DNA of 63,352 bases, the filler included, from Octopus bimaculoides (taxonomy: Eukaryota), in the NCBI RefSeq assembly GCF_001194135.2. It is 4 parts of 3 records of this genome, joined end to end, with 100 filler letters (N's around TTAATTAATTAA, not from the genome) between each part and the next. Parts side by side here need not be neighbours in the genome. Positions count along the whole stretch, not along the records: positions 21,369 to 49,518 come from NC_068985.1; 3 more parts are not named here. The stretch is one strand, 5' to 3'. A model generated the notes under the pieces. It did not search any database. It was not told where the DNA came from and worked only from the letters and a program-made list of their open reading frames with translations. Below, one piece after another: positions 1 through 63,352 of this stretch; within the stretch, counting starts at the first letter, position 1; each line of letters begins with the position of its first letter. Position numbers and translations under genes: made by a program.

Positions 1-40
1 CCACCACCACCACCACCACCACCACCACCACCACCATCAT
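1..40. repeat. (CCA)n/(CAT)n microsatellite
   Basis: Direct reading of tandem CCA units. Confidence 0.95.
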
Positions 41-208
41 CATTGAAAACAGGAATGTATTCCTTTGTTATAACGTTTATGTGACGCAGTCAGAGAACTC
101 GTATTATGTATTTCCTATTGCTTGCGTTTTGGAATCTGAATCAACAGCGAATTCTTAAAATTGTTACAATTTCAAGAATTTAGGATAAATTATCAATCAT
201 ATTTGATC

Positions 209-320
209 TTTTCCTTGTTTTAGTCATTGAATTGCGGCCGTACTGGAGCACCGCCTTAAAGAGGGTTAATCGAAGAAATCCACCCCGTCCATCTTTTTAA
301 AATTTTGGTACTTATTTTTT
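209..320 (-). mobile_element. SINE family A, 3' tail fragment
   Basis: Matches GTCATT-TGCGGCC-GCTGGAGCACCGCC tail motif seen at 4500-4560, 39400 and 43935. Confidence 0.7.
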
Positions 321-765
321 TGTTCCGTCTGTCCCAACATCTGACCTGACTTAAATGCGATCCCCATTGATTTAATCTAAGTGAAGTATAGTCAAGCTTA
401 TTGTTAAGTTGGTAAAATATATAAAATATTAAACATGTCGTTCATGTTTTTTCCAGTCTTTCAATACAAAAGAGGTCCACTTTTTGCAGAATACACTGTT
501 GGAATATCGTGAATTATTATGAATGATTTATAAAATCTAATCTGCTACTAGATTAGGATTAGAGATTAAAATGCCGTCTTTTAGAACAACACATCGTAGG
601 GCCTGATATTTAGTTATTTATTATTGTTTTTGTTTTTTTTAATTCTACAATATTTAACATTATATTCCTCGAGTTAACGAGTATACAGTTAATAAAATTG
701 GGTTCCAAACAGTGCATTTTGGTATAGTGGTGCGCTGTGAGTGTGTCCATGTGCACCACCCTATA

Positions 766-1301
766 CTAGGTTGAGGAAAATTTCGTGCAACGTGCTAGAA
801 TAATGATTTTTGTATGCAACACTTTATTCAAAAACAACAACAACTATTCTTCAAAATAAAGACCATCATTTTGCATGACCTTCTGCCAACGAACTGCAAG
901 CTTTCGGATTTAGTCGAAGTACCAATCCTTCGGCTTTGAATCGAAAAATTCTTGACAGGCTTCTTAAGCTTCATCGGATGACTCAAATCGGTGACCTTTC
1001 ATAAAGTGCTGCATTGATCAGAAGAAACCGTAGTCAGATGGAGCAACGTCTGGACTAGAGGCTGGATGCAGCAGAACTTCCACACCGTCCAATTCTTCAA
1101 TCTTGTTGCTGGTTTTTCTGGTGGTGTGCAGCTTTGAATTGTCATGTAGGAACAAAGCGCGTTTTCGACGAACAAGTCTTGGGTACTTTTCAACAGTGAA
1201 TTACCATTGAACATGACATGAACTGAATGAACACACACACCACAAAAATATATAGAAAAGCATTATTTTAACATAGCGCACGAACGTTTTCCTCAACTTA
1301 A
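766..1301 (-). mobile_element. Mariner (DD34D) internal-deletion derivative
   Basis: Diverged TIRs (CTAGGTTGAGGAAAA..CGTGC / GCACGAACGTTTTCCTCAACTTAA) flanked by TA. Minus strand translates to HPASSPDVAPSDYGFF..KLAVRWQKVMQNDGLYFEE with stops. Confidence 0.85.
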
Positions 1302-1589
1302 TACTATAAAACAGTATGTTAAGGATTGAGAAATCTATATTAATGCTTGAGTAACATTTTAAAGAAAACGTTCAATGCAAAGAATCCCTGTACTTTTTTT
1401 TTGCTTTTGTAATATGGTCTCCAATGTATTGAGAAGTCAGAACGTCTGCGAACCGTTGTTTTGCAAGTCCGTTTGATGTGTGAGAAATGACAACTGAATC
1501 TCCCTTAAATCACATCAGTTGTCTTAAAAATGGGATGCTTCGATGGAAAATTTAGTTTTAGAGAAAATAGGTCAGGGGGAAGTCTATAT

Positions 1590-1828
1590 TACTCCGCAAG
1601 GGGTTTAGAGCCGGTTTCCTGGTTTCTCTGGCGCTTATATTCCTCCCAGGGCACGATGCCGGTCGGGGTCGCAGGATCGCTCGTTTTTATCAGCTGAGTG
1701 GACTTGAGCAACATGAGATGACGCGTTTTGCTCATGAACATATCGCATCGTCTGGTCCAGGAATCGAAACCACAATGTTACAATCACGACGAGTCCAGCA
1801 CCCTCACCACTGAACCTTGCGCTTCCAC
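1590..1828 (-). mobile_element. tRNA-derived SINE with CORE-like central segment
   Basis: Minus strand has A-box-like CAGTGGTGAG, B box GTTTCGATTCC, then TGAGCAAAAC..GTCCACTCAGCTG..AAAA resembling the CORE domain. Confidence 0.65.
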
Positions 1829-2049
1829 TGAATAAATATTATATATTGTACTGAGCAACAGACCCTATTGGATGTATATTTTGCAGAATTCCGGCACCTT
1901 GATAAACAACGAAGGTCATTGAACTAAACTGATGTTGTTAGCAGAGCCACGCAACATGAAATTGTGGACAGAGATTCCTGGCGTAGCATCGTGAGACGCA
2001 TTTTGGTTGCGATAGATTGATATAAAAAAAAAGTATGTTTAAAAATAAG

Positions 2050-2194
2050 AAGGCTCGAAATTTTGGGGAGCGGACACTCGATTAGATCTACCCCAGTACG
2101 CAACTGGTACTTACTTTATCGACCGCGAATGGGTGAAAGGCAAAGTCAACCTCAGCAGAATTTTAACTCAAAACGTAAATCCAGACGAAATACC
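2050..2194 (-). mobile_element. SINE family B (Nin/Deu-like domain), tail type B1, partial
   Basis: Reverse complement of GACTTTGCCTTTCATCC..GATAAAGTAAGTACCAG core, recurring many times in the window. Confidence 0.8.
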
Positions 2195-2410
2195 TATTTC
2201 TTTATTGCCCACAAGGGGCTAAACATAGAGGGGACAAACAAGGACAGATAAAGCGATTAAGTCGATTACATCGACCCCAGTGCGTAACTGGTACTTAATT
2301 TATCGACCCCGAAAGGATGAAAGGCAAAGTCGACCTTGGCGGAATTTGAACTCAGAACGTAACGACAGACGAAATACCGCTAAGCATTTCGCCCGGCGTG
2401 CTAATGTTTC
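2195..2410 (-). mobile_element. SINE family B, tail type B2 (ends CCCCTTGTGGGCAATAAAGAAATA)
   Basis: Same core as B1 with a different 3' tail; second copy at 35426-35663. Confidence 0.85.
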
Positions 2411-2424
2411 TTTTCTACTCTAGA

Positions 2425-2617
2425 AACAAGGCCCACAATTTTGAAGGGAGGAGGCCAGTTGATTAGATCGACACAGTACGCAACTGGTACTTACTTTATC
2501 GTCCTCGAAAGAATGAAAGGCAAAGTCGACCTCGGCGGAATTTGAACGTAAAGACAGACGAAATAACGCTCAGGATTTCGCCCGGCGTGCTAACGCTTCT
2601 GCCATCTCGCCGCCCTC
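2425..2617 (-). mobile_element. SINE family B, tail type B1
   Basis: Head GGCGGCGAGATGGCAGAA, B-box-like GTTCAAATTCC, core, and GGCCTTG..AGAGTAGAAAA tail. Confidence 0.85.
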
Positions 2618-3689
2618 GTTTAAAAATAAGAATAAAAATAAAAATGGGCTGATCTTCTCTGGAATGTTTTTGATCTAAGGATTTTTTTTTTAATCATAGA
2701 CTGACATGGAATTAATAGCTTCAATAAGAACAAGAAAAATAACAAAAGACATAATAACAAGCGTATTTTTATACGACAAATATGAGTATGTGATTTCTTT
2801 GACAAAGCATGTTTATGAATAATACAAATGTGATGTGGACAGACAATCAGTGTGATTGTTTTCCTTTCGTGTAAACGTGAAAGTGGTCAACAAATTTCAC
2901 ACACATTTCTATGTGGGGCAGAAAACCGTCACAGCATGCTATCGCTGTCTAACTGCTCATCTGTGAAACGAAGAACTCCACCCAGTTTCAGCAATCTATT
3001 TGATAAACTACAATACAATCATCCATCGAGGGAAAATGCTTAGAGTCATACAATTCTTTCTTTATAAATAAAATTCCATAAAATACTAAATGAGGTCAAG
3101 CAATTGAATCCACCGTAATATGTAAATATATCTTCTGTCACCGGGTTGTTTATGATTATGGTAATACTTGGAAACAAGAAAGCCAGCCTTTTTGTTATCT
3201 AAGTATGTCGTCTATACGACTTTATAAATAAATTATCGATTATTCATCTTTCCTGGCGCCGTTCTATGTTTATTTTTTAAAATGAACTTTGTTTCTGTAT
3301 TATATTACCAGTAAGCAATAACGGAATACTTTCGCTGACGAAGTCTAGTATGACAAAAACAGTTCTAAGAGTTATATCCCTTGACAATAAAATTAAGTAA
3401 TATTTCAGCAATAGGGACTCATATAAACACTGATAAACGGAAATTAGGGTTTCGCTTTTATGTTCTATTTGTTATTCGATAAGAAGAATTCTCCAATAAT
3501 ATGGTTGTACTCTTATATTATTACAATTTATACTCCTAAAATTGCACATCCTCCGTATCAAGCGGATTGTCCGGCATTAATCAACCGGAGTATTTGTTCA
3601 GTGAGAGCAGTTATCGAGAGGACAAATGTCAGGGAAGAAGGAGTCCTGATCCCTATAAAAAAAGTTCTTTCTAGTCTCCCTTGAGTCCT

Positions 3690-3885
3690 TAGAGAGAAAA
3701 TATTGTTACTTAACAGCTAATAATTTTCCTTATTATTTATGATCTGAGTTCAAATTCTGCCAAGGTTGGGTCTGACTTTCGTCATTTCAGGATCGATAAA
3801 TTAAGTACCAGTTGCGTATTGAGGTCGATCTAATTGACTGGCTCCCTCCCCCAAAATTTCGGGCCTTGTGCCTAGATTAGAAAAG

Positions 3886-3888
<3 letters not shown>
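3690..3888 (+). mobile_element. SINE family B (B1 tail), diverged
   Basis: GAGTTCAAATTC..GATAAATTAAGTACCAG..GGCCTTGTGCCTAG. Confidence 0.75.
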
Positions 3889-3918
<30 letters not shown>

Positions 3919-4499
3919 NNNNNNNNNNNNNNNNNNNNNNNNNNNNNNNNNNNNNNNNNNNNNNNNNNNNNNNNNNNNNNNNNNNNNNNNNNNNNNNNNN
4001 NNNNNNNNNNNNNNNNNNNNNNNNNNNNNNNNNNNNNNNNNNNNNNNNNNNNNNNNNNNNNNNNNNNNNNNNNNNNNNNNNNNNNNNNNNNNNNNNNNNN
4101 NNNNNNNNNNNNNNNNNNNNNNNNNNNNNNNNNNNNNNNNNNNNNNNNNNNNNNNNNNNNNNNNNNNNNNNNNNNNNNNNNNNNNNNNNNNNNNNNNNNN
4201 NNNNNNNNNNNNNNNNNNNNNNNNNNNNNNNNNNNNNNNNNNNNNNNNNNNNNNNNNNNNNNNNNNNNNNNNNNNNNNNNNNNNNNNNNNNNNNNNNNNN
4301 NNNNNNNNNNNNNNNNNNNNNNNNNNNNNNNNNNNNNNNNNNNNNNNNNNNNNNNNNNNNNNNNNNNNNNNNNNNNNNNNNNNNNNNNNNNNNNNNNNNN
4401 NNNNNNNNNNCAATTAAGGTGATAAAATTATATGCCCCAGTATGACCGTGGCTTTAAAGCTGAAATAATTTCAAGAGTTTTCAAGAAAATACATATACT

Positions 4500-4697
4500 C
4501 TCTTTTACTTGTTTCAGTCATTTGACTGCGGCCATGCTGGAGCACCACCTTTAGTCGAGCAAAGCGACACCAGGACTTATTCTTTGTAAGCCTAGTACTG
4601 ATTCTATCGGAATCTTTTGCCGAATCGCTAAGTTACGGAGACGTAAACACATCACCATCGGTTGTCAAGTGATGTTCGGGGGACAAACACAGACACA

Positions 4698-4779
<82 letters not shown>

Positions 4780-4945
4780 CGACGGGCTGCTTTCAGTTTC
4801 CGTCTTCCATATCCACTCACAAGGCTTTGGTCGGCCCGAGGTTATAGCAGAAGACACTTGCCCAAGGTACCACGCAGTGGGTATGAACCCGGAACCATGT
4901 GGTTGGTAAGTAAGCTACTTGCCATACAGCCACTCCTGCGCCTAT
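4500..4945 (-). mobile_element. SINE family A, full length, with internal (AT)n(GT)n microsatellite
   Basis: tRNA-like head (GTGGCTGTATGG..GGTTCATACCC), TTGGGCAAGTGTCTT segment, internal microsatellite at about 4690-4780, tail ending GACTGAAACAAGTAAAAGA. Confidence 0.85.
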
Positions 4946-5091
4946 ATATATATATAAATGAAGAACTCCTTCGATCATGAATGGCCATGGGATTGCACCT
5001 AGAAAGTTGTCCTCCGACGCACAAGTCTGGGCAAGGTTGTTTTATGGAAGACCAGCAGTCACCCATGCATACCAGCATATATATATATAAT

Positions 5092-5773
5092 ACAAATGAT
5101 ATATATATATAACACAAATGATATATGTGTATCTGCATGTACACGTACATATATGTACATACCTACATCTACATGTATATATAGATGCATATCCGGGTAC
5201 AGGACGTCAAAAAAGGTGGACAAAAAAGGAACGGGAATATAAACAAAGCACAAAAAACGGAGTCTTTTTACGGACAACAGAATGAACACATAGTAAAATA
5301 GACAAGCCACTTATGGAACTTTTCCTTCATCAGCTGCCTCTATTCTAAACTAGGCGTTTCGAAGATGAGGCAAAACGCGCTCTTAGAATAGCTCTTCCCG
5401 CGAAGTGGTTAACCTGCTAAGCGGAGGATTCCAAAATAGCAAACAAAAACCAACACAGGAAAAATTAAACAGTGAAAACAATGTTATAGGCCGTTAAGCC
5501 GAACGAGAGATACTGAACTCTGTGATGTGACGAACTTGAGCGGAGAGAGATAGTAGTTCGTCTTGTCTTTATGCTGGCCGAAGGGAGAAAGGAAGAGGTG
5601 ACCACAGGTCACATGTGATCAACGAGGAGTGGTAGAGAGAGGAAAAGGGAGGAAGCTGAACAAAGGTGAGCGACGAGAGGCAGGGAGAAAAAGTAAGAGA
5701 GAGATATGTATAGCAGTGAAGGGGAGAAGCAAGGACAACAGAAGGAAGCAGAACGAGAGGGGGAGATAGGTAA

Positions 5774-5858
<85 letters not shown>

Positions 5859-6025
5859 GTGCGCGTCAGAAATATAAAGTTAAAACTCACTTGCAAATGG
5901 ACGCGTAGCGTTCGATGATATAATAATACAAATGATATATGAGCATATGCATGTATACGTACATATATGTACATACCTACATCTACATGTATATATAGAT
6001 GCATATCTTGGTACAGGACATATAT
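5092..6025 (-). mobile_element. Unclassified non-coding repeat with ~95-bp terminal direct repeats (possibly PLE-derived)
   Basis: Direct repeats at about 5110-5210 and 5925-6020; interior homologous to 48785-49518 (opposite strand) and partly 19750-19890. Confidence 0.6.
5775..5858. repeat. (AAAG)n(GATA)n compound microsatellite
   Basis: Direct reading. Confidence 0.95.
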
Positions 6026-6629
6026 ACATATATATATATATATATATATGAACGCGCACACACACAAAGATATATATATATACGGACACATATATAGAGA
6101 CACACACTGCAAAGGCAGGCATACACACGCGCCTCTGTACATAGAGCGTAACCTTTTATCGAAAGAGTGGCATAGATATGTTATAAACCCAAAGCTTCAG
6201 TCCTTTATATATGCAGTTGCTAGAAAACTGTTAGCCACCCCAGATACAAATTTGATTATATAATACGAACAAGCATCAAACCAGCCCTCACCAGCACTCA
6301 GGATATTGCGTTGTAACCTGAGATCGAACCAGCCTTATCAGTTTTATATTTGAACAATGATACCACTGAATCAAGTGACATAACTTATAATCAGTCATCA
6401 ACAAAACAATTAACGGATTGTCGTATCGCAGGGAGGCTGTTATCCGAAAACTGGATCGTAGAATCATGGAAGAAAGGGATTCTTTGTAAACGGGGTTGAG
6501 TCATTTCAAGGGGACAGATATGGGATTTGCAAAACAGAATAAAAAAAGGGGGCAAAATAACAAGAGAGGGAATGTTATTTGAGTTGTATGATGACAGAAA
6601 TACATATTCTGACGGCCATGTTGGAGGCA

Positions 6630-6880
6630 TTGTTGTTACTGGTGTTAATGGTAATTGTGACGGTGGTGGTGGTGGTGTTGGTGTTGATGGTGGTGGTGGT
6701 GATGTTGGGGATGGGGGTGATTGTAGTGGTTGTGGTGGTGTTGTTAATTGTATTGCGTAGCTCTTGGTGGTGGTGGTGGTGGTGGTGGTAGTGGTGATGG
6801 CAGTACCATTGTTGTTGTTCTTGTTGTTGACAGTGGTGATGGTGATGGTGATGGTAGTAGTAATGGTGATATCCGACCGA
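6630..6880. repeat. (GGT)n/(GAT)n degenerate trinucleotide tract
   Basis: Direct reading. Confidence 0.9.
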
Positions 6881-7025
6881 TTAGATGGGTGGTGGCCATG
6901 GTCTTGCTTGAGTGGTTCTGATTTCTACCGATGTAGAAACGGTGACGACAACAAGAACATGGTGACAAATAACAACGGCAACAGAAACAACAAAAACAAA
7001 ACAGCAGCTACAATGTATATACAAT

Positions 7026-7063
<38 letters not shown>

Positions 7064-7162
7064 GCGCGCGCGTTGTAAAACATTCAGACAGAAAAACGAC
7101 GTTTACAATGGTAATAAATACAACAGTGGAACCAACACATACGATAAAGTGAATAGTAAAAC

Positions 7163-7351
7163 CATCATCATCATCATCATCATCGTCATCATCATCGTCA
7201 TCATCATCGTCGTCGTCGCCGTCGCCGTCATCATCACCGACATCGTCACCAACAATGTCATCATCTCATCATCGACGAATTAACCAGAATCAGAACCACC
7301 AGCACGATCACCACCACCACAACAACAACAACAGCAACAACAACAACAACC

Positions 7352-7396
<45 letters not shown>

Positions 7397-7397
7397 G
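7163..7397. repeat. (CAT)n/(CGT)n/(CAC)n/(CAA)n trinucleotide tract
   Basis: Direct reading. Confidence 0.9.
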
Positions 7398-8294
7398 TAC
7401 CAGCATTAAGCAGTACAGCATTAAGAACTAAATAAGAGTGCGACAAGACGAGTAAATTATGAAATTGTGTGATGACCATAGGAGACATAATTTGAGGATA
7501 TTTAACTGAAGCTGACGTCAGCAGAGTACATTATTAATTATTGTTCAATACATTAATGCTGTTTATATATAAATATATATATANNNNNNNNNNNNNNNNN
7601 NNNNNNNNNNNNNNNNNNNNNNNNNNNNNNNNNNNNNNNNNNNNNNNNNNNNNNNNNNNNNNNNNNNNNNNNNNNNNNNNNNNNNNNNNNNNNNNNNNNN
7701 NNNNNNNNNNNNNNNNNNNNNNNNNNNNNNNNNNNNNNNNNNNNNNNNNNNNNNNNNNNNNNNNNNNNNNNNNNNNNNNNTATATACATGTATGTATATG
7801 TATATATGTGCGTGTGTGTGTGTACGTGTGTGTTTATACATGTATATGAATATTTATGCATATAGAAATATAATAAACGAATGTTTAATTCCGTTGTGTA
7901 ATAGGATCGAAACGGAAAGTGTTTTTTCTTCATTAAAGTCTCATCAGTGATTGTTAACTACGTCTCTCATTAATCTGGCCAAGTTTACAAAATTACTCAT
8001 AGAACTATATGCAAAACTATAAAAACATGACTAAAATTTAGTTATTAATATTACACAAAGCCACAGACTCGATAGCCAGGCATTAATAGCTGTAGAACAA
8101 GAAATAGAAAAGAGCAAAAAACAAAACAAAACAATGTCTTTATAAAACATAGGAGTTTCATAATATGAAAGACGAAACTAGTCCGTTTAGTTTCCATTTT
8201 AATCTACTTATCGTATTATGGTTAACCTACGTGCTGTAATTTCTCAGCGGATAGAAAAGTTATGTCTATTTCAGTTAATATTATGTTACATAAT

Positions 8295-8735
8295 AAAGCG
8301 GCGGCGTGCTGCGGTGTATGTCAGCTTGCTGGGCAAAACGCTTGACGGCATTTCGTCCGGGGCTGATAGAATAAGTAGCAGCTGAGCACTGGAGTCGGTG
8401 TCATCGATTTACCCTTCCCCACGATTGCTGGCTGTAGGTCAAAATTTGTAACCAATATTATGGTATGTGACTAAGCAGACAGGATCATTACTGCGCCGGG
8501 GAAAATGCTTAAATGCTTAGCGGCATTTCGTCCGTCTTTACGTTCTGAGTTCGAATTCCATCGAAGTCGACTTTGCCTTTCATCCTGTCGGGATGGTATT
8601 CCTTCGATATGACTCGACAAAATCAAAACACATCAATTCGGCTGTTTCCGCGATCGATAAAATAAGTACCAGCTAAACTCTGGGGTAGTTGTAACTGACT
8701 TTCCCGATTCCTTGAAATTGTTGGCCATGGCGATA
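8295..8735 (+). mobile_element. Cluster of partial SINE family B copies
   Basis: Family B motifs at about 8295-8460, 8495-8600 and 8640-8735. Confidence 0.7.
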
Positions 8736-10094
8736 TTGCTTTGCATGAAGCTTCATTACAAAGTGTCGAAAAAAATATCATTGCTATTTTGTTAAACTGT
8801 CGTATGCCCAAATTTGGCCAAATGCGTTTTTTTTTTCTTTCAATATTAAAAATTTTGCTTCCAATAGCCGGTTCTTTTTGTCAAACTATCGTATCTCCAG
8901 CTGCTTCAGATGCCAAGATATGAAAATTGTCAAAGTGTACTACAACAGTTTAGCTTTTTTCAAAAGTGTAGTAAGTCCCACATATCACAGTTTTGCGAAA
9001 ATATTTCTTATAGAAAATATCATACATGCATAGAATTACGATTTTATGCACCCAACAAAGTATTATTGTTAAGCTGAAACTGTTGTTAATGTAAAAAGAA
9101 ATGGAATGATGAAACCATTTTTTTTCGTTTTCTTAAAAGCANNNNNNNNNNNNNNNNNNNNNNNNNNNNNNNNNNNNNNNNNNNNNNNNNNNNNNNNNNN
9201 NNNNNNNNNNNNNNNNNNNNNNNNNNNNNNNNNNNNNNNNNNNNNNNNNNNNNNNNNNNNNNNNNNNNNNNNNNNNNNNNNNNNNNNNNNNNNNNNNNNN
9301 NNNNNNNNNNNNNNNNNNNNNNNNNNNNNNNNNNNNNNNNNNNNNNNNNNNNNNNNNNNNNNNNNNNNNNNNNNNNNNNNNNNNNNNNNNNNNNNNNNNN
9401 NNNNNNNNNNNNNNNNNNNNNNNNNNNNNNNNNNNNNNNNNNNNNNNNNNNNNNNNNNNNNNNNNNNNNNNNNNNNNNNNNNNNNNNNNNNNNNNNNNNN
9501 NNNNNNNNNNNNNNNNNNNNNNNNNNNNNNNNNNNNNNNNNNNNNNNNNNNNNNNNNNNNNNNNNNNNNNNNNNNNNNNNNNNNNNNNNNNNNNNNNNNN
9601 NNNNNNNNNNNNNNNNNNNNNNNNNNNNNNNNNNNNNNNNNNNNNNNNNNNNNNNNNNNNNNNNNNNNNNNNNNNNNNNNNNNNNNNNNNNNNNNNNNNN
9701 NNNNNNNNNNNNNNNNNNNNNNNNNNNNNNNNNNNNNNNNNNNNNNNNNNNNNNNNNNNNNNNNNNNNNNNNNNNNNNNNNNNNNNNNNNNNNNNNNNNN
9801 NNNNNNNNNNNNNNNNNNNNNNNNNNNNNNNNNNNNNNNNNNNNNNNNNNNNNNNNNNNNNNNNNNNNNNNNNNNNNNNNNNNNNNNNNNNNNNNNNNNN
9901 NNNNNNNNNNNNNNNNNNNNNNNNNNNNNNNNNNNNNNNNNNNNNNNNNNNNNNNNNNNNNNNNNNNNNNNNNNNNNNNNNNNNNNNNNNNNNNNNNNNN
10001 NNNNNNNNNNNNNNNNNNNNNNNNNNNNNNNNNNNNNNNNNNNNNNNNNNNNNNNNNNNNNNNNNNNNNNNNNNNNNNNNNNNNNNNNNNNNNN

Positions 10095-10130
<36 letters not shown>

Positions 10131-11266
10131 TGCATGGATTTATATATGTGTGTGTCTAATACATGCAGTTCGTCTTTATTTGTTTAAATAGTAAATATAA
10201 GTGTTAGTAAATAAAAGTCTAGTTTCTGCAAATCTTCGTACATTAGAATAATAGACTTCAGGAAATGGGTTTTGGTCTCTTTAAGACTATACGTGTGTGT
10301 GTGTGTGTGCGTGTGTGTGTGTNNNNNNNNNNNNNNNNNNNNNNNNNNNNNNNNNNNNNNNNNNNNNNNNNNNNNNNNNNNNNNNNNNNNNNNNNNNNNN
10401 NNNNNNNNNNNNNNNNNNNNNNNNNNNNNNNNNNNNNNNNNNNNNNNNNNNNNNNNNNNNNNNNNNNNNNNNNNNNNNNNNNNNNNNNNNNNNNNNNNNN
10501 NNNNNNNNNNNNNNNNNNNNNNNNNNNNNNNNNNNNNNNNNNNNNNNNNNNNNNNNNNNNNNNNNNNNNNNNNNNNNNNNNNNNNNNNNNNNNNNNNNNN
10601 NNNNNNNNNNNNNNNNNNNNNNNNNNNNNNNNNNNNNNNNNNNNNNNNNNNNNNNNNNNNNNNNNNNNNNNNNNNNNNNNNNNNNNNNNNNNNNNNNNNN
10701 NNNNNNNNNNNNNNNNNNNNNNNNNNNNNNNNNNNNNNNNNNNNNNNNNNNNNNNNNNNNNNNNNNNNNNNNNNNNNNNNNNNNNNNNNNNNNNNNNNNN
10801 NNNNNNNNNNNNNNNNNNNNNNNNNNNNNNNNNNNNNNNNNNNNNNNNNNNNNNNNNNNNNNNNNNNNNNNNNNNNNNNNNNNNNNNNNNNNNNNNNNNN
10901 NNNNNNNNNNNNNNNNNNNNNNNNNNNNNNNNNNNNNNNNNNNNNNNNNNNNNNNNNNNNNNNNNNNNNNNNNNNNNNNNNNNNNNNNNNNNNNNNNNNN
11001 NNNNNNNNNNNNNNNNNNNNNNNNNNNNNNNNNNNNNNNNNNNNNNNNNNNNNNNNNNNNNNNNNNNNNNNNNNNNNNNNNNNNNNNNNNNNNNNNNNNN
11101 NNNNNNNNNNNNNNNNNNNNNNNNNNNNNNNNNNNNNNNNNNNNNNNNNNNNNNNNNNNNNNNNNNNNNNNNNNNNNNNNNNNNNNNNNNNNNNNNNNNN
11201 NNNNNNNNNNNNNNNNNNNNNNNNNNNNNNNNNNNNNNNNNNNNNNNNNNNNNNNNNNNNNNNNNN

Positions 11267-11298
<32 letters not shown>

Positions 11299-11342
11299 AT
11301 ATATACACACACACACTTACACACACACGCACACAAATATAA

Positions 11343-11511
11343 TATACGACGGGATTCTTTCAGTTTCTGTCAACCGAATCCATGCACAATCATTTGGTCG
11401 GCCGGAGGCTAAAGCAGAAGACACTTGTCCACGGTGCCACGCAGTAGGACTGAACCTGGAACCATGTGGTCGGGAAGCAAGTTCCTTACCACACAGCCAC
11501 GCCTGCGCCTA
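11343..11511 (-). mobile_element. SINE family A, 5' half; microsatellite side runs into a gap
   Basis: Homologous to 4780-4945. Confidence 0.8.
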
Positions 11512-11624
11512 TGTATGCATGTATGTATGTATGCATGTATGTATGTATGCATGTGTGTATGCGTGTGTATGTTTGTGTGTGTATGCGCGTGTGTGTGCGT
11601 GTGTGAGCGTATACCTTCAGGCTT

Positions 11625-11830
11625 TGGGCTTCGGCCATGCTAGAGCACCGCCTTTAAGGGCTTAGTCGAACAAGTAGAAATTGGTACTTATAATTTCCTT
11701 TAGAGTTTGTTACTTATTCTATCGGTCTCTATTTGCTGAACTGCTAAGTTGCGGGAAGGTAAACAACCATCACCAGACATCAAACAGTCGTGGTGGGGGA
11801 CCAAGCACAAATGCATAGACACACTCACAC
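11625..11830 (-). mobile_element. SINE family A, 3' half
   Basis: GGCCATGCTAGAGCACCGCC..CTAAGTTGCGGG..ACCAAGCACAAA homologous to 4525-4700. Confidence 0.7.
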
Positions 11831-12919
11831 GTGTGTGTGTGTGTATGTGTGAATGTGTTTTGTATATATATATAAATAAATATATATATATAGTGAAGAC
11901 ATGTGGCTTAGTGGTTAGGGCAGTTCAATTCCTGGTTCAAAGGGTCAACCTTGTCACACACTGTNNNNNNNNNNNNNNNNNNNNNNNNNNNNNNNNNNNN
12001 NNNNNNNNNNNNNNNNNNNNNNNNNNNNNNNNNNNNNNNNNNNNNNNNNNNNNNNNNNNNNNNNNNNNNNNNNNNNNNNNNNNNNNNNNNNNNNNNNNNN
12101 NNNNNNNNNNNNNNNNNNNNNNNNNNNNNNNNNNNNNNNNNNNNNNNNNNNNNNNNNNNNNNNNNNNNNNNNNNNNNNNNNNNNNNNNNNNNNNNNNNNN
12201 NNNNNNNNNNNNNNNNNNNNNNNNNNNNNNNNNNNNNNNNNNNNNNNNNNNNNNNNNNNNNNNNNNNNNNNNNNNNNNNNNNNNNNNNNNNNNNNNNNNN
12301 NNNNNNNNNNNNNNNNNNNNNNNNNNNNNNNNNNNNNNNNNNNNNNNNNNNNNNNNNNNNNNNNNNNNNNNNNNNNNNNNNNNNNNNNNNNNNNNNNNNN
12401 NNNNNNNNNNNNNNNNNNNNNNNNNNNNNNNNNNNNNNNNNNNNNNNNNNNNNNNNNNNNNNNNNNNNNNNNNNNNNNNNNNNNNNNNNNNNNNNNNNNN
12501 NNNNNNNNNNNNNNNNNNNNNNNNNNNNNNNNNNNNNNNNNNNNNNNNNNNNNNNNNNNNNNNNNNNNNNNNNNNNNNNNNNNNNNNNNNNNNNNNNNNN
12601 NNNNNNNNNNNNNNNNNNNNNNNNNNNNNNNNNNNNNNNNNNNNNNNNNNNNNNNNNNNNNNNNNNNNNNNNNNNNNNNNNNNNNNNNNNNNNNNNNNNN
12701 NNNNNNNNNNNNNNNNNNNNNNNNNNNNNNNNNNNNNNNNNNNNNNNNNNNNNNNNNNNNNNNNNNNNNNNNNNNNNNNNNNNNNNNNNNNNNNNNNNNN
12801 NNNNNNNNNNNNNNNNNNNNNNNNNNNNNNNNNNNNNNNNNNNNNNNNNNNNNNNNNNNNNNNNNNNNNNNNNNNNNNNNNNNNNNNNNNNNNNNNNNNN
12901 NNNNNNNNNNNNNNNNNGT

Positions 12920-12968
<49 letters not shown>

Positions 12969-14504
12969 TATAAACATGTGTACGTATGCATACATATGTA
13001 AATACGTAGATATATATTCATGCATATGTACATAAATGTATATATATATATGTATGAAAATATAAGTATATGTGTATATATATGCATGTATATGTATATA
13101 TATATCTATTTGTGTATGCATGTGTATATGTATTTATGTATGTATATATGTATACAAGTTCATTCACTTATTAATGTTATCTACATATTTTCGATAGAAA
13201 CTCGACCCAGCATTTAATGAATATTCAAGTAATGTGTTCGTGGTTGGTTAATGGTTTTGAGGTGGAGCTGAAGAAGGAACGATGACTCTCACAATATGCA
13301 TATACACCCATTGCCTGTTTTTCTATTTTTGATCGCATTTTTTACATAGATGTGTTCGTATATGAAACGTCATAACATTCAGTGTTGGCTTTAATTTCTA
13401 TGGAGAATCGGTAGAGATAACTTTAAAATATGATTGAATAGCACTGCTAAGACAGGTAGGACGCAATATAAACATATAAACCTTTGATTTACTTGTAGCA
13501 TAATATCGTTGCATAATTGAAATACTGCGTCTCTACCAACANNNNNNNNNNNNNNNNNNNNNNNNNNNNNNNNNNNNNNNNNNNNNNNNNNNNNNNNNNN
13601 NNNNNNNNNNNNNNNNNNNNNNNNNNNNNNNNNNNNNNNNNAAAAAAAAAAAAGTATCAAGGTCATATAGGTTCGAATAAATTCACACTAAATTTATTAG
13701 ATCGAACTAGCTGAACGCTATTTATCCGGTATTTTAGATAGTTTTAAATGTATGGTCTTCACTTTGAAAATGAAGATCGACACCAAATCAAGTGCAAAAT
13801 GTTTAAAAACAAACAGGATAGCCAATATGTGTGGGTTGCAATTGTCACATCATAAGTAAATTGTAGACGGTTTTCTGTAAACATGGAAGTAGTCTATTGC
13901 TCATTTCGCCATACGAACCGTGTTGGCTTCATCTCATAAGATATACATCGTTATTTGTAACTGTGAACAGGAACTACTTATAAACAATTGTACATTTTTC
14001 ACCAAAAAGCAAATATGAGATTTTCTCTCGTGGCATCTGCCGCCGTATAGTTTGTTCCAACAGAACACCCACGTTTAAGCGAAGATAAACATCACCTCTC
14101 GGTGTTAAGACTACCTCTGTTGCTAATAAATATTTTTTTAACAAGTTCACTGGCTAATCCCGACATCAGCGTCTGTTCTGACATTGTCAATCTATATATC
14201 GCTAATGAATCGCTGCCATCTCCAGCGGTCGAGCGTCTATCATAGACGAGATCAAGGAAGGTCGAAATGACGTGATCTGGTGGTCTCGGCGCTGGAGATG
14301 GCAGGAATTTATCTCCCCGCTAGCGATGTAAACAGTTGTGAATTTGGCACCAAAAGCCAATATGAGAGTTTCTCTCATGGTAACAACTGCAGTACGATTT
14401 GTTCTAAGAGAACATCTTCTATTAAGTGGCGATACATGTTACCTCTCGACATATGTATCTGCTTTTACCACTAATAAATATTTCTGGTTTGATAGATACG
14501 TATA

Positions 14505-14710
14505 CGAGGGGGTGCTGTAAAGTTCCTCTCCTGAAGTAAAAGTAAATACAGGAGAATCAGTTAATTATGATTTTATTCAACTTAATCAATTCTCAGATTC
14601 ACACACTTATTGCAGCTGTCCTTCAGTTTAAAAGAACTCGGAAGGCTGGGTCTCTAACCAGTCCTTTCGAGATACCCTTAAAACCAGGAACTTTTGAGCA
14701 CTCCTTCATG
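14505..14710. mobile_element. Mariner-type MITE, copy 1
   Basis: TIRs CGAGGGGGTGCTGTAAAGTTCCT / AGGAACTTTTGAGCAC, TA flanks; second copy at 15093-15313. Confidence 0.8.
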
Positions 14711-14878
14711 TATATGTATCTATTCATTTATCTATCTCCCCCCTCTCTCTCTGTATATATATATTATAACAATAATAATAAAGGGTAAAAATCATTAATG
14801 ATTTTTACCAAGTGGTCAGCGCGGAAGTAAAACCTCATAGGTAAATTTTATAAATATTTTATAATTATATATATATAT

Positions 14879-15057
14879 TATAACAAGGGCTTGGCCGTGC
14901 CTCGCCACGCTCTGAAAAATAGACGTCAAAAGACACTATTAACACCAAAAATTCTCCGAGAAAAAACACTACTACGCGGACAATTTATGTTGTTAATAGT
15001 GTCTTTTGACGTCTATTTTTCAATGTGTGGCGAAGCACAAGCCAAGTTCTTGATATA
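14879..15057. mobile_element. Fold-back MITE with ~65-bp inverted arms
   Basis: Perfect 32-bp inverted core 14913-14944 / 14991-15022 with imperfect outer arms, set in TA-rich sequence. Confidence 0.8.
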
Positions 15058-15092
15058 ATTATGTATAGAATTATAATATATATATATATATA

Positions 15093-15313
15093 CAAGCGGG
15101 GTGGGGTCGAAAAGTCCCTAGCTTTGGGTAAAAGAAAATACGGGAGGATCAGTTAATTATGATTTTATTCAACATATTCCCCTTTTAGATTCACACGCTT
15201 ATTGCAGTGGTCTTTCAGTTTTTCTAAAACCTGTAAAAGAACTCGGAAGGTTGGGTCTCCGACCAGGCATTTTGCGATACCCTTAAATCCAGGAACTTTT
15301 CAGCACCTCTTCG
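15093..15313. mobile_element. Mariner-type MITE, copy 2
   Basis: Internal sequence aligns with 14505-14710; TA flanks. Confidence 0.8.
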
Positions 15314-15727
15314 TATGAATAGGTTGCGACACTGCAGCTACCGAGAACAAACGATGGAATCTCTATATGGCGAGTCCATCTTATTTTATTTTAATCTTAT
15401 CTTTAGTCAGAGGAGAAGGCAGAACCTATCAGGCCTTCAAAGAGGAAGATATCTTTAAATCAGAGACCCTTTTCCTGACTGCTTGCAACAGAGAGGATTC
15501 TACAAAAGGTACCCAAAGTATCAGGGGTCAGTGTTAAATCGGGTAGTGAGTGAACGCTACGACCGGCTTGAAGCAGTAGCTAAATTCCCTCAAACCATCT
15601 TTTGAAAAGAATATTGTGTAGAATAACGTGGTCTCTGGTTCCTAGCTCGAAAGAAAATGACGAGATGGTTACGGATAGAATGCCTTTGATCAGGGATATG
15701 TTTGATCAGTGCTGAACTGGGAGTGCA

Positions 15728-16098
15728 CACCACCACCACCACCACTACCACCACCACCACCACCNNNNNNNNNNNNNNNNNNNNNNNNNNNNNNNNNNNN
15801 NNNNNNNNNNNNNNNNNNNNNNNNNNNNNNNNNNNNNNNNNNNNNNNNNNNNNNNNACCACAACTACCACCACCACCATCACCACCACAACTACGTCCAC
15901 CACCACCACCATCACCACAACTACCACCATCACCACCACAACTACCACCACCACCACTACCACCGCCACCATTACTACCACCACTACTCCACCATTACCA
16001 CCATTACTACCACCATTACCACCACCATTACCACCATCACCACTACAGCTGCCGCCATCACCACCACCACCTCCACCACCACCAGCAACAACAATAAC
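15728..16098. repeat. (ACC)n/(ACT)n trinucleotide tract, gapped
   Basis: Direct reading. Confidence 0.9.
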
Positions 16099-17257
16099 TA
16101 GCAATTCTTTCCATCAATCCTCTCAAGTGAAAGCTATTCAGGACATACAGCGTCTCTCGCTTCTTTTTAAGATCCATAAATATCAAACCAAAGTGAGCTT
16201 TACAAAGAAACACGTTCTGCCCTGAAGACATTTACTAATGAAGATTTAGAGGTATCGGCATTGGTTGTATCGTATTTCTGTGCAATCGAGATTCTTTCAG
16301 CTCTTGAATTCCAGATGAGAAATACAGACAAAAGCAAATATATTTGCCGATATATTTATCAATATCTTTATATATTCGCTAAAGTATATTTACCAATATT
16401 ATTTGTAATGAAAATAAAAGTCACCAAGTCGAAGACAAGATTGCCAACATGAAAAAGTTGTATAAGGTTTTGATGCTAAACTAGTTATCCGGAGGCCTTT
16501 ATCTTAGATAACGGCCGAAACAGAAAGACAAGGAAAATAAGCGGTGGAAGCGAACATCTGCTACTTCAGGATGACTCACTTAAGTAAACACCTTACCAAT
16601 ACGACGGTTATACAAAGAGAAGGGCTGCTCAATTCGGATTTTTTCTTCTAAAAAGCTACATGTCTAAACAAACAAACTCTATGATTCTAACAGAAGATCC
16701 ACACTAGCGAACTAGTTGTTTGGAAGAACCGACAAATGTTTTAGATCATACGTGGTGTACAGTGCTTCAACGAATGTCTAACGAGCTTTACTCAGGCGTT
16801 AATATCGGGTATCATTTACTCACTAGGAAGCATATGGCCGAACAAGCCTCGTCAATTAAAATACATCTCGGCAGTTGTTAAAATAGAGTGAAATAATAAT
16901 GTTAAGACTTTCTTGGAAACGCCATTAACTTGTATACGAAGGAAGTAATAATGGTTAGATGTCTGCGATCACAGTTTAAGAATAGTCATGCGATTCTTAA
17001 CTGTCAACACTTTATTACATGATTTTGTCATCACAACCCACGCCCGTTCGTCACATGTGTATGTCTATGTTTATCGCGGCACACATATCGTCCTCTCATT
17101 GTGTGTATGTGTGTATGTATGTCTATCACAACCACAGATCGCCTTCTCATTGTGTGTAAGTGTGTATGTCCGTGTATGTCTAATCACAGGCCACTCTTCG
17201 TCTTCTTAATTTGTCTGTGTGTATGTTTGTGTGTGCGCGCCTTTATGCATGTGTACT

Positions 17258-17298
<41 letters not shown>

Positions 17299-17308
17299 NN
17301 NNNNNNNN

Positions 17309-17354
<46 letters not shown>

Positions 17355-17574
17355 AAGCCCACACATCTTAGTCCCACAGTTTGCAAGTCATTAAAGTTTT
17401 TGTTTATTTCCGAAACTGACTTCTTATTTATAATGGTTTACTTCAAGATTTGAGATTGTCAATGTTTGAAATGGAGCAAAATCATTCTACTACTCAAAAT
17501 GATTTCTAGAAGTAATCATCAAAATAATTAACGAGATAATTACTGGGTTATTTTGCATTCATTGTTTTACTTGA

Positions 17575-17930
17575 AAATGAGGATGGTGAACTGGCAGAAT
17601 CGTTGGCGCATCTGAAAAATACTTTGCGGCGTTCCTGCTCTTTAAATTCCAAATTTAAACTCCGGTGGGGTCAAATCCACCTTCGATTTCTCCGGTTTCA
17701 GTAAAATAAAGTAATAGTTATTGAAATAATGTACCAGAGGAGAGATGTGATGATCTAATCGACTAATTTTCTCCATTCAAACTACCTGTCTAAATTGTCA
17801 AGCAATCACGTCCTGAATTCAAATTCCACCGAAGTCGACTTTGCCTTTCATCCTTTCGGGATTGATACAATAATTATCAGTCATGTACTGGAGTCGATGT
17901 AATCGACTAGCACCGTCCTACAGATTTCCT
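17575..17930 (+). mobile_element. Two partial SINE family B copies
   Basis: GAACTGGCAGAATCGTT head at about 17590; GAAGTCGACTTTGCCTTTCATCCTTTCGGG core at about 17830. Confidence 0.75.
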
Positions 17931-18924
17931 TCAAAATAAACAATATCAAAAAGGAGGGAATAAGTAATCCAAGAAGTTCTTAGCTATACCTAACTAAAAG
18001 GCGGAATGGTCATGGATGTAATGTCATTGACTATGGGGTCTATTTGATAAGAGATGATTCCGAAGCTGAACAACCAAATCTAATCGACAAGGAACCGATA
18101 TTTGTATATGGTAGCGATCTACACTTTTTATATGGTGCCACATATGCTAAACTCCTCACCATAGTTTTTTTAACCATTTCCTTGTCTTGTGTATCACACG
18201 TAACACAATCGACATATTTCACCAGCGTCCATGCAGTGTTATAATATGATGCATATTCCTAATTCTTTTTTTTTCCAACCATGACAGCAACTAGGTTCTT
18301 ATGCAACGAAAGCTTTATATTACTCAGAAAGCATGAGACGAGAGATGATTAAAAGCCTGAAGATAAACGTGGACGTTTAAGACAAACTTATGAAATGCGT
18401 TGGACAGGAAAAGAATTAGTAGAAGAAAAGGCGAGGAGGGAGATAATCAGAAATATTTCATTATGTCTTAGTGATTAATCAACTTTTATTATGTCTTAAT
18501 GAGAAATCAAATCACTGTAGTCGATATTTAACTTTCAGGCTTCTGATTGTTTGCAAAACAAGGATTAAAGAAGTACTTCAGGACTTGACTGGCTCTCATT
18601 TTATCGGCCCTAACCCCAACCGTTTCTTCCAAATATTATATATAAAAGCTAAACTTTGTTGATTCTGATGACTCACAGACTGTTTGTAGGTGTAACAGAA
18701 GAGTACACAGAGGCACATTTTGTAAACAAACTCTTATCTTTGTGTCATATTTGAAATTATGAGATAAGAGATTTTGATGAAAGGAATGGTTAAAAATAGT
18801 CAAAGAAACATTTAAAAACTGCAAAACACAAGAACCGGAACGACTAAAGACCAACATTATTCCAACCAGCAAAGAAGAAACGCCCCAATATATACATTCA
18901 TATATACATGTGTATGTGTATATG

Positions 18925-18966
<42 letters not shown>

Positions 18967-19604
18967 CGTATGTATATATAGTACATTTTTAACAGTAACT
19001 TCATTTAAAATGACATCATTTAAAAATATTTAATTCCCTTTAATATGGCCATGATTAAGACACTTAACGTTAAACGAACAATTCCATCTGGTTCCTATAC
19101 ATATACATAGTTATATGAATATATNNNNNNNNNNNNNNNNNNNNNNNNNNNNNNNNNNNNNNNNNNNNNNNNNNNNNNNNNNNNNNNNNNNNNNNNNNNN
19201 NNNNNNNNNNNNNNNNNNNNNNNNNNNNNNNNNNNNNNNNNNNNNNNNNNNNNNNNNNNNNNNNNNNNNNNNNNNNNNNNNNNNNNNNNNNNNNNNNNNN
19301 NNNNNNNNNNNNNNNNNNNNNNNNNNNNNNNNNNNNNNNNNNNNNNNNNNNNNNNNNNNNNNNNNNNNNNNNNNNNNNNNNNNNNNNNNNNNNNNNNNNN
19401 NNNNNNNNNNNNNNNNNNNNNNNNNNNNNNNNNNNNNNNNNNNNNNNNNNNNNNNNNNNNNNNNNNNNNNNNNNNNNNNNNNNNNNNNNNNNNNNNNNNN
19501 NNNNNNNNNNNNNNNNNNNNNNNNNNNNNNNNNNNNNNNNNNNNNNNNNNNNNNNNNNNNNNNNNNNNNNNNNNNNNNNNNNNNNNNNNNNNNNNNNNNN
19601 NNNN

Positions 19605-19637
<33 letters not shown>

Positions 19638-19699
19638 CAATCTATCCATATAAATATAATATACACACTCATACACACACACACACACAAACACGCATA

Positions 19700-19740
<41 letters not shown>

Positions 19741-20489
19741 GAATACTCGAAATGAGGAGTAGATAGACAGCTGACAAATGATGAAGGAACATTTCTCTGT
19801 GTTTGCTTGTCCAGTTTTCCATTTTTTTTGTCGTTGCTTACTTATTTCATGTTATTTGCACCGTTGGCAACGTCCTGTACCTATGTATGAATGTATATAT
19901 ATATAATATCATTCACACGTATATCTATCTCTCTCTCTATATATATGTATGTATATTACATATTTAAGTAAATAACTACTGGTAAGTTCATTAAAAAAGA
20001 ACATAATTCACTTTACTGTGCCTATGCCTAAAGCACTTATCATTCAACAAGTTGCTCCTGATTTATTGTCTTCTTTGGGCTAGCCGTTAAAGTTTCATAG
20101 ATCCAGGTCATCTGGTTCACTGGACAGTGTCCTTGACTAAGACTCTTGACTTATAACAACTCACTCCATCTATTTTACTGGACTGTATCCTTGAAGAAAA
20201 AACTTAACTCTTAACGAGATTGTCTACGTAGCTCTGGAGTTGTCTCTGCTCAGTGTAGGAATAATTTAAGATGAAAAACATGACAAACATTGCAGCATTG
20301 TTGAGAATTTCTTCGTCTGATCGTGCAAAGTTCAAGTCAAAAGAAATCTACCTGTGTACTATCCATTGGTATTTTCATCTCACATCAATTTTATGGCACT
20401 ACCAAAGCTAGTCTTGAATTCGTATACAATGGGTCGATGTTACTCGGAGAGGATTAACTCATATTGGATGTAATAAATAGGGGAATATA

Positions 20490-20600
20490 AAAGGCGAGCT
20501 GGTCGAATTGATAGCAGTCCGAATAAAATTCATATCGGCATTTCGTCCGTTTTTGCGTTCTGAGTTCGAATTTTTGATTGTCCATCGTTACGATGAAAGG
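20490..20600 (+). mobile_element. SINE family B fragment
   Basis: AAGGCGAGCTGG..GGCATTTCGTCC..TTCTGAGTTCGAATT. Confidence 0.65.
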
Positions 20601-21268
20601 AAATTTTTTGAAGTCATGACTAGAATGAAATGTGGCTGTTGTTCCCGCAGATCCACCGACAAGATAGAGGCTTGCTGTTGTCCAGCTTATATATTTGTCA
20701 GGTGATAGTATAAAGGCATAATTCAAAAGCAATAATTCTAACGTTAAGCTTAAACCTAAGCCAAAACAAGTCCAATAGTGGCTCGTGCCTGTATATCAAC
20801 ACCTACATAACAAAGAAAAGAAAGCACTTTCTTTGGTAGATTTAGAGGAAACGCATGCATGAGTGCCACTTGCAACATATCTAATATACATCTAGCAATA
20901 GTAATAACTGTGTGACAGTTTGCAATTTACCATCATAAATATTGTCAAATCAGATAATCTAAAAAGCATTATTATCCACCATTATGGAAAGAAAACGAAA
21001 TGTGATCTTGCAATTTTAGGCGATGATAATTTTCAAAAAGCAAAGACCAAAATTAGAAATATCGTGACCCGGAAATATGGACAATAATATGAAAATAATG
21101 CCGTTGATCTTTGGAACTCTTGGTATAAAAAGAACTACTTAGACTCCCACACATGTACATACATACAAACATACATACATACATATATATATGATATGTG
21201 TGTGTGTGTGTGTGTGTATTTTATTACTTATATATATATATAATATATATGTGTATATGAATATATAT

Positions 21269-21368
21269 NNNNNNNNNNNNNNNNNNNNNNNNNNNNNNNN
21301 NNNNNNNNNNNNTTAATTAATTAANNNNNNNNNNNNNNNNNNNNNNNNNNNNNNNNNNNNNNNNNNNN
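21269..21368. other. Synthetic scaffold-join spacer N44-TTAATTAATTAA-N44
   Basis: Identical 100-bp construct at 49519-49618 and 60901-61000. Confidence 0.9.
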
Positions 21369-23091
21369 TGGATCACTGCCATTTACGGCGGCATCAAATC
21401 CATAGTCCACATAAACGGTTACCTGAGGGTGCCGTTTAAGCTCGAGCGCTCGGTTCATCAAGGGTGCTCCTGTCTCCGCTTCTGTATGTACTGGCTCTTG
21501 AGCCATTGCTGCGGAGGCTGGAGTGTTTGGGGGGCATCCCCAATGAATTGGGATGTGGTAAATCTGTTTCTGTATATGCGGATGACGTCACCATCCGATG
21601 AAGCTCAGCTACCTTGTGTAGAGGATGCAATCAAGGGATATGAGGCGGTGGCAGGGGCAAAAATTAACAAGGACAAGTCCATCGGCTTGCGGCTAGACAC
21701 CTGGAGTGGCAAGACGATAATGTCTAGTGTTGTGGAGCACTGGATGGAAGGTCCTGTTAAATTGCTTGGAATCTAGTTTGGACCGGATTCTCAGACGGAG
21801 AAGAATTGGAGTGACGTGGCAGGTAGGGTGGAGGCCCTAAAACGGACCTGGTCCGGAAGGGCGCTATCCCTGAAAGGGAGGGCAGAGGTGGTGCAGGTGT
21901 ATATTGCGTCGGTTATCACTTACCGTCTGACCGTTGTCCCTTGCTCTGATTCGCGGCTAAGCAGCTTGGAACACCTTCTATTCTGCTTTTTGTGGAGGGG
22001 AGGAAAACCGCATGTGAGGCGCTCTGTTTGCTGCCAAGAACCGCTAAAGGGTGGGTTAGGGATGCCGTGGTTAATGATGTGCAGACATGCGCTGAGGCTA
22101 AGGCACCTCTGTCTCTATCTGCATGGTGACCAGGTGTGGAATACGTTGGCAGAGAAATTCCTTCCGCGACTGGAGGAACTCAAACACAACTTCATTAAAA
22201 GACGTAACACGACTGAATGGCAAAAGGAGTGCCGACAGGCACTCGTGTTAATCCACAAGGCTGGCAGCAGGAATACCACCTCGGTATTCTATAGAGGGTT
22301 GGTAGAGTTTAAGGGGGATGACGCCCTAAGAGAAGCTCTGGGGCTCGATGAGAGCCAGCTAGCCAACCTGTTTCAAAGAACTTTCGGGCTGGGGTACCTG
22401 GATAACTACCAGAAATCCCTGACTTGGCAGTGCTATAGGAGTGCGTTACCTGTTCGAGACAAATTGTCTAGGCATGGATTGTCTTGCCACCGGCATGCTC
22501 GAGGGGCGGACAGGACGATAAAACCGTTCTGCACGCCCTTGTACAGTGCTCGGAGATTTCGGGCTTGATAATTTACGGAGAACACGTGCTATCGCATCTA
22601 GGAAGAGTATAACTGTCTGATCGAGATTGTACCGAGATTGAATCCATGATCGAGATTGTACCGCCACCCGGTCTATCAAAGAAAGGTGAGGCATGTTTTT
22701 TTTTATGCACAGTCGCAATATTGAAAGAGTGTATATGGAAAACTAGAATGAAATGAGTCGCGACGGGAACTTTCATCTCCGGCTCTGGTTTGCTATATTA
22801 CTTCAGATATCATCTGAAGTGCAAGATAAGACTGGAGAGGAGACACCTGTCATGAAGTATATTTGGAAAAAGATGGAAGGATGTGGCAAGGAAGTTGGGT
22901 ATGAATGACCCTACTTAATCTCATTCATGGTAGAAAAATATGGTGTAGCTGTTGGGCTTCATGGCTAAGGGTAAACTTGTAAAACTTATTTTTAAAACCA
23001 CTTTAAAAAGAACTCATAAACACACTATTTGTTTGCAATGTCCTGTGTTGTCCCATCTATGTGTGATATATAATTATCGTAATAATGAATC
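21369..23091 (+). mobile_element. L1/Tx1-clade LINE, 3' part of ORF2 (RT, C-terminal Zn region) plus 3' UTR; degenerate
   Basis: SVHQGC, YADDVT (frameshifted), GAKINKDKS, LSLKGRAEV, FLWRG..GGLGMP motifs typical of L1/Tx1 ORF2; stops and frameshifts; 5' end lost at a scaffold join. Confidence 0.9.
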
Positions 23092-23703
23092 ATCTCTTAG
23101 GTACATCTCATCGAAAATAGCCAAGAAGCTTGAAACATCGATGTCTCAAGATTCCTAATAGATGGCGACGCTGAAAGGACCTGGTGTTTTTACATCTTTT
23201 TATCATAGGAGAGGTTTTTCTCCACAGTGCTGCAGTGTATTTGCCTTTTAGCAGTTGAAATATGTGACAAACATATTTCAACTTACCTAATTCTGTTCGT
23301 ACATAATCACTGCTTAGCGCTAATAATTAGTTATATATATATATAAATACACACACACACACGCACACGCACACACACATACACATACACACACACGCAC
23401 ACACACACGCACACACACACACACACGCACACTTTGTAATACTTGGGGATGGTCATACGTTTTGCTAATTAAATACATACACTGTCAAAGTTTTTTCGTC
23501 ACACATTCTGTTACTTCTTCAGCGACTCTCTGTCCCATGTGTCTCCCCTTGCTTATTCTGTATGTGTGTGTGTATATATACAATATCTGCTTAAACTAGA
23601 AACCCTTAAACAAGTATTACTTTTATCAGGAGTAGAATCTCTTTGAAGAACACTCATGCAATATCTATTTTTGGTAACGCATGAGTATGTGTGTGTTTGT
23701 GTG

Positions 23704-23765
<62 letters not shown>

Positions 23766-23914
23766 CGCATGTGTGTGTGCGCATGTGTGTGTGCATGTGT
23801 GTGTGAGTGTGTGAGTGGGTTTCTCAAATGTCAGACCGTCAAATTATGTATGTGTGTAGTGATATTGAGCGAGATAGAAAGATAAAGAGTGAGTGAAAGA
23901 GAGAGAGAGTGAGT

Positions 23915-23954
<40 letters not shown>

Positions 23955-24629
23955 TAACCCAGGATATATAGATTTATACAATGAGTAGATATTTAAAGTA
24001 AACCTTCAAAGAATTTATAAATACATAGCAAACGACGTCTCCAAAAGTTAAAGACTTGCTCCCATCAGGGAAGCAATACCATACTATTAATAGCTATTCT
24101 ATCTAAAAATAATGATAATATATTAAGCAAATCCGTACATACAAGCACACACAGACACACACACATACTCGCACACATGTATTTATACATATACAATAGA
24201 TAGAGAAGAAAAACAAACTAGAATTGAATCTGAAATTTACAAGTGACCCATGAGTCCAAAGTTCAGGAAGCGACAATACCGGAGACCCACAGGTCCAAAG
24301 TTCATAAAAATAGTAGACTCACAAATGAAAGGACAACTGGCCAGAGCTTAAAATGATTACTATATATAGAACATTGACATCCTTAAAGTTAAATGTTGCA
24401 ACGAAATGAAGAAAGATTAAAAGAGAAGAAGAAAAAATAATGAATAAGTGACATACATCGACTTAGTAAGAATCCAATATTAATAGAATTTTTTTTATTG
24501 ACAGATATTTCAGATTTATTTTGAGACAATTGTCTGAGAACATTAATTCCTTCTGGTCAATGCTGTATTCAGCAAAGGTGAATAATGGAAAAGCCATTTT
24601 TTTTTTATATATGTAGTCATTATCTAATA

Positions 24630-25250
24630 TTGGTCTCAAATTTTAGCTCATGGCCAGCAGTTTAGGGCAAGGGGTAAGTCGATTAAATCGATCCATCAGT
24701 GCTTAACTGGCATTTATTTCATAGACCTCGAAAGGATGAAAGGCAAAGTCACCCCACTCAGCAGAATTTGAACTCAGAATAAAAAGAGAACCGAAATGCC
24801 GCCAAGCATTTTGCCCGGCGTTCTAACGATTCTGCCAGGCGTTCTAACGATTCTGCCAGATCGCCGCTCTATATTATTATCGTAATATTGGCTTCAAATC
24901 TTAGCACAAGGCCAGCAATTTCGTGGGAGGGAAAAATTTGATTACATTTACACCAAAGATAGATTGGTACTTATTTCATCAACTCTGAAAGGATGAAAGG
25001 CAATGACGACCTCGGTGTAATTTATGTCATTATCTAATATTAATAGACTTACGTATACATAAACATTCAAAATTTACTTTGAAGACAATACGGAATATTT
25101 CCAAACGTTTGAAATCCACCCTGATAAAAACAAAAACAAGGTGCAAATGATATCTGCTACTACAACTAATACTTTCTAATTTTGGCACAAGGCCAGCATT
25201 TTGATGGGGAGGGGTGAAAGGCAGAGTTGACCACAGTAGAATTTGATGAA
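24630..25250 (-). mobile_element. Cluster of three SINE family B copies, partial
   Basis: Family B core in reverse at about 24630-24870, 24885-25025 and 25180-25250. Confidence 0.75.
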
Positions 25251-25372
25251 GCAGCACATATGCTAGGACACAACAACCTCCTAAGCAGACCGAGTGCAGA
25301 TATGAGCAGCATATGGGAATCGGTATTAAGGAAGGATAGGAAAATATTAGATTTATAAGCCCTAAAATTCAC

Positions 25373-25443
25373 GAGCATATGGCGTAGTGGTTAAGAGCGC
25401 AGGCTACTAACCCCAAGATTCCGAGTTCGATTCCAGATAGTGA

Positions 25444-25484
<41 letters not shown>

Positions 25485-25650
25485 TCGAAAAATACCTTAG
25501 GAATGAAAACCCAGGTTCGAAATTTCTCCAAGACACCTGATGAAAGCTGGAAGGTATATCAACCAAAACGTTGTGTTAGCAACAAACAAGATGAGGACAA
25601 ATATCCGTCAAATGTAAATAATAATAAAGATAATAATAATAATTATAACA
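25373..25650 (+). mobile_element. tRNA-derived SINE with (AAT)n spacer and hammerhead-like tail
   Basis: A box TGGCGTAGTGG 25380-25390, B box GTTCGATTCC 25425-25434, (AAT)n 25449-25482, tail with CTGATGA..AAAACGTT. Confidence 0.8.
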
Positions 25651-25659
25651 GTAATTGGT

Positions 25660-26330
25660 GTAAATTTTGACACAAAGCTAGAAATTTTAGGGAAAGGGGT
25701 AGTTTATTCCAGTCACCCTAATATTTGGCTGATACTTTATTTTATCAACGATGAAAGGATAAAAGGTAGAGTTAATCTTCGCAGGACTTAAATTCAGAAT
25801 GTAAAGAGTGCCGGAAAAAATACCGCAAAATATTTCTCCGAGGGTCTGATGAATCTGTTAAGGAGCCATGTTAAATGGTTTCTGATTTAGGCACAAGCCC
25901 AACAATCTTGAAGGGAGGGCATTAATCAACAACATTGACCTCAGTATTTGGCTGACTCTGAAAGGGTAAAAGGCTAAGTTGATCAAGGTAGGATTTGAAA
26001 TCAGAATGGAAGGAGCCGGAACAAATACTGCAAAGCCTTTTTTCAGCGTTCTAGCGAGTCTGGTATCAACTTAATAGAATCTAATAGTTATTGACTAAGA
26101 AGGCGGGGAGCTGGCAGAATCGTTAGCGAGCCGAGTAAAAATGCTAAGCAGCATTTCGTCAGCGTGTACGTTCTAAGTTCAAATATTGCCGAGGTCAATT
26201 TTATCTTTTATTCTTTCTGAATAGATGGAATAAGTACCAGTTGAACATTGGTTGGGGTCGTTGTAATCGACTTTACCCCATCCACTGAACTTGCTGGCCC
26301 TGTGTCAAAAATTGAAATCTATATTTATTG
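25660..26330. mobile_element. Three diverged SINE family B copies (two minus, one plus)
   Basis: Minus at about 25660-25860 and 25880-26050; plus at about 26095-26330. Confidence 0.7.
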
Positions 26331-26897
26331 ACTTATACAATAGGCAAATATTTCAAGAAAATTTCTAAAGACATATCGAACAACGAACATTCAAAACCAA
26401 CTCCAATGAGATTTAAAGAAAAAATGTTATTTACCATCATTTATAATATTTTCAGTGCTGTAGTTGTTTGGTAAGTGATTTGAATAATAACTGATAGTAA
26501 AATAACTAGATCAATATATATTATCGACAAGGGACTACATATGACAGGTAATTTTGTAAGTATATTTTTGCCAAGAGTTTTATCAGAAAATGTATCATAC
26601 ATAAAATTATAACTTTTATCAAATTTCTTGCTGCTTATACAAAATGATGAAATGAATTTTAATTTTCAAAACGAAAAAGTACAAAAAACAAAAACAAAAT
26701 AAAACAAACAACAACAGCAAGATTTTTATTTTAAAATGAAATTAAATAACGCAAAACAATGACGTACATATACATTCTAAATTCGTTCCGGCATATTCGA
26801 ACGTGAATAAGCTAATCACTGTTGTATTTTGTCTTCGGAGAACAACTTCTTATTTTTCATTTGTGTAACTCCTTCTATAATTATTCGATCATTTACT

Positions 26898-27021
26898 CCT
26901 CCTCTCCTCCCCCTCTTCCTCTCCTCCGCTCTTCTCCTCTCCTCTTCCTTTCCTCCCCTCTTCTTCTCCTCCCCCTCTTCCTCTCTCCCGCTCTTCTCCT
27001 CTCCTCCCCTCTTCCTCCCCC
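26898..27021. repeat. Polypyrimidine (CTCCT)n-like tract
   Basis: Direct reading; runs into a gap. Confidence 0.9.
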
Positions 27022-28539
27022 NNNNNNNNNNNNNNNNNNNNNNNNNNNNNNNNNNNNNNNNNNNNNNNNNNNNNNNNNNNNNNNNNNNNNNNNNNNNNNN
27101 NNNNNNNNNNNNNNNNNNNNNNNNNNNNNNNNNNNNNNNNNNNNNNNNNNNNNNNNNNNNNNNNNNNNNNNNNNNNNNNNNNNNNNNNNNNNNNNNNNNN
27201 NNNNNNNNNNNNNNNNNNNNNNNNNNNNNNNNNNNNNNNNNNNNNNNNNNNNNNNNNNNNNNNNNNNNNNNNNNNNNNNNNNNNNNNNNNNNNNNNNNNN
27301 NNNNNNNNNNNNNNNNNNNNNNNNNNNNNNNNNNNNNNNNNNNNNNNNNNNNNNNNNNNNNNNNNNNNNNNNNNNNNNNNNNNNNNNNNNNNNNNNNNNN
27401 NNNNNNNNNNNNNNNNNNNNNNNNNNNNNNNNNNNNNNNNNNNNNNNNNNNNNNNNNNNNNNNNNNNNNNNNNNNNNNNNNNNNNNNNNNNNNNNNNNNN
27501 NNNNNNNNNNNNNNNNNNNNNNNNNNNNNNNNNNNNNNNNNNNNNNNNNNNNNNNNNNNNNNNNNNNNNNNNNNNNNNNNNNNNNNNNNNNNNNNNNNNN
27601 NNNNNNNNNNNNNNNNNNNNNNNNNNNNNNNNNNNNNNNNNNNNNNNNNNNNNNNNNNNNNNNNNNNNNNNNNNNNNNNNNNNNNNNNNNNNNNNNNNNN
27701 NNNNNNNNNNNNNNNNNNNNNNNNNNNNNNNNNNNNNNNNNNNNNNNNNNNNNNNNNNNNNNNNNNNNNNNNNNNNNNNNNNNNNNNNNNNNNNNNNNNN
27801 NNNNNNNNNNNNNNNNNNNNNNNNNNNNNNNNNNNNNNNNNNNNNNNNNNNNNNNNNNNNNNNNNNNNNNNNNNNNNNNNNNNNNNNNNNNAACTTCAAA
27901 GTTCAAGTAGTAACACTACAGTTGACACCCCCACCATGTTAGTTCAATGTTAAACAAAAAATTCTATAAAAAATGAACCCATTCACATTAAAACGTTAAA
28001 AATTATTTTGTTTTAAAACTTTCTTACAGTTAAGTGAAAATAAGAAAAGAAAGAAACAAAATAAAAGGATAAAGCAAAAAAAAAAAAAAAGGAGAGAATC
28101 AAAATGAAAAGACAAAAAGGAGAAAAAAAAAGACCACCAAAACCGAAAAACATTCGCAGATGAAATGAAATTGTGTCAGCAACCTGGAATTATAGTAAAA
28201 CAGTTTTGAAACCTTATAATAGACGAGCGGTTCTATTGGGAAATTAACGGAAAGTTAATAAAACATGTTTTTCAGCATTTTGTATATTTTTTATTTTCTT
28301 TTTAGTTTAAAATTTTTACATTTCATGTGGATATAACTTTGGTTGTTTTCTCTTGAGCGTGCTGCTACGTGTCTATTTTTGCCAATTGGTCATATGGAAT
28401 ACCTGTGTGCTTGTGTGTAGTTTAACGTAACTTGCATGCATAACAATGTGTGTATATTTACATGTGTGTACGTGTATGCATTTGTGTATGTATGCAAACG
28501 AACTGAATGAGTATGTGTATGTGTGTGTAGTATTCGTTT

Positions 28540-28970
28540 CAAACTTTGGCACAAGGCCAGCAAATTCGGCGGCGTGGATAGGTCGATTACGTCCATCCTT
28601 GTATTCTACCGCTACTTATTTTATCGATCTCGAAAGGATGAAATACATGTCGACCTCGACGGAATTTGAGCTCAGAAGATAAGAACGGGCTAATCATTTT
28701 CTCGGGCATGCTACCGATTGTGTCTTATGTGTGTATAATATCATATGTACTTATAAGGCGGCGAGCCGGCAGATTAGTCATTACACTGGGCAAAATGATT
28801 AGTGGCAATTCGTCCGTCTATACGTTCTGAGTTCAAATACCTCCGAAGTCGACTTTGCCTTTCATCCTTTCGGGGTTGATAAAATAAGTACAAATTGAAC
28901 ACTGGGATCGATTAAAACGACCACCCCTCTTCCGAACTTGCTGGCTTTGTGCTAAAACTTGAAGCCAGTA
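28540..28970. mobile_element. Head-to-head pair of SINE family B copies
   Basis: Minus copy at about 28540-28720, plus copy at about 28755-28970. Confidence 0.8.
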
Positions 28971-30054
28971 TTATATGTAGATATGGTTGTATATGCGTGT
29001 GTATGTATGTATATAAGTGTATGTGATATGCATATATGTTGTACATGTGTGTGTATGTATGTATATAAGTGTATGTGNNNNNNNNNNNNNNNNNNNNNNN
29101 NNNNNNNNNNNNNNNNNNNNNNNNNNNNNNNNNNNNNNNNNNNNNNNNNNNNNNNNNNNNNNNNNNNNNNNNNNNNNNNNNNNNNNNNNNNNNNNNNNNN
29201 NNNNNNNNNNNNNNNNNNNNNNNNNNNNNNNNNNNNNNNNNNNNNNNNNNNNNNNNNNNNNNTATATATATATATATATATATTAAAAATAATATATTCC
29301 AAAGGAATGTGTATAAAGGACAAAAAGACAGCCAGTCAACTACAGTTAAAACACTTCTGTCACACGGGACCTTAAAGAATGCTAGAAAGTAGGAAAGTAT
29401 ACTAGTCCATATATATTTAATATTCAATATTTCATTTATTCAATAAGACATTCAATACTTCATTTCATTTTACTACATATACTATATATTCCATATTCTG
29501 TATCCCACATTAATTTTATAAGAGTATAAATAAAACATAAAAAACAGAGTTGGAATTCTTTTGAATAATATAAAAAAATATATATAGATTTAATGTACAC
29601 ACAGTTTTTAAAATAAGAGCTATTAACAGTTTTCTTTTGCCATAGAGATACTGTGATTAGGCAGATTTATATAACGTGCCTGGTGTCTCCAACTAATTTT
29701 CGGGCTCAGAGTTTGAGCCTGAAAATTGCGTAGGTAATACAATTTTGAGACTTCTATAGATATGAAATTGTTTTTAACGTTCGAGCTCGAATTAGATAAA
29801 TCTATAAATAACAGCGTGTAGAATATGGAATTAAGAAACTACATGAATGGAAAAAGTTCGAATTTCATGGGTAGGGCAGCTTTTGAATGTTTTCATCCAA
29901 AGAGTTTTTGAAACCAAATATTTAAACGCTATTATTTGTAACTTTAACTACTTCGAATTCCACCGTTAAAAACGATCTATTTTATGTGTCTATAGTTATC
30001 TATGTAGATATATTTATTGTATGTATGCTTCTTAATACAAAGAAACGGCTAACA

Positions 30055-30375
30055 GAATCGTGGGACTTAGCCAACAAGGAACCTGGACAAATGGGCCAAT
30101 ATACAGTAGCAGAGTATTGCCTAGCCGAATCGTTGGCGAGCTGACTTCCAACGCATCAAGTTTCTAATTAAAGCTGCCTACGACGCTTTACCAAGTCCAT
30201 CGAGCCTTCCTACATCAGAAGAGGAACACCGTACTGAGCAATGCGAACCAATACAAGGTCAACATCTCCCCAGCAGCTGCCGCAGTGCCTTAGCTGATGG
30301 CCACTACCACTGGAGACACGACCAGGTACTCAGAATAGTTGCGGATGTGATTTCAACTGCTATTCAGTCTAATAA
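30055..30375 (+). pseudogene. RLE-type (HERO-like) LINE C-terminal fragment
   Basis: Frameshifted translation SQQGTWT..RIKFLIKAAYDALPSP..SSCRSALADGHYHWRHDQVLRIVADVI matches the CCHC/RH region of HERO-clade elements as I recall it. Confidence 0.7.
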
Positions 30376-30379
30376 ATAC

Positions 30380-30788
<409 letters not shown>

Positions 30789-31070
30789 CACCGCACAGGA
30801 GCATAGGAGAGCGGGTAAATGAGCATTGGAGGGAACTTAAGGAAGAGAAGAACTCATCGGTTTTATACCAGCACGCCAAGTGGGGACACGGGGCTCACTC
30901 AACAACATAGAAGTTAAAATCCTGTCCACACATAGAACAGAGAGAGAGGCAACGCTTAGACAAGTTACAGAACCTACACGCATAATAGAAGATAAACGTA
31001 GCCTAAATAGAAAACTAGAATGGAACACGAGCACACCCATCACACACCCCGACCTATAACAGAATAAGAT
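30789..31070 (+). pseudogene. Penelope-like element GIY-YIG endonuclease, C-terminal half
   Basis: RSIGERVNEH..SVLYQH..VKILS..E..LNRKLEW (one frameshift), characteristic of PLE endonucleases. Confidence 0.75.
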
Positions 31071-31411
31071 CATCATAAACTAATAATAATACGAAACTAA
31101 TACAATACACAGATAAATAAATGGAATTAAATAATTATATACATAAACAAATTAAATTAAATTAAATTAATACAAAAAGAAACAAATGAAAAAGTAAGTA
31201 GATAAAAACAAATGAAAAAGTAAGTAGATAAAAACAAATGAATAAAATAAATAAAAATAAATTAAACGAACGTGAATAAACAGGGGATTCTGATAATGCA
31301 GGTACCATACACATTCCCACATACACACTAAACATAGACACACACAGGGATATACGCATGCGCAAATAAAGATACATGCAACAGGAATACAAAATAGCAG
31401 ATCGTTAGTAA

Positions 31412-31586
<175 letters not shown>

Positions 31587-32252
31587 NNNNNNNNNNNNNN
31601 NNNNNNNNNNNNNNNNNNNNNNNNNNNNNNNNNNNNNNNNNNNNNNNNNNNNNNNNNNNNNNNNNNNNNNNNNNNNNNNNNNNNNNNNNNNNNNNNNNNN
31701 NNNNNNNNNNNNNNNNNNNNNNNNNNNNNNNNNNNNNNNNNNNNNNNNNNNNNNNNNNNNNNNNNNNNNNNNNNNNNNNNNNNNNNNNNNNNNNNNNNNN
31801 NNNNNNNNNNNNNNNNNNNNNNNNNNNNNNNNNNNNNNNNNNNNNNNNNNNNNNNNNNNNNNNNNNNNNNNNNNNNNNNNNNNNNNNNNNNNNNNNNNNN
31901 NNNNNNNNNNNNNNNNNNNNNNNNNNNNNNNNNNNNNNNNNNNNNNNNNNNNNNNNNNNNNNNNNNNNNNNNNNNNNNNNNNNNNNNNNNNNNNNNNNNN
32001 NNNNNNNNNNNNNNNNNNNNNNNNNNNNNNNNNNNNNNNNNNNNNNNNNNNNNNNNNNNNNNNNNNNNNNNNNNNNNNNNNNNNNNNNNNNNNNNNNNNN
32101 NNNNNNNNNNNNNNNNNNNNNNNNNNNNNNNNNNNNNNNNNNNNNNNNNNNNNNNNNNNNNNNNNNNNNNNNNNNNNNNNNNNNNNNNNNNNNNNNNNNN
32201 NNNNNNNNNNNNNNNNNNNNNNNNNNNNNNNNNNNNNNNNNNNNNNNNNNNN

Positions 32253-32441
32253 TTAATATAGATCTATGTTAGTCAATTAATTCCGATTGGTTAATGAAAT
32301 TTTGAATTATTTTGTTTACTCTATAGCGTTTGAGGGAAACATTTGTTTTAGCGGTTTTGTAAACATGCGATGTCTGTATTTGCGTATGAAAATAAATAAT
32401 AAACGTCTATGTATACATGTGTTCAAGGGTACGTAAATGTA

Positions 32442-32490
<49 letters not shown>

Positions 32491-32940
32491 TGTTGTGAAT
32501 TTATGGAAAGAAATCCCATAAAACGCATTAGTGTACACATACAGACTTGCATAAACACACGCATATATGCATATCTGCCTACTCTCGTGTATGTGCTCAT
32601 ACCCACACATGCTCATATATACATATATACATATACAGACTTACGTCCATATGCTTATACACACAGACATGTATGCGTCTATTCTTACGCACACATATAT
32701 GTACATAGATATAGGCCTACATGCATATACGTTTAAATATGTATTTACATATACTTATAGTTAATTACTTACGTATGGATACATTCACATAAGTATAAGG
32801 AAAACGAAAGTATTTTATTTAGTGTGTGTAAAAATTATTGTAATGAGGCGGGAGAATTATGTTAGTGGAAATGAATTATAAGAATTATAAGAAAGGTGTG
32901 CTTATAAGCACACACACTCACATACATACACGTATATATA
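32253..32940 (+). repeat. Dispersed AT-rich repeat; inverted relative to the copy at 36310-37010
   Basis: Collinear reverse-complement match, e.g. ATAAGTATAAGGAAAACGAAAGTATTTTATTTAGTGTGTGT. Confidence 0.85.
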
Positions 32941-33731
32941 TATNNNNNNNNNNNNNNNNNNNNNNNNNNNNNNNNNNNNNNNNNNNNNNNNNNNNNNNNN
33001 NNNNNNNNNNNNNNNNNNNNNNNNNNNNNNNNNNNNNNNNNNNNNNNNNNNNNNNNNNNNNNNNNNNNNNNNNNNNNNNNNNNNNNNNNNNNNNNNNNNN
33101 NNNNNNNNNNNNNNNNNNNNNNNNNNNNNNNNNNNNNNNNNNNNNNNNNNNNNNNNNNNNNNNNNNNNNNNNNNNNNNNNNNNNNNNNNNNNNNNNNNNN
33201 NNNNNNNNNNNNNNNNNNNNNNNNNNNNNNNNNNNNNNNNNNNNNNNNNNNNNNNNNNNNNNNNNNNNNNNNNNNNNNNNNNNNNNNNNNNNNNNNNNNN
33301 NNNNNNNNNNNNNNNNNNNNNATAATACATATACATAAAATCACAGAAGGTAAAAGTATATATTCGAATAAAATACAAGTAGAGCGGCGTATCAAAAAGT
33401 TAAATATAAACGGCTAAAATTTCAAAAACTACCAAAAAACCTAATAGACAAATATAAGATAAGTTAAAGGAAATATAAAATAAAATAAATATCCACCGAC
33501 TAAAAAAGTTTTATCAGACGATTAAAATATTTAAAAAAATCTTTTTAACTAAATATTTGAAAAAATATTTGAAAAGTCTTTTACATCCCTCATACATGTA
33601 CGTCAAAAATTTATAAGTAAACAAACTTCCACAGGTCAAATTCACATACATCTTGAAAAAAGTCTTTTACTCACTCTACACAAGTACGTCCAAAATTTCA
33701 TAGTGAGCAGACTTCACAGGTCAAATTCAAC

Positions 33732-33826
33732 ATTCATATATATCTACGGCCATTTCGGGAGCTCACCACCGCAGTTTATTTACACTAAAGTGCAACACAG
33801 TGATGACCCCGCTCATCAGGATGAAC
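33732..33826 (-). ncRNA. Candidate type I hammerhead ribozyme with intact core
   Basis: CUGAUGA 33819-33813, 13-bp imperfect stem II, GAAA 33756-33753, short stem III with palindromic GGCC loop, GUA triplet, bulged stem I; folded by hand. Confidence 0.65.
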
Positions 33827-33851
33827 AGGAAACAGGAGTCACGTAAAGTGA

Positions 33852-35010
33852 TTCTTTATTATCCATAAGGGGCACACACAGAAAGGACAATACAATACAT
33901 GTGGGGACATATAACAAAATAATAAAATTATGATAAACATGAATGAAAAATGAAATGATATATAGAAACGTGCTACCTACTCCACCTCAGTAGCATCATT
34001 TACTTCCATCTAGATCTAGTTCATGTTGATTCCATAATGTTCTTCCAATTCCTTATTTTCAATCTCATTTGGCGCATCTCTTGTATCACAAATCACATTT
34101 CTGTATCTAACACCCTCCTTACATTCTTTAACCTCTCTCATCCGACTTTCCGGCACCAATACACTTGCGACCATATTTTCCTTTTTATCTCCTTTAATAC
34201 TAACAAATCTCACATCTCTCCATTGTGACAATTTCTCCACCAGTTTCTTATGCACACCCTTAAACAACACAAAAGGATAACACACAGCAGGGGAGTTTTG
34301 TGAATTTTTGTATGTTTGCACATCTTTTTCCGTTTTTGTATCGGTGGAGAATGGGTAGCTTTGGTATCTGCAGTGGGAGGGTGGGGTTATAAAGGTATGG
34401 GTGTGTGGATATGGGTTGGGTTGGGGTTCACTTTGACTGTTCTTCTTCCTCTGTTTTCTCCTTCCAGCCACTCTCCATACTTCTTCCTCGTCTGTTTCAC
34501 CTTTATCTTCCACCGTCTCCTCCTTCTCGGCTTTCTCCTAGGTTTGCTTGTTTTTCTTTTGACTTTTGAGGGCAGTCCGCTCTAATGTGGCCCTTTTGGC
34601 CACATTTATTGCAGCGAGGGGTTCTGCGCGCCAACCACACTTTCATCACCGTTTCTCTTACAGTCACCGTTTCTGCCAGTTTCTCCACATTTTCAGCCGA
34701 AGATTGTATCATCATATCTAGACTTTTCCCTCTCCTATTGGTTACTTCCATCTCCATAACTTGGAGCACAGCCACCTCTTTCCCACTTCCAAGAAGCACC
34801 GCAGCCACCACCCAAGCCACGTCTATATCAGGGGGAATTCCCTCCAGCCTGACCCTGGAAGTTCTTCCAAGGTATGTGGGTAAGAGGATCAACCTTTCTG
34901 TCTTCATTGCGTTCATAGAGTGTTCCTTTGCGTTTTCTTTATTTCTGAAATATATACATCAGTAGTGCCGTAACGACATCCTCTGGCAAGATTTTAGTTC
35001 TGAAACCGAT
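33852..35010 (-). mobile_element. ORF1/gag-only non-LTR element (CCHC zinc knuckle), 5' truncated, with AATAAA-containing tail
   Basis: ORF 34916-34503 contains CNKCGQKGHIRADC; continues by frameshift into ORF 34513-34016; ~165-bp UTR ends AATAAAGAA; no EN/RT sequence. Confidence 0.75.
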
Positions 35011-35189
35011 TATATATATATATATATATATATATACACGTATGCATACATACACACAAACATATGCATATACTCGTACACTCACATACTCAATTATGCA
35101 TGTTCAATTTTGTTCAGTTGTATTCGAAAAAATATATAGGAGAGAGAATAATGTTAGTGTAAAGTGTAATTTTGAAGTATACAGACGTT

Positions 35190-35425
35190 TACCTCTTCGG
35201 TACTCCATCGATTACGATGACAAGAGTTTCAGTTGATCCGATCAACGGAACAGTCTGCTCGTGAAATTACCGTGCAAGTGGCTGAGCACTCCACAGACAC
35301 GTGTATCCTTAACGTAGTTTTCGGTGGGATTCAGCGGGACACAGGGTGTGGCAAGGCTGGCCCTTTGAAACATAGGTACAACAGAAACACGAAGAAAAAG
35401 TGAGAGAAAGTTGTGATGAAATATA
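35190..35425 (-). mobile_element. SINE family C, 3' part
   Basis: Homologous to 61696-62093; interrupted by a B2 SINE. Confidence 0.8.
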
Positions 35426-35663
35426 TATTTCTTTATTGCCCACAGGGTGGCTCAACATAGGGGGGGGGGACAAACAAGGGCAGAAGAAGGGATTAAGTCG
35501 ATTGTATCGACCCCAGTTCGTAACAGGTACTTATTTTATCGACCCCAAAGGAATGAAAAGCAAACTCGACCTCGGCGGAATTTGAACTCAGAACGCAACG
35601 GCAGACGAAATACCGCGCAGCATTTCGTCTGGCGTACTAACGATTCTACCAGCTCAACGCCTT
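35426..35663 (-). mobile_element. SINE family B, B2 tail, full length
   Basis: Collinear with 2195-2410. Confidence 0.85.
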
Positions 35664-36309
35664 TTAAATATATGTATATCATACATGTCCACATAGATGT
35701 ACATATATACACATACATACATGCACATTCATATATGTACATATACATAAATACATATAAATACACATATACTCATGCATACATATATGCATTACCCAAA
35801 TGTACATACACACACGCACACCTATATACATATGCACGCACCTACATATACACATACATATACATATAAATTTGTATATTTATACACACACCTTCGTATA
35901 CACATATATACATACATACATATATCTATATATATGTGTTCAACGGCTATCAAGATGTTGTTTAGGATGCGTACATGCAGTTATTAATGTAAGGCAAATA
36001 TATAAACAATAGTCGATCAGTTATTAATTTTACCAAGTGTATATGTTCAAATGTTAGTAAAAAGTTAGTAAGAATATGTAAAGGTGGTTACTTACAATAA
36101 ATTATTATTGCACCTATTACGAGGTAATAGGTGCAATAATAATTTTAATTTTAGATGTAATGGATATATTCATTATTATTAATGGTAGTATAGTTAAGTA
36201 AAAGATTGGGAGGAAGGAAGTTATATTAGTGGAGTTAAAGTATTAAAGGAATTATACAAACTTTTCAGTGAGAGGCATAATTAATTAATTAATTAAATTT
36301 AGAGAATAT

Positions 36310-37010
36310 ATATTTTCCCGAATGTGTGTGTGCCTATTTACATGTACAACTCTTGCATTCTTATAATTTATTTCCACTAACATAATTATCTTCCCTACCA
36401 TTATAATAATTTTTACACACACTAAATAAAATACTTTCGTTTTCCTTATACTTATGTGAATGCATGCAGTATATAAGTATATGTAAATACATATATAAAC
36501 GTATATGCATGTAGGCTTATATCTATTATGTACATATATGTGTGTCAGAATAGACGCACACATGTCTGTGTATATAAGCGTATGAGCGTAAATCTGTATA
36601 TGTATATATGTACATATGTGCATGTGTGGGTATGAGCACATATACGAGAGTGGGAAGATATGCACATATGTGTGCGTTTATGCAAGTGTGTATGTGTACA
36701 CTAATGCGAGTATGTGTTTGTAAATGTGCGTACGTTTATATATGCATATATGTATATGCATGTGTACTTGCGTATATCTGTATGTATTTCTATGTATCTG
36801 CGCGCATGGCCACACACATATATGTTTTGGTAGTGCATGTGTGCATATATGCGTATTTATGTATGTGTATATGTATGTGCACGAGGGAACATGTTTACAA
36901 AACCGTTAAAACAAATATGCTTCCCTTGAAACGCTACAGAGTAAAACGAAATAATTCAAAATTTCATAAACCATTCAGAATTAATTGACCAACATGGATC
37001 TATATTAACT
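36310..37010 (-). repeat. Dispersed AT-rich repeat, inverted copy of 32253-32940
   Basis: Reverse-complement alignment by eye. Confidence 0.85.
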
Positions 37011-37059
37011 TCTTCTTAGGGGTGATGGGTAAAAAGTGTAAACGTATATATGTATACAG

Positions 37060-37660
37060 ATGTATGAATGTGCATACGTATTAATGTGCTCGCACATATG
37101 CATATATGTGAATATATGCGTACGTATGCATAAGCGAAGACATGTGTGTGCGTATGGATGTATGCATATATGTCAGTGTCTCTGTGTATATATATGGACG
37201 TAGGATACATATATGTATGTGTGTATATTTATGCTAGCATGCTTGCATATATACACATTTTCTTAACTTTATACCTTATAAGCGTATATTACATTCTTAC
37301 CTTATCTATATTTAAATTTCCTCTATCATCTCTATTTAATTTATTCATTTATTAATTTAATTCTATTCACCTACTCTGTCTTATTTCCAATCAACCTGCA
37401 AACTCCTCGCTCGAACATAAAAATACAAATCACAGACAGTATCATTCAGTCTGCAATAATGAATCCATAAACACATATATGAAGCATCCATTGGTATATT
37501 TTTCCCTTTGAAGATATTATACTCAAGTCATATGAATTTAATATTTAATTAGTTCACTGAGTATTAATTGAAACAGCTGTAAGAGAGGATGATTGATTTG
37601 TTGTTAATAATAAACAATTATTAACTTCCCAATCTCCATTTTCTTTCTCTTCTTTTATAT
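37060..37660 (+). repeat. Dispersed repeat, direct copy of 40710-41330
   Basis: Near-identical core 37310-37650 vs 40990-41325. Confidence 0.9.
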
Positions 37661-37941
37661 GAATGTAAGCTATGTTTATATATATATATATATNNNNNNN
37701 NNNNNNNNNNNNNNNNNNNNNNNNNNNNNNNNNNNNNNNNNNNNNNNNNNNNNNNNNNNNNNNNNNNNNNNNNNNNNNNNNNNNNNNNNNNNNNNNNNNN
37801 NNNNNNNNNNNNNNNNNNNNNNNNNNNNNNNNNNNNNNNNNNNNNNNNNNNNNNNNNNNNNNNNNNNNNNNNNNNNNNNNNNNNNNNNNNNNNNNNNNNN
37901 NNNNNNNNNNNNNNNNNNNNNNNNNNNNNCACACACACACA

Positions 37942-37981
<40 letters not shown>

Positions 37982-37985
37982 AAAA

Positions 37986-39322
<1,337 letters not shown>

Positions 39323-39479
39323 TGTGTGTGTGTGTATGTGTGTGTGTGTGTGTGTGTATGTATATATATCATATGCATGTTATATATATCCTTTTATTCT
39401 ATTTCTTTCAGTCATTTGAGTGCGGCCATGTTGGAGCACCACCTTAGTCGAACAAATCCCATTCCTATCGTTACGCTTG

Positions 39480-40700
39480 ACAGTTTCAAATTTCCTCATG
39501 GCTCCTTTATATACTCTGATCCTTTCTCTATGTCTGTATCCTCAGAACTTCATGCCGTGAACGAATATTGTATGTGTCTCTTTAACTCTGAAGGGTTGCA
39601 CATGCGGGACACATTTCTCATTACTCGGATGAGGTCAGCCATCAATATATTGAATTTGGCATTATACGTGATAGCTGAGTTCCAGTGGATTAGGTATTTG
39701 GAGGCCATAGGTTTGGCATAGTGTGAATGGAGGATTTGGGTTTTACTATTCACAGTTTCCAGCCAGAGTTCTGTATGCAGTACTGGTAGTCTATGGTTAG
39801 GGTGTCTTTAATACTCTGGTGGATGGAGTTAGCTATTTGCTCGATGCCCTCCATAGTATTAGTTTCTATTTATATTTCAAGGGTACTCTCTTGTGGGGGT
39901 GCCTTTACCACTATGTTGATATCATTGAAATAGCGTGAGTACATGTTCATTAGTATGGAGATCTGTGTCAGGCGTTCTTTAAGCCTCATATCCCACCAAA
40001 CCATGAAAAAGTTGGCCACATCACCGGCGATGCTAACCCCGATGGCCGCCCCTTGATCCTGGGTGTATATTTTGTTGTTACACTTAAACGTGTAGCATTT
40101 TAGGGTAACTCCTATACTAGCTCCTATTGCATGTGCGATCATTTTCTTCACTTGATATTAGTTTTTGGAGGTCCGTATGGCTCTGGTCCATCCGCTCCAT
40201 CTCTCTATAGGGGTCTTCCTAGCTATAAATGTAATTGTAGGGGTCCACTACTTAAACGTCTACTGGGGAAAAACTTCTAAATTCATATTTGTCTAGATTT
40301 TCATTGTCATATGTCGGTCTAAGTAGGAGGCCCAGTGTTGACACTGCGAAACTCCACTCCGCTCTCGCTGATCATCTCCATGTACTTCACCGCAAAATCC
40401 ACGTTGATGGATGGGTATAGGGACACCACATCCACCGTGCTACACACTATACATCCTGTCAGGTTGCAGGTGTTGTTACAGTCTTTGAATCTGCTGAGAA
40501 CTTCCGTGCTGTCACAAAAATCTGGTGACATCTAGATTATGGAGCGTATGATCATTGAGAGGAAGTAGGAGATCTTGTAGTTGCTAGCGACATTCGCTCC
40601 GCAGACCGGTCTCGTTGGTGGTCCCGACACTGTATTGGTAGTTATTTTTTGGTCCTTGCGGAGTCCATACAGCGTCAGGATATCGTTGTTCCAGGCTTGG
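39480..40700 (-). pseudogene. Penelope-like element reverse transcriptase fragment
   Basis: LYGLRKDQK..PTRPVCG, VDVVSLYPSI, YTQDQGAAIG..AGDVAN, YSRYFND (YxDD decayed), thumb HYAKPMASKYLIH. Confidence 0.85.
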
Positions 40701-40709
40701 AACATAGAT

Positions 40710-41330
40710 ATATGTGTGAATGTGGATACGTATTAATGTGTTCGCCCATATACATATATGTACATATATGCGTATATACGTATATGCGCAGATATGTGTG
40801 TGCGTGTAGATGTATGTATATGTGTAAGTACATGTGAGGGTCTGTGTGTATATATATATATATATATGGACGTACGGATACATATATGTATGTGTATATA
40901 TTTATGCGTGCGTACTTGCATATATACAGATTTTCTTATATTTATTTATACCTTATAAATTTATATTACACTTTACCTTGTTTATATTTAAATTTCCTCT
41001 ATCATCTCTATTTAATTTATTCATTTATTACTCTAATTCTATTCACCTACTCTACCTTATTTCAATCAACCTGCAAACTCCTTGCCCGAACATAAAAATA
41101 CAAATCACAGACAGTATCATTCAGTCTGCAATAATGAATCCATAAACACATATATGAAGCATCCATTGGTATATTTTTCCCTTTGAAGATATTATACTCA
41201 AGTCATATGAATTTAATATTTAATAAGTTCACTGAGTATTAATTGAAACAGCTGTAAGAGAGGATGATTGATTTGTTGTTAATAATAAACAATTATTAGC
41301 TTCCCAATCTCCATTTTCTTTTTCTTCTTA
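40710..41330 (+). repeat. Dispersed repeat, direct copy of 37060-37660
   Basis: Alignment by eye. Confidence 0.9.
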
Positions 41331-41406
41331 TANNNNNNNNNNNNNNNNNNNNNNNNNNNNNNNNNNNNNNNNNNNNNNNNNNNNNNNNNNNNNNNNNNNN
41401 NNNNNN

Positions 41407-41438
<32 letters not shown>

Positions 41439-42030
41439 CATGCATATATACCGGGTATGTATGTAAAAGTATATGCATCAATGTGTATTTTACTCTACTT
41501 GTTTACCTTCTACACCTACTTATTTAACAATGACAGTATTAGAATTCTATTTGAATTTTCGCTTGTTTACTTTCATTTATTTCATTCACTTTATATAACG
41601 TTGATTTCGATTTAGTTTGAAATGCTCGTCCTCCTTCACAGTTGTCTTTACATATAAGCAGTTATCTTACTCAGTATATATATTTCTTTAACGCTCGTAT
41701 CCTGAGTTTGCTTTTGTTTCTTTGATAGCGTATTCCCCTATCTTTATATATTGTTGATCACCTAAGTATTTTTATTTTCTGAACAGCCATCGGCGAAACG
41801 ATCTATCTACTTTGTAAGCCTTTATTTTATCGAATTAAAAAACAAAAACAAAAAAAAAACCAAGAGCACCAATAGTTTTTGTGTTGTGTACTTTTTGATT
41901 AACTGTGACATCTACATTCGCCCAGAGATATACCCAAGTACATAGTTTTCTAAATATACATTTATACATGTATACATGCACACAGACTTTATATATCTAT
42001 GTACATATATATACATACATGTATATACAT

Positions 42031-42088
<58 letters not shown>

Positions 42089-42141
42089 ATATATGTGTGT
42101 ATATATTTATATATGTATCTATCTATCTATCTATCTATCTA

Positions 42142-42174
<33 letters not shown>

Positions 42175-42308
42175 CTATACTTATCTATGTATCTATCTAT
42201 CTAGTTATGCATATATATATGTATATGTATACACAGACATATATATGAATACATATATATGTATATATGTATGTATGTATATATATATATATATATATNN
42301 NNNNNNNN

Positions 42309-42342
<34 letters not shown>

Positions 42343-42443
42343 GTATGTGTAGGTGTGTGTATGCATACAGTATATATAATGCATACGTACATGCACGCAC
42401 ATATGCATTTGTAAACACACACATGCACACACACATACACACA

Positions 42444-42565
<122 letters not shown>

Positions 42566-43061
42566 TCAGTGATATATTTGACCATCACTTTCATTGAAGT
42601 ACAATTTCTGTTGGCTTCTGTTTTTCTGAAACGTTCGCAATTTTGGCATGCCTTTAAATATCAAACTCTTTCTTTCTTGATAACGAAGTAGATCTTTCAT
42701 TGGCTTATTTCCCATTTACCACTTCTAAAGACCTGTTTCTCTGCTATTGTTTCTTTGATGCTGATCAATATTCTGTTATCTGACATGTTACACCCCATCC
42801 CCAATCCGAACCACTCTTGTTAAATATCTTCTTTCCTTTTCGCTTTTTCTTTCCTTCTGTATTTTCGCTAATCACATGGTACAGTTCCTGTATTTTAGAG
42901 TTTCCGGCTTCAATTTAGTTTTCTTTTCAAGAAGCTTCTTTTATAAAATTTAGCGAGACTATTCAGCATTTGAAAATTTTACGAAAGGTTTGTTACGTAA
43001 ATCAATTATCATTTTATTTAAAATTCCAAACGTAGGCATTATCATGGATACACACACACTC

Positions 43062-43108
<47 letters not shown>

Positions 43109-43118
43109 NNNNNNNNNN

Positions 43119-43153
<35 letters not shown>

Positions 43154-43156
<3 letters not shown>

Positions 43157-43990
43157 GGCACAGGCGTGGGTGTGTGATAAGAAGATTGCTTCCCACCCAC
43201 AAGTGTCTTCTTGGGCAAGTGTCTTCTTGAGCAAGTGTCTTCTACTATAGCCCTAAGTCAACCAAAACCTGTGACGGAAACTGAAAGCTCGTTGTATATT
43301 ACCCTACCTTTGGTATTTGAGTAATATTCGAGTAAGAAGCTTGCTTCTCAACCACATGGCACCCTGGCCTCAGGCCGATTCGAGCCTTGTGAGTGGATTT
43401 GGTAAACAGAAACTGGAAGAAGCCCGTCGTATATATATATGTATGCGTGTGCGCGCGCGTGTGTCATTCCCATCACTGGCTGACAACTGGTGTTGGTGTG
43501 TTTACGTCCACGTAATTTAACGGTTCGGAAAAAGATCCCGATAGATGCAGCGGGAAATTTAGAGTGTCACGTGACAACTAGCTGGGGCTGCCTGCTGGAG
43601 CCTAGCAGCAGATATAAAAAGGGGAACTTGACACGACGATCAGTCGGACGCTGACACTCGTTGATGCTGCATCGAAGAGGCCAGGGAATAGAAGAAAGAA
43701 GACATGCACCCAACACCAGAGCTGAAGACACCTCCGAAAGGAGGGGCCCCGCCACGTCAAAACGGTAGAGGAGTAGGGGCCGAAACCAGACGTGGTTCCT
43801 CCTGATGATGTCTTCAGCTAACTGGATCCTATAAAGGAGCTGTTGTGGTAGCAGACCACGAAACATGGTTGAAATTCCTCAGTACTAGACATAAGAAAAT
43901 AAGTCCTCGGATCGATTTGTTCTACTCATAAACCCTTCAAGGCGGTGCTCCAGCATGGCCACTGTCAGATGGCTGAAACAAGTAAAAGAA
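43154..43990 (+). mobile_element. SINE family A (rearranged double head) interrupted by a 334-bp insertion
   Basis: Heads at about 43154-43290 and 43325-43430; body resumes at AGTACTAG 43881 and ends GCTGAAACAAGTAAAAGA. Confidence 0.75.
43547..43880. mobile_element. Unclassified GC-richer, highly structured insertion
   Basis: Splits the SINE consensus GATAGA|AGTACTAG; contains palindrome TGTCACGTGACA and several hairpins; no clear TSD. Confidence 0.6.
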
Positions 43991-44587
43991 TGAAAGAATA
44001 CACACACACACATGTATGTATAAAGACATAAATAAATGAATATATATATATAATTCGTTAACATATTTCTCTTATTGGCCTGATGTCACGCTAGGGCGCT
44101 GACTTGACAACAGTATGTACATACATGCATACATACATACATTCATACATACATACATACATACATACATGCATACATAAATACATATATACAGACAGAC
44201 AAACAGATCGACATACGTATGTACACATACATACATACCTACATGTGTACAAAAGTACAAACGTTACACTTTATTATTTTTGTGTATGAGCATGTGGATG
44301 TGCGTGTGAATATTTGAAAAGTGTGTGTGTACGTAGCATACTTTTTTCTTGAATTAATTATCGAGAGAGGGGATTGGTTTCTAATAGAAATCTTCAACGC
44401 TGGAATTTAAAGAATATGTATGTGTGCATGTATATGTTTGTATGTGAGTATAAATTCAAGTATAAATATGTGTATGTGTGCATGTATGTATGTGTATATG
44501 TATGTATATGTATCTATGTACGTGTATGCGAAGAAGTGCATGCGTATGTTTGCTTGTATGCGTATCTATCTATCTATCTATCTATCC

Positions 44588-44644
<57 letters not shown>

Positions 44645-44781
44645 ACTATCCATGTATATATACATAGCGCATATATATATAGGTGTGTTTGTGTGTGTGT
44701 GTGTGTGCGTGCGTGCATGTGCGTGTGTGTATGTGTACGTATGTGCGTGTATATGTATAGCCATGTAGGTATCTACTATAT

Positions 44782-45087
44782 TGTTGTTGGCACTCCGTCG
44801 CTTACGACATCGAGGATTCCAGTTGATTCGATCAACGGAACAGCCTGCTCGTGAAATTAACGTGCAAGTGGCTGAGCACTCCACAGGCACCACAGAAACA
44901 GGAAGTAAGAGTGAGAGAAAGTTGTGGTGAAAGAGTACAGCAGGGTTCGCCACCATCCCCTGCCGGAGCCTCATGGAGCTTTAGGTGTTTTCTCTCAATA
45001 AACACTCACAACGCCTGGTCTGGGAATCGAAACCGCGATCCTATGACCGCGAGTCTGCTGCCCTAACCACTGGGCCATTGCACCTCC
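44782..45087 (-). mobile_element. SINE family C with internal deletion
   Basis: Reverse complement of 61696-62093 lacking about 90 bp of the middle. Confidence 0.85.
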
Positions 45088-45526
45088 ACCCCCATCCATC
45101 TACTATATGCACACATGCTTACCTATTTATGTATGTATTTGTGTATGTAAGCATTCATAAAATTCAGTAATTGTGTTGCATGAATACATAGATATACATA
45201 TATACAAGGTGGGCCAAAAGTCACGCACAAAATAAATTCAATAAGCTCTGGAACTGTCGAAGAGATACTTTCATTTTTCTAAAATTGAATAAAATAAATA
45301 AAATAATGGTGAATATGCACGTACAAGTACATGATGAACAAAATGAATAATGATAATAATACTAACCTAATATAAATAAAATCTTAAACGCTTTGGTGCC
45401 CGATTTTTGAGCCACTCTGTATATGTGTTGCATATGTAGCTCTCTGTCTGTCTCTGCACATATATGAGTGTGTGTGTGTGTATCTATGTATAAGTATTCA
45501 TACACACACACACACGCACGCACACT

Positions 45527-45590
<64 letters not shown>

Positions 45591-46341
45591 CACATATATA
45601 TATGTATGTCTATAACAAATAAATATATAAATGCAAATATATGCATTTTCTGTTTGCTAGCGAACTTTTATGTACGCATGCGTATTGTTGTAATTTCTAA
45701 TGACATTGTAAAATAATGTACCATTCTCCTCCCAACACGCGTCACCCTCACTAACTCAGCATTAACCTCTTGTTTTTCTTTCTATATTTTTATGACCTTT
45801 CACCAAATAGCTGTTAGAATGTCGGTGTTGTAAGCCAGCGAAATTACTGGCCATAAAAGATGGTTTTATCTACATAAATTACTATTGCCAGTAAATGCAA
45901 TTAAATTTTGTTTGAATAACAACTCTTAAGAAGCTATTCCAGAGTTTTTCATTCAACGAACAGAAGGCTTTAGAAATATGTTAGATTGCTTTCCGTATGT
46001 TATTGCTTTTCTTTAAGATGCCAGAATAAGACAAAATAAAATAAAATGAAACAAAAACAAAAAAAACCTAATAAATTGATAAAATGAATAAGAAAATAAA
46101 TAGTAATGTAAAATAAGGTGAAATAAAATTTAAGAAAAGAGCCGCCATTTTTCCAATACAAAGGCCTTTATGCTTGTCGTTTTAATTGAATCGCGATATT
46201 TGATAGCGTATAATAAAATTTGGGTGTGGGGATACATTTTCTAGGACAAAGGAGTTCAGATTTAGCTTCTCCTTATTTTAATTATTTTAATGTTTTATAG
46301 AAATACAACCTAGCATCAAGTTGCATACGTACATACATACG

Positions 46342-46372
<31 letters not shown>

Positions 46373-46387
46373 ATATANNNNNNNNNN

Positions 46388-46453
<66 letters not shown>

Positions 46454-47029
46454 ACACATACACACACGCACACACACATATGCACACAAGCACACACTAC
46501 TAGATTATTCACGCATGTAAAAATATAAAAATCACTTCATAGACACGTGTACAATTTGCACTCATTCGATGAAGAGACCTTCAATGAGGTCATGTTAATT
46601 TCGTTGTTACATTTAGATCAAGTCACAATTGCTGCTTACATCAATAAAACTATACCTCAAGCCCTGAAACATCAAACCCCAAGCTCTAAACGCCTAAACA
46701 CACGTAGCACTTAACTAAGAAACCGCAGAGTCGATATGAATTCGGGGTCAGAACATTACTGATGATCTTTACTGGCCAACACATCCATAACAAAGCAAAG
46801 ACGTCTTGCTCTTCAGAGACCACCCCTACCAATTTACATAGAGCAATCCAGCAACATCATACACGCACACACATTACACGCATACGCACACGCACGTTTT
46901 GCCCTTCCCTAATCTTCCGCGAACTTACTATTCTTTTCCTTTTCCCTTTTTCCTTTTTCTTTCTCTCTCGCCTTTCCCTTTGGCTTTCCCCCTTGTAACC
47001 TTTCTACATTTTTCCAACCATGCCGACTT

Positions 47030-48055
47030 TCTTAACTGTTGATTGCACCAACTCCGCTTCGCCTCACTATGGGTTCCGATTCCTCTTTCAACCAACATCA
47101 TATTCTACCTTCTTCCTTGAACATATTCTCTCCCATCCCTCCCAACTTCTTTGGCTACCACCTTCCATTCCATCATTTCTCAGATTCTTGTCCTACCGTC
47201 ATCTTCTCCAATACCTCCTCTGTTTCTCTTCCATTTGCTACTTTCCTGCTTAACCGACTTCATTAACTTCCTTAAGACTCACACATTGCACTCATTCCTC
47301 AACCCCAGGATTCCAGCAGCCACCACTCTCCACTTATCAATTACCAACCCTTCTGTTCATACCTACCTGTCCCCTCTTCATTTTTCCTTCCTCACTTCTT
47401 CCTTTCCAACCGCCTTTTCACACACTACTCATAACCGTTCCGTTTCCTTCTCTCACTCTTGTCTTTCCTATACTCTTCACTGCCATCCTATTTACCTAAC
47501 ATTTACCCGCTCTTTCCGCGACACTCTGCCTCAAACCACTCTGCCTACTCCAACTCATTCTCTACTAACTCTTTCACTCCACTCGCTGTTGCCACCTACT
47601 TCTGTCTCAAGTTGAGAGCTTCCTTCCAAATAGGGGCTTGCCTTGCTTATCTCTAACACCTGCTAGCAATGAGTTTTGGATCTTCTCTGGGGTTGAGCAG
47701 TGTTTGCGCTGCATAAAACTGCGCGCCTTTTTAAATGGTATATCTCTTGCACCAAACGTCCACGATTGTTTTATTGACCTGAGCCACCAACCATTATAAT
47801 CGACGCCAAGCCCAGATCAATTCAGCAGCCTGGACCTGTTCATTGAATTATGTCACTACGCAGTAGACTGCTGTGATTCCCAAAAGCTTTCAGGATGCTC
47901 AAACCTTTCCAGATTGAACTATCTACTCTTCGCTCTCTTTGATACCGAGAAGACATCATCATCAAACCAGTAGATAAAGGGAGAGCACTGGTTGTATGGG
48001 GTATCGACCTTTATAGGGCAGGAGCGCTGTAACAGCTCCAGAACGCCTTCTTCTG
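47030..48055 (+). pseudogene. Penelope-like element N-terminal/RT-proximal fragment
   Basis: Degenerate translation includes EQCLRCIKLRAF and REDIIIKPVDKGRALVVW (IIKPADKG motif of PLE RTs). Confidence 0.65.
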
Positions 48056-48526
48056 TCTTTCATTTTGCTTCGTATACGTGAGAGCGCGCGAGAACACACA
48101 CACACGCAGACACATACACACACTCCTCTCACCCTCTCTCACATACGCGCACACACACACATATGTTCACACCAAAATACGTCGTTAAAAGAGATTTATT
48201 TACTTGCAACACAGATGCTTCTATATTTGCATTTTAAATGGAATTTACTAGTTGGTAAGATTAAAGCATCTAACTTGGAAGGATAAAATTCTGAGAGTCG
48301 CTTTAGTGTAATTAACAATTTGCTGTCTGAATTACAGAAAATGCAAGCTTCAAGCTCTGCAGTCAGATTTCCGTTGTTTCCCGTCAGAGTGTATATTTTT
48401 ATTATATGTTATTCATACATGATTTTGCTTCAAGATATATCATTAACAAAGACTTATTGACATATTCCTTGTTGCGTGCATTCTGTATCTATGTGGATGT
48501 ACATACATACATACATACATATATAC

Positions 48527-48616
<90 letters not shown>

Positions 48617-48620
<4 letters not shown>

Positions 48621-48785
48621 GAGAGGTTTCTTTTAGTTTCCGTCTACCAAATCCACTCACAAGACTTTTGTCGGCCCGAGGCTAGAGTAGAAGACACTGC
48701 CCAAGATACCTCGCAGTGGAACTGAACCCAAAGCCATGTGGTTGAGAGACAATCTTCTTACCACACATCCACGCCTGCGCCTAAG
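48617..48785 (-). mobile_element. SINE family A, 5' half
   Basis: Homologous to 4780-4945; abuts (AC)n(AT)n. Confidence 0.8.
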
Positions 48786-49518
48786 GTATGTACATACATG
48801 TACATATATATGCATATACTCATATATTATTTGTATTACACGATCGAACGCACGCGTCACCCGTACAAGTAAGTTTTGAACTTTGTTTTCTGACGCGACT
48901 CTTTCTATCTTTGTATCCATCTCTCCCTCTCATTCTTCCTTCTACTGTTCTTCGCCTCTCCCCTTCACTACTATATACGTCTCTCTCTCTGTCTCTCGTT
49001 GCTCACTTATATTCTACTTCCTCCCCTTTTTCTCCCTCTATCACTCTTTCTCCTTACCCCTCACTGGTCACATGTGCCCAGTCACTCACTCTTTTCATAT
49101 CTTGGTCTCCCCAAGCTCGCACGTACATTTTCGTCCTTCCAGTTCATGCTTCACAGCGTTCAGTATACACATACTTTTTCACGTCTGGCCGTAAAGCCTT
49201 TTTTGCTTGTTTATTTCACTGTTTCGTTTTCCTGTCTTGTTTTCCGTCCACCACTATCCTCCATGGAACAAATTTAATTTGTGTCCATGGGAAGAGCCAT
49301 TTTAACGATGCGTCCTGCCCTAACTCTTCGAAACGTTAGTGTCATAATGGTGGCAGCTGATGAAGGAAATGTTCTCTATGTGGCCTGTGTGTTTTCTGTA
49401 CCCTGTTTATCATTTTGTCCATGTTTTTTTGCAACGTCATGTACCCAGATATGCATCTATATATACATGTAGATGAAGGTGTATACATACATGTACATAT
49501 ATATGCATATACTCATGT
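48785..49518 (+). mobile_element. Unclassified repeat with terminal redundancy (same family as 5092-6025)
   Basis: Begins and ends with TACATACATGTACATATATATGCATATACTCAT; shares GAAACG..GGCAGCTGATGAAGGAAA block with 5300-5370. Confidence 0.6.
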
Positions 49519-49618
49519 NNNNNNNNNNNNNNNNNNNNNNNNNNNNNNNNNNNNNNNNNNNNTTAATTAATTAANNNNNNNNNNNNNNNNNNNNNNNNNN
49601 NNNNNNNNNNNNNNNNNN

Positions 49619-51666
49619 TTTCTTACGAAGGGTGAAAAAATGTTTTCCATATTCTTCATCTCCATATGTTGGTTAATTCAATTAGGAAATAAAACCTAAT
49701 GATGATGTAATTAGCAACTAGCACATTTTGTTTCTTAGTTTTTGTTTGCTTTTATGTTTAAATTCTTTACTTGACTGTTATATTTCTTACGAAGGGTGAA
49801 AAAATGTTTTCCATATTCTTAATCGCCGTATTTTCCCCGTACATTGAAAAATAAATGGTGAAAAGATCAATGGGTGTGGGGGGTGAAATTTCTGAGGCTG
49901 AAAATGTAAAATGCTTTTTTTTCTTCTTAAACATTGAGATACACTTTCAAATATAGGATGTTTTTGAAATACACTATATTTTATAATGACATTATATATA
50001 CTTTCTCACACAACAATTAGTGAAAATCATGCGAGTGTTATCTAAAAATTTAGCTGTAGTTTTTCATGGTAAATTTGAGATTTAAAAATATGTTTTCCAT
50101 ATTCTTCATCTCCGTATGTTGGTTAATTCAATTAGAAAGTAAAACCTAATGACGATGTAATTAGCAACTAGCACATTGAACGATATCAGGGATTCTACAG
50201 CTTCTATGCTTTCGGGAGATTTCCGACAAACCCTTCCTGTCGTCCTTAAATGGAGCAGGGCTGATGAAGTGTGTGCATGCCTTAAGTCATCCACGTTGTG
50301 GCCCCAGGTTAAGACGTTAAGCCTAGGCACAAACATGCGTGCGCACTTGCTTGGTGATAGCACGTCTACAGCATTTGCTCAAGATATTTTAGCCCTTGGA
50401 GAAGGGAAGGTTCCTAACAATGATAAGGGTGACATATCCATCTCTGAACTGTGCAACACAGTGGACAACCCTTCTAATCTTTTGGAAACAGTGTTCCCCA
50501 ATCTGGAAAGTAACTATGCAGACATCAATTGGCTCAGTGAAAGAACCATCCTGGCCCCCAAAAATGGAGCTGTCAGTGCTGTCAATGACCAACTCATAAG
50601 CCGAATTCTGGGTGAGGAGCGCATCTACAAATCGATTGACCGGACCTGTGACCCCCAAGACATTATCAATTACCCTATCGAGTTTCTCAACTTATTGGAG
50701 CCAGCAGGGCTTCCACCTCACATTCTTAGGCTAAGGGTTGGATGTCCAATTATGCTAATCAGAAACTTGCTTCTGCCTAAACAGTGCAACGGGATCCACT
50801 TAGTAGTTAAGTCCCTGATGCCCCACTTGATTGAGGCCAGCATTGTTACAGAGTACAGGAGGGGTGAAAATGTTTTCATTTCAAGGATGCACCTTTATCC
50901 CTTGGGGTCAGACATGCCATTTCACTTCCGCAGATCGCAGTTCCCGGTGAGACCATGCTTTGCCATGTCCATCAACAAATCCCAAGGCCAAACACTATCG
51001 GTGGCAGGTATCCATTTGGGGGAGCCATGCTTTTCGCATGGGAAACTTTATGTGGCCTGCTCCCATGTGGGTAGTAGAAACACTCTTTTTGTGTATGCTC
51101 CTCAGGGAAGAACACGCAATGTTGTCTATAGCAAAGTTTTATAGACAAGTTGTCATTGCAGCCGATGTGGTTATAAACAGTGATCTGAAAGCATTGGCCA
51201 GACATATTCTCAAACCATGGCAATATGACTTATGGACTCTTCCTCTTTTTTATTGGACAATGCTAACTTCTCCAACAATACTCACTCGGCTGATATCAGT
51301 GATTGGCTAAGTTGCTCATAAAGTTAACCTAGAGGGGCAGGCCCCCTATGTTTTGGTTAAGGCTGTGGTAAGTTTTCATAAATTGCTCCAATCCAGATCC
51401 CCAATGCAAACCTTCAGATCGACCTTCTCCTATGCAGATCTCTAATGCAACTTTAAAAAAAGCAGTCAATGAGTGGAAATAACCAATAAACTAATTCCTT
51501 ATGGGATTTCACAAATAAATTGCCAGCAAACCATTTTCAGCCAAACCAATTTCAATGGATTTCACTCAAATCTGATGTCAATGTTACTTAATTTGGTTTG
51601 AAATAAAGCACTTGATCACTTTATAATCCTAGCTTAATCCCGGGCAACGCCTGGCTATACTGCTAG
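49619..51666 (+). mobile_element. Helitron, internally deleted, with intact 3' terminus
   Basis: PIF1 helicase remnant; subterminal GC hairpin CCCGGGCAACGCCTGG 51639-51654 followed by CTAG|T at 51663-51667. Confidence 0.85.
50176..51144 (+). CDS. Helitron PIF1-family helicase, C-terminal fragment (open 322 aa, lacks Rep and motif I)
   Basis: GDFRQTLPV, ILAPKN, LPPHILRLRVGCPIMLIRNL, QFPVRPCFAMSINKSQGQTL, SHGKLYVACS motifs. Confidence 0.85.
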   Translation: MNDIRDSTASMLSGDFRQTLPVVLKWSRADEVCACLKSSTLWPQVKTLSLGTNMRAHLLGDSTSTAFAQDILALGEGKVPNNDKGDISISELCNTVDNPSNLLETVFPNLESNYADINWLSERTILAPKNGAVSAVNDQLISRILGEERIYKSIDRTCDPQDIINYPIEFLNLLEPAGLPPHILRLRVGCPIMLIRNLLLPKQCNGIHLVVKSLMPHLIEASIVTEYRRGENVFISRMHLYPLGSDMPFHFRRSQFPVRPCFAMSINKSQGQTLSVAGIHLGEPCFSHGKLYVACSHVGSRNTLFVYAPQGRTRNVVYSKVL

Positions 51667-51674
51667 TGTATATA

Positions 51675-51905
51675 TAACGTCCACTTCACTGGATGGCAAA
51701 CTGGATGGCTGCACCAGGCTCCAGTTTGATCTGGCAGAGTTTCTACAGCTGGATGCCCTTCCTAATGCCAACCACTCCGAGTGTGTAGTAGGTGCTTTTA
51801 CGTGCCATCAGCACGAGAGCCAGTCAGGCGGTACTGGCAACGACCACACTCAAAATGGTGTTTTTTACATGTCACCTGCACAGGAGCCAGTCCAGCAGCA
51901 CTGGC
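51675..51905 (-). mobile_element. RTE 3' UTR / RTE-tailed short element
   Basis: GCTGGATGCCCTTCCTAA block shared with 52525, 53003 and 56105. Confidence 0.75.
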
Positions 51906-52524
51906 AAGATTCCTAGATATTATAAATAATATTTGATAATATTCTATGGATGTGAAAATGTCCTCACAAATGAGCATGGGGGATGCAGAAATATATGTTA
52001 CAATACATGAATAAAGTCTAGAAATTTCCACCCACAAGTCATTTTTGTCATTACTCTATCTATTCTAAGCTGTAAGGTGTTCTACATACATAACAATCCC
52101 ATAGGATTACTCTGGTAGATGGGAATAATACGTGGTAGCTGACAACAGGAAGCAAAGAAGCTTTTATAAGCACATCTGCCCTAAACAAATTAAAAGCATA
52201 TTTATGTATATATTTATACATACATATTTATATATGTATTTATACAATTATTAAATGAAACAAGCATGGAGTACTTACATTCAGAACTTCGAGCTTCTCA
52301 GTAGTAATTTGATTGCTAATGTTCTTCAGCTGTTGCAAACATATAACATCAATGTAACGTGCTTACAAAAGCTGAAGAACATTAACATTCAAATTGCTAT
52401 TGAGAAACTTGGAATTCTGAATATAAGTATTCCATGACTGTGTTATTTAATAAACTTAGCACTCTATTTACAATGATTTTGAGGTCTATTTTGTTTGCTG
52501 TTACATATGTGGTTTGTTGATATA

Positions 52525-52985
52525 TATCATCATCATCATCATCATTTAACGTCCGCCTTCCATGCTAGTTTGGGTTGGACGATTTGACTGAGGACTGGCG
52601 AATCAGAAGGCTGCACCAGACTCCAATCTGATCTGGCAGAGTTTCTACAGCTGGATGCCCTTCCTAACGCCAACCACTCCAAGAGTGTAGTGGGTGCTTT
52701 TACGTGCCACCAGCACAAGGGCCAGTGAGGCGGTACTGGCAATGGCCATGCTCAAAATGGTGTTTTTTACGTGCCACATGCACAGGTACCAGTCCAGTAG
52801 TACTGGCAACGACTTCGCTCAAATGTTTTTTCACGTGCCAGTAAGTCGACGCTGGTAATGATCATGCTCAAATGGTGCTATTTACATGCCACTGGCATGG
52901 AAGCCAGAGAGCTACTCTGGCAATGATCACACTTGGATGTTGCTCTTAGCGCTTCACTGGCACAGGTGCCAGTCATCGAATTTGG
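52525..52985 (-). mobile_element. RTE 3' tail element with (ATG)n end and internal tandem repeats
   Basis: (CAT)n TTTAACGTCCG..GCTGGATGCCCTTCCTAACGCC followed by ~55-70-bp imperfect repeats. Confidence 0.8.
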
Positions 52986-53001
52986 CTTGATTTCGATATA
53001 T

Positions 53002-53002
<1 letters not shown>

Positions 53003-53042
<40 letters not shown>

Positions 53043-54650
53043 TGTTTAACGTCGGCTTTCCATGCTAGCATGGGTTAGACGATTTGACTGAGGACTGGTG
53101 AAACCGGATGGCAACACCAGCCTCCAATCTAATTTAGCAGAGTTTCTACAGCTGGATGCCCTTCCTAACGCCAACTACTCAGAGAGTGTAGTGGGTGCTT
53201 TTATGTGTCACCCGCACGAAGGCCAGTCAGGCGGTANNNNNNNNNNNNNNNNNNNNNNNNNNNNNNNNNNNNNNNNNNNNNNNNNNNNNNNNNNNNNNNN
53301 NNNNNNNNNNNNNNNNNNNNNNNNNNNNNNNNNNNNNNNNNNNNNNNNNNNNNNNNNNNNNNNNNNNNNNNNNNNNNNNNNNNNNNNNNNNNNNNNNNNN
53401 NNNNNNNNNNNNNNNNNNNNNNNNNNNNNNNNNNNNNNCTGTTAGGGTGTGGCACGCAGCTATCCTCATTCATTCTCACCACATGTCCATACCAGCGCAA
53501 TCGTCTCTCTTGCACACCACAACTGATGCTCCTTATGTTCAGCTTTTCTCTCAAGGTACTTACACTCTGACGGGTATGCACACTGACATTACACATCCAA
53601 CGGAGCATACTGGCTTCATTCCTTGCGAGCTTACAGTGCTTATTGCACCTGAACATTTGCCACATACAAAAACTAACTCCCTAGTTAACCTGCCTTTGAT
53701 ATTGCTGCACCTCTTATGTGTCCATAGCTTGCACCGGGTACATCTTATAGAGTTACTACCTACTCCTTTTCTACATACTGAGCAGGGCCATCTACCTGAA
53801 GGGGTTTGTGTTTTATCTACCTTCCTACTTATTAGGATTTTGGTTTTAGCTAGGTTGACTCTAAGGCCCTTCGATTCTAGTCCTTGCTTCCACACCTGAA
53901 ACTTCTCCTCTAGTTCTGATAGTGACTCAGCAATTAGTGCAAGGTCATCAGCATAGAGGAGCTCCCAGGGGCAACCTGTCTTGAATTCCTCTGTGATCGC
54001 CTGGAGGACTATGATNNNNNNNNNNNNNNNNNNNNNNNNNNNNNNNNNNNNNNNNNNNNNNNNNNNNNNNNNNNNNNNNNNNNNNNNNNNNNNNNNNNNN
54101 NNNNNNNNNNNNNNNNNNNNNNNNNNNNNNNNNNNNNNNNNNNNNNNNNNNNNNNNNNNNNNNNNNNNNNNNNNNNNNNNNNNNNNNNNNNNNNNNNNNN
54201 NNNNNNNNNNNNNNNNNNNNNNNNNNNNNNNNNNNNNNNNNNNNNNNNNNNNNNNNNNNNNNNNNNNNNNNNNNNNNNNNNNNNNNNNNNNNNNNNNNNN
54301 NNNNNNNNNNNNNNNNNNNNNNNNNNNNCACCAGATAAGGGATCGGGGGACTCTGTCAAAGGGTTTCTCCATGTCAACGAAAGCCAGGTACAGAGGTTTA
54401 TCCTTGGCTAGGTATTTCTCCTGCAGCTGTCTTACTAGAAATATGGCATCAGTGGTGCTTTTACCTGGCACGAACCCAAACTGCATCTCATCTAAATTGA
54501 TTCGCTCCCTAGTTAGTTGGGCTATGACCCTCTCCGTAACTTTCATAACCTGATCTAACAGCTTGATGCCTTTGTAATTATTTGTATCTAAAGCGTCACC
54601 TTTACCTTTGTAGCAGTTGACTATGGTGCTGCTACACCAGTCACCTGTCT
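53003..54650 (-). mobile_element. RTE-clade LINE, 5' truncated, gapped: RT, PHD-like finger, thumb, 3' UTR with (ATG)n tail
   Basis: QFGFVPGKSTTDAIF, AFVDMEKPFDRVP, LLYADDLAL, VNLAKTK, RRLRWYGHVVRM. Confidence 0.92.
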
Positions 54651-55049
54651 ATATTGACTAGTTATAAGATTCATTAGAATCTAGACACATCAACATGTAG
54701 GACACCAGAAATGGCTTGGTACAATAGCATAGGGTTTACAGGAACCAACTGCACTTCAATTTTTTTAGACAAATTTATTTTCTCCTTGAAAAAAGTTCCT
54801 AATGAGAATTAGGACTCCTTCACTCCTAGTGGTTTACATGCTGGTTTACCCATAGCAGGTACCCTAACAGGTGCTACAACTCTAAGTTAAAGTAGATGTG
54901 GGAACAATAGTGACTAAGAGGTGGTTCCACACTCCTCAAAATCCTGGAAATCCTATACCAAGGCTCCACTACAAGATGCAGTTTAAAATCATACCCAGGA
55001 CTGATGTACATACACACACACACACACACACACATATAGATATGTTTAT

Positions 55050-55400
55050 ATGTGTGTGTGTGTGTAATTCCTATCATGTCACTGACTCCTTTACCTGCAT
55101 CTCTAATAATGTCATTTATTGCATCTCCTGCTCTCTCTGTTCTTCCCTGTATATTGGTCAAATGGGACACCCCTTGGCTGACTGTTTTGCGGAGCACCTC
55201 CAGGACATCAGACTCGGCAATGACTACCCAGTCTTGTGCCATTTTCTCTCTACCAGTCATTTGCTACAACATCTATCTGTGTTCGGACTGTCTCTGCACA
55301 GTGGCCACCCAGACTTCCACCTTTGCCATGAACAGCAATTAATCTTCTATCTTCAATCTTTTGCACCACATGGGCTCAACTCACCTCCTCTCTTCATCTG
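55050..55400 (+). pseudogene. Penelope-like element GIY-YIG endonuclease
   Basis: FTCISNNVIYCISCSLCSSLYIGQ..FAEHL..PVLCHF..E..GLN, the VIY-YIG pattern with CxxC spacer typical of PLEs. Confidence 0.85.
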
Positions 55401-56104
55401 ACACCAATCTCACCTCCTCTCTTCACTTGACAGCAATCACACATGGATTCACACTCTCCACTTACACACCTGCATACCGCCCACCTCGGTACCCTCACCA
55501 ACACGCACAAGATTTCTTCAAAGTTGACATACTATTAATTTAAAGAACAGGCATCTTCTCTGAAGGTAAGAGATAATTGTGGTCACATGTTCCTGCTGTA
55601 AGAGGTTTCATCAGCACAACTATTATAGTACCTTATCTCCAGTAGCCTTGGGATATGGCCATATACAAAAAAGACTGGAACAATGACTACATAATTTGCA
55701 TAAATTAAGAAAAATGAGCTAAGAGAAATAACGCAGAAAGACCAGTTGTATATATAGACAAATACATGTATATCAAAAAGCATATAGCATTAATTATTGA
55801 TTTTGTAAAATTAGCTCTATCTTCAAAGGATGTGCCTCAATTATCAAATAGCAATTAAGACCAGCAACATATGAGTATGGAAGTTAATCTCAACAATCAA
55901 AGATTGTTGTCTGGAGGTAAGGGAACATTCATGGGCATAAATGTTTGTTGTGTGTTTTTTTTTTTGTATATACCTATGGTCCTTGACAACTAGCACTGGA
56001 ATCTCAAATGCACCCACTTCACCTTCTAGAATAGTTAGCAAAAGGAGCAGAGAATACATAGGGTACTGAAGTCCTTTATTCAACTTATATACATATACAT
56101 ACAT

Positions 56105-56645
56105 ATATCATCATCATCATCATTTAACGTCTGTTGTCCATGCTGGCATGTGTTGGATGGTTTGACAAGAGTTGGCAAACTGGGGAGCTGTACCAGACTC
56201 CAGTTTGATTTGGCATGGTTTCTATGGTTGGATACTCTTCCTAATGCCAACCACTTTACAGAGTGTGCTGGGTGCTTTTACATGGCACTGTACAGGCACT
56301 TTTATGTGGTGTCACATGGGTGCTTTAATGTGATATTGCATGGGTACCTTTACATGGCACCACATGGGCACTTCTATAAGGCACCACTATAAGTGCTTTT
56401 CACTATCAGAGAGACTTAACACTTCTGCTGCAAAGTATGGGTCTTCTTGAGTCCAGAAAGGTGCTAGGTATCCACTACACTCTTAGAGTGGGTGGTGTTA
56501 GGAAGAGCATCCGGCCATAGAAACCATGCCAAATCAGACTGGAACCTAGTGCAGCTCCTCGCCTTATCAGTTTTCAGTCAAATCATCCAACCCATGCCAG
56601 CATGGAAAGTGGGCATTAAATGATGATGATGGGGATGATGATGAA
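56105..56645. mobile_element. Two RTE-tail copies in inverted orientation
   Basis: Minus copy at about 56105-56400, plus copy at about 56480-56645, each ending in (ATG)n. Confidence 0.8.
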
Positions 56646-57064
56646 CAGTTTGATTCAGCTCCATGACTTAAAATTTTTTTAGGACAAACCTTTCTTGTCA
56701 GATATCTAGATAGAGAAGAGTATTGGAATTTGAGACAAATTCAAGATGATTTTTAGATGTATGGTCAACTCAGGTCCCATATGGTTATTGGTCCAAAAGC
56801 AGCATTAGTTCTTTTCTTTATTCTTAGGCTCAAGTGTTCAGATGTTGGTAGGTAGTTGTCACCCCTATGTCTGCAAGTTGTGGTATGGGTTAGCGGCTCA
56901 GTGGATGTTCAGTGAAGAACTAACACATTAGTGGCTGAAGACTTTCTATGAAAGTAACTAGATTTGGTGATGCTAGAGAGATTACAAATATTCCACTAAC
57001 TTGCAGTAGTCATCAATAGGAAGAATGAACTATGTTTTTTTTTATATATACACTCAGGTCTATT

Positions 57065-57785
57065 CCCCACTTTTTGAGGAGGGGGTAGCCACAAGACACA
57101 CACCAGGCATTCCATTCATCTCCCCGTTCTATGCTTGGATCAAGGCATAGAACACAACCCTCTAATATCAGCAGTGCGGCCCAACTTTACCCCCGCCACA
57201 TCATGCTGTTTCCGTACCCCTTTGAGCAACATCAAATTCACTCATCTGTCCACAAACACTCTCCAAGCTTTCCTATCATTTATAAACTCTCTTGCTTCTC
57301 TCACTCCAATACTTCTAACCACCAAAGCTTTCCTCACTCCATCCATCCATCCACACAAACCGAGGTCTGCCACTGATTCTGCTGCCTACCACTTCAAACA
57401 TCTCATCTTAAACACATCTAGTCGCCTCATTTCTGCCTCTCTCAGGCCCCATGTCTCTGCACCATATAACATCGTCAGCACAATCACTCACTCATACACA
57501 CCTCTCTTCGTTTTCACACTCAACCTTTTATCTCTTAGCATACCTTTCACAACTCCAAGTATCTTACTCTCCTCCCTCACTCTATATCCCACTTCCTCAG
57601 CCAATCCACCATCTGCCATCACATATGATCTCAGATACTTAAAAACACTCACCTTCTTTAACATCTCACCATGTATACTCACATCCATCCTACCAGCCAT
57701 TCCATCTTTCGAACATCTCATCACTTCACTCTTACCTACATTCACTTTAAGTTTCATCCTCCCACACAGTCTTCCAAAAGACAAG
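57065..57785 (-). mobile_element. Second RTE-clade LINE 3' fragment (BovB-like RT C-terminus/thumb), internally deleted
   Basis: KLKVNVGKSEVM, VFKYLRS, MLYGAETWGL, RRLDVFKMKCL. Confidence 0.85.
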
Positions 57786-58327
57786 AACTATCTTATTGTT
57801 GCCACTAAAGGCATGCCTTGTTTATGAACTTCGTAGCACTGGTAGCTGATAATCCAGATCTATCACCCTAGGCCTGGCTACTCTGCACACAAAGGCTAAA
57901 ATCTACCAAGCTACTAGATCATAATAACACCCTACTCTACTATGTAAGATATCAAATGTAGTGAGCTAATGTTGCTGAATACACTATACTACAAGTTGCA
58001 GACATAATGATGACAGCTACCTGCCAAAATTCTGCCTGAGCATGTTGGTCTCAGAATAAAGAAAAGAACAGATGTTGCTTCTGGATCAGTAATACCACAT
58101 GATATGAGATAGAGGCTTAACATCTAGAAGCCATCTTGAATTTATCTCAAATCCCATTACTCTTGTCTAGATAGCCGACAAGATAAGCTCAAGCCTATGA
58201 AACTTTAAGTTTAATGGAGTTGAGTCAAATTCTTATTAAATAATATGTGTAACTCCTATCCAATGTGGTGAGTGCCACTTTCTTTCATTCGTTCACTCAC
58301 TCATATATCAATATATAAATAAAAGAA

Positions 58328-58372
<45 letters not shown>

Positions 58373-58692
58373 TCCTTATGCATTCAAAAGCTGAGTTGCC
58401 TATTTTGATGTATGGAGTATCAAAAGATTCAATAATCTTTCAGCTACCAAATAAACTTTATTTTCATTTACATATTTTATACATTATCTCAACAATTAGC
58501 TTTAGTTATTTGAAAGACACTATTCTGTAATGACCAGGTTTCATTAGAAAGTGAAAATAGTTTTACACTTTCAATTTGAACCAAAATTACATTATGAGAG
58601 TGACGATGTGTGAATAATGAAAGTAATGTTTCTACGAATTAATAAGATGTATACTATAACAAAGAAAGCTGCTTATCATCTATCGATATATA

Positions 58693-59576
58693 TTGGGTCA
58701 TCCCATAAGTAATGCGGTTTTTTCAGTTGCATGAACTAAAAGTCAGAGGGGGATGGGATAAACTACCTGCATCAACATACTATAAAAGCAAGTAGTAATT
58801 TACCTTGTCCTTATTCTTAGTGCGAGTTTTGAAGAGTGCAGTTCAATTTTCAGTTATTTTTTCAAAGCTATAATGGAAGTGACAAAGGAGCATATTCAGC
58901 ATCTTTTGCTTTACAAGTTTAATAAAGGCAACAACACAACAAAAAGTGCAAGGAACATTAATGCATTATATGGGGATTGGACAATAAGTGCAAGCCAGTC
59001 TCAACTGTGGTTCCAGAAATTCCTAGAAGATGAGTCTCGTCCTAGAAGTTCTGTAGAATTCGACAAGGACATCCTGCAAACCCTGGTGGAAACATTACTT
59101 TCATTATTCACACATCGTCACTCTCATAATGTAATTTTGGTTCAAATTGAAAGTGTAAAACTATTTTCACTTTCTAATGAAACTGTTGAAGAACTAGTAG
59201 TGTAGCTTGTATTTAGTCATTCAACCAGTCATTCAAGTCAGCACTAGAAGAAAAATGACCATCTATGGTTTCAAGATGAAAGGTGTTCTTCCATCAGGAC
59301 AATGCTTGACCACATACAGCAAGGATGACATTCCAAAGGAGCAGTTTGAATGAGAAACGATGCCCCGCCCACCATATTTGCTAGACATTGCCCCATCTGA
59401 TTATCATTTATTCCGCTGTCTTCAAAATCATTTAGCTGGAAAAAATATGAATTCTGTAGATGAGATCAGAACAGTAGTAAAGGAGTATTTTTTGTCACGG
59501 ACAAGTGAATTTTGGAAGATAGACCTTGCATTAAAAAAGACGTGAAAAAAAATACATTATTTATGGGATGACCCGC
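58693..59576 (+). mobile_element. Mariner (Hsmar1/cecropia-like) internal-deletion derivative
   Basis: TIRs TTGGGTCATCCCATAAGTAATG / CATTATTTATGGGATGACCC with TA flanks; HTH MEVTKEHIQHLLLY..WFQKF, FHQDNA and PYLLDIAPSDYHLF; middle of transposase missing. Confidence 0.9.
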
Positions 59577-60109
59577 TATAAAGGCTACCAGATAAACTAT
59601 GTTTTTCGTACAACAGCTCTTTTTTGCTACAAAAATAACCTTGGAAATGAGGTCAGGTCACACGATTTTGAGGTCATTTTCAAGCAATATTTCGATTTGC
59701 TTCTAATGTTTCACTTTCGTCCAATGTTTTACACATGCATAGAATTCTACTCAGACAAACATTTATGAAAATGTACACATAAACATTGTATCAAAATAAG
59801 TCACAACCAAAAAAATTCATTAAAAGACATCCATTTCTCTATTTGTTATGAGGAAATACAGTTACTCATTCTCTCTCTCTCACATGCACATATACATACA
59901 AAAAATGATGTATGCATATGTATTTATGTATGTGTATACGAAAGATGTGTGTGTGTGCATGCACATGTTTGTGAGGGAGAGAGAGAGCGAGTGAGTACCA
60001 CTTACACGTACATGCAAAAAATACATACATGACAATACACACCTTCACTCACTCAGTTTCTGTCTCTCACACACACACATACACAGACTCACACACACAC
60101 ATACACGGA

Positions 60110-60144
<35 letters not shown>

Positions 60145-60384
60145 CCATTTCATATGCACATACATACATCTTTCACTTTCTCCTCTCTTTCACTTTCTTC
60201 TCTCACTTCAAAGTAAATGTTGCCTTTTCACTTTCTCCTCTCTTCAAAGCATAACGAAATAAAAAAATTTTTATAGAAATTTATAAACAATCATATGAAC
60301 CCATATGATCAAGTTGACAACTTTTCTGCTTCAAACGAAAGAACCATAAAATAACCTCCTTTGGCACATACATGTGTGCATGCG

Positions 60385-60435
<51 letters not shown>

Positions 60436-61000
60436 TCTAGGTAAAACTTCTATATGAATTATGTTATTCCTTGCTGTGTGCAAGCACAAAATTACGGCTC
60501 AAATCCGATTGAAATGATCTTTTACTGTTCTGTAACTTGTGTTTGTGATGAGCGTATTTAAAAACATGATCTGCCATATCTATATATATATAGCTGAGTT
60601 TGTGAGTGTGTGTGTATGTGTATCCAATTCATACATTTACACAATTCCAAATTTCTTGAATGAAACAATCGGAATTAATATTCTAAATACCATAACCTAG
60701 GTAACGGCGTCATTTATTCCGTCAAAATCAATCACAGTTACCAATAAAATCCATTAAACTGCGCAAAATAACATTTCCCCCCTCTAATAAAACCTAAATT
60801 TCCTCTTTCTACGACCTTTACAAATACTTTCAACTCCTACTTTCTCTTATGAACGCTTACGAACGATAACTCCTACTTTCTCTTATGCATACAAAGTCAT
60901 NNNNNNNNNNNNNNNNNNNNNNNNNNNNNNNNNNNNNNNNNNNNTTAATTAATTAANNNNNNNNNNNNNNNNNNNNNNNNNNNNNNNNNNNNNNNNNNNN

Positions 61001-61298
61001 TGTCCCGTTTGTTTATTAGGAATTTGGTTGCTATTTCTTGTTCTTGAATAGCAAAGGCATACCCTTCAAAGTGAGAGTTGGTGACCCGATTGTTTGTCCA
61101 CGATAGACTGCTCTGGTTGTCAATGTTGTTATCACCCTGGAGCTTTCTGTTAACGTATCCATGCATGGTCTTCTGCTGGAATGCATTCATCCTCTCCTCT
61201 GATGTTATGTTACGGTAGAGTCTTGCAATTTCTTTGGGTAACAGTTCAGGGTTGTCGAATAGGGAATGCTTGTCAAGTAGTTGCCTTCCCAATCTCAT
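61001..61298 (-). pseudogene. RLE-type LINE (R4/Dong-like) post-RT fragment
   Basis: MHGYVNR..ID..S.SW....FEGYAFAIQEQEIATK resembles the HG..D..S..WL..EG..A.Q.Q segment preceding the CCHC in R4-clade ORFs. Confidence 0.6.
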
Positions 61299-61319
61299 GA
61301 TGGTATTTACCTCATATTC

Positions 61320-61470
61320 GACAGGCTTGAACCCAGTCCCCGTCTACCAAATTCATTCACAAGGTATTGGTTGGCCCGGGACTATAGTAGAAGGCATTTG
61401 CCCCAAGCAGCATCCGAAACCATTTGCTTGAAAAGCGAGCTTCTGAACCACACAGCCATGCCTCTGCCTA
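61320..61470 (-). mobile_element. SINE family A head, diverged
   Basis: CGTCTACCAAAT..TAGTAGAAG..CCACACAGCC. Confidence 0.65.
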
Positions 61471-61695
61471 GTCTTAAAATAAAATGGCAGTCAACCACTG
61501 AGGGTCAACATAATCAACTAACTTTCCACCTCACAAATTTCCTACCATGGTAAATACGCGTTGAAAGTAGTTGTTGTTTCCTCAAAATCAACTCAACAGA
61601 GAACTGACCAATAATCAGGCATCCCATCCGTTATTATCCACTCATTATAGAAGTTTGTACATTGTACATTATCGTATCGGTCATTTCCTTTTACA

Positions 61696-62499
61696 TGTGG
61701 AGGCGCAATGGCCCAGTGGTTAGGGCAGCGGACTCGTGGTCATAGGATCGCGGTTTCGATTCCCAGACCAGGCGTTGTGGGTGTTTATTGAGCGAAAACA
61801 CCTAAAGCTCCACGAGGCTCCGGCAGGGGATGGTAGCGAACCCTGCTGTACTCTTCCACCACAACTTTCTTCTCTCACTCTTTCTTCCTGTTTCTCTTGT
61901 GCCTGTATTTCAAAGGACCAGCCTTGTCACACTGTGTCACGCTGAATATCCCCGAGAACTACGTTAAGGCTACACGTGTCTGTGGAGTGCTCACCCACTT
62001 GCACGTTAATTTCACGAGCAGGCTGTTCCGTTGATTGGATCAACTGGAACCCTCGACGTCGTAAGCGACGGAGTGCCAACAACAACAACAACANNNNNNN
62101 NNNTGTGGAGGCGCAATGGCCCAGTGGTTAGGGCAGCGGACTCGTGGTCATAGGATCGCGGTTTCGATTCCCAGACCAGGCGTTGTGGGTGTTTATTGAG
62201 CGAAAACACCTAAAGCTCCACGAGGCTCCGGCAGGGGATGGTAGCGAACCCTGCTGTACTCTTCCACCACAACTTTCTTCTCTCACTCTTTCTTCCTGTT
62301 TCTCTTGTGCCTGTATTTCAAAGGACCAGCCTTGTCACACTGTGTCACGCTGAATATCCCCGAGAACTACGTTAAGGCTACACGTGTCTGTGGAGTGCTC
62401 ACCCACTTGCACGTTAATTTCACGAGCAGGCTGTTCCGTTGATTGGATCAACTGGAACCCTCGACGTCGTAAGCGACGGAGTGCCAACAACAACAACAA
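61696..62499 (+). mobile_element. SINE family C (tRNA head, (CAA)n tail), present twice around a 10-N gap, one 14-bp TSD
   Basis: A box TGGCCCAGTGG, B box GTTTCGATTCC; TSD CATTTCCTTTTACA at 61682-61695 and 62500-62513. Confidence 0.92.
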
Positions 62500-62749
62500 C
62501 ATTTCCTTTTACAACAGTATAAGATGTGATTTTATGTACATTTGATTACTATTTCTAGCAGACCGTGCAATACCGTGTAGATTTCTCCGATGATTTTAAG
62601 AATTGCAGTAAGAAAATGAGCTATTGTATTAGAGCAGGATATTGTTTTCAATGGCTACCTTGTAAGCCCTGTCTAGGAGTAAGAGCTTCTATTTGTGGAG
62701 ACAGAATTTTATATAATGTTAATTTGACTTTTAGGAATATCCCTTACTA

Positions 62750-62960
62750 AAGGAGAAGGTGGTGATCTAGCAGAATAGTTACAAAGTCGAATAAAATGCT
62801 TAGCGGCATCTCTTCCAGTTCTTTAAGTTCTGAGTTCAAATCCTACCAAGGCCAACTTTGCTTTTATCCATCCAGGGTCGATAAAATAAAGTACTAGTCA
62901 AGTACCGGGGTACATGTGATCTTCATGTTCTCTCCTCCTCTCAAAATTGCTGGCTCGAAA
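62750..62960 (+). mobile_element. SINE family B copy
   Basis: CTGAGTTCAAATCC..GGGTCGATAAAATAAAGTACTAG. Confidence 0.7.
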
Positions 62961-63190
62961 ACTGCAACAGACAGGTATCCCGTTGAAGAGGTGTCATATG
63001 ATGTCGGTCGTTTACATGCCATGGCAAAAAGATTACCGGCGCTACGTGTACCAGGGCTCACAAAAAAACTCCAAAGGAGACCATTATTAAGGAATGGTTA
63101 TGCGTGTGTGCGTTATAAGAAGATAGTGAAATGCACACACACATATTAAAAAATATATATGTATATATAGAGAGAGAGGGGAGAGAGAGA

Positions 63191-63352
63191 ATAGGTCCAA
63201 GCGTGGCAGTGTACCAAGAATCTCGCTTTCCAGTCATAAGGTTCTGGGTACAGTCCCACTACGCAGCAACTTCTACCATAGCCTTGGGTGGATTTGGTAG
63301 GCGGAATATAAAGAAGCCCGTCGTATATATATATATATATATATATATATAT
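63191..63352 (+). mobile_element. SINE family A head running into its (AT)n tract
   Basis: CAGTCCCACTACG..GTGGATTTGGTAG..GAAGCCCGTCG(TA)n. Confidence 0.75.

What the first reader, a model, noticed from the sequence alone, without database searches (positions are those of the whole stretch)
33732..33826. Hammerhead ribozyme with a fully intact catalytic core just downstream of a retroelement poly(A) signal
Seen on the minus strand: GTTCATC-CTGATGA-GCGGGGTCATCAC-(30 nt)-GTGGTGAGCTCCC-GAAA-T-GGCC-GTA-GAT-ATATAT-GAAT. All core nucleotides are present, G10.1-C11.1 closes stem II (11 of 13 pairs), stem III has a palindromic loop, the triplet is GUA, and stem I is 3 bp plus a 6-nt bulge plus 4 bp. 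Predicted cut between 33745 and 33744. It lies about 25 nt past the AATAAAGAA end of the gag-only element. Knowledge: this topology matches type I PLE/retrozyme hammerheads, where a stem I bulge contacts loop II. Inference: a possibly still active self-cleaving RNA that could process read-through transcripts.
Basis: partly seen in the sequence, partly recalled or inferred. Interest (0 to 1): 0.8.

Follow-up and report, generated by a model that had tools for sequence, protein, structure and literature searches.

The report
Solitary hammerhead ribozyme motif in octopus DNA
A complete but unusual hammerhead self-cleaving RNA motif sits alone among decayed jumping genes in an octopus genome; it is most likely a leftover of a ribozyme-carrying retroelement, a kind of sequence already known to be common in animal genomes.

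Summary
On the minus strand, 33826->33732, all hammerhead core nucleotides are present, with G10.1-C11.1, a GUA triplet and a predicted cut between 33745 and 33744. Chance is unlikely: about 2-5e-5 such motifs are expected per piece, and reversed decoys of 271 kb of related DNA gave none. The piece is octopus DNA full of transposon debris. That debris includes three fragments of one Penelope-like element (PLE) family and a second PLE-type mini-hammerhead at 23526-23484.

The motif is atypical. Helix II is 12-21 bp instead of 4-8. Helix I has only 3 bp next to the core. Helix III is 2 bp plus a palindromic GGCC loop. Folding puts the hammerhead shape 12.8 kcal/mol above the optimum, and a competing hairpin covers the core. 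There is no second copy in the 28-kb piece, no tandem array, and no homologue in anything I could search. Covariation is therefore untested. Rfam finds nothing, but it also misses a bona fide PLE hammerhead used as a control.

The "gag-only element" is a frameshifted LINE-ORF1-like pseudogene, and its AATAAA is not significant.

Verdict: a genuine hammerhead-derived relic, probably weak or inactive here. It is a new member of a known kind, of modest interest.

The parts
33820..33826 (-). Helix I, 5' strand GUUCAUC
   Evidence: Sequence read. It pairs with GAU...GAAU at 33744-33732.
33813..33819 (-). Core box CUGAUGA (C3-A9)
   Evidence: This is the only CTGATGA on the minus strand of the piece.
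33757..33812 (-). Helix II: a 56-nt imperfect hairpin closed by G10.1-C11.1
   Evidence: Constrained fold -20.9 kcal/mol. Free fold -22.5 kcal/mol, z = -3.68. Reached by 0.2-0.5% of controls.
33753..33756 (-). Core box GAAA (G12 A13 A14 A15.1)
33746..33753 (-). Helix III: A15.1-U16.1, U15.2.G16.2, loop GGCC. AUGGCCGU is self-complementary (8 bp in a dimer).
   Evidence: Sequence. The duplex of two copies is -12.5 kcal/mol.
33744..33745 (-). Predicted scissile bond: after A17 (33745), before G1.1 (33744)
   Evidence: Follows from standard hammerhead numbering applied to the sequence. Cleavage itself was not tested.
33732..33744 (-). Helix I, 3' strand GAU-AUAUAU-GAAU
   Evidence: Pair probabilities <=0.014 in the ensemble. 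The ATATATAT may be flanking microsatellite.
33567..33745 (-). Two tandem units of about 86-92 nt whose alignment begins at the predicted cleavage site
   Evidence: (family D12).
34016..34916 (-). Frameshifted gag-like (LINE-ORF1-like, zf-CCHC) reading frames just upstream: 34916-34503 and 34513-34016
   Evidence: In relative L009 the homologous ORF is followed by what looks by eye like an AP-endonuclease-type LINE ORF2 (no domain search run).
33852..33860 (-).
   Evidence: AATAAA occurs 34 times on this strand in 25.7 kb, so it is not significant.
35011..35036 (.). (TA)13 tract upstream of the gag-like segment. With ATATATAT at 33743-33736 it brackets a 1.27-kb segment.
   Evidence: The interpretation as a target microsatellite is an inference.

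Best explanation
This is a real but solitary and non-canonical type-I hammerhead ribozyme motif on the minus strand of an octopus genomic scaffold. It is most likely a relic of a hammerhead-bearing retroelement of the PLE/retrozyme world, stranded about 190 nt downstream of a frameshifted LINE-ORF1-like pseudogene in a transposon graveyard.

If transcribed and folded, the 2'-OH of A17 (33745) would attack its 3' phosphate. That would leave a 2',3'-cyclic phosphate on ...GGCCGUA and a 5'-OH on GAUAUAU....

Three features argue against activity as a monomer:
- Helix III is only A-U/U.G plus a GGCC loop.
- The core-proximal part of helix I is only 3 bp.
- A competing hairpin sequesters CUGAUGA.

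Like other metazoan hammerheads with a palindromic helix III, it would need a second copy to form an 8-bp intermolecular helix III. None is nearby, so at this locus it is probably not functional.

Shown: the sequence features, non-randomness, context, and absence of a partner copy in the assembled sequence. Inferred: origin from a PLE/retrozyme-type element, and low activity.
For: - Complete core, G10.1-C11.1, GUA triplet and three helices at the stated coordinates.
- Chance expectation about 2-5e-5 per piece. 7 forward hits against 0 decoy hits in 271 kb.
- Host is an octopus: best protein relatives are from O. bimaculoides and O. vulgaris, and DNA is 78-87% identical to O. vulgaris repeats.
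- Octopus genomes carry many PLEs, including recently active ones (PMC13282606).
- One PLE family left an RT fragment at 40702-39453 (-), an EN plus tail at 30787-31422 (+), and a mini-hammerhead at 23526-23484 (-) in this same piece.
- Most PLE hammerheads occur as single motifs from truncated copies (PMC4209133).
- A helix III of 2 bp with a palindromic tetraloop is the metazoan type-I signature (PMC4209133, PMC7229834, PMC6765202).
- Weak fold: the hammerhead shape is -16.1 against an optimum of -28.9 kcal/mol.
- No second copy in the piece.
Against: - No homologue was found anywhere, so there is no covariation and no family: viral scan 0; the metagenome scan gave only 2 chance hits in GC-rich bacterial genes; nothing in 197 kb of O. 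vulgaris.
- No Rfam hammerhead model matches even at E<=10 in 107 nt. The same models also miss a bona fide PLE hammerhead and the O. vulgaris PLE-tail motif.
- The motif fits neither the PLE mini-hammerhead nor the canonical retrozyme architecture. Helix II is 12-21 bp, there is no unpaired nucleotide after A9, and it is in neither a pseudo-LTR nor a tandem array.
- It shows no similarity to the tail of the PLE family present in the piece.
- A 378-N assembly gap begins 410 nt downstream and could hide further copies.
Confidence: 0.6

Rival explanations
1. The hammerhead is the functional 3'-end module of the 1.27-kb ORF1-only (gag-like) retroelement. The element's RNA would be trimmed at GUA|G by the ribozyme, as in PLEs, where the hammerhead sits just after the stop codon. 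The element would have inserted into a (TA)n microsatellite.
For: - The hammerhead starts 190 nt after the stop codon. In the intact control PLE in L005 it starts about 65 nt after the stop.
- The segment 35010->33745 is bracketed by (TA)13 and ATATATAT.
- An O. vulgaris mini-hammerhead also sits in a short segment flanked by (TA)n.
- The downstream tandem units begin to align exactly at the predicted cleavage site, as if the element ended there.
Against: - Two relatives of the gag-like family (L009, L010) carry no hammerhead core downstream. One is an ordinary LINE ORF1 followed by an apparent ORF2.
- No upstream half-site or second copy was found.
- If the element ended at A17, the 7 pairs of helix I would have to be fortuitous (rough estimate 0.5-3%).
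- (TA)n tracts are everywhere in this piece.
Confidence: 0.15
2. Chance look-alike: a stable hairpin of another origin (for example a retroelement 3' stem-loop or a small inverted repeat) that happens to be flanked by CTGATGA and GAAA.
For: - There is a single instance, with no homologues and no Rfam match.
- Helix I and helix III get no thermodynamic support.
- The 5' strand UCAUC is also complementary to GAUGA of the core, so part of the pattern is a local palindrome.
Against: - Expected frequency is about 2-5e-5 per piece.
- Even given the hairpin, the two flanking boxes cost about 4^-11, before adding UH and helix I.
- Decoys gave 0 hits in 271 kb.
- Hammerhead-bearing PLEs are demonstrably present in this very piece.
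Confidence: 0.12
3. Edge member of a tandem retrozyme-like array whose other units are lost in the assembly gap at 32944-33321. In vivo, neighbouring copies could then dimerise and cleave.
For: - An N gap of 378 lies 410 nt downstream. Tandem repeats often break short-read assemblies (PMC8557442).
- Short tandem units start at the cleavage site.
Against: - Neither the assembled sequence between the motif and the gap (33322-33731) nor the far side of the gap (32253-32943) resembles the hammerhead or its flanks.
- The 134 nt upstream of the hammerhead do not resemble the downstream units. There is therefore no body-ribozyme-body pattern.
Confidence: 0.05
4. Another small RNA gene on either strand: a C/D-box snoRNA-like RNA or a microRNA-like hairpin.
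For: Weak matches to archaeal C/D-box families: sR7 at 11.1 bits, E 1.3-3, and sR44 at 8.7 bits. The hairpin is stable.
Against: Scores are far below the gathering thresholds (37 and 45 bits), and these are archaeal families. There is no D box or terminal stem in the proper place, and no microRNA family match.
Confidence: 0.03

Closest known systems
Canonical metazoan type-I hammerheads of non-LTR retrozymes / satellite repeats (newt satellite 2, axolotl, mussel, coral; PMC7229834)
   Same: Type-I topology and a full core. Helix III is 2 bp capped by a palindromic tetraloop, implying dimer-dependent or weak monomeric cleavage. The surroundings are low in GC and rich in repeats.
   Different: Those have helix I of about 6 bp and helix II of 4 bp with conserved loop-loop contacts, and they sit in 170-400-bp tandem repeats. 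Here helix II is 12-21 bp, helix I is 3 bp + 6-nt bulge + 4 bp, and the motif is single.
PLE mini-hammerheads in pseudo-LTRs (Cervera & de la Pena 2014, PMC4209133); control examples here are L005 8735-8785 and window 23526-23484
   Same: An animal retroelement setting, G10.1-C11.1, a palindromic helix III region, a short helix I, and mostly dispersed single copies from truncated elements. PLE fragments lie in the same piece.
   Different: PLE mini-hammerheads have an unpaired nucleotide between A9 and G10.1, a helix II of 5-8 bp and almost no helix III, and they flank an RT-EN ORF. This motif has none of these and is not similar to the tail of the resident PLE family.
Schistosoma Sm-alpha SINE-like hammerhead elements
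   Same: A dispersed type-I hammerhead in a non-autonomous retroelement.
   Different: Sm-alpha has a pol III tRNA-like promoter upstream and canonical loop-loop contacts. No tRNA-like sequence was found here.
3'-UTR hammerheads of protein-coding genes (mammalian Clec2-type discontinuous hammerhead; recalled from the literature, not tested here)
   Same: The position is downstream of a reading frame, where cleavage would destabilise or truncate the transcript.
   Different: That one is discontinuous, with a large insertion in a different helix, and lies in intact host genes. Here the upstream frame is a frameshifted transposon ORF.

Membership tests
Hammerhead ribozyme (class) | Conserved core C3 U4 G5 A6 N7 G8 A9 / G12 A13 A14 / A15.1-U16.1 / H17 | tested here: met
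   All present at 33819-33813, 33756-33753, 33746 and 33745.
Hammerhead ribozyme (class) | Three helices around the core with G10.1-C11.1 closing helix II | tested here: inconclusive
   Helix II is strong (-20.9 kcal/mol). Helix I and helix III can be drawn, but have pair probabilities <=0.014 and 0.0003, and the full fold is 12.8 kcal/mol above the optimum.
Hammerhead ribozyme (class) | Match to curated covariance models (Rfam Hammerhead_1/3/II/HH9/HH10) | tested here: not met
   No match at gathering score or at E<=10. The test has little power here: a bona fide PLE pseudo-LTR hammerhead also fails, giving only RAGATH-1-hammerhead at 14.3 bits.
Hammerhead ribozyme (class) | Covariation in helices among homologues | not testable with these tools
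   No homologue was retrievable. No octopus genome can be searched by nucleotide sequence.
Hammerhead ribozyme (class) | Site-specific Mg2+-dependent self-cleavage | not testable with these tools
   Needs an experiment.
PLE mini-hammerhead | Located in the direct repeats (pseudo-LTRs) flanking an RT-GIY-YIG ORF | tested here: not met
   The nearest PLE coding fragments are 5.6 kb upstream (40702-39453) and 2.3 kb away on the other strand (30787-31422). The neighbour is a LINE-ORF1-like frame.
PLE mini-hammerhead | Unpaired nucleotide between A9 and G10.1; helix II about 5-8 bp; helix III absent or minimal and palindromic | tested here: not met
   G10.1 follows A9 directly and helix II is 12-21 bp. 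Only the palindromic helix III criterion is met (compare L005 and window 23526-23484).
Non-LTR retrozyme (canonical type-I hammerhead) | Tandem repeats of about 170-400 bp, each with a hammerhead | tested here: not met
   The motif occurs once. The only tandem units nearby are 86-92 nt and carry no hammerhead. Caveat: an assembly gap lies 410 nt away.
Non-LTR retrozyme (canonical type-I hammerhead) | Helix I about 6 bp and helix II 4 bp with interacting loops 1 and 2; helix III 1-2 bp with a palindromic 2-4-nt loop | tested here: not met
   Helix III fits. The helix I and helix II geometry does not.
Sm-alpha-type SINE hammerhead | tRNA-like pol III promoter upstream of the ribozyme | tested here: not met
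   ARAGORN finds no tRNA-like sequence in the piece.

The most novel reading that the evidence does not exclude
Cephalopods harbour an undescribed hammerhead family with a long, irregular helix II that forms the 3' terminus of ORF1-only (gag-like) non-autonomous retroelements inserted in (TA)n. These elements would be processed by self-cleavage and perhaps mobilised by PLE or LINE machinery. That would be a ribozyme-retroelement pairing outside PLEs and retrozymes.
Probability: 0.1. Interest if true: 0.55.

Novelty: new member of a known kind. Interest (0 to 1): 0.25.

Why it matters
Hammerheads tied to Penelope-like elements and retrozymes are already known to litter animal genomes, so one more copy changes little. 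I found no report of hammerheads in cephalopods in the searched literature, so documenting them would be a small addition.

The locus would matter more in two cases. The first is that the long-helix-II architecture turns out to be a conserved, active family. The second is that the ribozyme proves to be the 3' end-forming module of a gag-like retroelement. Either would extend the known links between self-cleaving RNAs and retrotransposons beyond PLEs, retrozymes and the HDV-like ribozymes of LINEs.

Tried and rejected
- **Rfam:** gathering and E<=10 searches found no hammerhead family. The controls show Rfam is blind to PLE hammerheads, so this negative carries little weight.
- **Viral contigs pattern scan:** 0 hits.
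- **Metagenome pattern scan:** 2 hits, both fortuitous matches inside GC-rich bacterial coding sequence.
- **Exact-protein look-ups** of the window's ORFs and of P0001: not on record.
- **Sampling O. vulgaris and related contigs:** 197 kb of O. vulgaris around related PLE copies plus two ENA contigs. No sequence resembled the motif or the gag-like ORF.
- **Is the motif the tail hammerhead of the resident PLE family?** No similarity.
- **Do gag-like relatives carry a 3' hammerhead?** A representative search, a profile search and two Logan contigs gave none. The family looks like LINE ORF1.
- **Retrozyme array hypothesis (body-ribozyme-body):** the upstream flank does not resemble the downstream units.
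- **Pfam on stop-masked six-frame fragments of the piece:** nothing at E<=0.01-0.05.
- **tRNA-derived SINE promoter:** none.
- **Bacterial promoter/terminator scan:** irrelevant for a eukaryote and empty.
- **snoRNA reading:** rejected, because the scores are far below threshold.

Full report
**Observation.** The minus strand from 33826 to 33732 reads GTTCATC CTGATGA GCGGGGTCATCAC-(30 nt)-GTGGTGAGCTCCC GAAA TGGCCGT A GATATATATGAAT. Every conserved hammerhead position is present:
- C3-A9 at 33819-33813.
- G12 A13 A14 A15.1 at 33756-33753.
- U16.1 at 33746 and A17 at 33745.

G10.1-C11.1 closes helix II, and the triplet is GUA. The predicted scissile bond lies between 33745 and 33744. AATAAAGAA ends 25 nt before the motif. 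Helix II has 11 of 13 ungapped pairs, or 12 bp with two single-nucleotide bulges, and it continues to about 21 bp in the minimum-energy fold. It is the only CTGATGA on that strand of the piece.

**Chance.** I used a descriptor requiring CTGATGA, G10.1 and C11.1, GAAA, a U-H within 13 nt, and at least 3 contiguous helix I pairs. It produced 4 candidates in 400 simulated piece-equivalents, or 0.01 per piece, and none of those had a stable helix II. A G...C-closed 56-mer folding to -20.9 kcal/mol or better occurs in 0.2% of shuffles and 0.5% of genomic 56-mers, most of the latter being microsatellite palindromes. The joint expectation is about 2-5e-5 per piece, so only a few per octopus-sized genome. 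I then applied the descriptor (with CTGANGA) to 271 kb of real sequence: this piece, four O. vulgaris loci, and four further contigs (two ENA, two Logan) carrying relatives of the piece's PLE or gag-like proteins, organism not established. It hit 7 cores forward and none in reversed decoys. The forward hits are this motif, a second one in the piece, one in O. vulgaris, and the two pseudo-LTRs of an intact PLE. The motif is therefore very unlikely to be fortuitous.

**Fold.** Only helix II has thermodynamic support (z = -3.68). The full hammerhead secondary structure scores -16.1 kcal/mol against -28.9 for the optimum. In that optimum, GUUCAU pairs with AUGAGC and buries the core. Helix I pairs have probabilities of 0.0003-0.014 and helix III pairs 0.0003. 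Removing the AUAUAU bulge gives a contiguous 7-bp helix I that appears in the minimum-energy fold. Two copies could form an 8-bp intermolecular helix III (AUGGCCGU with itself, -12.5 kcal/mol). However, the predicted best dimer uses the 5' palindrome instead. The helix II loop lies 12-21 bp from the core, whereas the helix I bulge lies 3 bp from it.

**Database models.** No Rfam family reaches its gathering score in the piece. No hammerhead family appears at E<=10 in 251-nt or 107-nt searches. This negative is weak. The mini-hammerhead found in both 99.6%-identical pseudo-LTRs of an intact PLE (L005) also fails, giving only RAGATH-1-hammerhead at 14.3 bits, E 2.9. The O. vulgaris PLE-tail motif fails as well.

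**Context.** The piece is a draft eukaryotic scaffold with 2,439 N and dense microsatellites. The reading frames just upstream on the same strand, 34916-34503 and 34513-34016, carry a CCHC knuckle. They match an O. bimaculoides CCHC protein at 50% identity. The second frame continues the homology after a frameshift, by eye against P0001 and P0034, so this is a decayed copy. The family is large, with 258 representatives at E<=1e-3. In a Logan contig the homologous ORF is followed by what looks by eye like an AP-endonuclease-type LINE ORF2 (no domain search was run on it). The 'gag' is therefore LINE-ORF1-like. AATAAA occurs 34 times on this strand in 25.7 kb, so the 'poly(A) signal' carries no weight.

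[quoted passage not shown] I read the GIY-YIG endonuclease by eye in the C-terminus of P0005; Pfam gave no hit for P0005. The fragments are:
- RT at 40702-39453 (-).
- EN plus tail at 30787-31422 (+). Both are about 80% identical to tandem copies on O. vulgaris chromosome OX597820.1.
- A PLE-type mini-hammerhead at 23526-23484 (-): GTCG CTGAAGA A GTAAC..GTGAC GAAA AAAC TT|TGAC. It aligns with the O. vulgaris tail motif.

Octopus genomes are known to hold many PLEs, some recently active (PMC13282606).

**Relatives.** No second copy or degenerate copy of the motif or its flanks exists in the piece. A viral-contig scan found nothing. The single metagenome scan returned two fortuitous matches in GC-rich bacterial genes. 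Nothing similar occurs in 197 kb of O. vulgaris or in the other fetched contigs. The motif is unrelated to the tail of the resident PLE family. The two retrievable relatives of the gag-like family have no hammerhead core downstream.

**Boundaries.** Two tandem units of 86-92 nt follow the motif. Their alignment starts exactly at the predicted cleavage site, with AGAT.TAT. in both and nothing alignable upstream. Both units keep GAU-N6-GAAU. The 134 nt upstream of the hammerhead do not resemble these units, so this is not a body-ribozyme-body retrozyme array. The 1.27-kb segment from 35010 to 33745 is bracketed by (TA)13 and ATATATAT. An O. vulgaris mini-hammerhead likewise sits in a short segment between long (TA)n tracts, and PLEs favour microsatellite targets (PMC8557442). 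This allows a reading in which the ribozyme is the 3' terminus of the gag-like element. However, (TA)n is ubiquitous here, and helix I would then be partly fortuitous.

**Mechanism and rivals.** The best-supported reading is a genuine hammerhead-derived sequence from the PLE/retrozyme world. It persists as a solitary, probably weak or inactive relic. If folded, it would cut after A33745 by the standard 2'-OH transesterification. Like other metazoan hammerheads with a palindromic helix III, it would need a partner copy (PMC4209133, PMC6765202, PMC7229834), and none is present. The rivals and my confidence in each are:
- A functional 3'-end module of the ORF1-only element: 0.15.
- A chance look-alike built on an unrelated hairpin: 0.12.
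- An array edge hidden by the 378-N gap 410 nt away: 0.05.
- Another small RNA: 0.03.

**Comparison with known systems.** The motif shares helix III design and type-I topology with canonical metazoan hammerheads, and its genomic company with PLE mini-hammerheads. It fails the defining architecture and location of both. Helix II is 12-21 bp, there is no unpaired nucleotide after A9, it is not in a pseudo-LTR, it is not tandem, and it has no loop-loop geometry. I therefore file it under the hammerhead class only, not under either subfamily.

**Verdict.** This is a new member of a known kind, with an unusual long helix II. Interest is modest (0.25) unless genome-wide searches reveal a conserved family or a link to the gag-like element.

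Noticed in passing
window 23484-23526 (minus strand): A second hammerhead-like motif of PLE mini type: GTCG CTGAAGA A GTAACAGAATGTGTGAC GAAA AAAC TT|TGAC. It aligns with the tail motif of O. vulgaris PLE copies (L003 12934-12970).
   Followed up: partly
window 39453-40702 (minus) and 30787-31422 (plus): Fragments of one Penelope-like element family: RT on the minus strand, and GIY-YIG endonuclease end plus 3' tail on the plus strand. They are about 80% identical to tandem copies on O. vulgaris chromosome OX597820.1. The plus-strand tail breaks off at an AC microsatellite and an N gap, just where its hammerhead would be expected.
   Followed up: yes
window 33567-33745 (minus strand): Two tandem units of 86-92 nt whose homology begins exactly at the predicted hammerhead cleavage site. 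Both keep GAU-N6-GAAU. This is either a coincidence or a trace of RNA-end-defined insertion; it remains unexplained.
   Followed up: partly
window 35011-35036 and 33736-33743: (TA)13 and ATATATAT bracket the 1.27-kb gag-like-plus-hammerhead segment. They are a possible microsatellite target of an insertion.
   Followed up: no
L003 12925-12975 and about 13300-13340 (O. vulgaris OX597820.1): The PLE tail carries the motif CTGATGC G GTCAC..GTGAC GAAA in two inverted copies either side of a (TA)n tract. Position 9 is C instead of the conserved A in both, whereas the window's copy at 23522 keeps A.
   Followed up: partly
L005 8420-8920 and 11740-12240 (ENA ERZ25042219 ctg13028l): An apparently intact PLE (ORFs 8838-11999) with 500-bp pseudo-LTRs at 99.6% identity. 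Each holds a textbook mini-hammerhead (ACTCA CTGAGGA G GTTGCC GGAG GGCAAC GAAA AT TC|TGAGT). No Rfam hammerhead model detects it at a useful score.
   Followed up: yes
L008 about 28700-28760 (minus), O. vulgaris OX597823.1: A mini-hammerhead, CTGACGA A GAGC TCC GCTC GAAA CG TT|AAAC, inside a segment of about 250 bp flanked on both sides by long (TA)n tracts.
   Followed up: no
window 37053-37657 vs 40705-41332; 32524-32698 vs 36534-36708: Direct repeats (82-97% identical, 3.67 kb apart) that run into assembly gaps, and a 175-nt inverted repeat pair (90%) bracketing the region that holds the hammerhead. They are probably copies of an unclassified TA/CA-rich repeat.
   Followed up: no
L009 18-683 and about 1480-2245 (Logan SRR11869394): A relative of the gag-like ORF is followed by a frame that looks by eye like a LINE AP-endonuclease ORF2 start. 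This suggests the gag-like family is LINE ORF1. No Pfam confirmation was run on the ORF2 part.
   Followed up: partly
window 35199-35400: A SINE-like repeat, 77-87% identical to copies in O. vulgaris loci L007 and L008.
   Followed up: no
window 21369-22565 (plus) and about 38000-39150 (plus): By eye, a LINE-type reverse transcriptase fragment (..YADD..) runs off the piece's left edge, and there is a Tc1/mariner-like transposase remnant. Neither reached Pfam thresholds in stop-masked fragments.
   Followed up: partly
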